A stretch of 64,000 nucleotides of DNA from Trichosphaerium sp. ATCC 40318 (taxonomy: Eukaryota > Protista > Tubulinea), in contig JALMLS010000052.1 of NCBI GenBank assembly GCA_038496445.1, forward strand, positions 79,706 to 143,705, written 5' to 3'. Of the stretch, positions 1 to 64,000 are shown in pieces. The notes beneath the pieces are model-generated. The model worked only from the letters and a program-made list of their open reading frames with translations. It searched no databases and was not told the origin of the DNA. Both the position numbers and the translations under genes were made by a program. The number at the start of each line of letters is the position of its first letter. Position 1 is the first letter of the stretch.

Positions 1-23
1 TTGTACAACCAACGTGTTTTTAG

Positions 24-2049
24 ACAGCAGTGAAAAGCAGGCAGCGTTAAATGACACTGTTGGTATGGCGCAATAAGTTAATTAAAATTACTAATTTGTC
101 ACTACAAGACACGATGGTAAAACTCGTCAAACGCATCATGGAGGCAATGTATGAGCGAGGTACATGTTGATGAACAAAAGTTGTTCGCTAAAGTTCCCAC
201 AGATAAGGCAAAAGAGCAAACGAGTGCCAAGAAACGACCTATGCCTGCCGAGTACGTAACACCAGCAAAACACAAGTATGATAGAGGTATAGATTACAAT
301 TAAGGAAATTTTATGTTAAAATGTGCCACATAGGTAACAGCAAAGAACAAGGCAAAAACAATGGCAGCAAGGGTAAATTATTGCGTAGATTCAAGTCTCC
401 TGGTAGAGGACGAAAAAACACTTCCCCTGAACCTGTACAATAGCCTTGTATTGTGAATATGCGCGCATTAATTTATTTGTTAAAGGAGCGTGTCAGACCT
501 GAAGTGATATCTAATATTGATGAGTTTCCACCTGAGATAAAGAAAAAATTAGATAGAGCTAAAATTGATCAAGAGTTGATGGATGCTAATTGGCATATAC
601 TTCTTAATTCTATAAATCTCGTTTGTAAAAAACGCTACTTGCACCCAGCCGATACAGATAAGAAAAAACACCGTAAACATCGTGGTTATGCACCAGAAGA
701 AGAATATAGACGCGTCAGTACGTTTTTTAACTGTCCTTGAGTTGTTGTTTAACGATTGCAAAGAATCATCGCTACGCGATGTTGGAAGGCCTGTAAAAAA
801 GATGTACAAGATATCCCACGAAGTTGGAAAAGGGTACAACAGAAAAAAGAGTTTCTTTTTTTTTTCATTTCTACTGACGCGCTTTTATCTGAAGTGGATT
901 TGGTGTAGTTTATGCAGCCGTTGATTCAGCGTCAAAAAAAAATAGGGTAGCAATAAAAAAGGTATAACCGAGTAATTCCATGCTCTTTTTTGTTTTATCT
1001 TATTAACTTCAAAAGGCACCACATCGTACGGAGGTAGAAAAGGAGTATAATTATTGTGAAATTGCTATTCTACAAAAATGTGATCATCCAAACATTCTCA
1101 GCTTCAAGAACGCCTTCTTGGTTAGCGAAAAGTTCGAGGTAGGGAATAAAAACCATATTAGACGTTTTTAACGATACAAACATATCCTGTAGTGTTGGAT
1201 TGTTACAGAGTTTATGGAAGGTGGTACGCTTAGCCAAGCGGCTAGAAACTATGGATTCTCTGAGAAGCATATCGCCTACACAGCAAGAGAAATGCTGAAA
1301 GGTTAGTTGATAAATTCAAAGAAAAAGTAAATTTCGTAAATGTTTTGTTCAGGTATACAGTATCTTCACCGCTCTGGTCTTGTACATCGTGATCTTAAGA
1401 GTGAGAATGTTATGATGTCAGTTAAGGGTGATATTAAACTCAGTACGTCTAGAATCATGTTTTGAAACGAAAAAGACGTTAACATAAAAATAGTCGATTT
1501 TGGATTTTGCGCGGATTTCTCAGAAGGAGAAAGACATGACACGTTGGGATCTCCTTTCTGGATACCTCCAGAGATGATAAGAAAAGAACCACATTCATAC
1601 CCTGCAGATATATGGTCTTTTGCAGTATGCATAGTAGAAATGCTTTTGAGAAGACCTCCGAATGATCACTCTGCAATTTATGCATTGTTTACAGCAGCAA
1701 CAGAAGGACTACGTAGTAGTATACCAACAAAGGTTACTTCAAACTGTAAAGACTTTCTTAGAAAGTGTCTCATCATTGAACCTTCAAAGAGAGCAACAGC
1801 AGAGCAATTACTAAAGGTACAGCCCAAAAAAAAACCAAGAAAACGATTTTTGGACAAAAGCAAAGTTTTTATTTTTTCTTGGACTTCTTGTTTTGTCACG
1901 TTTTTTTCGTTGGTGTTAATTAGTGCGTGGAACTTACTTTTCTTTAGCATCCATTTTTGACACCAAAAGGTCTCAGTGACGGATTTGCAAAGGTTGTCAA
2001 AAATATTTTTATTTCAAATGTACTTTTACAAACTGGTATAAACTTCTAA
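24..2049 (+). CDS. STE20/PAK-family Ser/Thr kinase, multi-exon, 5' end probably upstream of the window
   Basis: Spliced exons give [86 protein letters not shown]; stop TAA at 2047-2049. Confidence 0.88.
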
Positions 2050-2505
2050 GTACTCACCCTTTGACTTGCTTGCACAAAATATGTGTTTGTAATGTTTTAA
2101 TAAGAATGTGGAATTATCTTGACGTGCAAATTTTTTGTCTATTTCATCTTTGACGTGCGTATGGCTTGGTACAAATACCCAGCTGTATTTACGCTCTATG
2201 AACGAAGTTTAGCGAATCATTTTCTAAAAAGCACATGAACACATAATCACGCCATTGTAGCCTGATACTTTGTTACGATACCGCGAGTCGGAGTAGGCAA
2301 TTCGCTTCCAAAAAGGGAAAAAAACAATTTTAATTCTATTGCTTTTATTGCAGGCCACGTTAATCTATGATATCGGAGGTTTTTGAAGAGTATGCTATGG
2401 AGTTTACCATAACTGGAGCATTTTTTTACATAGCGAAAATGACGTCAATGTATGATGTCAACGTTATTTCGTAGCTACTCTACAAAAAACCCAGCAATAC
2501 TAACA

Positions 2506-4401
2506 ATGCATCGTCTCAACGTTCATATAGCAATACTGGCCTGTGTCATCGTGTTTACGTGCGGTAGTTTGCAGTATACTATACTGCCTGGGCCTTATAC
2601 TTGGAGTGACGCCGTTAGCGCGTGTATTGCAAAGTACTAGAGTGTTTTTGTTGGTTTTTGTAACGTTTACTGTTTAGCGGGCAACAAATTGCCGAAATTC
2701 ATAACGCACAAGATTTTAATGCCATGGTACCGCTTGTAACGGTGCACACTTGGCTTGGAGGAAAACAACGAGACTCTTTACCACTTTCAACTTGTCTGGC
2801 AGGGTACGACCATATATACAACGATTTACCTGGTATCAAATGATTGAATACTGCATCTTCAATTATCCAAAACGGTCTTGTTTGACTGCTCGTTTACCAG
2901 AAAATAACATTTTCTAGTGATACTGGTAGCTTGTTCGATTGTGCATGTGATAGCTGTGTAACTAGTGCCTCATTCTGCCCCGATTGCCAAAATCACCTTG
3001 ACGGATATTATTGGCTAAGTAATAGTGCTGTTTCGTTGATTTCAACAGATCTATACACTAGCAGCACGTGAGTGCCTTTCCAAAAAACAAGTAATCTAAC
3101 TTTGTTTAGAAATATTACGAGCTATCTAACGACGTACTGGACGGACAACAATCCAACTATAGTTCTTGGAGCTACGGGTACTGAGCGACAGGAGTGTTTG
3201 GAAATGCTTAGTACAACGAAAAAATTGAACGATGGAGCTTGTACAGCCATGAGAGCTGTAGCGTGCCAACCTTTACCACCAACCACTACGCCACCTACAA
3301 CAGAAACCCCAACTACTATACCTCCTACAACAGAATCTCCTACAACAGAAGCACCAACAACACTTCCACCTACCACTGTATCTCCTACTACAGCGCCTCC
3401 AACAACAACAGCACCAACAACAGGTTCTCCAACTACTATACCTCCTACACCAGGTTCTCCAACTACTATATCTCCTACAACAGAATCTCCCACAGGTTCT
3501 CCAACTACTATACCTCCCACAATAGGTTCTCCAACGACAATAGTACCTACTACAGAGGCTCCAACAATGATGCTAGCAAGCACTAATTGTAAGACTTACT
3601 ATTTTTTTCAACAAACACTTTTTTCTTTCTAATTGTTACTTCAGTCAGCTTGCGTTTCTCAAAGCCTCTATCGATCACTGAGGTTGATTCTTTTGCTAAT
3701 CTCATTGCTCCTGTATTCGGTGTCCGTGAGGAGTTTATATCAGCTAAATCAGAAGGAACTAGCTCTAAAAGGCAAGCTTCGAACACTGTTGTAGTAACAG
3801 TAACTCAAGATCCACGTACGGGAAATCAAAGGCTTACCTTAACATATGTACTAATTAACCCTTACTTTTAGTTGTTTCTGAACCTATATCAGACTTTGTA
3901 GATAATAAACTATCCGATCCAGCAACATTTGTTAGTGTTCAACTAATAGCATCAGATAACTTTGGTGCTGATGTTGAACTTGTTGGTGCATTATTACCAC
4001 AAGAAGAAGAACCACCAACACTTGGATTTCGTAATGGATATATCTTTGGTATAGCTATTTTGATAGGTACAACGCACTTACTTTTAATGGCAGTTTGTAA
4101 CATGTCAAAAAACTTTTAGCTTTAGTTGTTGATTGTTAATTGCGTGATGTTTTTCGTAGTTCTTGTCGTTGTACTTGTAGTACTTATTGTGCTGGTTGTT
4201 TTAATACAACAACGAGCTAGCGCTAATAAGATTAACAAAGCTGCGGCTGAATATAGAAGATCTGCATCTTCTAAAGTAATGAATAAGGTAAGCAACAATA
4301 CAACATCAATATTTTTGTTAATATTTGTTATTCATTAGGGTGAAAGCATTGGTGTATTTAATTCTCCAAGATCAGACACTGAACTCATAGTGGCAAATTG
4401 A
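2506..4401 (+). CDS. Type I membrane protein: signal peptide, C-type lectin-like domain, Pro/Thr mucin-like stalk, TM helix, short tail
   Basis: MHRLNVHIAILACVIVFTCG signal; YTWSDAVSAC...QIAEIHN...TWLGG...YW...ECLEM...LNDGAC...VACQ resembles a CTLD; PPTTESPTT repeats; hydrophobic LVVVLVVLIVLVVLI followed by QQR. Confidence 0.7.
3270..3570 (+). repeat. Imperfect 15/30-nt coding tandem repeat (PTTIPPTTGS-type), mucin-like stalk
   Basis: Recurrent ccaactactatacctcctacaacag / caggttctccaactactata units. Confidence 0.85.
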
Positions 4402-4741
4402 GATGACTAAGAGTTCCTTTTTCTATCTTCGTTACTTAATCAAACATGTACAATAATAAAGAGACGGAATGTAAAAATGATAAATAGACCTGAGTTACTT
4501 TGTTGGAGAATGTGACTATTTTTCCTTTGGTATTTTTTATGGCATTAGATTTAAGTTGGGTTATTCTTCTGGGCGGTTATTAATGACACAAATGGTGCAC
4601 AAGTAGAAGTGAAGAGTTTTTCAAGATACAACTTGCGAGCACTATATTGTAGCTTCAAAAAAAGGTCCGTTTCACAAATATAGATGAGATGTAAGAGATA
4701 GTGCTCGGGTGTAGTCAATATTATGTTTTTATTTTCTCAAG

Positions 4742-6207
4742 TTACAAAAGGAAACACAAGATTGCCATCAATGTCATTACGACTGCCGTTAGCTTAAACG
4801 ATCCAGATGTGGCAGTGTCATCATTTGTTGTAGATGTAACACCTGTAGTGCGAAGAGCAGGATCCCAGTTGCATGTTTCTCTAAGGTTTGAGATGCCTGT
4901 GAAAGACCAGTACAATACATTAGCGTGCTCGTCGTTATCTTGAGATTCTGAGTCATCTTCCTTTTGTACAGTGACGACAGCAACAGTGCGGTTACCACAT
5001 TCGATCTTTAACAAGGTTATAAGTACAAAGAAGGAAGAAAGCGCAAAGAAAAAACAGCATAGCCACAATTTCGTACCTCTTTCATCCATGATACACCACC
5101 TTCTTCGTCTTCGTTGTTGCTTCCACATACAGTTTCAGTCTCCTCATTGTCTTTGTGGTGATCACAATGCTTGCGTCTAGCTTTTGTTTGGTACACACCA
5201 ACCTACATTGAGTTAGTATTTAAGTGTCGGAAAAAAACACGAAAGTAGTAAAGATGTACCATAGCAACTTCGTTAGAAGTACCATTTTCCAACCAATTGT
5301 ATTCATCAATGAGACATTCTTTATCGATATTGATATCAAATTTAACATCATCTTGGTTTACAACAAATTTCTTGCTTCTACCAAAGCTTCCAGTGCCTTT
5401 TTTGAGAAGGAGTCAGGGAAGTACGCAATAAATGATGGTTTTTTCGAAAGAAAAAAGAGTGCTCACCAAAGTTAATAAAGAAGATTACTTCGAGACATCC
5501 ATCTGTTGTTTGTAAAATAACTTGTCTTGATTCATCATTAGGATTCATATCCAAAACGTTATTCCATTCCCAGTCATCTCCATTAGGAGGGTACGTGTTT
5601 ACCAAAGTGTCAACATCTGGGTCATAACCAGCATCACCTGATGGCTCGTACCTAAATAAAACGAGTCAGCAACAAAAAGAGAAAGAGGTAAACAAAAGAG
5701 CTTGACCAAAAACTGGAAGGTTTCCAGGTTTTATAGAATAGGTGGGACGTACTCTACAAGGTTTTTAATACGCAAATGAGACTTTACAAATTTTCTAGCG
5801 GACTTGAACTTTTCAAAGTGCTCAGACTTCATTCGGAGTTGGTTTTTAGATCCTTCTACGTCAATGTCGACTTCAAGCTATCATTTTTAAGGTAAGAGTC
5901 AATCTTTTTTGGCTAAGTTGTGGGTTTTGGGTCGAAACTACAAATTGTACCTCGTCTTTGCGTGGTCCTTGGTGTCCTTTGGCTTCAATAGAGACGGATG
6001 TTGCCTTTGAAAAAGCGTTAAAAGAGAGTACGTCAGAAAACCAGAACATGTGGAAAATGGCGGTCGAAGAGCAATACGTACTGTTACAGTGTAATCATAT
6101 CTCAATTTTGTGCGAGCGTGGTGCCAGCCAGGGGTGTCGTCTGTTTTATTATCACTAGCGCACACGCAAGCGATAAGTGCGATTAGAACGATAACGAAGC
6201 GTTGCAT
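4742..6207 (-). CDS. Secreted, probably GPI-anchored surface protein of unknown function
   Basis: Signal MQRFVIVLIALIACVCA; exons with DVKFDINIDKECLIDEYNW and LYWSFTG...CNWDP; ends in a Ser/Thr spacer plus hydrophobic tail TAVVMTLMAILCFLL*. Confidence 0.65.
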
Positions 6208-6760
6208 TGTTGGCTACTTGTTTACTAAAAAAGGAGTTTTCGGTAGCCGCAAAACTAAACGCAGAGTAGCAACGCCAGAATTAAGCTCCTATATGAATAC
6301 AGAGTACGAATATCGTTTTTTACTTTTGTAGTCAGCGTGGCCGCAACTTTCGGGTTGTACTTGCGTCATAGTCAAAGTTGTACAAAAAAATGTGAATATC
6401 TTTGAACAGACTCGTGGTTTGTTCAATGTGACTGGGATTACGTCTTGAGTTATGCTCTCAGGTTTTATGCACATTCTCCACGTCGGTAGAGATTCACTGC
6501 TAAGGGAGTTGTAGAGAGGGAACGGAAACATTTGCAATCTTTTTTTCGCCAATCAAACTGAAACTCATCAATTTTTTCGCGTGGCCACGTATTTTCAAGC
6601 TTCGTTCAGAATTTTTTTCTATATTTGGTTTAAAAAGCATACATCCACTTTTGCCGTTCCTTCAACTTCAACAGCTACCAGGGTGGTATTGCACTAGATG
6701 ACCACTTTTCATATGCACAGAAGTGGATTCTTCGTCATTTGTAACAAATGAGAGTATAGG

Positions 6761-6838
6761 TAGAGGTGGCAAATACCGGTCCGATACCGGTCCGGTTTCA
6801 ATATATCGGTTTTCGGTCCGTAACCGGTCCGTGATTTA
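6761..6838 (+). mobile_element. Possible isolated terminus of a hAT/MITE-like DNA transposon
   Basis: TAGAGGTGGCAAA followed by clustered (A)CCGGTCCG units in AT-rich intergenic DNA; no matching second end seen. Confidence 0.3.
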
Positions 6839-7254
6839 GAGCAAGAGCAGTATTCATTCAGTGAATAACAATGTAATTGGCTTCTTTTTGAACCACCACT
6901 CACTTTATTTTGAATAAAAGTAGCCTGAAACGCCTTAAAATTGAGAGTTCTACACATAGAGTGGTTGAAAGCCCTCAATCAGCCCGTTTTAACAAAATTA
7001 AGTTTAGCGGTAAAACAAGCTACTTTTTTTGAGTCAAAATGTGCCTGTGGTGACGTTATTTTGACATTTGGACAAAATCACGTGATGTTACATACTTTCA
7101 TACACTTTCACCCAAACATCTTTTTATCACTTTGTGCGCGTAGAGCAACTTATCAAGTGCATTGCTTACGCGAAATAATAGTATCTAAACTATTTTAGGT
7201 ATGAAAAAAAAAAAGTGTTGTTTTTTTTTTCTCTGACTATCAACAGCTTGTAGA

Positions 7255-8875
7255 ATGATTGGAATAGTTTCTATACTTCTTGGTATCATAAGCACGTTTG
7301 TTGCCATGTACTATTTTACTAGTTCATCAAACAACAGACGTAAAATGAATAAGGGTGATGCGATACTCATTACTGGATGCGAGTACGTTGATTACAGTTT
7401 TTGTTGACGATTTTGTGGTACAAAATACGCCAAAACACCTCTGAAGGTTATAAAACAAAGTACTAACAGCTCACGTGCGTAATATTACTTCATAATTCGA
7501 TCTCATAGAAATTAGGAAAGCGAAACTTGAATTAGTCGATATTCTGCCCTATTCGTGTTTTCTTCTCATGCGCTACTAGCTCTGGATTTGGAAATTTGCT
7601 TGCCAAACGTCTCGATAATATTGGATACTGCGTATTTGCTCTATGCCTTAAAAAAGAGAGTATACCTTTACTAAATAAAGAAACATCATCTTTTGTTATC
7701 CCAATTCAATGTGATATCACAAAACAGGTACACCATTTATTTTTCTGGGCTAGAGGCAATGCACTCGCTTATCGTTTTCTTCAGGACGATGTTGACTTGG
7801 CGGTATCTATTGTTACTCAAACATTAAAAGATAAAGACTGGAACTTGGTCGGATTAGTCAATAACGCAGGGATATTTTGTGGATGGAACTTGGATTTTAA
7901 TACTGTTGCTGATTATGAAAGAAATTATAAAGGTAATGTCCGATTTTTGAGTATACCTTGTTTCTATCGTTTGACAGGTTGATTCAAGTGAATGTATTCG
8001 GTCTTATTCGTGTTACAAAGGCATTTTTACGTAAGTTTAACCGCAATGCATAGTGTACATTTGCACCTAACACCAGGACATAGCATTTCTTAAAAAAACA
8101 AAGGGAAGGTTGATAAACGTGGCTAGTATGGCAAGCTTGGGTGTGACACCAGGGGTGTCATGTTACTGTTCAACTAAAGTATGGATATGATAATGAAAAC
8201 TTGCGAGTTTTTTTGTGTTGACTATTTAATAGTTTGCTGTTGATGGCTTCAGTCGCAGTTTACGTATGGAAATTAAACCATTTGGTATCAAAGTAATACT
8301 TATACGTATGGTAGTAATAAGCTATTTGCCTTTTGAACAGCAAGGTTGTTGATTGGAAATTCTTACTTTTTTCCTAGATCCCGGAAGTTTTGCTACAGAA
8401 ATGGGTCGTGTAGCACAAGGGCAATTTGAAAAACGTAAATCATTTTGAGATTTATTTTATTACTAAACTATCTAATGTGGTTGTTTAGACTTTAATGAAC
8501 ACCCTGAAATGCACGAAGAATATGGCAAGCAGTACTTGGAAGGAACAATAAAGGTAACTTCTGCAGTTAAATTTGGTGATCCAAAGGATGTCGTAGATGC
8601 GATGGTACGCCCTTCTCTTACAATCAAGTATTGATTTCATTATTAATTATAGGTAAATGCAATTACATCAGAGAATCCAAAAGCAAGGTACGTCATGAAC
8701 CTAAGACGATGGTGTACTTGACAAGTCGCTTATTTTCTCACGTGTTTTTTTTAATAGATATGTTGTTGGTTTTGATGCGATGATTATCAGGATTATTGGT
8801 ATGTTACCAGATTACTTGGGCGATAAACTTATGGAAATTCTAATTCCGTTACCTAAACCACAATGTGTTCAATAG
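7255..8875 (+). CDS. Short-chain dehydrogenase/reductase (retinol/17-beta-HSD/BDH-like) with N-terminal membrane anchor
   Basis: ILITGC(D)SGFG, GLVNNAGI, VNVFGLIRVTKAF, GRLINVAS, YCSTK (YxxxK), FGIKVILI.PG, RYVVG. Confidence 0.9.
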
Positions 8876-9077
8876 ATAGGCTCATTGAAAAGCAAATTCA
8901 AATACACTCAATAAATATTTAATGAGTGTTGTGAAGCCACTCTGATGGATTTTATTAACTCGCTAGGTGCTCATTTACTTGAATTAAGGTGAGTAGCTGT
9001 AAGCATACTTTGCTGGGCAAGTCACTCAGTATTCCTACCAAAAAAAACTGGTTTGAGTTTTACTTTTGTTTATTTAT

Positions 9078-12000
9078 TTACATTTCCATGTCCATGTCAT
9101 CTAACATATTCATGCTATCATCATAATCGTTAACTTGTTGATTTCCTTGAATCTTTTCAATGTTAAAAACTAGGTTTCCATCCACTGCATCTATATGTAC
9201 GATAGCATTTGAGTCAAGTTTTTGTGATAAAATAAGCCTTGATAACTCCGTTGTGACGTTTCTCTCAATGAATCTTTTTAGAGGTCTCGCACCATACACA
9301 GGATCATATGTTTCTTCTGTGATGTACGTATAAGCATTATCTGTAAGCTTAATCCCGACATTTCGTTCAGCAAGTCGTTTTTGAAGGGCTGTGAATTGAA
9401 GTGTGACAATTTTTCTGATATCGTCTTGTGACAATGGAGAAAAGATGACCAAGTCATCCAATCTGTTCAAAAACTCTGGTGAAAAATGAGCTTTGACTTG
9501 ACCCATGACGATTTGTTTTGTCTGTTCAGAAATAACATTGCCCTTTGCTTGTTCAAGAAGTTGATGGGCGCCAATATTTGAAGTCTAAAAAAGAAAAAAG
9601 TAAGAAAGTGATTGATTTCAACTAACAGATTCTGTTAAGATACGTACCATAATAAGCACAACATTACTAAAATCTACTGTTTTCCCTTGAGAATCAGTTA
9701 ATCTGCCATCATCCATGACTTGAAGTAAGGTATTTAAGACAAGCTTATGTGCTTTTTCAATTTCATCGAAAAGAACAACAGAGTAAGGTCTTCTTCTCAC
9801 TGCCTCCGTTAGTTGGCCACCTTGTTCGTATCCAACATATCCAGGAGGTGCACCAATAAGTCTGGCAACGGCATGTTGTTCCATGTACTCTAAGGAAACA
9901 AGTTAACAAAAAATAACGAACGCTAAGGGTGTGCGTTATAATTACGAACCTGACATATCAAGTCTTACGATTAAGTTTTCGTCATCAAACAGCTCAGCTG
10001 CAAGTGCTTTTGCAAGTTCAGTTTTACCGACACCTGTAGGTCCAAGGAATAGGAATGATGCTGTAGGCTTTCCAGGTCGTGAAAGGCCAGCTCTTGATCT
10101 CAAAACTGCCTATTTTGCAAAAAGTTAGAACAAGGACACAAAAAAAATCTATTAAAAGTCGTACCTCTGCAACTGCCTTTACTGCTTCGTTTTGACCGAT
10201 AAGACGTTCATGAAGGTGCTTACCAAGGTCTAGAATCTTTTCCCTTTCAGTTTGGCCGAGTTTAGAAACAGGAATGCCAGTCCATCGAGAAACAACTTCA
10301 GCGATATGCTCGGCTGTCACGTTTTCAGTCAACAAAAAGTCTTCCTTTCTCTGCTCGATATCTTTTGCCATCGACTCGATAGCTTTTTTTGTTTCAGGTA
10401 TAGCACCATATTCAATATCAGCTACCCTACTCATATCGCCTTGTCTCTTCGCTATAGCCAATTTTCGTTTAAGTGCGTCCAACTTTAAGCGCATGTTTGA
10501 GATGTTATCGAATACGCCCTTCTCGTGGTCATATCGCAGTTTTAGGGGTTGTAGTTTTTCGTTAACGTTTGCTAGTTCCTTCTTGGCTTCCGTAAGCCTT
10601 GTTTTAGACCCTTCATCCTTTTCTTTTTCTAGATGTTTGATTTGAACTTGAAGGTGCATTGATCGCCTCTCAAGAATATCAAGTTCTTCGGGTTGAGAAT
10701 CAAGTTGTACTCTTGCTTTTGCGCATGCCTCGTCCATTAAATCAATGGCTTTATCTGGAAGGAATCTTTGGGTAACCTACAGAAATAACATTAGTACAAG
10801 CCAAGCACGACCAAACAACCGGAAAACTATCAAGAATTATTTTTCAAACTCAAAATGTTTTTGTACAGTTTTTACGTACATATCGATCAGATAGACTAGC
10901 ACATGCTACCAATGCGGCATCTTGTATACTGACACCATGGTGTGTTTCGTATTTTTCTTTGATACCTCTAAGAATAGAGACAGTATCTTCAACAGAAGGT
11001 TCATTTACAAGGACTTGCTGAAATCTCCTTTCGAAAGCAGCATCCTTTTCCATGTACTGTCGGTACTCATCAAGTGTAGTTGCGCCAATACAGCGTAAAT
11101 CACCGCGAGCAAGCATAGGTTTAAGCAAGTTGGCAGCGTCCATAGCACCATCTGTTTTACCAGCGCCAAGAACCAAGTGAATTTCATCAATGAAAAGAAT
11201 GATTTTTCCTTTTGATTCAGATACTTCTTGTAGCACTGATTTTAGCCTTTCTTCAAATTCTCCTCTATATTTTGCTCCTGCGACAAGTGCACCCATATCA
11301 AGTGATATAACACGACAGTTCAAGTTATGAGGTACATCTCCAGAAACAATTCTTTGAGCGATACCTTCAACTATTGCACTAAATTTGCCGTTAGCTCAAA
11401 CGAATGAGAATTAACCTAAGAAAAGGTTGAGTTACGTTTTACCGACACCAGGGTCTCCAATTAGTACTGGGTTATTCTTTCTTCTTCGACTCAGAACTTG
11501 AATAACACGACGTACTTCATCATCTCTTCCGATAACAGGATCCAAGTCTGATGCTTCTGCTTGTGCTACTAGATCTCTTCCATACTTTTCAAGACATTCA
11601 TATGTGGCTTCAGCACGTTGTGTTGTTACTTTTTTCTTCCCTCTGACTTGTTTTACGGCTTCGAGAAGACGAGACTACAAAGTTTTTTTTAGAAATTTCG
11701 TTTTTTTTCATTCTTAGCATACTACGTACCTCGTTTAGGCCTCCTTGTTGGAAACAAGCATGTACCGTTTTATCTTTAGGTAATACACGCATCAAGTGAT
11801 CAAGAGAAACAAAGTGGTCTCCATTTTCGGCCTGTTTTTTTCTTGCCGCTTGAAATATTTTTGACAGATCAATAGATGGCGCTGGATGTTGTGGAGGAGG
11901 GTTTTGACGCGGAATTCTTAATATTTGTTGCTCTAAGGCTTGTTCTAAAGGCGTATTAGGCGATTAATAAAATAAACACTAATTACGTACGTATTTTCTT

Positions 12001-12177
12001 TGCGTTGGCGCCAGCTTTATCACAAATGCGCTTAGCTAAACCGTTTTCGTCATTAAACAGAGCTAGAGCAAGATGTATTGGTGTAATAACGGGATTGCCA
12101 TTTCCTATCGCTAATGTCCTTGCTTTAACTATTATTTTTTGAGTGTATTCTGTAAGTTCTTCTGGTTGTAGTGACAT
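9078..12177 (-). CDS. HSP101: Cytosolic Hsp101/Hsp104 (ClpB-family AAA+ disaggregase)
   Basis: [104 protein letters not shown]; M-domain present; acidic tail DDMDMEM. Confidence 0.95.
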
Positions 12178-12910
12178 GTTGTTTTAGTTGTTTGTTTTAA
12201 ATTTTTGGTGTCAGAAAGGTTCATGATGTGATCAAAATTCCGTTGAATTTTCGCTGAAATTCCATAGAGATTTGATGCAATTTTTGTCGACTTTCTTCCA
12301 AGTGCTACGACTAAATTTTGGTAGCCTTTACCGACATATACTTTATCGCCAGCGAAATATACTCTATCGAGGCTCAACGCCTCGAACTCATCACTCGCTG
12401 CTGACAAAACGCTAACATAAAATTGGCATCTTTTGCGATTTAGGAAACAGATTGTTTCATCGATTATTTGTTACAATGATTAGTATCAATAGACGTGTGA
12501 GAAGGCTACAACTTCTCCGTAAAACGGTCATCACTGGCCACCAATGCTATTCAAGTGTATTGTTTTTCAAAAGTGATATGTGCTTTTGGCGAACATTTCG
12601 GTGTACCGTTTATCGACATGTACGGTAGAAGTCGCTTCTGAAATCACGGTTAGTGAACAGGAACAACCGGTAACCGTTTAGTGCACAACCGGTCTGTCGC
12701 TGAAATAAAAACCGCCGGACGGTTTAGTTAGTTGAATTATAGTGTCTACTGCTTTATGAGCTACCGTCTTTTGTTGTAAATTGATAACAATGACCGGAGA
12801 ATTCAGCGGATTTCGCACGTTTTTTTTGTCCGGAAAATTATTACTTAATTCTGTTCATTGTAATCTTTGCTAAGTGTAGTGCACAACCAATAATAAACCG
12901 CCACTACAGG

Positions 12911-19550
<6,640 letters not shown>

Positions 19551-20428
19551 CTGCAATTTTTGTTTCTGTCAACTACCTTTTGTAATTACGAGTGTTGGTT
19601 TATAAATAAAAAATAATACGCTCTATTTGTAGTTCCTTTGTAATGCCCATAGTCAAAGTGTTGAGAAAACCAGTATTGACTGTTTTGTACTATGTTTCAA
19701 TGTCTATGAACGTGAAGTACACAAATACTTGACCACTAGTGCTGCTGATGTTAATATGCACAAAAAAGCAAGAAAAAATACATTAGTTTTTTTTTTTTGA
19801 ATTGATGTGCAATCGATTGGTCGTATGTATTAGAAAGGTTCAATCTATTGACACTGAAATAAAATCCACTACTTTAAGTATACTATAATTGCGTAAAGTT
19901 GTAACATGGTGGTGAGATATCAGTTAATAAACCGAAATAGTTTTTGAATGAAAAAATCTATCATAAGTGTGAGTAATTTATGACAGAGATAACCGTAAAA
20001 ATGGTAAGTAATTGTTATTATTTATTGAACTATGCAAAGTCAGTGTAGTGTTAACGCTATTTTTTTGTGTAGCTATTTGGGCTCGAAACACTGCTGTTAC
20101 TATATCTAATTGCAGATTTAATGAGTGCTATGATTATAGTATACATCTAATCGAAGGCAATATGGTACACTAGTTTTTGACATTAAAAACTGATACTATC
20201 TCTTGTTCTGTTGTCAGCAACAAAAAATACTGTGCTACTATAGTGCTAATTCAAGAGGAGATGCACCGTCACCTGGTTCTATCATTTTGTTTTCAAAATG
20301 GAAAAAGTATTAGGCGAAAAATCGTTACAGTGGTTGAATGGCAAATAAACTATTTATAAGCACCAAACACTCTACAGATAAAACACTTTATTTACATACT
20401 GACAAGGGCGGTATCTTTTTTTTTTGGT

Positions 20429-23400
20429 TTACTTGGAACCACAAAACTGAGCCTTCCAGTCTAACCAATCGTTGACTTGTATGAATTTTTTTTCAAAAAG
20501 AACTTTGATCTTCTTTTTCTTAAAGAATAATCCAGATATAGCTTCAGTTGATTGTTGATTACCAATATCATTACCACATTTACAATATAATTTACCTATT
20601 TTAGATGCAACTCTTTCTTCAAGATGCTCAACAACCATATTTTTTTTTTCCAAAAAATCAAAAGTTTTTTGAATCATAACCAAATGCTTCCCTTGTTGTC
20701 CGGGGTACTGCAAAGGTATAAAATCATTTGATGTACCTAATATAATACTACACTTTTTACAGCATAAAAGAATATCAGACTGCTTTGTATCTTGTTTAAG
20801 TATAGTAGAAGTAGAAACTGAACTTTTTTTTTGTTGCTGTTGTTTTTTTTTTTGAAGATTAGGATCTTGCCAAGACTTGTTAAGTACGCCCATTTTTTTA
20901 AGCGCATCTGCGCATGCAAGAAGTTCTGCTGTTTTTTTTGTTTTATGAGAAGCTCTACCATGAGTAAATTGTGTTTTTGTATAGAAAGTAGGAGGTATTG
21001 GTGCCTAATAGAACATAAATAAACAAAGCAAATTCAAAAAGTAGAAAAATTGTTTCTTTTGTTTTTATGTTGTTTCGCCTTCCTTGTTTTTTGACGAGTT
21101 ACAAATAGAGGAAGGCTAAAGCATACAAATTGCCATCTTTTTAGAGGTTGTAAAACTTATCACAACAAGGCAACAAACAGCAATGTGTCAAACAAAAAGT
21201 ACTCAAAAAAATTTCTGTTTTACCTTGACTATAAATTCTCTGTTTGTCTTATCTTGTTCGTATGTATATACTAATTTCCCTCTGGCTCTTTGCCAGTAGC
21301 TGTGTAGCATGACTTTTGGGTTTTGGTCGACTTTACGTAATTTAGATAATACTGGTAATGTCTGCAAAAAGAAATACATAAAAAATGAGATAATTCGGGG
21401 GTTGTGTGTTCATACCTTGTTTGCTTCGCTAGCTATAATATTAATGAGATCATCAATATGATCTTTTGGTATTGAGCGCCCATTCTAGATGTTCTTTCAT
21501 GAGTTTCAATGTCACCTTAGACAAAAAATTTCGTACCTTTCTCAAACATTCACTTATTACGCTAAGGTAAAAAAACACGTGAGAAACAGAAACTAAGAAT
21601 TCGGTCTTGTATTTACCTTGGCTTTGCTGTCTTATCAGTACTCTGTAGTATGGCTTTCCCAACTTTCTCTCCAATACCAATTGCATTGTATTTACTCATA
21701 ACAATACTACAAAGACGTAACTAACCAACAAAATGGTGTAGAAAATAAAAATAACACAAACCTTGGGTTCACATCCTCTTTGCGCCCTACAGCATCTCGC
21801 CATTGGTACACTGCAAGAGCGACTGATTTCTACTATCATCAGAATTGAATATATAACGAATAAAATACCTGTAGTTCGTTTAAAGGAGCTCCCTTAGCTT
21901 TTCTCCAATCGCGAAGATGTTTTCCTAAAAAAGTGTCAGTACAAACGAACACAAAGAGCGTTCAACGTACGTAAAGCGTCTTTAATGCTTCTGTTATGAT
22001 TCTCCCACATTTTGAGCGTCATATCTTGACAATTCTCCCAAGCCACGTGTAACAACGTTTTACCCTTACCTACAGAAGTAGCCAAAAATTAAAAATCTAC
22101 GAGAGCAGTTTGGATTCAGTACGTACTCGTCAATGCTTTGTTTGGTTCCTCTAGGCTATCAAGAAGACGTGCTATACGTCTAAAGATATATACAAGATAA
22201 TGTGAGTCCAATCTAGCGTAGTGAGTCATCACAGCACTCCATGATTTGATAGGCTGTCTCCAATCGCTTCTTGCTAGTTCTTTCGTTTTAGGTTCGTTAC
22301 AAAAGTAGTCTAACAGCCCGCCAAGGCTTACTCTAACAAAGAATATAAGAAGAAAGAACAATCTAAAGCACAGATATCTCTTGACGATATTACAAGACAC
22401 TCGTACTTGTCTGGACCTTCATTGTTTTCTCCTGCATGCTCTAATAAAACAAGATTAAAAATTAAAGGAAGAGAAAAAAATATGCGTGATCGATTACCTT
22501 TGTACAGTTCAATGCCAACTTGTGTATCGAATACATTAACAACATATAAACCAAAGTCACGTTGTAACCAAATAAGATCTTGATCGGCTCTAAAGAAATA
22601 AAATAAACAACTGATACATTCTAAAAAGTGATTTTTTTTTCTACTGTTTCCAAGGATGTGTGGTCGTTTGTTCGTACCCGTGAAGTATCTTCAGGATCTT
22701 AGTATTATTAAATGGCTCATTTAGGATATGAATATGATCACGAAGAGCTAAACCATCAACAAGAAAATCGTGGGAACGCGGATCATTACTAGAGTTTTGA
22801 ACTGAGATTTGAATGATACATGTCATGCCGTAATACGAATAATCCATGTGTTGCTATAGCGCACGTTAAACAACACATAAACAAGTACATCATAGCATAG
22901 TACAACAACCCCAGTCGTACACTACAAAGAAGAAAAAAAAAAGCGAAAAAAAACCGTTTGTTGGTGACGTGTTTTATTTACCTCTGTATCTACACCGAAG
23001 CATTTGACTTTATTCAAAACGTTTACTAAACTAGCCAATTGTTGTTCTGTTTCAACTATCGTTAGATTTTCTTCCTTCATCTTAGTAGCGGGCTAAAGGC
23101 AAGGCGTTAGAATGGAGTTGAGTTATTGTTAAATCAGTTGTAGTATTTGACGCCTGTCATTCTACAAACAGCGCTAACGCGCTAGCAGTGACTGTGGATA
23201 AAAGCTCAGCCCAGAAACAATTACTCATAAAAAAACCGAAAAGATCTCTAAGAGGAGTATATCGCCTGCGATCAGGTTCTTTTTACGTACTGGTGTTGGT
23301 ATATCATCCTTCCAAGTGTATTGAGAAGGCTGTTTACAAAGCAGTTAACAATCTGTTATGTTTAAATGTGTCACTCACGTCAATGGTGCTTATCAAGTCA

Positions 23401-23754
23401 TTAATTTCGTGTTTGAAAGGGTGTTCGTATGGCGGATTAGAGTATGACGCTAAAATAGACAAAATAAATATCAAAGCCATTGGAAGTACTCCCGCACGTA
23501 ATGGATAAGCACTGTGGTACTTTTTTAACAGTTTAGGCTTTATTGGACCAGCGTTGTTATTAACACCTCTTTTCGCGTTGGCCACGCGTCTGAAACAACG
23601 ACATAAGACAAGGAGTCGACATTGCCGATGTCTATTTTCAAAAAGCGACGTACGGTGTTAGATGTGATCGGAATACGCTTTTCACAGCCATGGAGATACG
23701 TTTGTGACGGAATGAGGATGAAAGGTCAACTGGGGTCGCGGAATGGCATTCCAT
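20429..23754 (-). CDS. RRP6-like DEDD-Y 3'-5' exoribonuclease + HRDC + dsRBD + RIG-I/MDA5 CTD-like zinc domain (start ATG 23754 or 23691)
   Basis: HPFKHEI; ExoI FGVDTE|QHMDYSYYGMTCIIQIS; ExoII LHG|ADQDLIWLQRDFGLYVVNVFDT; ExoIII DWRQ...YARLDSHYLVYI; HRDC AVYQWRDAVGRKEDVNP; dsRBD NPKVMLHSYWQ...GRASHKTKKTAELLACADALKKMG; terminal CKKC...GKLYCKCGNDIG. Confidence 0.85.
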
Positions 23755-23893
23755 GAACTAAACGTGCCCTGAACGACAGTCGCGACGAGTCCTTTTTTTT
23801 GAGAGACTTTCTAAACCCTTGCTAAAACTGGCGTTACGTTAAGAGTAGTGTTATGTACACGTGACAAGTTAATTTTTCTAATTTTCACTTTAT

Positions 23894-24883
23894 TTAAATG
23901 GGTGTGTAACAAACAGTACACCAGCATCTCGATACAAAAGTATTGTGCATCAGTATACAACCAATTGGAGTCACTGCTCCAAGACCAATCAACGCATTTT
24001 TACAACCATTATCCTTACATCCTGGAGCATTAATGCCGCATGTTTGAGTTAGAGTGATGTCGCTCTGTGGTACACAAGCACAAACACGTTCTGTACCACC
24101 AGCTAAGAAATCACGTGAGTTGAGAAGAGCTTGATACTTGGAAAAGACGTACCAGGGAGGTATCTGTGGTACAATTTACATTCTGTTCCTTCCGTCTGCG
24201 ATTGGCAGCCATTATCTTGGCATCTTCCTAAGAATGGATTCCATCTACAGCATCCCGTTGACTAGACAACACGTGTGAGTAAAAAACGAGGTCGAAAGGC
24301 CGATAGCTTACTACTGGAGGCTCAGTTGGTACTGGTGGTTTAGTAGTAGGTGCTCTTGTAGTTGGCGCTGGTGGATCGCAACAGCAGCAAGCACACTCTG
24401 CAGATGCCTTATGGAATGCGTCGTTAGGACAACAACGAAGCTCGAAAACGTCTGTCGTCTTTTTACATTCATTTACAGTCATAAGAGGTTTACCCAAAGC
24501 ATTACACTTTCTAAATAGTACGAAACAAGTTAGTAAAACTTCAATACGAAGGAAGCTCTCCGACTAAAAAGACCGAATCACGTGGGAATAATTTAATTTT
24601 GGTTTCTAAAGTTTTTCGGGTTCAAAGTAAAGAGATGGCTCTTGAAAAGGATAAATATATTACATGTTACGTACGCTTGACATGCTTGTTTTGCTGATAG
24701 TAATGCGTCATCACAAGCTTCTGTTTTATTACAAGACGATTCAATAACAACGCCTGAGTTTACAGGAACGCAAGGCTGACAGAATACCTAGTTGAAGTTA
24801 GACCCGAGAGATACTCAAGTAATACGTACCGATGCTAAGAGACATGCGGCAGCAAGACAAACAAGTAGAGAAGAGACCCTCAT
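23894..24883 (-). CDS. Small secreted cysteine-rich protein with Pro/Thr linker
   Basis: Signal MRVSSLLVCLAAACLLAS; Cys-rich N-domain ending CACCCC; PPAPTTRAPTTKPP linker; two related C-terminal units (CQDNGCQ...CKLYH...VCAC and CKDNGCK...CILMH...RCWC); stop at 23896-23894. Confidence 0.7.
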
Positions 24884-25606
24884 GACGTTTAGTTTGGGCG
24901 TTTGAGGCTAATGGTACGTTCACATCGATTCGCTAAACGGCCATGTTCATATGAATTTAGTACGTTATCAGAACGTGTTAAAAAAAGGGCAGTTTCTGTG
25001 AGCGTGTTGACGTGTAAAAACTTGGTACACGGCTTCTCGGTATTTTAATCGAAATGCGAGTTTGTACTTATTTCGAAGACAATTGCGAGTTTTTATGTAC
25101 TTTTTTTTCAGTTATGGTATTTGCACGTTCTCAGGCGTGTTAACAGGTAACACTCTATAACTTTCATAAATAATTTCAGGGGATTATTACCGTTTAATCC
25201 TTGAGCGAGTCGCTTTAACAAAAACCTGTGCACCTTATTCTTTCTTACTAGAATCAACAAGTACTTCCACTTGCCAGAACCTTATCCAGTACACGTACCT
25301 AAGAAATAACACTTTATCCGCTTTGTTAGCAGTGATTCGGGCTATTACGTCCAACTTATAGCCTTTAATGTTGGTTTCTTCTCAATTTATTCCTGCATTT
25401 ATCGATTCTCAGTTTTCTAACCAGTATAATTCGATTGCAATCAAAGTAATGTACTCTATATACCCAAGGTACTTACACGCGTGCCCCTTTAAGAATTTTC
25501 GTTTATTGCATGTCCAGAATATGTTTCCCAAATTGGCAAGTATACTGCTCAAGACATCGTATTGTACCAATTTAATTTTACGCTCGTAGTTATTACAGAG
25601 GTCGCA

Positions 25607-27894
25607 ATGAATTACGTAGTTGTGATACTGGTATTCACGTGTGCATCCGTGGCATACTCTCAGGGTTGTGTAACTGTTAACAACACATCTAATTTATGTG
25701 GCTTTCCAAACAATTATACGTTCTTTACTACTCTCAATTTTACGGTGGAGGTTCTCGATGGACTATATGAAGCTCAAAGAGGAGGAATATCAGATGTATC
25801 ACAATTTGTGTCCACAGAGTACGCAGCAAGCTAACTGCTGTCATAAAACCGCGTTTGACGCAATTATACTAGGTGTGGCGCTGCTTTTAAAGAACTTGTA
25901 TGCAAATCGGTATACCGACAATGTGCTGGTACGTTAGACAATGGTTTCTCAAACGCTCGCTACTTCACCCAATAAGGCGGCACTATCCTTTTTTGGAAGT
26001 AATTTGCTTAAAGGTTTCTTGCCTGTGCCCATATGTACGGATGTATGTGAGTCAGTAAGATCATGTCTTGGTGCTGTAGGTGTAGAAGAAGCGCTACTTC
26101 CAAATTGTTCAGCTCTCTTGTGTACGTTCTTAGCGACAAAAAAAAAAAAATTTGAGTGGCGCCTTACTTCACTTTAAGTTGGTCTACCTGAGTTCGCTCC
26201 ACGCCCAGCATGTAACCAAGTAGAGGCACAACAAATACCTTCGGATTGCATTTATCCGGCAGTATACAATGTAGATCATGAAGATGGGTTCCTAGGCTTG
26301 TGTGATACTGGATGTCCAAAGAATTTCATTAAAGATACGCCACGAAAAATAGAAATAATAGTGCGGCATTTTTACCTTTAGCTCATGTGTGTTGTACTAA
26401 CATTTATTACAATTTCCAGCTTATGTATGTCTTCACGCCTATCTCCATTTTACTTGGTATCATGGGCCTGTTCGTATCTATTAGAGTATCTATGAAGCGT
26501 GGATTTCCGTTGGTGTTGCATACTCTAGTCATAGCGTACAACTCTCCTTCAGATGTCTACCATTGCTAAAAATGCACACTAGGTACTCACTCATTGGTGT
26601 TCTGGGATATATACCTAGTTTTATTGTTGGGCCAGAGAAGTTAAAGTGCTTGAACGAAGCTACAGAGTACAGACCAACTGATAACTACCTGTGTCTTATA
26701 CAAGGTATGCTACAATTTGCCGTACTTACTTACAATATTAAAATAGGGCTCTTCATTACGCACTTTACTCTGCTCACTGATTGCGCGTTTGTAGCATGGG
26801 TAGTAGGCATGATATGCATGTTCCTTACTCAAAAGCAGCCCAACAACTACTTCAAGTAATTTTATTTGTACAGTTTTCAGCACGTCTAACTTTACTGCTA
26901 GAATAGCGTTATACGTTATACCATGGATTTTCATGACAGCATGGGATATAGGATATCTTGCAAAGGACAACTTTGGTGCAAACGTGGCAGTATCAACACA
27001 TTGTGCAAGTGAGTGAAACGGTTGTTTCCTTGAAACACAAAAGTATTTAATCTGTTGCTAGTGCGCCTCAATTCAAGATCTCTTACCATAACACATATTG
27101 TTCTTACCTCTATAATAACAGTTTCATGTGTCGTTGGGTGTATTGCCTTCGCATTTCTAGTGTATAGAGTATGGATAAACCGAGAACCTGCGCTGAAAAA
27201 AGGTTGTGCTAACTTAGTATTTCTAGGAATTTGCAAAACTAAAGAGTTTGAGTGGTAACAAAAGACAACGTCGGGCGCAGAAAAAATTTGCTAGAAGCCA
27301 ATCAGTTTTGATAGTATTTATTGTAGTCTTTATTTACTTTCTTGTTGTACCTGTATCATTGATGATACAGACTTTGGGTTCAAGCGAAGAAGCACAAGGG
27401 ATAGACTTCGTTTCATGGATGGCTTGTGAAAGAACAACTCCAGGACAGTGCAGTACGCGTTTCTTTATCACGTGTGGCATCATGCACCTAATAAAATTTG
27501 TATAGAACTAGGAGCAGTCAGCGCAGATTGGGTTCAATCTTGAACAGCTTTAATATTAACGCTAGACCTACAATTATAATACTAGCTTCATTAAGTACGT
27601 CTTTCAAAACGTTTCTTGATTTTTTATGAAGTACAACATCTCCACTGACAGCCAGTTTAATGATAGCTGTTAAACCTTTCTATGATGAATTACTTGCATT
27701 GTTTGGTATTGTTGTATCTTCAATTGCTACCACACGTAAGTCATCGCCTCATATTGTCTTCTTCTTTGTTAACAATCTTCGTAGTATCCATTTCTACGCG
27801 TTCAGCAACGACTACAGAAGGATCAAATACTCTATCTTCTGATCCAAAGGAGGGTGACGAAAGCGAAGAAGAGCTAGACGACGTAGGCGAATAA
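25607..27894 (+). CDS. Frizzled/Smoothened-like GPCR (extracellular CRD plus multi-pass TM region)
   Basis: Signal peptide; CRD-like C..C..CGAAFKELVCKSVYRQC..PVPICTDVCESVRSC..PNC; several hydrophobic helices, CLIQG motif, Ser/acidic tail. Confidence 0.7.
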
Positions 27895-28638
27895 GAAACT
27901 AGCTATAAATAAGTATGATGAGTTTGTAGTTATACAAACCAAGGTAGTATAACTATCTTTTTTAATAAAGAAACAGCTTCATAGCGATAAAAATCAAGTT
28001 TGGTTATCGACAGTAGCAAGATAATAGCTATTTGTTCAAGCTAGCACACTAAAGTAACTACGTATCGCACCGTAAGCACGTGATACAACATTGCTTTACC
28101 ACTTTTAGCATTATTAGTACTTTTCATCTTGCTCTGTAGTTAGCGAAGGACTATCGCAGCGATGCGTTAAATAAGCACTCCCTCTATACTATCACATACA
28201 TTAAATGAGCACGCTCTCTATTACAAATAAACAGAATCTGTATTTTCGAGCACACTTTATGGATAAATACTGAAAAAACGAATTCGCTTTAGAACTCTGT
28301 ATCCTTTATGATATTACACACGACAATCGCAATATGTATTTTCTTGTCCATCGTTGTTTCCAACGCTAGCTAGCGTTGTGAGATTGTGTTCATATCGTTG
28401 CCCAAATGAAAATAGACTTTTATGTTCGTCGCCCTCGCTAGTCCTAGCGTAATATTACCATATTAACCTACAATATTGTACGAACCATTTTGCAGTTTAT
28501 CTAGCGTGTACGTTTTCTACAAAGTATCTTTGTGTCCCGTGTAAAATATTACCAAATTTCTACTAAAATAACAGTGTACACAGACTATTTCCACAGCATT
28601 ACGCAATACAACAGCTCTCTAAAGATAAAGGAATAGCC

Positions 28639-31600
28639 ATGAGACCAACGCTGGCACTAGCAGTGATACTAAGTGTTTGTGTATTTGCCACAAGCGCAAA
28701 CTTGCTTTCAAACGGAGGTATGCATATTCCTATGCTAGTAAAATCGCTTTCACGTGCTTTTCTCTCTTTTTGAGTGTCGAATACGCTCGTTATTTTCGTA
28801 CACTATATCGCTAGCACATAACAGCCGTAACTAGCTGTTTACGGCAAAGGGTTTCGGACACAACAAAACAACTAAAATTAAAAAAAAAAACTTTTTGCGT
28901 GCACATGTAGTGCCACTAAACAATTATCTACATAGGCTTCGAGTCAGGAAATACAAATGGATGGTCTTCCCTTGGATCACCAACATCAACTTTCACTGCT
29001 GTCACAAACAGAAAATATTCTGGAGCTTACTCTGGTAAAAGCACAAGACCAAGGTAACCTTTGCACCAAAAGCTAAAACTGCCGGCAGTTAAACTTAAAA
29101 AACCTAAACCGGAAAAAGTTGTATCGTTTGGGTAAAACCCTAACATGTCGCTAGTGGTGCCGCTACATGGCATGGGCCATCGATGGACTTATTGGCAGTA
29201 GCCAATAGCCATAATACTGCTGCTAACGACGTTTTTGATTTCTCTGTTCGCGTTTTTTTAGAAGGTAGTGCTTCTCGATTCATTAAAGTCACTGTATAGT
29301 ACGTATTGCTTTTTTTGAACATGTTTACGCTATTGTTTAATAATTGTGCATGGTTTGTCTTGCGCTAGTTACGAAAAAATTTTAGCGTTTGAATCACGTG
29401 ATAAATTGTAAACTTGATTAAAATTCGCTTTTTTGGTTTCTAAAACCGTGCTTTAGTCGTAAACTTACAGATGGCACTCAATCTTGGGTTTCTGTCGATG
29501 AAGGAACAAAAGCAGGAAACCAATGGCATTTATTGTCAGGTAACGTTTTAAAACAAGCGTAAGTCAGTCACGTGACGTATTTAGGGTCATACACCATTAT
29601 TCAAAGGTCGCAAATTTCTGAACTTATGTTGTTTCTTGAGGGACCACCAGCAGGTATTTCTTTACCTAAATATAGTGTCGTTGCCAACTGTTTTAGGTGT
29701 GAACTTTTACATTGACGAAGCTACGCTTGTTATCCAAGGTAGAGGCCAACATGTGCCCGGTAGAGTAGAAGCTGAGTCATACAACGCGTACAGTGACACT
29801 ACGACTGGAAATTCAGGTTCGTGAAAGTTTTTTTTTTGTCGGTGGATTTGATACCCGCTTTGTACTAAAACTTTGCTTTAGGTGGTGCACTATGTGGTGC
29901 CTCACCAGGGGAGGACGTAGATATTCAATCTACATCGGACACTGGCGGCGGTTGCAATGTCGGTTGGACTTCAAACAATGAATGGCTTGAGTACAACCTC
30001 TATTTCGTTCAAGATGGAACTTACACCATCAATGGTAAGCTAGGGGCTTCTGTAAGTTGTTCACTAAAATATTTGGATCATAGCTCGTGTTGCCGCATCA
30101 GGATCTGGTTACAAACAATTTGATCTCTTCCTTGATGGAGCTTGGCTTGGAAACACACCGTTCTCAGGAACAGGCGGTAACGTCTTTTCTTCGAAGATTA
30201 CTGGCTAATAATGTTGTTGTTAATAGGTTGGCAATCCTGGACTACTATTACTGGTACAGTTGGATTCGTTTCTAAAGGCACCCACGTTCTTCGTTTAAGA
30301 CACACTGTTGCCAGCTACAATTTGAATTGGATTTCGCTTCATGTCGGAGGAGGATCAACACCTCCACCTCCACCGCCTCCAACACCTGCCCCTACAGCTG
30401 CCCCTCCACCTCCTACACCGGCGCCAATGGGCAGTACACCAACTCCGTCACCTTCCACAATCTCAGGAAATCAACCAGTACAAACACTGAGATTGACTGA
30501 TATGAATTTTGTCTCAACTACTGGATCAGCTTCTGAGACATCTAGCGGTGGAAATGACTTTATCTCTTTCTCAACAAATTCAAATCGAAACAGAGTATAC
30601 TTTTGTCAGAAGGTAACCGAGTCAACAAAGCACGTGGTTCCACTTTTCTAATTGTTTTTTTTCTAGCATATCTCGTTCAAGGGATTTAACTTGCCAAGAT
30701 CTGGTTTCGCTTTCAGAAAGGATCGTCAGTACAGACTACAATTCGATTGGCAACAAGCTTCAGGATCTTCAAGTGGCTCCAGCATCAATACCATTGGATT
30801 CTTCCTTCGTCATGCAAGTACTCAAGATGATATTTATGACACAAACTACATCAACTCTCCAGACGATTGGTTCATAAGAGGTACGATTACTTTTGGATGT
30901 TAAACGTAATACACATACTGACATATCTCTTACTTAGCTCTTCCTTCCATTTCTGGATCACACAATCACGGTGGGTTCCAAGCGAAGGAAATATCTTTCA
31001 CATTACCTGAAGATACAGGTTTTATTTCTCTTTGTATGTATCTCAACTCTGGATCAAGCTCGACATCTGGATCAGTATTCAGAATGAGAAATCTACGTAT
31101 AAGAGTTCCTTCAGCACCCTTTGTTACAAGTTTGTTACCTGCATACACAACAATTGTTCAAAGAAAAATCGCGTACGAAAACAACTTACTTAAAATACTA
31201 AATGATGTACATCTGCTTACTTTTCTTTCAATTAGTCCAAGTCCTCCAGCCTCAGAGTATTCGCAAAGCGGATGTCCGCACTGGGAGAGTAACCTCAGAT
31301 TATGGCAAATAGGATCAACATGGGGAGGTTCAGTACCAAACCCTGGTAGCTCCATAACTCTTCCATCAAACACCAAGGCAAGTAGTTACTTCGTAACTGT
31401 AAATCATTGTTTCTGACTTTCCTTCTAGGTTCTCGTTGATAGAAACTCCTTCAATGCTGGACAAACATATGAGTCTATTACAATCCCTGAAGGAAGTCAA
31501 CTTATATTCAAAGACGAAGCAATCACACTTGATGTGAAAAAGATAATAGTCAACGGTCGCTTGAGAATAGGATCTCCAAGTTGTCGTCTTAACAACAACA

Positions 31601-34600
31601 TCCGTATTATCTTCCACGGTGCCAAACCAGGAAACTTCAATCCTTCAGTAATCACGTAAGGTATTTCTTCGTTAAACTTTTGTTCTCACGTGTTTTTTAG
31701 AAAGGGTATCGCTGTTTTCGGAAATGGAGAACTTGATATTCATGGTAAACGGTATTACCCTACCTGGACAAAACTTGGTCGTACAGGTACACTGGAACAT
31801 CACCTTTTCTTCCTTCTGTTTTCTCTTTCTTTTATACTTGGTATGCAGCTTTACTTTGATACTCACGTTTGTTTAGTATTCCCTGGAGATGTTAAGATTC
31901 TTCTACAACAAAATGTTAACTGGGAAGTCGGTCAAGAAGTTGTATTTACAACATCAACATGGATTGATAATGTAAGATACCACGAGAACGAAGTTCGAAC
32001 TATTGTTGCTGTAAGCAACAACAGAATTCAAGTTGATGCTCCATTGAAGTACTACCATTACGCAGGAAAAGAGTATCAAGCAGAGGTAAGATGAACATGC
32101 TTCCTCAGAGTCAATCAAAATCTGATTTTTTTTTAAGGTTGGATTATTGTCAAGAAAGATTGTACTTGAGACACATCCTTTTGCTGATCCTGATAAATTC
32201 GGCGGTCATGTATTCATTACAAATGAAGGTCGTATTTCAGGTGTTCGCACAATCCGTCTTGGTCAATTGAACCACATTGCTCGTTACCCACTTCACATGT
32301 AATGCTATATCAAAAGTTTTTCATTGTAGCTCAGTATTTCTTTAGGCACATGGCTGGTAACCCAACCAACAGTTACTTTTCTGATAACGCTATTACATAC
32401 TCTTATTTCAGATGTATTACCATTCATGGTACGCAATACATCAACGTAGTTCTTCAGCGTAGCTAACTCCTGTTGCAAAGGTACAAACAATGTTCTTGTT
32501 ACTGAGAATGTTGCTTATGATACCCATGGACACTGTTACTATATTGAAGATGGTGTAGAAGAAGACAACACAATATCTTACAATTTAGGTGCATACATAC
32601 GCCTTATCAACCCACCAGTAAGTCACATAACTTTCTATCTTATTTTTTTTTGCCATCAAAGCCTAACCTTTTCTTTCTCAGGAAGATCAATACGGCAACT
32701 GGATTCTTGGCGCAGGTCAAGGTGGTACAACAGTCGATGGTGCCGCCAATCGTATTCAACCTGCTGATATCGTTGCTTCCGCATTTTACTTCTCAAACGC
32801 ATGGAACACTATCATCGGTAACACCGCTAGCGGTGGTTTTGCCGGTTTCACTTTCCCTAATTTTGAAGCACCAATTGGAAATCATCGAAGTGTTAACTTA
32901 AAACCAATGTCACGACCTCTTAAAGAATTTGACGGTAATGAATGTCACTCTTCTGGTATTTACTGGGATATGATCGGATGTATTTACGTTGGAGGTGACC
33001 TGAGCTACATTAACGGAGGAAATACTCTACGATACTTCACCGGAAGAAAGACCAGAGATTCAAGAAGAGACGGTGGCGGTGAGTGGGACTTTGTACCTAT
33101 GTACTTCAGAAACACACGTATTTGGGCTTCTAATATGGGTGTTAACCACTGGGGTAACAAACCAGAGGTCATCAACTACGAGGTTTACGATATCAGAAGA
33201 TGTACGTTCCTTTTCTTAGTTTTTTCTTATATTAGCTTTGAAAACTCACATGTGACATTAGCTGCTACTCTATTTGGTCAAGGTCTTATCAACCATGCTA
33301 TTATTCAGCAATATACCGATAACATCAATGTTGCTGTTTACTGGAGATGGGGTGATACAAATGAAGGATTCCAATATTACGATACCTGGAGTATGGCCAT
33401 GTTATTGGATTGTACAATGGTTAATTACGACGTTCATCCAAGGTACATATTTTCTTTGATTTTTGCAGTATTTTAACTTTATTCTTCTTTAGAAACCCTG
33501 AAATCACTGGTTATGTTGTTGATACACTCACACATAGTGACTTTTTCACGCCTCAAGTACGTCATCAAGAAAAATCAGAAACTCTGTTCTGGCTTGTTTT
33601 AACTTTCGTGTTAGGGTATTATCGCTCAGTCTGATATGAAGTTCATAAACTCTCCTGTACAATACAGAATACACCCACGTGTCATGTACGAAAGAAACAC
33701 AAACTCTTGGAGATACTGGAATCTCGTGGATTGGGACGGAAGTCTTATTGGAAACGGAAGGGCAAGCAACTTCAACAAATCTTTAACATTGTTTTGACTG
33801 ACTTTCTCTGTAGAGAACTATTTGGGGTTCTGCTTCTGGTGAGACTAATGATTGGTGGAACTTTGGAGCAAACTGTAATTTCCATACAACGCTCAACGCC
33901 TGGTATTGTGAAGACCAAAATGACGTAAGAAGAGTTGGTTGGCTTAATGTAGAATCTCCTGGAATTATGGATAATGATAACCCAGCAGTAGACGAGAGAG
34001 GAGAAGCAGGTAAACCATTTTGAAGAGAAAATGAAAGCGCAAACCAATTTGGAGTTTGGTGGATAGAGGGACTTACTCTTTCTTTTTCAATAGGCACAAC
34101 GTATCATATTGGTAAAGCTTCTTTGTTCGGATCTAAAATTAACTCAAAGAGAAGCGTTATTATCACACCTAACACAGGTTCGATTTTTTTCTTACTTTTT
34201 TCCTTTTGGTTGCTTGTATCTTTCGTTTCTAACACGTGTTTAAAAAAGGTGTATGCGGACCTTTAGAGAAAGATATTGGTTGGCATTTCTGGTATAAAGA
34301 TGGTACACCAAAGAACCTAATAATAGATGGCCGTATTTGGTATCGATCAAATGAAGAAGGACTTGTTGTTGGATTCCATTACCCAACATCATCAAGCTTC
34401 AATGTTTATTGCAGAGAATGGGGACAAACCACATTTAACGGACGCCGTGTTAATAATCCTAGCCAGGTACTCATCGAAAAAGATGCTATCGAACGCGTCT
34501 AGATTCTCACCTTTTTTGTGTAGGTTTGGTCTTCTACTGATTCTTTGGCTTGGCACTGGAACAGTGGCACTGGTTTGCTTTTATTTAAATTCAGAGACGA

Positions 34601-34814
34601 TACAAACTACCCTAATGAAAGCACTGTCTTCAGAAGAGGTCCTGAAAATGTAGAATTGCTCAAGTACGCCTTGCAGTGCTGGATTTACTTCACAAGCTCC
34701 TCCTTATACGTTACCTTTAGGCAAGCTTACAAATGGAAGTGCTACATTGATGCTACATGCCCAGGATCTGGAAATAGATGTTCACCTGTTGCAGAGCGTG
34801 TACCAGGATTTTAA
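28639..34814 (+). CDS. Large secreted protein: CBM4/9-like + CBM6-like + Pro-rich linker + G8 domain + CEMIP/TMEM2-like beta-helix region
   Basis: Signal MRPTLALAVILSVCVFATSA; NLLSNGGFESG; PGRVEAESY...DVDIQ...GGGCNVGW...EWLEY...TGGWQSWTT; G8 ITIPEGSQLIF...GRLRIGSPSC; ELDIHG...PTWTKL; GGHV...GQLNHIARYPLH; RCITIHGT; GHCYYIEDGVEEDN. Confidence 0.85.
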
Positions 34815-35214
34815 AAGAACTTCATGTCACGTAGTCAAGTCAAAAAAAGTTTAATACATTAAAGTAACTATTAAGAAGAAAATTGTTTTAATAGCCTTTT
34901 TCAATTTAAGCATACGCAAAAACTCCAATAACACTTTTATTGTCGTATTGCCGGCGCAAGTTCTCATTTTGCGATGCCTAGCATATTCTCCGCTTGAGAA
35001 ACAGCGGAATCTTTTACATACATGAGTATGCTATTAACATACCAGGTCGATTTTCCTGCGAGTACTTTGTTCGAAACATGCTATGAAACACTGTTATACA
35101 ATGGATGTGCAACTTGAAGCTCTAGTCAACTTTGGAGATGTATCTCCACAAATAACCGATTTTTTTTGTCAAGTTTATCTTCATTGTTTGTTTCATACAA
35201 AAGCTGAATACAGG

Positions 35215-37601
35215 TCAGTTCTTCTTTATGATCATCTGTTTCCACACTTTCTCTGTGGTATTGAATGTGAGGATACAAGACTTATCTCCTTTACAAGTAA
35301 CATAGAGCACGTCATCTACAGCAATATGAGACATGCAAGAAAACAGAAATACATTCATGTATTACCTTTAAAAGCCAAGCCACTTGGTTCTGTAAGACTC
35401 CTATCTGGTGGCCCAGGTACAGCATTGATAGTGCCAGAAACTAAGTCTATACATTTTACTTTGCCATTAAATGTATCAGCAACAAAAACAATTCCATTTT
35501 CATCATCACATGACAACCCCATTGGATGTTGGAGTTTACTTTCAGCTAGGATAGTGATAAGTTAGTATGTTGATATAATGTGGCTAGTAATTAGCCAATA
35601 GATACGTTAGAGCTAACTATCATTGAAAAAAAACAAAGAGACGTTTCTCTTTTACCTAGGATTCCATCAACATCACCAAATGCGAATAAATTTCTCTGGT
35701 TTCCTTTATCCCCTCCTGCAATAGTTTCACATGTATCATTACCAAAATTAACAACCTAGCATGTTCAAGTTAACAACTTTAGTAAGGAAATAATGCTACC
35801 ACATCTGGTTCCAACGCACACGTATTGAGCTTGACTCACTATCTGCAACATAAACACGTTTTTCTTTTTCAGATACTGTTAATCCACTCGGTTGTGCCCA
35901 ATTAGATAATCGTATGTTTGCTCCATTTGTAGCAGCCTCAACACCCTTTTCGAAATAGTTAAGCAAAGAATACACGGTCGAAACCGAAAAAAGCGTACCG
36001 AGCCACTTATCTTCTTAGCCATACCATTGGCTGTGTCAAAAACCCACAATTGATGCACACCAGCCATAGCTATCAATAACAATACACCACTTTTACTTAT
36101 CCATTTAAAATCACGTGACATCACCTCTTCACAAATTATGGAACGTGGGAGCTCTACTATATCCCATGGAGATGCAATTGGTTGTTCTATACCACTTGAT
36201 CCTCCTCTCAAATCATTACCTCTCTTTCCAGTACCTAAAACAGTGCTAACCTTAAACGATTCCTGTTAACAACATAATAAGTATTGAAGATTTGCCTTCT
36301 TTGCGTTCATGTCAATACATCTTATCGCATGATTACCAGCATCGCAAACGAATATTTTATCTCCTACTACACAAACACCTTGTGGGTTACCAAAAGCGCA
36401 GTCCTTTTTAAATGTTAGTTACGATGGAGTCCAAGTTTCCGGACCTGAAAACTCCCGTCTTTGAAACCTTGATTACCTCCAATAATTTGACTAGTTTCTG
36501 ATTGTATATCAACGACAATCACTCTGAAATTACCACTATCCGATACAACTAACATATTTTTGTCTTTACTAGCAATACATAATTTTCCTGGGTATCGGAG
36601 CTTCAATATATCGTTCACTAAGTGCCAATGTAAGTGACAAAAATCAAATAAAAAAAAGAACCATTGTTTTCTACAACACATCCACTATCTGTGCACCTGA
36701 AGAAAATAATTAAAATTATGTGTTTTAAGGCATATGTACCATCCACTATTAGTACTAGTACTGGACAATAAACGCTTGCAAGCTTCTGATCTAACATCGA
36801 AGGTTTGATCTAGTTTAAAATACACCAAGGCATTTCGAACAATATTTACCAAAAAATCTGGTCTCAGTTCACCAGGATACATGAACAGTATATCACCACT
36901 ATCACTTGGACTAAGGATAACTATTAAATAATAAGCACATATCTAAGCCTAAAACCAAGTATTTGATGGCGACCTAAGTAAAAAAGAAGAAAATACTGTT
37001 TTTTTCAACAACCAAAAGTGCACCTGTTGTTGGCCAACACTTTACGTTCAAAGCATCCCAAAGGCTTCTTTCCCTATCATTTATTACGTAGTAATTTATT
37101 CCATATTCTTTAACGAATTGCAAGACAGTAGAATCCATCTTCTCATGAGAAAACTTTGGAGAATGAACGCCAAAAACAACAACATCTTTGTTGCCTTCTA
37201 ACGAAGAGAATACTTGCTTCCACGTGGGTATCATGTGCTAAAGTATGTTCAATACTGAATCTAGCTATTTTTAAGGTCGTACTAGGCAGTTAACGCAACA
37301 TGACGACCAAAAGTCCAGTAGTACGAGTTTTCCTTTTAATGATTCGCATGGCTTGCTCACCCAGCCAAAAGAAGGCGATGACGATAACGGGAGATCACTT
37401 TTAACGTTTGTTTGTTGTACACCGTTTACTTCTTCAAAATGACTTCGTATTAGGGTATCCGACGTATCTCTATACGCTGTGAGATGCTTTCAAGGAGTTT
37501 TAAACTACTTACGTGTCAAGCCTGTCTAATTTTGATAGCGAACGGCATAAAAACTGGCTACGAAGCGTAGAGAAACCGTTTTTGCCATTAAACCAATCCA
37601 T
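35215..37601 (-). CDS. NHLRC2: NHL repeat-containing protein 2-like (thioredoxin-like + NHL beta-propeller)
   Basis: GKLVLLDFWSSCCVNC, GVHSPKFSHEK, VINDRERSLW...CWPT, LRYPGK, VSDSGN, CDAGNHAIR, IASPWD, IAMAGVHQLW, FAFGDVDG, LQHPMG, ADTFNGKVK. Confidence 0.88.
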
Positions 37602-38564
37602 GGTTTCTTGTTGTAAAGTTTTGTCCGTTTTGGATGAGATTAAGTTAGGTTTGTATGAGAAAGGCGTGTCAAAAGACTATCTCTGGCACTTGACTAGAAA
37701 ACCAACGCTTTAGATGAAGGCCAAATAGATGCCGGATACCTACATTTTTGTTGGAAAAAATCGGGAATCAGTTACAATCACATGTATAGAAGACTGCGAT
37801 GATATTGTTGATTCTGAATGTGGGAAAACAAATGTGTCTTTCTGCGCTTTGGGAAGCACTACAATGTTTTATTTAGATAGTACAGCTTCAGGAATATCAC
37901 TTGACAGACGTATGTTTTCCAGGCTTATGTACTATTACCTGTTTGATGACACAATGTTAAAACTGACAGCAAGTTCACAATACAACAACAAAGAACTTGT
38001 TTGCGAATGATCCTGACACTGGTGCTGTTGTTGGAGGGATTGTTGATAGTAGAGTAGTAGGTTGTATTGTTGGTGGTAGAGTTGGTGATGGTGGATGCTC
38101 GAACAGTTCTCCAAAATCCAGACCTAAAGATTCCTGATTAGACAGGAATAAGTGTTAACAAATAAAACCTTAAACCATGAGATGCTATTTACGCACATGA
38201 AAGATGTAGAGAGTACAAATATGGAAATGGTGAAGTCGATAATAACTGCTTTCTCGCCACAAAAGTAAAATGTAGTAGTACACGGATATAGAATGTACTT
38301 ATGAACACGTGTTCTACACAAACCTCAACTGTTTAATTTGTTTGTAAACAGAAACCCAATTTCAAAAGAAAAGCACGTGCAGCATGTAGCAATAACACTA
38401 CCCATACCAACTTTGTTCTCTTTTAAATTTACTAGGAGTTTGTATATTTGAAAGGCCTTTTATTTAGCCAATGATCTTGGATTTTGACTTTGGTGTTCAT
38501 CAAACGTTTTTGTATTCTTTGTACAATCAAAGGTTGTTCCCACTATCTATCTAAAACCACAAAC

Positions 38565-39465
38565 TCATTCGCACTCTTCACCATTACGGAAATTACAGCG
38601 CTTCATCAATGACCCATCCTCATGCCACTGTTCATACTCTCCTTCTCGTTTTCCATTGATATAATGGCACTGCCTCTTCAATTGACCATTCTGATGCCAG
38701 TGTTTGTACTCTCCTTCTAGTTTATCATTGATATAATAAGACTGCAGCATCAATTGGCCATTATAATGCCACCGTTTGTTCGCTCCTTCTTGTTTATCAT
38801 TGATATAGTTACACTGCCACTGCAATTGCCCGTTGTGATGCCAACGTTTGTACTCTCCTTCTCGTAAACCATTCGCATAACTGCTCTGCTCCATCAATTT
38901 CCCATTATCATACCAACGCTTGTACTCTCCTTCTTGTTTACCATCCACATAATTGCGCTGCTCAAACAATTGGCCATGGTTATGCCACCACTTGTTCTCT
39001 CCTTCTTGTTTATCATTGATATAGTTACACTGCCACTGCAATTGCCCGTTGTGATGCCAGTGTTTGTACTCTCCTTCTCGTTTACCATCCACATAATTGC
39101 ACTGCGCTTCCAAACGGCCATTCGTGTACCATCTCTTGTATTCTCCATTTTGCTTACCATGCAACCAATGCTCAGTCTAATATAGGAATAAACAATGAAG
39201 AAAAAAAAAAGATGTCACTTTTTTTGGACAAATGCTAACATACCGCCATGTAGTAGAGAAATGTTTGTTTCCATTTTCCATGTTTTTTCAAGTCACCATC
39301 AAACCTTGTCATCATTGCCGCCTGTTTCGAAAGAAGTGGCCAAATTAAATATGCTGATAGGTCTAAATCGATGATATCGAGTTGAATCTCAACTGGAAGT
39401 GCTAAAAGATGGCAATAATCTGATTCTACAGTAAATCTCTCTTTCCTGGCTGTTAGGTTCATCAT
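38565..39465 (-). CDS. F-box-like + MORN-variant (24-aa) repeat protein, two exons (intron 39177-39243)
   Basis: Exon 1 LLALPVEIQLDIIDLDLSAYLIWPLLSK (F-box-like); exon 2 about 8 repeats of GK(R/Q)EGEYKRWYxNGQL..QCNY. Confidence 0.8.
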
Positions 39466-39778
39466 TTTACTCTGTAAACTATGCGCTAGTATGTGGCACT
39501 GTATGTTGTTGAGAAGTGGCGACCTTGGAGTATAGTCAGCGTACAGTTAAATGATATTGAGTTCTCTGAACACGTATTATTAAATTGATGATTGTGCCAT
39601 TACCGCAAGTTAAGATTCCGCAACACTGTCATATGTTTTGAAGAAAGGTAATGTTCGCTTGTTTACGATTACTTGGGGGTACTACGATACATTTACCAAA
39701 ATCAATTATGCCTTTTCAACTACACTAGTTTTGATGAATGGGTTTTATTGTTGAATGTGGGTTATCCCAGTTATGTAT

Positions 39779-42700
39779 TTAAACATTATAATGTGCCACT
39801 TGGTTACGTCTTCTACGTCTTGCAATACAAGCAAACAAACCAACAAGTGATACAACAATAACAATACCAGCAATTAGTAGAACATTGTGTTGAGACCCAA
39901 CAATCTTTGTTGTTGCGAAAGTACTTTTAACAGTAATCACGTGAGGTGTATCAGAACCAATAAGCTTATCTTCATAGTATATTTTGATAGGGAAAGATCC
40001 AGGCTTATCAATAGAGTATTTGACTACACAGAACATTAGAAGAAGAACAAGAAAAAGCGTTTGAGATCAAGTCGTGTTTTTTTTTTCCTTACCTTTGACA
40101 GAACCATCTTTTTGGAGCTCAGTGTGGAAAGTAGCTTCAGGTACTCCATTGTGAACATTAACAACCATGTTGCGAACAACAGTGTCACCGTTGGCGCCAA
40201 CACCAACTAGAGTTTATGAGCGAAATGTAAAAGAATCTCGGTAGACGAATTTCTTCGTCAGAACTCTGCGTACCAAGTTTAAATGGGTAGTGTCCAGCGA
40301 AGGCATTGTTTGCCTTTACATTCAAAGTGTATGAGGATCCAGTCTTCTCGATGGAGTGTGAAAAGGCCTAATCGAAAAAATCAATGACAGAAAAAACTAA
40401 AGGAGAGTGTTTCTTACGCTTGAAGGAAGACCTATTACACGAAGTGTGATATCATTTCTAGCAGCCTTGTTACCTCCTTTATCAAAAGAGAGGACGTTGA
40501 CTGTTGCTTTGCGTTCGCCTTTATTGTAAAGTTAGAAACCACAAGCAACGTTAACTATTTTCTTACCAGAATGTTCGCAAAAGTTCATTTCATCACTGCT
40601 TGTCTTGATGTGGAACTCTGATGGGTTGAATTGGAACACGAACAATCCTGTGAAAAAATTGAAGGATTAGATTGTATAAACTATATTTGTTGTAGTCTAG
40701 TGGTTGTACCATTTTGGATATCATTAGAGATGATGTTACCACTTGGGAAGTATGGGTACAATGACCACTGACCATTGAAACCGCTTGAGTTTCCGTTGTA
40801 TCCTGGAGCTGTATCAAGGAAACCAGCTTCGAACATCTCATTTGGTCTTGGGTCAGATACATCAAGAATACGAACACCAGCTTGGTAGTTAGATTGGAAC
40901 ACATGACCACCTATCAAAGAATGAGTTTTTCAAAAAAACCGAAAAAATCAGGAAAAAAAAACGGCATGTGTTTAGTGTCGTACCCAAAACGTAGTTGTTG
41001 TGTTGGCTTGATCTTGCGTTTTCGTGGTAATAGTATTGTGATTGACCTGGTTTTGCTTTTGGATCTTCTAGGTCAGAAACATCGAAAGTGTATGTACGTC
41101 CAGTAGCACCAAGTTCGTCGTTCATAAATACAGTTTCTCTATCAGCTGTCACCCATCCTTGATGACAGTATGATACACCACCGTATCTGATTGTTCCAAT
41201 AGTTTGGATATCTTGCTTGTTGGTGACATCTTTGATTGTCATACCGTATCCAGCATCAAAACAGAAGCAAATTTCTTTACCCTACAACTCAGTTTAGTTT
41301 TTGCTTATTAAAGTAGAAGAGATGGTGAAGGTTTTTCCTTTGTTTTTTCTTCCTTGTAAACGTACAGTGTATCTTGTATCAGGACCATTGTATACCATAC
41401 ATTCGATATCGTGAGTGTATCGAGGACCTATTAGAATAGTTTAATGACTCATACTTTCGCAAATCAAAAACAACTTACTGTGGCAAGTGACGTATTTTGG
41501 ATCTTTAGGATCGTTAATATCTACAATGTAGATACCTCCACAGCTAGCGCCTGTAGCACCTACAATGTATGCATATCCTGTATCTTCATTGATGTAGATA
41601 TTGTGAGAGTTCGTAAGGTCACGTGTGTAGTGAACATCTAAACAACAAAACAAATCAACAAAAAGCAGCAAAAAGACAAAAAACCAACAAAAAAATGCTG
41701 GGTTAAACTCTTGCCTGGTTCCAACTTTTGAGGAGGATTAGAGATTGTTCTGAGTCTACCAAGATCAAATACTTGCATACCGTGGTCTATTTTGATATCA
41801 AGTTAGCATGATAGCAAATGAGGATGGAATAAAACAAAAAACGTGTACCTCTAGATTCAGCAATGATAAACACGTGATCTTTGAAAACCTTGGCATCTCT
41901 CCAAGTTACAGAAGCTAGAAAAGCCATTAATACGACATAATGTATTATTCACGCCGATATACGAAGAGAATTCCAAACACTGGGAAAAAGACGAAGTATA
42001 ACAACAACGCTGTACGTACTTGTAGCAGTATCGATGTATGCAGTGTAAACAGGGTTAGCAGGATCAGTAATATCAACAAAAGCTGTTCCTGATGTCTGAC
42101 AGACAATAGCCCATTCGCGACCGTTACTGTCAGTCCAGCCCCAAATATCATTACCACGTGTACCGCCCATTCTACGTTTAAAGTCAGTTTATGGTTTGGC
42201 TTATTTTTACGTACTGTGTATGGGATAGCTGGCTTATGAGTTTGATATTATCGGAGCATTGATAGATCTTTCCTCCAGCAGTGCATTCGGCTGCTTTAGC
42301 ACCGTTATGTTCAGCTTCTTTTGCAATACCGCAAGACAACTCAAACTTAAACTTTGGTTCAGCGATCGTAGCATTGTTATCCCTATAATTTTACATGAGC
42401 ACGTGATTAATACTAGTAACTACTGTTAACGTACCATTTATCTTTTGGAATGATTGTAAACTCAGCTGACTCACCAGCAGTGGCGGTTGTTAGACCTATT
42501 TTTGTTGGTTAAGAAAAAGTCACTTCTAGAAACTAAGAGCGTACCTTTGCCTACAGCTTTGGTGTGTTGTACAGATATTTCTTGAGATTCTTTTGGTGTG
42601 ACTCCATATAGATGCATCTTCCAGTAGTTAAGGGTACCTTGGAATTCGTTCTTGACTCCATCAAATACAGACAAGACCCATTCACCTAAAACCTCGATTA

Positions 42701-43954
42701 GCTTTAAGTCATTCGACAAAGCATTTCTTACCGTTTGGATCAAGTCCCTTAAATGCTTCCAAAGCTTCCTTTGGTTGGTAGATACCCTGGATCGGTTTAC
42801 GTTCAAGGTGGTGTGATCTCTTGGTGCCCAAATCGCGGAAAATCTCATTGGAACATACTAAGCAAAGTTCGTAAGTCACGTGACCAAAGAAAAGTTAAAC
42901 GGTACCAGATTGGATATTCTTCTCAGCGTGGTCACTCAAAGTGATCCAATAGAAACCAGAAGGAGAGCAGTCAGGTCTAGCAAAGATTAAGAACACCGCG
43001 AAGAAGATACCAAAGCAGATTTGTTTTGAAGGCGACGATAGATGTTCCGCTTCAATCAAACTCTTTTTTGGACGGAGAAACGTACTTGTTAACTAAAGTC
43101 ACTTTTTTTCCGTTGTGTTCGAGAGTTATTGTTAGATCACCAACAGATCCTTTACACCCATAGTTAGCTATACAAAAAGGTAATGGCGATGCTACATACC
43201 GTGGTCAACTACCAATTCTAATTCAATACGATCCAATTTTCCTGTGAGTCCTTTTACGTTTGAAACATCGGATACTTTGGTATCTTCTGAAACACTGTTT
43301 TACAAAAAAATGGAGGTGAGTTTGTTGGAAAAAAAAATATTGTTGTAGGAAATTTCTTACCTGACGTAAGGGTTGTTGTATGACGACCAACGTAATGCTA
43401 ATAAGGGGGATAGGTTAGAAGTGTGTACTAACGTTTAGCAAGTCCAAATGCGTACAGTTAGGAAGGCACATGTGAAGGTTGTGGATGCCACAAATTTCAT
43501 CTACGAAGCAGGTCAGCTTTCACGTGCTTTACAAAAAAATTGTAAAACTCTTCGTACCTTGCGTCTTTTTTGACTTTACCTCTTCGAACACCTCATGTAA
43601 ATGCGCTTTTACAAAGTGATGGCACTAAGCGAAAGTTTTGTCACGTGACGTTATAATTACCAAAACAACAAAAAAAAAAGCCGGAAACGAGCGATTTCGG
43701 TTCTAGAGCGTGCCGAAAGGTTCAGCTATCTAGATGATGAATTAACGTACCTTGTACTTCAAGGCGTTATCAAGTTCATCGCATAGAACGTTTAATGACT
43801 CAGCTGTTACTGCTTCATCTTCTTTGCTATCTGCGAACGCCTGAGTGTATGCTACAAGCCATTTACATGTAACACAGCTCTCAGCCTCTTTAGGGTATTG
43901 AGGTAACGCGAATACAACGCATAAAGCCACAAGGATTAGAGCCAAGCAGCGCAT
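39779..43954 (-). CDS. Type I membrane protein: signal, saposin B, proprotein-convertase P domain, choice-of-anchor-B/LVIVD region, Ig/filamin-like domains, TM
   Basis: Six saposin Cys (CVTC..LCDEL..CHHFV..ICGIHNLHMC) spliced in frame to ELVVDH..GDLTITL..FKGLDPNGEWVLSVFD..GTLNYWKM; GNDIWGWTD..EWAIV..GTAFVDITDP; SHNIYINEDTGYAY; YTHDIEC; YCHQGW; NDEL; SQHNNY; SNYQAGVRILD; WSLYPYFPSG; TM then RRRRR. Confidence 0.8.
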
Positions 43955-44694
43955 GTTGGGTTGAACTTTCAAATAACTGTTCCAAGCAAGTTTTAGTTTG
44001 ACCGTATTTTTGGTCAAGGTGTAAACCACGTGATATTTGTTTTTTCCAAAAGTGATAATTTGATGTGTTTGCAAGCACCCTTCTCCGTAGTGGGTACAAG
44101 TTTGTCTACTCTGTATGTAATTCAAATGGAGGACATCTATCACATAGACAATAACACAAATTTTGAAACTCAAGCAAGATTAGTCGATATAACCGCACGA
44201 AAGATAGATGTGTTAACGGCGTCTAAAAATCACGGGTAATATTTTTCTCCTACGAACCACAGATCTCTTCTTAGTTTATGCTATCAATAGTGTACCATAA
44301 ACGTTCCTTCATTGCAACGACAACGTCAATCCAAATAATGACTTCAAGCCACTTGTGTAGGATAGTCAATCCCTCGAGCCCACACACTGTTGATTAGTCC
44401 AAACGGTTTTATGCGTTGTTACATTCCGTTCGTAACCTGAAGAGTATTTAAAATATTGTTAGTAGACAAAGTTGACCAAAAATGCGCTCGAGTCTATGTA
44501 AAACCTCAAAAACATTTATGAGGGAAAAAAAATGTTGTTGCAACTTTTTGCTACACTACAAACCAGGTTCGATACGACCAATTACATAAAAGGGCGATTA
44601 TAAAGATTACTTATATAACAACCTCAGCACGCTATAATCGAAACTTAATGCAATTCAAAAAAAAAATACAACGTGATTTGTGTTAGTTGATTTA

Positions 44695-46583
44695 CTAATC
44701 GTGTACACAAGATGCCATTGTACAAGGATCGCACTGAGAAGTGTGCGTGTCAATATCAACTTTGCCAGTTCCCTAATTAGGTTAGAAAAAGCTGGGATTT
44801 ACAAAAAAACAAAGAGTACCACTGGGAATTGTGTTGTATCTGTAATATACTTCAATGCACTGCAATCATCGTTGAGTTTTCCTTGAGCAAATGCTGTAAC
44901 TGCGCCAGCCATGAATGCTCTGTATGCGCTATAATCAGCATCTTTGTTAGGGTTTGACGAACATATCAGCTCTAAACACAAAACATAAGAAATAACCAAA
45001 CAAAGGCAATGGTAAGTTTTCTTTCAACGGAAAAATAAATGTCAAATCAAAATGACATTAAAACAAGTTGGTTTTGAAATTTTGATTCTTCTTTAGGCTT
45101 ACTGTCTGGTCCAAGCCAAAATGGATCCAAAAAGTCGCCGTGTCCCCTATATTACTTGTTAACAAAGGCTTCATTGACGAGCAAAAAGAAATACTGAAAA
45201 AAAAAAGGGAAACAAAACGACATACCATTCAGTTGCGTTCAGAGACCAGATAGGGCAATGCATTGCATTAAAAAACCGTGGGAAGTTCTTTGTTTTTGGC
45301 GCGCATGCAGGGAACATGCCATTTAAAGGTACAGGACCATATCCTTTAGAAAAGGTGTTAGTTTTACATAAAGCTATTTTGCTGCCTTGTCACTTTGTTA
45401 CGCATTAAAAAAAACGACATGAGGTTCCCTAAAAGCGTACCACTTCCCAAAACCAACGTAGGTATTGTAAAATTAACCATCTGTGGTGGATGAATGACAT
45501 AGTAAGGTAAAATACCCCAAGGATCTTCACCGTCAACTGGATCAAGTAATATCGCTGCTTTTATGCCCTGACATCCGTCTTGTAATAGTCTTATAGCCTA
45601 CAAAAAAGGTTAAAAATAATTTTCCAAAAATCACGTGACTGGACGCGAGATTTGGGAACTAAAATAAAAAAAGCAAAGTACCATTTTTCCTCCAGCTGAG
45701 TGACCTCCGATTGCCAGACGCGTAAAATCTGCAACTACAGCGTTTCCTGTGTTTTGTTGAGTGTATGCATCAATATTATCTCTACACCACTCCATTACTT
45801 TCTCGGTATTGAAAGCAACCTTGTCAAAAGGTAACGAAGGGAAAGTATAAATACCAACCTACAAGAAAATAAATAAATAAAAACGGTAAATTATTTCCTC
45901 CGCGTTACGTTCACGTGTAAAATAACGATAAATGGTCTGAAAGTGTATTGTTAGGTCTTGTATGCACTCGCAGACTCAACCCAAGCCTTTGTTCACACAG
46001 TCGAACAATTTTTTCGAAACGACAAAAAATACGGGTACTTTTTGTCATCGAAATGGCGTATCCACTACGTACCACTATGAATCCATGAGATGTGACTTGG
46101 TTCATAAATTCGGTATAAGCGCTTACAGGGACATTTCCCGCCTAGTTTGAGCGTCAGAGCTATTTAATTAAAGCTTTTCTAAACTAGAAGAAATGTCGTC
46201 ACGTACAAAAGCTGTAACTAAAATAATGATTGGATATTTTCCCGGTTCAGTTGGCACTGTGACTTCAATATCGTACACCAATCCCTTTAAAAGAGTGTTA
46301 GGTACGAAGTTACAGGTACGAAATTACAAAACAAGGCCAACAAAGCGTCGTAAGAACACTATTTACGGACTTGTATAAAAACGAAACAGCACTAACCTTT
46401 TCTCCTTTGTTAACATCGTACGTTGTTACTCCAAGTGGCCCTTGTTCGTAAGGATTCGAAGCAGATGAAACAACACTGACTAACAGTCCTGAAGGAGGTT
46501 GTTATTACGAAGTAAGATACTAAGTTTAGAAAGATACCTGTAGTGAGCAATATGAAAGTAAACAGAAGCTGTGTTGTTAACAT
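44695..46583 (-). CDS. Secreted chlorophyllase-like alpha/beta hydrolase
   Basis: Signal MLTTQLLFTFILLT; QVTSHGFIVV; LAIGGHSAGGK nucleophile elbow; AILLDPVDG; CAPK; GHGDFLD (catalytic His). Confidence 0.82.
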
Positions 46584-47938
46584 TGTGTGGTGTGAATGAA
46601 AAGTCAAAAACACGTCGCTTGGATGTGATTAGTACGTTCACATTTTTGATTTTATATTAATACGAGCCTTCAGGCTGGTCATAAAACAGCACAGCGATGA
46701 TGTAAAAATTTGGAAAAAAAAATGTTGAAAACTTTTCAAACGTAGATTTTCGTCCTACAAGCTGAATCGAACTGATATCATGGTACATGAGCATACGCTG
46801 TGGTTTTATAAGGTTTCTGATGAAATCCATAAAAGCGCTAGATGCGCGCGGAGCTAATTTTCCGCTAGCAAGCAGGCAACTAGGCAGTAAATAGAACAAC
46901 AAAACACCTGTTAATCCAAAAAAAAAAAAGCAGTACGAAACTTCAACGGCTTTTGCGGGAGATATACACCACAACATAGACGTAAATATCCTTCTTGATG
47001 ATAGTGGTACCTCCTTTTTTACAAAAAACAGCCGTACAGGATAGATTTTTCGGTGCGAGTTCACTTTTTTCTAAAAACACGAAAACAAACTTATGTTTCT
47101 TTTAAAAAATTGTAAGCGTTAAAATCAGGGTATTATTACTCCTGGCAAGAAGTAGTATACTTTTGTTCACAACGATCCGTTTTAAAAACATGAGGTAAAA
47201 TCAAAAACCGGAAACATAAAAATACGACCCTACATCACATGACAATCACGTGTAGCCTTAATTATTTTATAAATCACACTTTTATGGACATCTTGTACAA
47301 ATCTTCTCCGTAAGCCAAGACATACAAGCTGAAGATAAGTATTGTTGACTTTACAGTCAGATTGGCGTCTAGTTCTATATTGTCAAGTACCTACAACATA
47401 GAACGCTTCCATTTGAACCCTATTGACATTACCTAGCACTCTGAAAGTAGTGTGGATCACACCATACAACGATGTAAATCTCTGTTATACTGCAAGGTAG
47501 CTGGTACACCTTTGCCCGTAATCAATTCAAAAGAACTGAGCAAATATTATGATTATCTAAACGTACGATATTCCCCAAGTACACATTGTATTAATAATAC
47601 CTGGACTTATTGTATTAACTCGAAACAAGATAGATTTTGTTTCATGGCAATGGTCAAATCACTTGGCACTCAAGATGCCATATGCACTGTGATGGCCAAT
47701 ATCCCTTTGAGTGAATACCTGTGAGTACACACTAATCATTGCTAGACAACCTGCTCTAGTAGCAAGGTTTGGCGTTAATTACTTTCTTTTTAGGATTAGT
47801 TAAACGTAATCCGCAATTTCTTGACTTTTTGACAAAATATCACCCAAGCTTCCACCAGAATTTCCCAGAGTTAAACCAGTGTTGTTAAGTGACAAGGAAT
47901 AAGTTTTCACTAAAGCTACGGCGCTAAATTGATTAAAA

Positions 47939-48435
47939 ATGGAGCAGCGAGCAGCAAACTTAATTAGACTTTGTGTAGAATCTATTCATTGTCGTCTACT
48001 AGCTCTTCCAGTTGAGATTCAACTCGATATCATCGATTTAGACCTATCAGCATATTTAATTTGGCCACTTCTTTCGAAACAGGCGGCAATGACCATAAGG
48101 TACGATGACAAGATGAACAAGCATGGAAAATGGCAAAGAAGAATGAGAAAAAACAAACTTGTGAGTAAGGCTCTGTATTTTTAGACCAACACTGATTTAT
48201 TACTGTTCAGACTGAGGAACACTTTTGGTCACATGGTGTGGAACACGGAGAATGGAAGCGTTGGTATGACAATGGCCAATTGTTGGGGCAGTGCAATTAT
48301 GTGAATGGTAAACAAGAAGGAGAGTACAACCGTTGGTATAACAATGGACAATTGTATGAGCAGCGCTATTATATAAATGGTGTCCTTGAACCGAAGTTCA
48401 AGAGATGGAGAGCTGATGGTACATCAATAAAGTGA
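47939..48435 (+). CDS. F-box-like + MORN-variant repeat protein, short paralog, two exons (intron 48161-48210)
   Basis: Same LLALPVEIQLDIIDLDLSAYLIWPLLSKQAAM segment as the 38565-39465 gene; exon 2 HGEWKRWYDNGQLLGQCNYVNGKQEGEYNRW. Confidence 0.8.
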
Positions 48436-48838
48436 GCAGACATTGCACCAATGATAAATGGTAGTGGGTGTAATGCATGTACTTATGTATGTTAGCATTA
48501 CAATAAATTTGTTTTATCCATATGCTTAACAGGTGTCAAAGCAGTATCTTACAGGCAAAAGGTTCCGTATATTCTAACTTAGCATATTATTTCTGATCCC
48601 GAAAGCTAATACTTTCTCACCAAGTACTTTAGCAAGACAAACTACTTATTTATAATACGTTGAATTGGCACTTTCTGCCCAGAACTATTCTTGAACTTGA
48701 CTTGTCAATAATTTCTGTGCAGGTAATTTATGGCTAGATAAGTAAGTAATTTATACAAAATTTATTTTTTGACCTTTTTTTACAAAATTACAAGTGGGTG
48801 GTTTTTTTTGAATTAATTATTTTTTATCTTTTTCGTTG

Positions 48839-51800
48839 CTAAGATTGTGTACTCCCAGGACCAACTCGTCGTCTCACAATCTTATTAACCCATTGTCCAC
48901 CACCAGGATTATTCTCACTTGTGAGACTCCTTGTCTTTGAAAGCATTTGAAGCATAGACTGAGTGTGATCCTTATTTTTCTTAAGGAAAGCATTCAAGTT
49001 CTCAGCATCATGAGGATGAGCAATAACAAAATCACAGCTAGGGTATCCTACAAATAAAATCAAAAAGACATAACCCATTTAAAAAGAACTATTTCTTCAA
49101 AAAGCACGTGGGGGTCTGTGACAAACGCGAAAACTAAAAGTTTTTTGTTGCAACCGAAAAAAAACAGACGAGGAAGAAAAATCTTATCTGACGCCTTGTA
49201 CTGTACCTTGTGCTTTACATCTTACTTCCACAGCAAGAATAGGGCTTTCAAAGTATTTTTCAAACCATCCGCTTAGATACCCTGCACACATAAGACAAAC
49301 AGGTGTCTTTGATTTTTTATCAGTTGTTTTGCAGTAAACGTCTGCTTCAAAGCTTGAAGAGATATTAATGTTCATCTCAATAGACATCTTTGCTATAGTT
49401 GGATCATCTGTTAAAGGATATATAGCACCGTTACACCATCCATGGAAACTCATATTAGCAAGTACACCACCCTTCGAAAAAGTAAACAAACGTTATGTAA
49501 TTAATATTGGCGTACTTTGATGCTTGCAGAGCGGAGTGAATTTGGGATGATACTCGCTCGGAAAGTAGAAAAATCAGCCTTTCCTATTACACAAGCAATG
49601 TCGTAGATAACATTAACAGCAAACTCTTTATCAAGGTCCTAAAGGAAGAAAAAAAATGAACAACAAAAACAAGGGCAAAAAAAAACGGTAAATACCTTGG
49701 ATACATCTTCTCCAAACAATCGTTTAATAAACGTTTCACACTCTGTAAATAACGAGCTAGCTCGTACTAACATATACTCTTGTTTATCAACCTTAATTAG
49801 ACTCCTAAAAACCCCAAAAAGTCAACACGAAGCCCATCAAGAACCAAAGAAAGGGAAAAAAATAGCAGGAAATTTGAGTTTCAAACGCACTTATTAGGTT
49901 CTAAAGATAGTTTATCAAAGTAACGTAATATAGAGGACTCCAAACGGGTATCGTTTTCTTTCCTAAAAAAAAACTTAACATCAGAAGATCACGAGAAACT
50001 TTAAACACGTGTTCCAAAAAAAAAAAAATAACAAAGAGCAAGTACCCTTGACTATGTGGTGGCTTAGGCGTAGATGGTTTAGCCATACTACCTTTTGGCA
50101 TTACACCCTTTGGTGTTGTAGGTGTACCTACTTGTACACGCCTACGCTTCTTCTTTGAACCATCTTCCTTAGAGTCACTCAACTAACAAACATAAACAAC
50201 CTCCCTTCGACAGAGTTGAAAAAAAAAAAAGTGTACTTCTGTGCTATCTGTATTAGAAGAGTTAACGCTCTTAACCCTACTAGCCGATTTCCCTCTAGGT
50301 CTTTGGAAACGATTAATCTTAGGTTTCTTTGGCGTTGACCTCCTTGTTCGGCGTTCTCTAGAGATATGTCTATGTAACTTCTCTAGCCCTGCCCTAAGCC
50401 AAGACTCTGCATCAGGACCCATACGATTCACTAAAGAGAAAATGTCAACAAACTAAATACAACAGTATCAGAGAAGCAGTAGATATAACGTACAAAGGAA
50501 CTTTGGGATTCTAACAGATTCCAGCACTGTTTCTGTAAGTTTATGAGGATTCTTTGATTTATAATCAGTAACACAAGATTGCAGTCTGTCATTTCTAGTC
50601 ATGACAAACCTACAAACAGGGTCTCCTCTTGCTCTACATAGTATCTCACATCCAACGAGATGTGTTTTCATAACTTTACGGCACCATCCTGTAAAATAAC
50701 CGCTACACATAACACATACTGGGTGTCTTGTATAGTCATCAACATCCTTTACTTCATTTTCTGTTTCTAATATTATGTTTAGCAAGTTTGTCATCAAGAG
50801 ATGTTGTTGCTGTTACCTTCACGAAGCCAAGATGAACATTCAAAAGACCTACTCTGGTCCCATATAAGTTTGAAATTATCAGCATCATCAAGAACACTCT
50901 CAGGATGTATACGACAAGAAGCCCAGCCCTGTGAACATATGTTAGTTTGAAACTACTTTGTAATAAACGCATACCTTAGCAGCAAGTATAGCTGGTAATG
51001 ACAGAAGTAATTCTTCTTGAGTTTCAAGATGAAGAGCTTTTTTATAAAACTCAACATCCTTAGCAGCGAGTGTAGCACCAAAATCATATAGAAAGTTACT
51101 GGCAAATGTGACTTGATCACGATAAGACTTAAACGCAAAAACGTCACATATGTGATCAAACACATAAGCAAAAGACTCTGCTTGTAGCAACAAGAAACGT
51201 TCTTGATTTGCGTTCTAATAATAAACCGTAAGAATCACGTGTCTTGGTTCACAAAGTGAAACTTTTAAGAATTATGTTGTTGAAGATCACTACATACCTT
51301 TCCAACTAAAATGACGCCCATACTTGGACTTTGAGACACATAAGAAAAAAATGATGTCACTGACTTTTCAGCACCAGACATAGCTTCTTTAAACCGTTTA
51401 GGAACCTCTACTAGGTTTGTGAGTCCCTTAACAGGTACCACTTTGGTAGAAAGTTGCTGTAAATGTCTAATAGGCGCTAAATTTTGGTCTGACACCTCAT
51501 TGCTCGCTGACGTTTGCTAATACCAAAGTTAGTCAAAACAAAACTATAACAAAGCAAGAATAATACGTACTGTTGAGTCAGTATCAGATGTTGTTGTCAT
51601 ATCTCCACCATAAGTTGGTTCATTTGAATCTGAATCAGATATCGTAGAAGGATTACTCCTAAACAAGAAGTTAAGAAAAAACAAAGAAAAAAAAATTGAA
51701 AGCAACAAAGTGAGTGACAAGTACCTGTATAGTTTAGTTTCACCAGCTCCTACTGGTAACGTCTAAATGAACAGTTAGTATAACTTCATTCTTCTATGAA

Positions 51801-53975
51801 TACTTAGAGATCGAAGAACAAAATACCTCTCTCATGCGACGCATGCGCTGTAAAATCTTCTTAAACGTTGGCCGCTTCTTAGGTGATGGACTCCAAGTGT
51901 TTTTAATTAACTTACGCCATTCAGGTGGGCAATCTGATGTTGGTTAGACAACGCGAACAAGAGTTAACCCGTACCTTTAGGTATAATAGGACGTTCACCA
52001 CGTGTAACAAGTAGAGGTATACTGAACGCTTCAATATCTTCATAAGGCATTTTACGCGTCCACAGTTCCCACAAGATAATTGCTAAGGTTACATTTTTAG
52101 CACAGGCGCTACAATTCAGAGAACAAACACAAAAAAGGAAACATAATCGTACCAAAACTATAAACATCCGCTTTTTCAGTGTAAAACTTCTTTTGGAATA
52201 GCTCAGGTGCGATCCAAGACACGGTGCTATAAAGTGTGTGAGAACAAACGAGAATATTGTATTTCTTTTTTGTTTGAAATGATGAAATTAAATGAGAACA
52301 TAAAGCCACTTACCCAATAGCTGAAGTCATTGTTGTAGAGTTATCAATTATTCTAGATAATCCAAAATCGCATATTTTTATTTCAAGCTTTTTCGATACC
52401 AGAAGATTCAATGTCTTCAAATCGCGATGAATGACATCACAATTATGCAAGAATACCATACACTACAATAGATAAATAAAATAAATATGACAGATTTTTT
52501 TCAAACGTACCTTAGCTGTAGCAATAGCAATATCAAGCTTTAGTGAAGTATCCATATCAAAGTCTTTATCATGTAATAAATCATAAACAGATCCTTCCAT
52601 AAGCTCTGTAACAATAAAACAATCACCCTTTGTTGTACATCCACCAAGACAAGTTACAACCATCGGATGACGAATCAAACTAATCATAAAATAAATAAAA
52701 ACAAAAAATAATTCAGTAATCATTTTTCAAAACAATCAATTACCTTAACAGCGATAATTCCTTTCTAAACTCCTTAGGATCAACCTGCTTCTGGAAAACT
52801 TTTACTGCAACCCGTTGACCATTATATATCCCTTTAAATACAGAACCAGCATTACCATCGCCGATTTTTTCAGCAAATATTACTTCATCCCTTGATATTT
52901 CTTGATGAACACTTAATTTACCGTCAACTGCTAAATCCAGTAACCTCCGTAAACATCCGTTAACCTTTGATGTTAGCCTCTCGCATATATGGGCTCTTGA
53001 TATGGAGAATTCTGTACTATAAAGAAAGTTGGCAATTTTTCGTTAAAATCAGTAATAAAAAAACGTACTCTTCACGCCTTAATAAGGCAGTCAATACCTT
53101 AGCTGCAGCTAGACTATGAGAGCGTGAAAGCTCATCCTCGTCCGTGACCCAGGTCACTAGAATATCAAGCTCGTCCTCGCTATATTTTAGGATTAGGAAG
53201 GTGTTATCGCAAAGCCATCATTACCTGCACAGTCCACGGCTCAACAAATCCCGGCTCCACAAGAGGCCTTCTAGCTCACGCTCCTTTTCTTCCAGAGATG
53301 GCGCTTTTTGCGTTGTGATTTCTGCGTGGTGGCTCCAACCCGAACTGATGTCGAAGTGGTCGCTCCTTGGTTGGAAAAACGCTTTTGCAGCCAAGGACAT
53401 TTGCCTAGTTGACTCCCTGATTTTATCTCCACCTTTTATTTGCACGTCAATGATAGGACAGGCCACAACGCTGATCTTTCGCTTTTTGTCCTTTGTCTGC
53501 ACGTTGTGCCGTTTAATTTCCAACAATGAACTCCACAGGCCCGAGTAAGCAGCGTCGGGACTGATATCTTGCTGTACGCGACCCAAACACACCCAACAGA
53601 CGAATTTGCTCAAACTGCCCTTTTTCTTTTCTCCTGTCGGTATAATAAAGGCTGTACCTTTCGGCTGTTCACCCAAATAATTTGTAGCGATGTAGGCCTG
53701 TATGTTCTTGAGAAACTTGTGACCAAACAACCTGTACAACGAGATCAGCTGTGTTTGAACCTTTTGTGCGCGTTGTACCCAGATATGACGCCGGCAACAT
53801 CAGTTGGTATCCCAAAAGCGTTATTACAAGGACATATAATGCAGTCTACGTTTGGTGCCTCTTGGAAGGTTTTGAAAATATTGACGTTATTCATAAGGTA
53901 AAAGTACTCATAGAAAACACTCCTGCCGCCGTAACTCTCGCTGACGAGAGCTAGGGACAACTTATCTTTTTCCAT
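48839..53975 (-). CDS. Tyrosine-kinase-like (TKL) kinase with N-terminal macro-like domain and two C-terminal V4R domains
   Basis: Kinase [58 protein letters not shown]; macro-like [28 protein letters not shown]; V4[27 protein letters not shown] and [21 protein letters not shown]|YPSCDF. Confidence 0.85.
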
Positions 53976-54129
53976 TATTAGGTGTTAGCTAATTACTGCT
54001 CAAGCGTAGCCATGACGGATTTGTGCGAATACTGACTGTGTTACCCTCTTTGTGCCAAAGCCAGATTTATATAACGCAGTAGGTCAAGTCAAATGAATTA
54101 AATTTTTTTATTCAATTGCGATCTCAACA
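53976..54129. promoter_or_regulatory. Short divergent (bidirectional) promoter between the TKL kinase and uL13m genes
   Basis: Head-to-head start codons separated by 154 bp, with a TATA-like tttatataa near 54066. Confidence 0.5.
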
Positions 54130-55487
54130 ATGGCAAGGGTGCTTTGGAGTTCATCTTCCTTGACCCCCGCGCATAGAGTGCGTACTAATGCCGCTACTGG
54201 ACCTTCAGGCGCTTTTTACTCAAAAAAACTTTAGTTACCAGCGTGTACAGCAAAGAGATGGTGGATTGTAGATGCTAAAGGTATGCGTAAAACAATTATT
54301 GTATCAGCGTTTCTGAGTTACAATAGGTCACCGCGTAGGTCGCTTAGCGAACCAAATAAAGGATCTATTGACCGGGAAGGCACGAAGGACGCCTGAAAAC
54401 GCTATTATTCACTTGTTTTGTTTAGTGGAAGCCTACTTTCGTAAAAGGCGTCGATTGTGGCGACCATGTAATTGTAGTGAACGCTAAACACGTTCAATTG
54501 TCTGGTAAAAAGTGGGAGAAAAAAATATACACCTGGCACACAGGACACCCTGGCGGTTTGCGACGAATGAAGGTTTAGAGCCACCATGTAGTATTATGAA
54601 ACGCTTACAAAAGCTTCAGGTATTAGACATGCTACAACGTAAACCAGAGGAAATCATAAAACGAGCTGCTCTCGGTATGATTCATAAAGGACGACAAAGG
54701 TATGCAACATATGACACCTACCCCGTTCTTTTTTTGTTGCAACTCACTTTGCACTCTAGAGAAGCAGTAGAAGAGAGATTCCATATTTACCCTGACATTG
54801 AGCACCCTCATACATCTCAAAAACCAACTCTATTTTTCCCTAATAAAACAATCAACGATACTGCATGGCCTGTACGTGATTTTCGTTTAGTGCTCATTTA
54901 GTACACCCACACGTTACGGTTATACTGTTTGCTTACGCATACTAGATTTTGGAACACGAAGAGGAGTTCCAAATTGATTTATGGAATGAAGAAGGAGGCA
55001 AAGTTGGCTACGATTTTAAAGTAAACAAAATGTTCACTAAAGAAGACCGCATTGCAAGGTACTTGTTTCAGTTATGTCTACGTAGTGCTTACCATAGAAC
55101 AATAGGTACTACGCCAAACAAGCTGGAGATATGGGCATTGCAAAGAGGCGCGCACGCACGATGCCACAACACTTGAAGGACGAAGGTTACACCACACTTT
55201 ACAAAATGGAGGATGAACAACAACAATCACTCATTCAGACTATGAGACGCGAGCAATATTCAAAATACAAGGATCTATTGACGAAATCACGCAAAGAGGG
55301 CGAGAAAGTCATCGCAGATTATGAGCATCCACCGGATGAGTGGATTAAGCAACCTAAGGAAAAATTCTTCCCTCCAGGCACACAAAACGACTCGTGGAAC
55401 TACGATAATGTATACGGCAAGATTGATCGTGAGCAATGGGAGAATCTTCGCTTTCCTTTGCGTCCAGATCGCAAATACAGTGAATAA
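54130..55487 (+). CDS. MRPL13: Mitochondrial ribosomal protein uL13m with long C-terminal extension
   Basis: [19 protein letters not shown]|[54 protein letters not shown]. Confidence 0.85.
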
Positions 55488-55644
55488 AATGGTTATTAAA
55501 TTAGTAGTTGTTTCTTTGACGTCAGTTTCACGTTTTGCTCTATCACTACTGTCATAAATTCTGTCCAGCGAATAAATTTGGTCAAATTCTTTCTTGCGAT
55601 ATTTTTTGGTAACCTAGGTTTAAACAGCATCCAGATCACTTATA

Positions 55645-56363
55645 ATGGGTAAGTTTTTCATATTTATGTGTGGTAGCGGCGAAATAGCGTCCTGAAGGGC
55701 CTTGCGTTCTACAGTTCTTTTGATTTTCTCCCACCATTCTATTTGCCTCTAAATGGATCGTTTCTACTCACAATCGATAATTGGGGTTGAAATACATTAA
55801 TTCAAGACCTTTAAACACTTTTTTGATGATCAGGCTCTTATCGCTAATAGGCAAGCAACAACTCTCCGAATTACGCACAAAAACCCCAGAGGAATTAAAA
55901 GAAAAACTCGATGAGTACAAACAAGAACTCTGTCGCTTGAGAGTTGCACAAGTAACTGGTACTGGTGGTCAAGCTAAACTAGCTAAGATGTACGTGCGAA
56001 TGCCACAGATAAACGCTATTGGCCCTTGTTTTTTCTTCAATTACCTCTCCCGCGCTCACATTTTCTAGCCGAACTGTCCGTAAGAGCATTGCTCAAGTTT
56101 TCACCATCATCAGCGAAAACCAACGCGAAAACTTGAAAAAATATTACAAAAACTCCAGATATGTCCCATATGATCTCCAACCTACTCTCAGCAGAAAACT
56201 TCGCCGCAAGTACGTATTTTTTTGACACAGCCTGTTTTTTTTGAATAATTCGCTAACATGCTGTCACCTTAGATTGACAAACGAACAAGTTAACCTCAGA
56301 ACCAAGAGAGAACAGAAGCGTATCAACAACTTTCCATTGAGGAAATACGCTGTAACTAGCTAA
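55645..56363 (+). CDS. RPL35: 60S ribosomal protein L35 (uL29)
   Basis: MGK..ELRTKTPEELKEKLDEYKQELCRLRVAQVTG..KLAKIRTVRKSIAQV..YVPYDL..FPLRKYAV; 4 exons. Confidence 0.93.
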
Positions 56364-56726
56364 ATAAATTTCAAATCGGACTTGTATTTTGCTAAACCGG
56401 TGCTATATTCTTGTTTACGACACTAAAAGACAGCGAAAATAATCTGGCTTTTAAAAAATGTTGACAGCAAAATGTCGGTTGAGTAAAAAAGTACCTACCT
56501 GCCGAGGTCGTTGTAAAAGATGCAAGTATCACTGCGAAAACTTTTCGTACAGAATGTGCATAGAGCGTAAAGTGGGTGTCGTTCTCAAAAATGTGGCGGT
56601 ATTTGTAAAACTTATATTATTAAACTTACAGAAATCATCACGTTTTCTTAAGTTTGGTAGCGAAAAGCAGTAAAAGCCATCGAAGGTTGCTTTTTTTAAC
56701 CTTCCAGGACAGTAAACGCCCATTGA

Positions 56727-59700
56727 ATGCATTTGGCAGCCGTTATCTCTTTTAAGCCACGGTATTACAAACGGCACTCTAAACCTCGAAAGACGCCCAG
56801 TTTCCTTCGTAGATTTCATATGGAGCCAAAAGAAAATCGTTTAGCGAAAGAAAAGGTAGGCCGTTATTACAACTTGCGTACTAACCTTCCTGTAGTCGCC
56901 ATACTTATTGCAGCATAAAAACAATCCCGTAGATTGGTAAAATAGGAGAAACTTCCACCTAACGCTCAAAATTAACGTAATGGCTATATAGGTACCCATG
57001 GGGAGATGAAGCAATTCAAAAGGCCGCAAAGGAAGACAAACCAATTTTTTTATCTGTTGGGTACAGTACTTGCCATTGTACGCCCTTGCTCGCTATTACA
57101 ATTGAAGCTGACGCCATTAGGGTGTCATGTCATGGAACATGAGTCATTTGAAAGTGAGGATGTAGCAAAGGTAATGAACGCGTACGTGCTCAACATGTTG
57201 TTAGTTTGTAGTTGTAAAACAGTGTTTTAGACACTTTGTCAATATCAAAGTAGATCGTGAAGAACGTCCAGATATTGATAAAGTGTACATGGTACAGTTT
57301 ATTTATACTGTTGAGTGATTCTAATGTATTTGACATTTAGACGTACTTGCAAGCCACTGATGGAGGAGGCGGTTGGCCAATGTCTGTATGGTTAACGCCA
57401 GAGTTGAAACCATTCCTGGCTGGTACTTACTTCCCACCAACATCTCAGGTGAGAAGTGGTTACGTAACGTTGTAAGTTACTTACTAACTAATATTACAGT
57501 ATGGACGTCCAGGATTCAAGACAATACTTGGAAAGATTGCAGAGTCTTGGAGAGAAAATAAGGATAAGTTGGTCAGTACTGGTGATCACGCAGCAAAAGC
57601 GTTGCTTCAAGCCAGTAATAATTCTGCTTATGCTAGTGCGTGTATATTTTTATCAAAAATAACTCTCCAAAGCACGTGCTAACACGCCATTGTTGTTGGA
57701 AAGACTGTTTTTTTTAATTTGAAGGACACTCTGACGCGTTGTAGGGGATGATCTACCAACATCTTTGTTGGATACATATTCTAAACAAATGGAAAGAAAC
57801 TATGATAGCGATAGAGGAGGTTGGAAACCTGCACCTAAAGTACGTTTTGGATATCGATACTATTTTAGTGTTCTTATGTGGTTGTAGTTTCCGCGTCCAG
57901 CTGTTCTTGATGGATTGCTTAGACATTATTATAGGACAAAAATAAAATCTTCTCTTGAAATGGTTACTCATACATTGAGAGCAATGCATGAAGGCGGTAT
58001 TTTCGATCATCTTGCCGGTGGTATGTGCTTTTAGTTCGTTCTTTTTTTTGAAGAAATATTCTACACCATGTGCTTAAATTAGATACAAAAGGTTTCCACA
58101 GGTATTCTGTTGATGAGTACTGGCATGTACCTCATTTTGAAAAGGTAAGATTCATCTTGGATCGGCTTATGGATTCTTGTTTCAATGAATTGTTTTGTTT
58201 AATTTGGTTTTTCTGTAGATGTTATATGATCAAAGTCAGCTTGTTATGGCTTATTTGAACGTTTGGCAGATTACTAAAGAAAAGTATTGGCTTGATGTAA
58301 GTTGTCTAGTGCTTGATTACGTTGATAAATACATGACACACAAAGGTATCATTTGCTAAGACTGTTTCCATTTTTCTTAGTTTCTTCTTACAGTATTAAA
58401 CTAGAGGGTGGGTTTTTTAGCGCTGAAGATGCTGATTCTCTTTGTGAGAAGTCTGGAAAGAAAAAAGAAGGTGTCTTCTACGTTTGGTCTCTTGAGGAGT
58501 TAAAGGTATTTTTCCCATCAATTGGAAGAGTCTTATTGTTGTTGTAGGACCTTCTCTCGGAGGAAGAACTTAGTGTTATCTGTAACGTATATAATGTCAA
58601 TAAAGAAGGTAACGTTAGGATGGTGAGTGATCCTCATCGAGAGTTTGTTGGATTGAATGTGTTGACGATATCAGAAACGTAATTCACTACCTCTTACTTT
58701 TCTTTTTACTTATCTTACTAGTGATGCACATGAGTCTCTGACCTCCGATCAGCAATCTCTATTATGTTCTGCCAAAAAAACACTTCTAAGCGCCAGAGAG
58801 AAACGTCCAAGACCTCATCTTGATGACAAGATTATCACATCTTGGAATGGCATGATGATAAGCGCTTTCGCTCGTGCAGGTACTTTTCTTTCGCTTTTGT
58901 GAAAACAATCGCAGATTTTCTTTTGTTGTTACTGATTCTTTATTTTAAATAGGAGCTGCTATGAATAATGAAAAGTATATAAACATTGCTAAGAAAGCTG
59001 CTGAGTTTATCCATTCTTCGCTTATGGTTGATGGAGTATTGCATAGATCTTACCGAGAAGGTGTTTCTGTTGTTAAAGGGTTTGCTGATGATCACGCATT
59101 TTTGATACAAGGATATCTAGATCTTTATAATACAACACAATGTGTTGATTATCTATCACGTGCTATATTACTTCAAAAATCCTTGGATGATCTTTTCTGG
59201 GATAAAAAAAATGGAGGATACTTTTTAACAGATGGTAAAGATCCTTCTGTTTTTATTCGTACGAAGGAAGAATATGGTACGTAATACAAATGCCTTACTG
59301 TTCACTAACATATTGTTTTTAAGATGGTGCAGAACCTTCTCCAAACAGCGTTGCTGGTCACAATCTCATACGTAAACTTACGAGTTTTCTTTTGTTTTTG
59401 GTCCAATTGCTTATTACTTTTTGAAGGTCTTTATGGTATTACTGGAAAGAAGCATTATAATGATCGTGCAGGAGAGTTGTTGAGGTCTTATAGGTACCAT
59501 CTTATTTGCAGTTCTTATTGTGCACTAACAAGTAACTCAAAGTGTGATGCTTGAAAAAGCACCAATGGCGGTACCACTACTGGCAGGCGCATTAGGTAAT
59601 ATCCTTTCTTTTTTTGTTGTTGCTTTCCTCTAGTTAATTGTTTTTGTAGACTCGTATATGCATCCTCCTTTACAAGTTTTGATTGTAGGGAAACGTTCAG

Positions 59701-59915
59701 ATAAGCGTACAAATGATTTATTATCTAAAATACATTCAACATACTTACCTGATACATCAATTCTGTTCAAGGATGTCGATGGTAGTCAAGAAGATTTAGA
59801 TGTTCTTGCAGATTATGTAAAGAGTGCTACAATGAAAGATGATGAACCTACAGCATATGTATGTAAAGACTTCTCGTGTATTCGAGCAAACAGTATTGAA
59901 GAGTTGCTGTCATGA
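56727..59915 (+). CDS. SPATA20: SPATA20/SSP411/YyaL thioredoxin-like + six-hairpin protein (start 56727 with possible targeting peptide, or 56820)
   Basis: NRLAKEK|[14 protein letters not shown]|[99 protein letters not shown]. Confidence 0.93.
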
Positions 59916-60312
59916 TTTTTCTTTGTGGTTCATTCCAAAAGAATAAACGTTTATTAATAAACTCTCAACACTCATGTTAAATGTACGTTAATGCCACAAC
60001 TACTGCATATGCAAAACATATCAAAAGATTCAAACTAACTCTAAAGAACGTTGACAACAACCCACATGTGCATTTTTGCACTATTCTAACATTCCAAATC
60101 TAGAAGTGGAGTTCTGAGATACAAAACTATGAAGTTGTCAAGCGTTTACATTTTGGCACATTATTAGACTGCGTAGGGGTATTGAATTACAGAGTAAATA
60201 AAATGGGATCTACTAGGTAGTGTATTTTTTCAGGCAAAAAAAGTTGAAAGTCACTTGTTTTCTCCGTGCAGTCTCAAAACGTCATCTAATCATCCCAAAC
60301 ACGCAACAAATC

Positions 60313-61851
60313 ATGAGTTTCTCAGGCGTTTCAATAGAACAAGCACTAACGTATTTTACAAAGAAAAACACAGAAGCTTTCGTTAAAATAATGGCAAACC
60401 AACACCAACTGTTTATGACGCAACTTGAAAGTATTTTAGACCTCTCAAACAAACGTCTTACAGAAAATCTTGATAATCTTTTCAAAGACACGTATATGAT
60501 TGTTAACCCAAAGAAACATGTCCCAGCAAGAGCGAAAGACCTTGTACCACATTATGAGGGCACCACAAAGTCACCAGAGTGTAAACGAACACAAAAACAA
60601 GACGTGAGAGGCGAAGAGGCAATAAACATTCTCAAACTTCCAATTGAGATCATTGCGTCTATTATAAGGCAAACATCTTCAAAGTCGAGATTTCGTTTTG
60701 CCCAATCATGTCATTTGATGGCTGATATAATTCATACTATTGTTGGATATAAACAAGTTTGTCTTCATTCTCCTCAAGACATTTTAAAGATAAGACAGTA
60801 TAGAGGCATTAAAAACAATAGTATTATTACTCTAAAGTTTGATAATACTGTATATTCATTATTGGATGGCTGTCGTGATATAAGGGTCACTAGAAAATAT
60901 AGGTATATAACAGATAGTGATTTAAAAGCAATTTCAGGCAGTGTTCAGACCATTGATCTATCAAGATGTATGAATGTGACAGATGAAGGAATAAAGGAGT
61001 TAAAGGGTGTTCATACAGTTAATCTAAATGGCACGTCAGTTACAGACGAAGGCATTAAAGCACTTGCTGGCGTTCATACAATTTACCTTAATAGCACATC
61101 AATTACGGATAAAGGTCTTAAATATTTAAGAGGTGTTCACAAAATCAGTCTTCAACTCTGCAACCATGTTACAGATAGAGGGATCAAAGCATTAAAAGGT
61201 GTTCATACAATTTACCTTAATAGCACATCAATTACAGATAAAGGTCTTAAATATTTAAGAGGTGTTCGCAAAATCAGTCTTTCGTCCTGTTTCCAAGTAA
61301 CAGATAGAGGGATCAAAGCATTGAAGGGTGTTCAAAAAATTAATCTTGATAGCACTTCAGTTTCAGATGAAGGTATCAAAGCACTACATGGTGTTCACAA
61401 TATCATGATTTCAAATTGCAGACATGTGACAGATGAAGGCATTAAAGCACTTGCTGGAGTTCATATTATTTTCCTCAATGGCACTTTAGTAACAGACAAA
61501 GGTGTTAAAGCACTTGCTGGAGTTCATACAATTACCCTTGATAGCAGTTTAGTTACAGATGAAGGTATTAAGTGTTTGGCAGGTGTTCATACAATCAGTC
61601 TTTCATTCTGCAAACATGTAACAGATAAAGGGATCAAAGCTTTAAAAGGAGTTCATACAATTATCCTTAGTCAAACTTCAGTTTCAGATGAAGGTATAAA
61701 AGCCTTGAAGGGTGTTCATATAATATACCTGCGAAACACAAAGGTGACCAAAGAAGGCATTAAAGAACTTAAAGGTGCTAAGATTTATGTTGGTGGCACT
61801 TCAATTGATATTCACGATGATGAACTACGTGATTATAATGTACAAAAATAA
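60313..61851 (+). CDS. Intronless F-box + leucine-rich-repeat protein
   Basis: Single ORF; F-box-like ILKLPIEIIASII..RFAQSC; about 13 LRRs of type GVHTIxLxxTxVTDEGIKAL. Confidence 0.85.
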   Translation: MSFSGVSIEQALTYFTKKNTEAFVKIMANQHQLFMTQLESILDLSNKRLTENLDNLFKDTYMIVNPKKHVPARAKDLVPHYEGTTKSPECKRTQKQDVRGEEAINILKLPIEIIASIIRQTSSKSRFRFAQSCHLMADIIHTIVGYKQVCLHSPQDILKIRQYRGIKNNSIITLKFDNTVYSLLDGCRDIRVTRKYRYITDSDLKAISGSVQTIDLSRCMNVTDEGIKELKGVHTVNLNGTSVTDEGIKALAGVHTIYLNSTSITDKGLKYLRGVHKISLQLCNHVTDRGIKALKGVHTIYLNSTSITDKGLKYLRGVRKISLSSCFQVTDRGIKALKGVQKINLDSTSVSDEGIKALHGVHNIMISNCRHVTDEGIKALAGVHIIFLNGTLVTDKGVKALAGVHTITLDSSLVTDEGIKCLAGVHTISLSFCKHVTDKGIKALKGVHTIILSQTSVSDEGIKALKGVHIIYLRNTKVTKEGIKELKGAKIYVGGTSIDIHDDELRDYNVQK

Positions 61852-62046
61852 TATGTAACATAAACAACTGTCAACATGTATTCGATGTGTAAAACGTTTA
61901 ATTGGCAATTATTTACAATTTCCCGCGAGTTTTCATAGCTGTCTACCACGTGAAAATTGGGTGCGGCTTATATGTTTGTTGTCGTCTCATAAAAGCAGTT
62001 CAGTGAAACTAAGTCACTATGCCAAGGCAATGCTATCGATGTAACT

Positions 62047-64000
62047 GTGGAAATCAATACAAGGGAGCAGTATATGGATAGATATAAAGTACAAGATACC
62101 TTGGCCGTCACGAAATTAGTGTATAGCGTAAACGTACATGAACACTTAGCAGGTATCGCGTGTACGCTGTTTGTAGTACCTTACGTTACAATAGAAATAA
62201 CTGAGGAGGTTCAATTCATAAACAACGAAAGAGAAGCGTTACACGTAGCAAACATATCAGTTCCGATTAATTCAGGTACAAGAGAACTCCTACAACCACG
62301 TTTATCTAACTGACTCAAAAAGGGGCCGTTGTATTCGGTTATGCTGTTGAAATTGATGGTAATATGGTAGACGCTGTAGTTGTGGAGCGGGAGAAGGCCG
62401 TACAGACGTTTGAACGAGAAACAGAGCGTTTTGAAAAAAACAAAACTTCAATCGGTCAAGCTGTCCAAAGCAATGCCTTTAGCATCAAGATAAGTGATAT
62501 TAAACCGTGTGAGTCTCGTAGAATAGTAGTAAAATGGATGGTAAAGCTACAAAGAAGAAGGTAGGACTTGTCGCAAAGCTAAAAAGACATAAATCCGAAA
62601 CGACCAAAACCTTTTTCTAACTGGTTCTTCTAGGAAGAATGAATGGGTGTTACCACTTGTTTACTATTCAAACTTTGATGTTTCTTTATCTTTGAATGTC
62701 ATGCAACGATCTGATTCAGCCCCGAGATTAAGTTACTTTGACAATAGCAAGGAACACAAAATAATGTTGAATCACGTGCGTGTAACAAAAATCAAGTTTT
62801 TCTTTTTTGATGTAAGAGAGGGCATTTCATTTTTCAAACGGTGGCCTACACAGATTGCTAATTGAAGATTAGTGCTCATTTGGAGACAACGATGAAGTTA
62901 ATTCGTTTTACGCTAGCATGGAAATGCAAAAGGGCTTGAAACAGCAGAGCTTGTTTGTTTCATCGAGTGATACAATGGCAATATCATGTGGCAACACTTG
63001 CTTCTTTAGTGTCGTGGATTCACCTAGTTTGAGTCATAACAATGTTGTTCCGAAACAAGAATCCACTAGCGACACGACTGTTGGTATATTTTGGAATAAC
63101 TCTGGCGCTCATGGAAGCAAAGTAGGTTCTGCTTTGCGTTCTGTTCTTCGGATGCTTAGAAGTTCAGTTGTAAATGTAGATGTGTATGCCTACAACATCG
63201 AAAGCTCGTTTATTAAGAGGTTTGATGCCAGAGATACTAATGGTTGTTTGTCGGTAAGTATTTGTCTCCAGTTTGTTTGAATTTTTTGTCGTAATGAATC
63301 ATTTCTAGTGTCTCGAGAACCTTAGTTCTACTTCAGATGGAGGTGTTGACTTAGGTACTATTGATTTTCCAGCAACATCGAGCGATGGAAAACAATACAG
63401 CTGTCATATTTTTTTTGGTATGTACACAGCGACATTACAATATTCTTCGTTTAAACCACTAACTAAAGTTTGCAGGTGATGGAGAGTCAACATTTGGTGA
63501 GAAGTACCCTTCTATCAAAGCATCAGCGCCAATTATTGTGATTGAAGATGTGGTTGTGAACGATATTAATCTATCCAAGCTGGTTCAGCAAAGCGGTGGT
63601 GAGCGTGTTAAAAAAGGAGCTGATCCAAGTACGTTCTTACTACTTGAGTACAACTCAAATACTTACCTTTAACTCAGCTTCCGCATTGAGACACTGTATG
63701 AAAAAGGATAAATCTGTTAAGTTTTTGGGGGCAAGATTGAAATCGAAGGAATCTCTTGAAGGTAACATTGAAATGGTATCGGTCAGTTTCTAAGAATTTT
63801 CGTTTAGTGTTTCCAAGTTTTCCTTCGCGAGTACCTGCTGATGGTACCTTTTCTCTTGTTGGTAAATGCAATTCCTCCCAAAGAAGTTTAGAGTTGAGTA
63901 TATGCTATGGTAGCGGAAGCCAAGTAATAACCACTTCAGAGCATGCGATTCCTTCATACGAAGTTGGCTCTAAAAAAGGTACGATTTGAACTTGGCTTTT
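62047..64000 (+). CDS. VIT-domain protein, start uncertain, runs off the window end
   Basis: EEVQFINNE..ISVPINS|GAVVFGYAVEIDGNMVDAVVVEREKAVQTFERE..NAFSIKISDIKP; later GIFWNNSGAH and F|GDGESTFGE suggest a vWA-like region. Confidence 0.72.

Follow-up and report, generated by a model that had tools for sequence, protein, structure and literature searches.

An RRP6-family exonuclease of the amoeba Trichosphaerium with a dsRBD and a C-terminal beta-tent zinc domain, an apparently unique architecture

Exonucleases of the RRP6 family (RRP6/EXOSC10, PM/Scl-100) are normally directed to their substrates by protein partners, namely, Rrp47, Mtr4 and the exosome core. The PMC2NT domain of canonical RRP6 binds Rrp47/C1D and Mtr4; the C-terminal region of RRP6 that associates with the exosome is poorly conserved and is not represented by a profile. 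Trimming of 3' ends beside RNA duplexes is carried out by ERI-1 / 3'hExo, in which a DEDDh exonuclease is combined with a SAP domain that binds nucleic acids. In MDA5, the second cysteine pair of the C-terminal domain (CTD) is a CxC motif. The Yippee and RLR CTD families belong to one beta-tent superfamily, in which cross-matches are routine, and RIG-I was detected in animals only (Lupas et al. 2015, PMC4287342). An aromatic cage, consisting of Y43, F45, W82 and Y84 of Drosophila yippee, has been predicted for Yippee proteins (Lupas et al. 2015, PMC4287342), and the Yippee-like domains of Mis18 are reported to work through oligomerization (PMC4818781).

Here we describe an RRP6-like gene of Trichosphaerium sp. 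(Amoebozoa) that is encoded on the minus strand (20429..23754) of a 64-kb window, that is, the whole stretch of DNA that was analyzed. The source organism agrees with the non-animal, protist origin assumed in an earlier sequence-only reading of this locus, and all the sequence features quoted in that reading are present, on the minus strand. The coding region of 2043 nt is split into 17 exons and encodes 680 aa plus the stop codon (20431-20429). The exons are 23754-23654, 23589-23498, 23449-23379, 23329-23291, 23092-22982 and 22853-22678 (exons 1-6); 22589-22498, 22440-22407, 22332-22127, 22069-21971, 21924-21869 and 21829-21762 (exons 7-12); and 21706-21617, 21561-21537, 21484-21416, 21361-21224 and 21004-20429 (exons 13-17). 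This model is based on splice joints in RNA contigs and in the JGI transcript contig L001, aligned to the window, and on translation. All 16 introns are of the GT-AG type, and the spliced translation contains no internal stop. Two of the exons are micro-exons, of 34 nt (22440-22407) and 25 nt (21561-21537), which the sequence-only reading had not mentioned.

The gene is expressed. A 1745-nt RNA contig (X1 record 1) is spliced from 23076 to 20416 across the exonuclease, HRDC, dsRBD and zinc-domain exons, and L001, with its 5' end at 23724, adds the junction 23654/23589; taken together, the RNA-seq contigs join all exons of the gene by splicing. The GT-AG intron proposed earlier at 21005-21223 corresponds to exactly 219 bases that are skipped in RNA contigs from three runs (X1, X3 and X4), and the contigs splice across both this intron and the HRDC exons, in agreement with the one-transcript structure on which the earlier account depended. 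As judged from the RNA contigs and Pfam, a single transcript thus encodes, as had been claimed, an RRP6-family DEDDy exonuclease, a putative HRDC domain, a dsRBD and a C-terminal zinc domain with four cysteines. Translation could start either at the ATG at 23754, which is not covered by RNA, or at Met22 (23691), the two being equally possible; an in-frame stop is located immediately upstream of 23757. Seven differences between strains map to the coding sequence, five of them synonymous; the three in the last exon comprise two synonymous changes and a conservative one. The reading frame is preserved between Trichosphaerium strains. Within the 64-kb window, tblastn detected no paralogs of the zinc domain or the dsRBD beyond the gene itself, and no Rfam RNA family was found.

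Judged by profile matches, conserved motifs and solved homologs, the core of the protein is an RRP6-family 3'-5' exoribonuclease. The DEDDy exonuclease domain (22161..23062, minus strand, aa 112-296) is recognized by the Pfam profile DNA_pol_A_exo1 with 127.5 bits (E 6e-37), and all the predicted catalytic residues are retained: D136 and E138 in VDTE (22993-22982, minus strand, aa 135-138), D201 in HGADQD (aa 196-201, minus strand, spanning the intron 22677-22590), and Y277 and D281 in YARLD (22220-22206, minus strand, aa 277-281). These motifs, earlier described as intact, align with those of solved RRP6 structures; in T. brucei RRP6 (4nlc), the counterparts of VDTE, HGADQD and YARLD are VDLE, HGARED and YAQQD, respectively. 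All 13 PDB matches of the core are RRP6/EXOSC10 chains, the best ones being T. brucei RRP6 (E 3e-39) and yeast Rrp6 and human EXOSC10 (~1e-35). As in RRP6/EXOSC10, all five DEDDy residues are present, with a putative HRDC domain after them, and the exonuclease domain is preceded by the HP[FY]..E[IL]N linker motif, here HPFKHEIN (23423-23400, minus strand), which aligns with HPYLYELN of the RRP6 relative P0004.

Several features distinguish the Trichosphaerium protein from RRP6/EXOSC10. The exonuclease domain contains an 11-aa insertion derived from the 34-nt micro-exon. The linker helix and HRDC region (21416..22069, minus strand, aa ~310-443) is divergent, scoring 20.9 bits against a Pfam cutoff of 23.8, with only positions 2-29 of the 68 in the model matched; this region nevertheless aligns with that of P0004 (BLASTP E 5e-06), and the PDB alignments with RRP6 extend into it. 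The N-terminal region (23400..23754, minus strand) is short, ~105 aa in total, and lacks PMC2NT, a remnant of which is still detectable in P0004, the closest relative. PMC2NT was judged to be absent because the N-terminal piece (L001:34-240, 69 aa) produced no Pfam match at all, the transcript starts at 23724, an in-frame stop lies upstream, and only ~105 aa precede the exonuclease domain. Finally, the place of the C-terminal exosome-docking tail is taken by a dsRBD that is followed by a low-complexity linker and a four-cysteine beta-tent zinc domain, both of them basic.

The dsRBD (20891..21319, minus strand, aa 458-527) is interrupted by the 219-nt intron (21223-21005), and its assembly through removal of this intron, as earlier proposed, is confirmed by an above-cutoff match to the whole Pfam dsrm model (PF00035, HMM 1-66/66, cutoff 23): the score is 27.5 bits for the spliced product P0001 and 29.5 bits for P0001:1-100, versus 15.9 bits for the last exon alone. 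Helix 1 carries NPKVML...Q (NPKVML at aa 457-462), and helix 2 starts with KTKKTAE (aa 510-516), which contains the basic KKxA[KE] motif. In dsRBDs, this motif, located where helix 2 begins, touches the RNA backbone. The Trichosphaerium dsRBD sequence shows no obvious counterpart of the GPxH loop that canonical dsRBDs possess. The segment after the dsRBD (20771..20890, minus strand, aa 528-567), earlier noted as a K/Q-rich linker, is indeed, by translation and composition, a low-complexity linker rich in K, Q and S, with a pI of ~10.4.

The C-terminal zinc domain (20432..20770, minus strand, aa 568-680) contains the putative ligands C571/C574 (CxxC, within CCKKC, 20764-20750, minus strand, aa 570-574) and C630/C632 (CxC, within CKCG, 20584-20573, minus strand, aa 630-633), with the two pairs 55 residues apart, and is basic (21 K+R vs 13 D+E, pI 9.2). 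In predicted membership in the beta-tent superfamily, in the presence of four cysteines in two pairs at about this distance and in its basic composition, it resembles the CTDs of the RLRs (RIG-I, MDA5 and LGP2), and the sequence-only reading had described it as MDA5/RIG-I CTD-like. That assignment was not supported: Pfam Yippee-Mis18 (PF03226) ranks first and is the only match above its cutoff (27-29.6 bits, cutoff 26.6, E ~1e-6, HMM 2-71/108), whereas RIG-I_C-RD (PF11648) comes second, below the cutoff (19.3-19.7 bits, cutoff 25.6, E ~1e-3, HMM 3-108/117), and At4g08330 (PF24046) reaches 10.9 bits. At the profile level, then, the domain fits Yippee/Mis18/cereblon better, an outcome that the earlier account had itself named as telling against it. 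Comparison of language-model features gives a similar picture, with the plant At4g08330 beta-tent family as the top Atlas cluster (0.91), beta-tent families as the nearest ones, and 61 of the 100 nearest clusters in the set labelled Yippee-Mis18.

The Yippee-Mis18 match covers only the first two thirds of the model, and the C-terminal half of the zinc domain alone matches no profile. The segment past the second cysteine pair, GNDIGNQQ, contains no W or Y, so that the predicted aromatic cage of Yippee appears, by visual inspection of the sequence, to be absent. Yippee, Mis18 and At4g08330 proteins are small and stand-alone, whereas the Trichosphaerium domain is fused to an RNA enzyme. Unlike the RLRs, the Trichosphaerium protein contains no DExD/H helicase, as the sequence-only reading had stated: Pfam and motif inspection revealed none, and the domains upstream of the zinc domain are the RRP6 exonuclease, HRDC and dsRBD. 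PDB chains should include RLR CTD entries; phmmer comparison of the C-terminal module with all PDB chains at E<=10 retrieved no RLR, Yippee, Mis18 or cereblon chain and yielded only chance matches (titin and a TPR protein). AlphaFold2 models built without an alignment are of very low pLDDT (36.1 for aa 549-680 and 34.7 for aa 445-680), so that the beta-tent fold is predicted here from the profile matches. The host, furthermore, is an amoebozoan, unlike the animals to which detection of RIG-I is confined (PMC4287342). Given that the Yippee and RLR CTD families share a superfamily and cross-match, we label this module a divergent beta-tent zinc domain: on the profile evidence, it is a beta-tent domain and not demonstrably an RLR CTD.

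The combination of exonuclease, HRDC, dsRBD and beta-tent zinc domain is unusual and, as far as database comparison goes, apparently unique. An exhaustive phmmer search of 1.84 billion representatives with the zinc domain retrieved only the product of its own transcript, P0001, and a spurious repeat protein, P0002; word-indexed searches with the zinc domain and with P0001 added nothing further, and neither the metagenome contigs nor the viral contigs that were scanned contained relatives. Neither the dsRBD nor the zinc domain matched anything in NCBIfam, PADLOC or PHROGs. No ortholog of the fusion protein was detected in any database searched, and the same domain architecture was found neither in the literature search nor in the sequence searches, of which the homolog search spans proteins of 186-593 aa; these results agree with the earlier statement that no described protein of such an architecture is known. 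The supplementary tables of the genome paper contain no text entry for RRP6, EXOSC10, HRDC or Yippee. By these comparisons, the architecture is new, and the function is something that we only infer.

The region encoding the C-terminal module is subject to alternative splicing, with two 3' splice sites of intron 15 (21330..21361, minus strand). Use of acceptor 21361, as in the X1 contig, gives the 680-aa protein. Use of acceptor 21330, to which 21416 is joined in X3 record 9 and X4 record 11, removes 31 nt and shifts the frame, with a stop after 19 residues, so that the product is a 462-aa protein consisting of the exonuclease and HRDC domains only; the MMETSP0405 peptide P0013 ends in this frameshifted tail. 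Intron 15 is retained in L001. Two splice forms of the gene thus exist. Because assembled contigs from two of the three sample sets use the frameshifting acceptor, the 680-aa product may be the less abundant one, although contigs do not yield isoform ratios.

The explanation that we consider probable, if only just, is that this protein is an exosome-independent RRP6 paralog aimed at duplex-containing RNA, with the beta-tent domain as a second contact and the targeting module switched by splicing. The dsRBD would keep the enzyme bound to RNA in an A-form helix, and the distributive RRP6 active site would trim or degrade the single-stranded 3' extension beside the duplex, without the exosome core. 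Candidate substrates are structured precursors with 3' tails, small-RNA precursors in the form of hairpins or duplexes, and dsRNA with 3' overhangs. The beta-tent domain could contact an RNA end or a nucleotide, in a cradle-shaped site, or else a partner protein, and the choice between acceptors 21330 and 21361 would set whether the targeting module is translated, yielding either a long form that is targeted or a short form reduced to the exonuclease and HRDC domains. Such an enzyme would resemble ERI-1 / 3'hExo, also a 3'-5' exonuclease of the DEDD superfamily with a domain that holds structured RNA; the likeness proposed here is one of logic. The Trichosphaerium protein is of the DEDDy/RRP6 type, not DEDDh, and carries a dsRBD and a beta-tent domain instead of SAP. 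If the genome has no canonical, PMC2NT-bearing RRP6, this protein must also perform the housekeeping work of RRP6.

A contrasting possibility is that the protein is the only RRP6 of the organism and works with the nuclear exosome via lineage-specific contacts, the extra domains being accessory RNA-binding additions. The protein is as similar to the T. brucei, yeast and human RRP6 as it is to the closest relatives retrieved from databases, it has kept the RRP6 linker motif, the three relatives that could be traced derive from other samples, and no second Trichosphaerium RRP6 was present among the matches checked, although these are proteins of 186-593 aa, a range outside of which a full-length canonical RRP6 falls. 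Considering that PMC2NT is missing and that other domains occupy the C-terminal region, we find this account unlikely. It is also conceivable, but highly improbable, that the C-terminal module is mostly untranslated, with the main mRNA using acceptor 21330 or keeping intron 15 to produce the 462-aa protein, and the fusion being minor or noisy. Acceptor 21330 is used in the X3 and X4 contigs and in P0013, L001 keeps the intron, and 21361 is seen in the X1 contig only; against this, 21361 has the stronger context, with a polypyrimidine tract and CAG, compared to AAAG at 21330, and the downstream frame, open over 237 aa and with two recognizable domains, one of them across a correctly spliced intron, would be hard to explain if untranslated, as would the mild strain differences in the last exon.

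The remaining alternatives differ from the preferred one in the role of the zinc domain. It might be a protein-protein or oligomerization module, as in Mis18 and Yippee/YPEL, that dimerizes the enzyme or recruits a partner, with RNA recognition left to the dsRBD and the RRP6 core; this would agree with the top-ranking Yippee-Mis18 profile, with the feature-based neighbors, headed by the At4g08330 family, and with the mode of action of the Mis18 domains, but the incomplete profile match, the seeming loss of the aromatic cage and the fusion to a nuclease, a dsRBD and a basic linker, which favors a nucleic-acid role, make it unlikely. Less credible is the model of the sequence-only reading, a true RLR-type CTD that caps dsRNA ends or senses 5'-triphosphates within a helicase-free antiviral sensor-nuclease. 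The match to RIG-I_C-RD spans almost the full profile, the second cysteine pair is CxC, and the basic domain adjoins a dsRBD and a nuclease; moreover, the Trichosphaerium genome contains ~1581 giant-virus-derived gene models (PMC10521059), which makes virus pressure plausible. However, the RIG-I_C-RD score is 6 bits under the cutoff and 10 bits under that of Yippee-Mis18 on the same residues, cross-matches at this level are common among beta-tent families (PMC4287342), the C-terminal half goes unmatched, no solved RLR CTD was retrieved, and there are no relatives in PADLOC or among viruses, all of which renders this model improbable. Quite doubtful, too, is the variant in which the zinc domain is a functional counterpart of the RLR CTD, to which it might even be truly related, and reads dsRNA ends. 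Together with the dsRBD, it would steer the RRP6 active site to the 3' strand of duplexes that are foreign or aberrant, as part of a splice-switched, helicase-free "sense and degrade" effector on a single polypeptide, in a host with much giant-virus gene traffic. An antiviral sensor-nuclease function is, accordingly, speculation of a rather long-shot kind.

Any connection with the virus sensors of animals is thus far hypothetical, and the significance of the finding is limited in that the architecture is known from one species and from sequence alone. Compared to the partner-directed RRP6 enzymes, the protein docking elements appear to be gone in Trichosphaerium, and two modules predicted to bind RNA or another ligand are joined straight to the nuclease. 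Inclusion or removal of the targeting module by splice-site choice would be a simple regulatory device. If the proposed mechanism is true, the Trichosphaerium protein would provide the first beta-tent domain of the Yippee/RLR-CTD superfamily fused to a nuclease, which could reveal what is bound by Yippee-like domains, a poorly understood group, and a natural case in which an RRP6 enzyme, guided by an RNA duplex, trims 3' ends independently of the exosome.

We show that Trichosphaerium expresses an mRNA for a protein in which an intact RRP6 catalytic core, lacking the PMC2NT domain, is joined to a dsRBD and to a beta-tent zinc domain of basic composition. Reading of the three minus-strand frames, followed by alignment of RNA contigs, revealed a single multi-exon gene on the minus strand (20429-23754). 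When contigs assembled from the RNA-seq reads of four public runs were aligned to 20300-23900 (3601 letters), all 15 listed joints proved to be CT..AC on the plus strand, that is, GT..AG for a minus-strand gene. A 1745-nt contig (X1 record 1) spans 23076 to 20416 with all introns spliced out; L001, a 2382-nt JGI transcript contig encoding the C-terminal product, covers 23724 to 20373 and supplies the 23654/23589 junction, but keeps three introns. The combined joints yield 17 exons and 16 GT-AG introns of 39-219 nt, with a 2043-nt reading frame, open throughout, that comprises 680 codons and a stop. The intron 21005-21223, proposed in the sequence-only reading, was confirmed at its exact boundaries by contigs of three runs, and the predicted single transcript through this intron and the HRDC exons is represented by the X1 contig. 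The contigs also define two minus-strand micro-exons undetectable by eye, of 34 nt (22407-22440) and 25 nt (21537-21561); the former adds an 11-residue acidic insertion, EHAGENNEGPDK, to the exonuclease (EXO) domain, which is missing in T. brucei RRP6. Introns 3 and 4 (23330-23378 and 23093-23290, minus strand) are kept in X1 record 2, X3 record 10, X4 record 15 and L001, and spliced forms occur too; the cause is either retention of these introns or libraries that contained DNA or pre-mRNA.

The host is, as assumed from the start, a protist rather than an animal: a EukProt/MMETSP peptide of MMETSP0405 (taxon 498012, Trichosphaerium sp. ATCC 40318, Amoebozoa) falls into one cluster with the EXO+HRDC product. 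The published draft genome (37.7% GC, mean intron 75 bp, mean exon 154 bp, roughly 1581 gene models assigned to giant viruses; PMC10521059) is consistent with the window. The plus-strand ORF 19407-19550 encodes the C-terminal end of an ABC transporter of the ABCC/MRP type; it is convergent with the RRP6-like gene, whose 3' end is about 880 bp away. No sizeable antisense ORF was found among the reading frames of the region, and Rfam detected no RNA families in the window. Elsewhere, a long exon (10024-10737, minus strand) codes for part of a chaperone of the Hsp104/ClpB type, namely its middle (coiled-coil) and second-ATPase linker region, and a single-exon ORF (60220-61851, plus strand; 543 aa) consists of leucine-rich repeats of about 24 residues (consensus near VTDEGIKALKGVHTI), many of them almost identical. 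Pro/Thr-rich, mucin-like repeats (PTT-type runs) occur in two ORFs, at 3072-3632 (plus strand) and 24228-24497 (minus strand), which may belong to one family of secreted or surface proteins; the latter, a short distance upstream of the RRP6-like gene, has a Cys-rich head.

In Pfam searches, the 339-aa EXO+HRDC piece (L001:533-1549) matched DNA_pol_A_exo1 with 127.5 bits, and HRDC with 20.9 bits, below the 23.8 cutoff. All 13 solved structures matched by phmmer are RRP6/EXOSC10 (T. brucei, 3e-39; yeast and human, about 1e-35), and VDTE, HGADQD and YARLD, previously read as intact exonuclease motifs, indeed align with their DEDDy motifs. The nearest relatives of the EXO+HRDC piece, ordinary RRP6 fragments, share only 35% identity with it. 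Of the two candidate start codons, the ATG at 23754, with an in-frame stop directly upstream of 23757, precedes the 5' end of L001 by 30 nt and is outside Logan contig coverage; the other is Met22 (23691). With either start, the N-terminus is short. Pfam found no PMC2NT domain in this protein; in the nearest relative, P0004, the end of one is still visible. The RRP6 linker motif ahead of the EXO domain is kept (HPFKHEIN versus HPYLYELN in P0004).

Removal of intron 21005-21223 forms the anticipated dsRBD: P0001, the 243-aa C-terminal product of splicing, matches the full length of Pfam dsrm with 27.5-29.5 bits (cutoff 23), whereas the last exon alone scores only 15.9 bits. Thus, the dsRBD arises only through splicing, and this is good evidence for a coding junction.

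Residues 568-680 (C571xxC574 and C630xC632; pI 9.2) are predicted to form a divergent beta-tent zinc domain. The best Pfam match is Yippee-Mis18, with 27.0-29.6 bits against a cutoff of 26.6 (E about 1e-6, HMM 2-71 of 108); RIG-I_C-RD scored lower, with 19.3-19.7 bits against a cutoff of 25.6 (E about 1e-3, HMM 3-108 of 117). An RLR CTD outside animals, as originally proposed, is not established, and no statistical test reproduced the motif comparison with MDA5. Taken alone, the N-terminal 80 residues gave 28.8 bits for Yippee-Mis18 and 14.7 bits for RIG-I_C-RD, and the C-terminal 64 residues had no Pfam match. The two families share the beta-tent fold and usually appear in each other's non-significant hit lists (Lupas et al., PMC4287342), and a later paper names the RLR CTD simply a Yippee domain (PMC10804680). 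No RLR CTD, Mis18, Yippee or cereblon match was found by phmmer among all PDB chains, even at E<=10. Its neighbours by language-model features are beta-tent proteins that are small and stand-alone (At4g08330, 0.91; Yippee-Mis18 set, 61/100 hits; then FAM72, STEEP1, Mss4, SelR and GFA), in a search to which helicase-attached CTDs are invisible because it compares whole small proteins. On profile evidence, the first meander leans toward Yippee/Mis18, and the second appears compatible with an RLR-like identity.

Exon 16 has alternative 3' splice sites (21330-21361, minus strand). In the X1 contig, 21416 is joined to 21361 and the frame is kept; in X3 and X4 contigs it is joined to 21330, with exactly 94 nt (exons 14 and 15) left before the piece starting at 21330 in X3 record 9 and a matching loose end in X4 record 11. 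Use of 21330 removes 31 nt and shifts the frame, giving a 462-aa EXO+HRDC-only product without the dsRBD and zinc domain. These contigs show which forms occur, not their ratios. That the dsRBD-zinc module is mostly untranslated would fit the 21330 joint in X3 and X4, the MMETSP0405 peptide P0013, which ends in the 19-residue frameshifted tail of that form, and the retention of intron 15 in L001. We nevertheless consider this very improbable, because the acceptor context is stronger at 21361, the downstream frame carries two recognisable domains, and strain differences are predominantly synonymous (5:2 synonymous to non-synonymous in the CDS, 2:1 in the last exon), all of which argues for translation of the long frame.

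Canonical RRP6 gains access to substrates via Rrp47/Mtr4 through PMC2NT and via the exosome core through its C-terminal tail. The RRP6-like protein most likely works alone: the dsRBD would hold an RNA duplex, the distributive EXO site would trim the adjoining single-stranded 3' end, and the zinc domain would provide a second contact, either by taking up an RNA end or a nucleotide in the cradle-shaped site that characterises the beta-tent fold (PMC4287342), or by contacting another protein or itself in the manner of Mis18. We infer this function as, on balance, the probable one. A protein-interaction role for the zinc domain is unlikely, and so is the notion, partly overlapping the other readings, that this is simply the sole housekeeping RRP6. 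The antiviral "RLR-like sensor-nuclease" originally envisaged is decidedly doubtful; the RLR CTD identity of the domain is not established.

An exhaustive HMMER search of 1.84 billion representative proteins retrieved only P0001 itself and one spurious repeat protein (P0002), and neither word-indexed searches nor scans of metagenome and viral contigs detected a relative. Two AlphaFold2 runs on the C-terminal region gave unusable models (pLDDT 36 and 35) because homologues are lacking. No paralogues of the dsRBD or zinc domain occur in the 64-kb window, and the literature search yielded no RRP6-dsRBD or nuclease-Yippee fusion. As far as the databases and literature searched show, the architecture is undescribed, as initially supposed: the component families are known, and their combination appears to be new. 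Beta-tent domains are widespread anyway; the fusion architecture itself appears, so far, to be unique to one amoeba.

Follow-up and report, generated by a model that had tools for sequence, protein, structure and literature searches.

A predicted Yippee/Mis18-type beta-tent domain encoded behind a dsRBD in an Rrp6-like exonuclease gene of Trichosphaerium

The last exon of an Rrp6-like exonuclease gene in the marine amoebozoan Trichosphaerium sp. encodes a 115-aa C-terminal domain, which we interpret with moderate confidence as a divergent beta-tent of the Yippee/Mis18 type, serving a dsRNA-directed, lineage-specific Rrp6-like 3'-5' exoribonuclease as its substrate-end-binding accessory. Judged by its profile matches, the domain is in the superfamily of the RLR C-terminal domain (CTD) and outside the RLR family itself. 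The architecture is new and the domain is an orphan, a single sequence in one species. The initial annotation had compared it with the RLR CTD. Since the Yippee/Mis18 assignment fits better than the RIG-I tail, the gene is regarded here as an unusual domain fusion and not as evidence of a pre-animal RIG-I tail.

The gene is located on the minus strand at 20373-23724 of the window (the whole 64-kb stretch of DNA analysed here) and has 14 exons, which are supported by the 99-100% identical cDNA contig L001, with its 5' end at 23724. The following features define the transcript:

20373..23724, minus strand: transcribed unit according to L001, 14 blocks, every junction GT..AG
23724-23654, 23589-23498, 23449-22982, 22853-22678, 22589-22498, 22440-22407, 22332-22127, minus strand: blocks 1-7 of L001
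22069-21971, 21924-21869, 21829-21762, 21706-21617, 21561-21537, 21484-21224, 21004-20373, minus strand: blocks 8-14 of L001
20429..20431, minus strand: TAA stop codon of the gene
20387..20392, minus strand: AATAAA signal, 14 nt ahead of the 3' end of L001 (window position 20373)

The next minus-strand ORFs upstream of 23724 look like a different, Thr/Pro-rich gene. The composition of the window and its introns agree with the published Trichosphaerium genome (GC 37.7%, mean intron 75 bp).

Starting at the exonuclease ORF's Met, the conceptual protein has a length of about 575 aa. Its parts follow each other in the order Rrp6-type linker, DEDD-Y exonuclease, HRDC-like segment, dsRBD, K/Q/S-rich linker and 115-aa domain, and one polypeptide probably contains both exonuclease and C-terminal module, fused in frame.

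22161..23062, minus strand: Rrp6/RNase D-type 3'-5' exonuclease domain, in five exons; PF01612 (DNA_pol_A_exo1), 127.5 bits
21691..21829, minus strand: HRDC-like segment, a weak and partial match (20.9 bits against a cut-off of 23.8, profile positions 2-29 of 68)
20891..21319, minus strand: dsRBD; Pfam dsrm, 27.5 bits, above the cut-off of 23, profile positions 1-66 of 66
20777..20890, minus strand: low-complexity K/Q/S-rich linker from the dsRBD to the beta-tent domain
20432..20776, minus strand: predicted zinc beta-tent domain of 115 aa; best profile Yippee-Mis18, RIG-I_C-RD below threshold

All DEDD-Y residues of the exonuclease (D31, E33, D96, Y172 and D176 of P0002) are present and are invariant in alignment A1. 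The closest relatives of this part are Rrp6-type proteins with up to 35% identity, two of them named RRP6 by their source. A search with the exonuclease ORF as bait returned nine non-self relatives at 35% identity or less, none of which carries a dsrm or a beta-tent domain; it covered proteins of 186-593 aa only, too short to include a full-length orthologue, for which 600-700 aa are expected. The dsRBD is interrupted by a 219-nt intron (21005..21223) that separates the coding parts 21319..21224 and 21004..20891, and the splice junction, joining REFIVK to APIPP, is present in the cDNA product P0001.

An ORF upstream of the exonuclease (L001:34-279) carries a motif that resembles the Rrp6 linker, HPFKHEINDL, and was compared with HPY..EL in P0003-P0005. 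L001 probably retains two introns here:

23378..23330 and 23290..23093 (or ..23081), minus strand: two probable further retained introns, deduced from the sequence and never seen spliced

With both excised, the reading frame of the upstream ORF would continue into that of the exonuclease, and the conceptual protein would then be longer. Pfam finds no family, and with it no Rrp47-binding PMC2NT domain, on the upstream ORF (L001:34-276). Because PMC2NT was not found there, the gene product is probably not a canonical exosome-bound Rrp6. No helicase profile matched the ORFs of the transcript either, on which the only Pfam families are DNA_pol_A_exo1, HRDC (weak), dsrm and Yippee-Mis18. The initial annotation was thus right to describe a domain without a helicase, and also to place it outside animals, the host being an amoebozoan: the 90%-identity cluster that holds the exonuclease ORF includes a protein labelled MMETSP0405, taxon 498012, the number of Trichosphaerium sp. 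ATCC 40318.

The 115-aa domain forms the end of the last exon and is directly followed by the TAA stop. It lies inside an ORF of 154 aa (20429..20893), which in turn is part of a 191-codon open exon (21004..20432) starting directly after the acceptor tattag. In DNA of 33% GC an open frame of 191 codons has a chance of P about 4e-7, and this exon is transcribed, as L001 shows. The initial annotation had drawn the domain at 20432-20775, one base short at its end and out of frame; the in-frame domain extends to 20776. The sequence features it had named (CKKC, CKC, FFKKKKIK and a terminal Trp motif) are all there and are read in frame:

20750..20764, minus strand: first putative zinc knuckle, C5-C6-K-K-C9 (CxxC), read from the sequence
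20576..20584, minus strand: second putative zinc knuckle, C65-K-C67 (CxC), 56 residues after C9
20504..20527, minus strand: basic run F84-F-K-K-K-K-I-K91; K86 lies 19 residues past the last knuckle Cys, which is the register of RIG-I K888
20444..20473, minus strand: C-terminal motif N102-D-W104-L-D-W107-K-A-Q-F111, with no measurable profile signal alone

With this spacing the two Cys pairs, C6(C5)xxC9 and C65xC67, could together bind a single zinc ion. With 18 Lys among its 115 residues the domain is basic (net charge +7, pI 9.15); W104 and W107, near the C-terminus, are its only Trp residues. A second copy was not found in the 64-kb window by tblastn.

The assignment to a family was made with Pfam profiles. 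Yippee-Mis18 matches the excised domain with 29.3 bits (E = 1e-6), above its gathering cut-off of 26.6; the score is 29.9 bits on residues 1-74 and 27.0-27.1 bits on the whole exon or ORF. The alignment takes in both knuckles but only positions 2-71 of the 108 in the profile, and residues 1-58 alone match Yippee-Mis18 and no other family. RIG-I_C-RD aligns over nearly its full length (domain residues 4-110 to profile positions 3-108 of 117) but reaches only 19.7 bits (E = 1e-3), under its cut-off of 25.6. It appears only with the excised domain and drops out of scans of the 191-aa exon and of the 243-aa ORF. Residues 1-74 account for 16.0 of these 19.7 bits. The C-terminal 41 aa, which the initial annotation had stressed for their basic patch and terminal Trp motif, add about 3.7, and the last 60 or 51 residues alone match nothing in Pfam. 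Of the likeness to the RLR CTD, a two-knuckle beta-tent domain with a near-full RIG-I_C-RD alignment has stood, and kinship with the RLRs has not. Of the two outcomes that the initial annotation had named as speaking together against its proposal, a grouping with Yippee/CULT domains and the lack of a basic concave surface, the first is found here, with Yippee-Mis18 as best profile.

A third match on the same stretch came from the At4g08330 beta-tent profile (E = 0.67). The beta-tent superfamily includes the RLR CTD, with Yippee, CULT and MsrB remotely linked (Lupas et al. 2015, PMC4287342), and its families cross-match in the twilight zone and have a common ligand groove (PMC4287342). [quoted passage not shown] The weaker RIG-I_C-RD and At4g08330 matches are thus as expected for a domain that belongs to this superfamily. 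MsrB (SelR) and CULT were rejected as closest family, neither profile being reported at E up to 10.

The search for relatives of the 115-aa domain with phmmer in 1.84 billion representative proteins returned the domain itself only, and no RLR protein. In the PDB, phmmer with queries of 154, 191 and 115 aa gave spurious matches to titin and p43 only and no RLR, YPEL, Mis18 or CRBN chain; the last exon, used as query in a word-index search of proteins, returned the gene's own product alone. Metagenome and viral contigs, both scanned with P0001, contained no relative. Conservation therefore has no part in the argument, since no homologues were found in these searches. The published Trichosphaerium genome carries many giant-virus genes, and the host amoeba is described as heavily exposed to giant viruses. 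A giant-virus origin of this gene was considered and rejected: no viral relative was found, at least 13 spliceosomal introns interrupt the gene, and the relatives it has are of the Rrp6 type.

The beta-tent stands behind a dsRBD in an RNA nuclease, and this context speaks for a nucleic acid as its ligand. The groove of the CULT domain binds uridine-like ligands (PMC4287342), which makes the end of a nucleotide chain a plausible ligand for the fold. In the enzyme we envisage, the dsRBD would hold duplex or structured RNA, and the basic beta-tent, if it folds and binds zinc as predicted, would grip the RNA terminus or the terminal nucleotide in the cradle-shaped ligand groove. Owing to the flexible linker, both domains could feed the 3' end into the DEDD-Y site, resulting in trimming or degradation. 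Such an enzyme would be a non-exosomal nuclease for RNA processing, RNA silencing or surveillance. Several points speak against this explanation: the Yippee-Mis18 profile is covered only in part, the second knuckle is CxC and is not followed closely by an aromatic residue or His, our searches returned no homologues, the single-sequence structural models have low pLDDT, both transcripts lack the productive junction to the dsRBD, and the related domain of Mis18 serves oligomerisation.

It might also be that the beta-tent is a protein-protein module which dimerises the nuclease or docks it to a partner, with an oligomerisation like that of Mis18 or a partner or degron binding like that of YPEL5 or the cereblon CULT domain, and that the dsRBD alone contacts the RNA. 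We consider this rather unlikely. In its favour, the best profile is a joint Yippee-Mis18 model, the Yippee-like domain of Mis18 mediates oligomerisation and is not an RNA binder (PMC4818781), and the aromatic residues of the small-ligand cage are missing. However, the strong positive charge and the position right after the dsRBD in a nuclease suit a contact with nucleic acid better, and neither a partner nor conservation supports an interface.

Two further explanations stay closer to the RLRs. Functionally, and perhaps also in evolution, the domain could stand midway from Yippee-type beta-tents to the CTD of animal RLRs, as a reader of RNA duplex ends that uses a lysine cleft (K59, K62 and K86) and steers, together with the dsRBD, the 3'-5' exonuclease onto foreign or aberrant dsRNA. 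We give this only a small chance. If it were true, RNA-end recognition by beta-tents would be an old eukaryotic solution that was later coupled to a helicase in animals.

That the domain is a genuine RLR-type CTD, sensing dsRNA ends with a basic cleft and the first of its kind outside animals, appears still a little less probable. The end-to-end alignment with RIG-I_C-RD would suit it, as would the basic character of the domain, its place after a dsRBD and a CxC knuckle like that of MDA5. In addition, with RIG-I residue numbering taken from PMC10681732 and PMC9557057, K59, K62 and K86 stand in the register of RIG-I K858 (C864-6), K861 (C864-3) and K888 (C869+19), and G72 in that of G874. The RIG-I cleft that binds the 5' end contains H847, K858, K861 and K888 (PMC10681732). 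The register of the three lysines has P = 0.0038 with fixed positions but P = 0.065 with a slack of ±2, in a post hoc test made without structural alignment on a domain that contains 16% Lys. Moreover, the position of H847 is occupied by V48 and that of the stacking F853 by E54, and domain residues 42-63 contain no F, W or Y, thus no counterpart of RIG-I F853, which stacks on the terminal base pair. RIG-I_C-RD lies 10 bits below Yippee-Mis18 and is lost in the scan of the whole exon or ORF, no RLR is among the phmmer or PDB matches, and RLRs have been reported from animals only (PMC4287342).

The connection of the C-terminal module to the exonuclease depends on a single intron:

21362..21415, minus strand: intron between the HRDC exon and the dsRBD exon, 54 nt, GT..AG

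L001 keeps this intron, and the ORF is cut in two there by a TGA in frame. In the MMETSP product P0133 the acceptor is an alternative one, at 21331-21332 with 21330 as the first exon base, which gives an 85-nt intron, a frameshift and a stop. Both assemblies thus break the frame at this intron, and the productive exonuclease-dsRBD junction is present in neither. One could conclude that the exonuclease protein is normally made without the module, that the dominant mRNAs end after the HRDC and that the dsRBD and beta-tent exons are decaying or used separately. This is doubtful, to about the same degree as an RLR-type CTD. L001 is apparently an incompletely processed transcript, because at least two other probable introns are also kept in it. 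According to coordinate arithmetic, excision of the canonical GT..AG intron joins ...ASEANK to TLPVLSK... in frame. The AT-rich DNA downstream of it keeps 237 codons open, with one more intron, correctly spliced, in between (P for the last exon by itself is the value given above), and the dsrm and Yippee-Mis18 profile matches are intact.

It is highly improbable that no folded domain exists and that the Cys pattern is an accident of a low-complexity tail rich in lysine: the lack of homologues in our searches and the low pLDDT of single-sequence AlphaFold2 runs (35.6 for 126 aa, 40.0 for 115 aa) would fit, but Yippee-Mis18 matches above a curated cut-off and spans both knuckles, a second, independent profile from this superfamily, RIG-I_C-RD, gives a match too, and the low pLDDT says little since AlphaFold often models poorly without an alignment.

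Studies differ on the origin of the RLR regulatory domain: one found no similarity outside the RLRs (PMC3879448), and another only a remote link to Yippee, CULT and MsrB (PMC4287342). With the Trichosphaerium gene, a non-animal has a Yippee-like beta-tent within a protein that is clearly directed at RNA, with exonuclease and dsRBD. Should our preferred explanation be correct and the domain bind RNA ends, the Yippee fold, still without a function, would gain a testable nucleic-acid ligand, and the coupling of beta-tents to dsRNA-handling enzymes would have arisen more than once. The initial annotation had gone further and, in case of homology, seen in the RLR CTD an ancient mobile module for sensing RNA ends, older than the RLR helicases. 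From one orphan sequence of one species, and one nearer to Yippee, it does not follow that a CTD of the RLR type is older than animals, and the proposal adds little because common ancestry of the RIG-I regulatory domain with the ancient Yippee, CULT and MsrB families is already known (PMC4287342).

Like the RLR CTD (PF11648; RIG-I, MDA5, LGP2, DRH-1/3), the Trichosphaerium domain is a C-terminal accessory domain of a dsRNA-handling protein and has a 2+2 Cys zinc layout, in the same superfamily. The zinc ligands of MDA5 are spaced CxxC...CxC. Those of RIG-I are C810, C813, C864 and C869 (PMC9557057), with 51 residues between the knuckles and a Cx4C, compared to 56 residues and a CxC in Trichosphaerium. 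The gene differs from the RLRs further in having neither helicase nor pincer; the partners of the domain are a 3'-5' exonuclease and a dsRBD.

With the CULT domain of cereblon and with MsrB the domain has its predicted fold class in common, but the conserved Trp cage of CULT is missing. The best profile match is to Yippee/YPEL and Mis18 (PF03226), in which the two Cys knuckles are likewise roughly 50-56 residues apart; the signal sits in the stretch past the first knuckle (...YPGQQGKHLVM... in Trichosphaerium), and the second knuckle is CxC instead of CxxC. Yippee/YPEL proteins are small, about 120 aa, and stand alone, whereas the Trichosphaerium domain is strongly basic and fused to a nuclease and a dsRBD. 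Yippee, CULT and MsrB have ligand-cage residues after the second knuckle, predicted to be W82 and Y84 in Yippee (PMC4287342); no F, W, Y or H is found in residues 68-83 of our domain, within 16 residues past that knuckle. The Yippee family occurs across eukaryotes (PMC4287342), so that a domain of this type is to be expected in an amoebozoan.

The remainder of the gene is similar to Rrp6/EXOSC10 in its complete DEDD-Y core, possibly in the weakly matching HRDC-like segment that follows it, and in the upstream linker motif 'HP(Y/F)..E(L/I)', and it differs in that PMC2NT was not detected. Rrp6/EXOSC10 usually has a C-terminal exosome-binding region; in the Trichosphaerium gene, a dsRBD and a beta-tent take the place of this region.

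The domain lies at the end of the final exon of a transcribed eukaryotic gene with many introns, since the 2382-nt JGI transcript contig L001 (99-100% identity to the window) aligns on the minus strand as 14 blocks from 23724 to 20373, with GT..AG at all junctions and introns of 39-219 nt. The last exon is open for 191 codons from directly after the tattag acceptor at 21010-21005, a length that has a probability of about 4e-7 by chance in 33% GC DNA. The reading frame closes as follows.

20432-20776, minus strand: C-terminal domain, 115 residues, reading frame ending at TAA
20429-20431, minus strand: TAA stop, from the sequence

Two cysteine pairs, C5-C6-K-K-C9 and C65-K-C67, are spaced by 56 residues, and C-terminal of the second knuckle follow F84-F-K-K-K-K-I-K91 and then N102-D-W-L-D-W-K-A-Q-F111. 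The domain is basic (18 Lys, pI 9.15, net charge +7). The initial annotation had named the cysteine knuckles, the FFKKKKIK patch and the terminal Trp motif; all of them were found and its overall observation of a domain is confirmed, with the end moved from 20775, one base short of the frame, to 20776. Genome and L001 differ at three positions of the last exon (20620, 20684 and 20735, minus strand), two of them silent and one changing E53 to K, which indicates strain or allelic variation; three differences are too few for a selection test.

Pfam profiles were compared with the excised domain.

Pfam matches of the excised domain
Yippee-Mis18 (PF03226): 29.3 bits, cut-off 26.6, E 1e-6, profile positions 2-71 of 108
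RIG-I_C-RD: 19.7 bits, cut-off 25.6, E 1e-3, profile positions 3-108 of 117

The At4g08330 beta-tent family matched faintly, and the MsrB and CULT profiles did not match even at E up to 10. Residues 1-58 matched Yippee-Mis18 only (15.9 bits), residues 1-74 matched both profiles (Yippee-Mis18 29.9 bits, RIG-I_C-RD 16.0), and residues 56-115 and 65-115 gave zero Pfam matches. Since residues 1-74 already hold 16.0 bits, the basic patch and the terminal Trp raise the RIG-I score by only about 3.7 bits. The RIG-I match is fragile: scans of the entire exon and of the 243-aa ORF did not report it. Yippee, Mis18, CULT, MsrB and the RIG-I regulatory domain share one fold, are roughly equidistant and frequently cross-match in the twilight zone (Lupas et al., PMC4287342), a picture under which a Yippee-type domain is expected to match RIG-I more weakly as well. 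The domain very probably belongs to the beta-tent group and is of the Yippee/Mis18 type. The earlier label, RLR-CTD-like, is right about superfamily, RNA context and an origin outside animals, but not about the closest family (29.3 versus 19.7 bits). [quoted passage not shown] The family match could also speak for a domain that serves protein-protein contact or oligomerisation, as in Mis18 (PMC4818781), a reading to be set beside the RNA context of the gene.

Membership in the true RLR clade was considered residue by residue. The zinc ligands of RIG-I are C810, C813, C864 and C869 (PMC9557057); its cleft is formed by H847, K858, K861 and K888, with F853 stacking (PMC10681732).

RIG-I residues and the domain, compared by register (offset from the knuckle Cys in published RIG-I numbering)
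K858, C864-6: K59, match
K861, C864-3: K62, match
K888, C869+19: K86, match
G874, C869+5: G72, match
H847, C864-17: V48, no match
F853, C864-11: E54, no match

The stretch from residue 42 to 63 of the domain contains no aromatic residue. Three lysines in the RIG-I register have a shuffle P of 0.0038, or 0.065 with a slack of +-2, in a post hoc comparison of a domain with 16% Lys. The register can guide mutagenesis but is no evidence of RLR membership.

L001 contains two main ORFs. The first (339 aa) matches the 3'-5' exonuclease PF01612 (127.5 bits), with a weak and partial HRDC match; in the second (P0001, 243 aa), a complete dsRBD (dsrm, 27.5 bits) is followed by a Yippee-Mis18 match (27.1 bits). 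Their sole separator is a retained GT..AG intron of 54 nt, whose second codon is TGA.

21415-21362, minus strand (L001:1547-1600): retained intron, from L001 versus the genome

By coordinate arithmetic, its excision joins ...ASEANK to TLPVLSK... in frame. In P0133, the MMETSP product of the same gene, the acceptor lies 31 nt further downstream, which shifts the frame and leads to a stop after 19 residues. One culture thus gave two assemblies with different handling of the same intron (21331-21415, minus strand), retention with TGA versus a frameshifting acceptor; both outcomes would give an exonuclease without the dsRBD and beta-tent module, and they could represent a regulated isoform choice or merely immature RNA. 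The C-terminal module might accordingly not normally be translated together with the nuclease, the productive junction being absent from both assembled transcripts (L001 and P0133), and for this reason we can only infer that exonuclease, dsRBD and beta-tent domain form one polypeptide. The single polypeptide is supported by the frame-keeping intron and by the appearance of L001, which looks incompletely processed because it apparently also retains two introns further upstream (23378-23330 and 23290-23093).

The domain is a sequence orphan in the databases searched: a word-index protein search and a full phmmer search, run with the domain as query on 1.84 billion representatives, returned only the gene's own product, and PDB searches as well as metagenome and viral contig scans gave no relative. 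AlphaFold2 without an alignment reached pLDDT values of only 35.6 and 40.0 in two runs on the domain region, as a stretch without a fold might, while the knuckles and the Yippee-Mis18 match above cut-off point to a folded domain.

The placement outside animals proved correct, because P0133, which shares a 90%-identity cluster with the exonuclease ORF, bears the label MMETSP0405 with taxon 498012, which stands for the amoebozoan Trichosphaerium sp. ATCC 40318, because the GC content of the window (0.33-0.41) and its short introns agree with the published draft of the Trichosphaerium genome, which has 37.69% GC and, per gene, 8.7 introns with a mean length of 75 bp (PMC10521059), and because the window contains ClpB/Hsp104-type disaggregase exons (9081-11323, minus strand; ClpB_D2-small 91.9 bits, plus AAA and AAA_lid_9 by Pfam). 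The latter fit a non-animal origin, the family being reported absent from metazoans (PMC12283024).

Several neighbouring genes were observed. A multi-exon ABC transporter (15237-19550, plus strand; ABC_tran match on one exon, ABCC/MRP-like by eye) is convergent with the exonuclease gene, the two 3' ends being about 800 nt apart. A V4R domain is present in each of two nearby ORFs (49187-49489 and 50471-50797, minus strand; 33.5 and 35.0 bits); since V4R is mostly prokaryotic, the pair may be a laterally acquired, duplicated gene. An intron-less leucine-rich-repeat gene of 512 aa (60313-61851, plus strand) has as top relatives other MMETSP transcripts with about 45% identity, probably paralogues, and one weaker match is labelled Trichosphaerium; the next matches are numerous LRR proteins, and those that carry a name come mostly from Planctomycetota. 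This suggests an expanded family, possibly bacterial in origin. MORN_2 variant repeats (118 bits) take up nearly the whole of a 199-aa ORF (38568-39164, minus strand), and Thr/Pro-rich mucin-like coding stretches (PTT/TTxP repeats) occur in two genes (3072-3632, plus strand; 24228-24497, minus strand).

On one transcription unit, an intact DEDD-Y exonuclease is combined with a complete dsRBD, a flexible linker rich in K, Q and S, and the basic two-knuckle beta-tent-group domain. No helicase is present in the gene product, as had been stated initially; Pfam gives the exonuclease, weak HRDC, dsrm and Yippee-Mis18. The full DEDD-Y residue set is present in A1, the alignment of the exonuclease with its relatives, the nearest non-self relatives are Rrp6-type proteins with at most 35% identity, and Pfam found no PMC2NT domain on the L001 ORFs. 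The order exonuclease, HRDC-like segment, dsRBD and beta-tent occurred in no other protein retrieved in searches covering individual exons and the natural L001 ORFs. The protein might serve in RNA processing, silencing or surveillance as an Rrp6 paralogue that is non-exosomal. In this model, the dsRBD would anchor an RNA that is duplex or structured, the groove of the beta-tent domain would grip its terminus or terminal nucleotide, and the 3' end would then be fed to the exonuclease. We regard RNA-end binding by the domain, argued by analogy, as a serious but tentative possibility. The domain is not a typical Yippee protein either, because the 16 residues following its second knuckle contain no aromatic residue or His; it differs here from Yippee (W82/Y84), CULT (W99/Y101) and MsrB (H111/F113) (PMC4287342). 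A grip on the RNA end is proposed because RLRs bind RNA ends, and CULT uridine-like ligands, in the homologous groove (PMC4287342).
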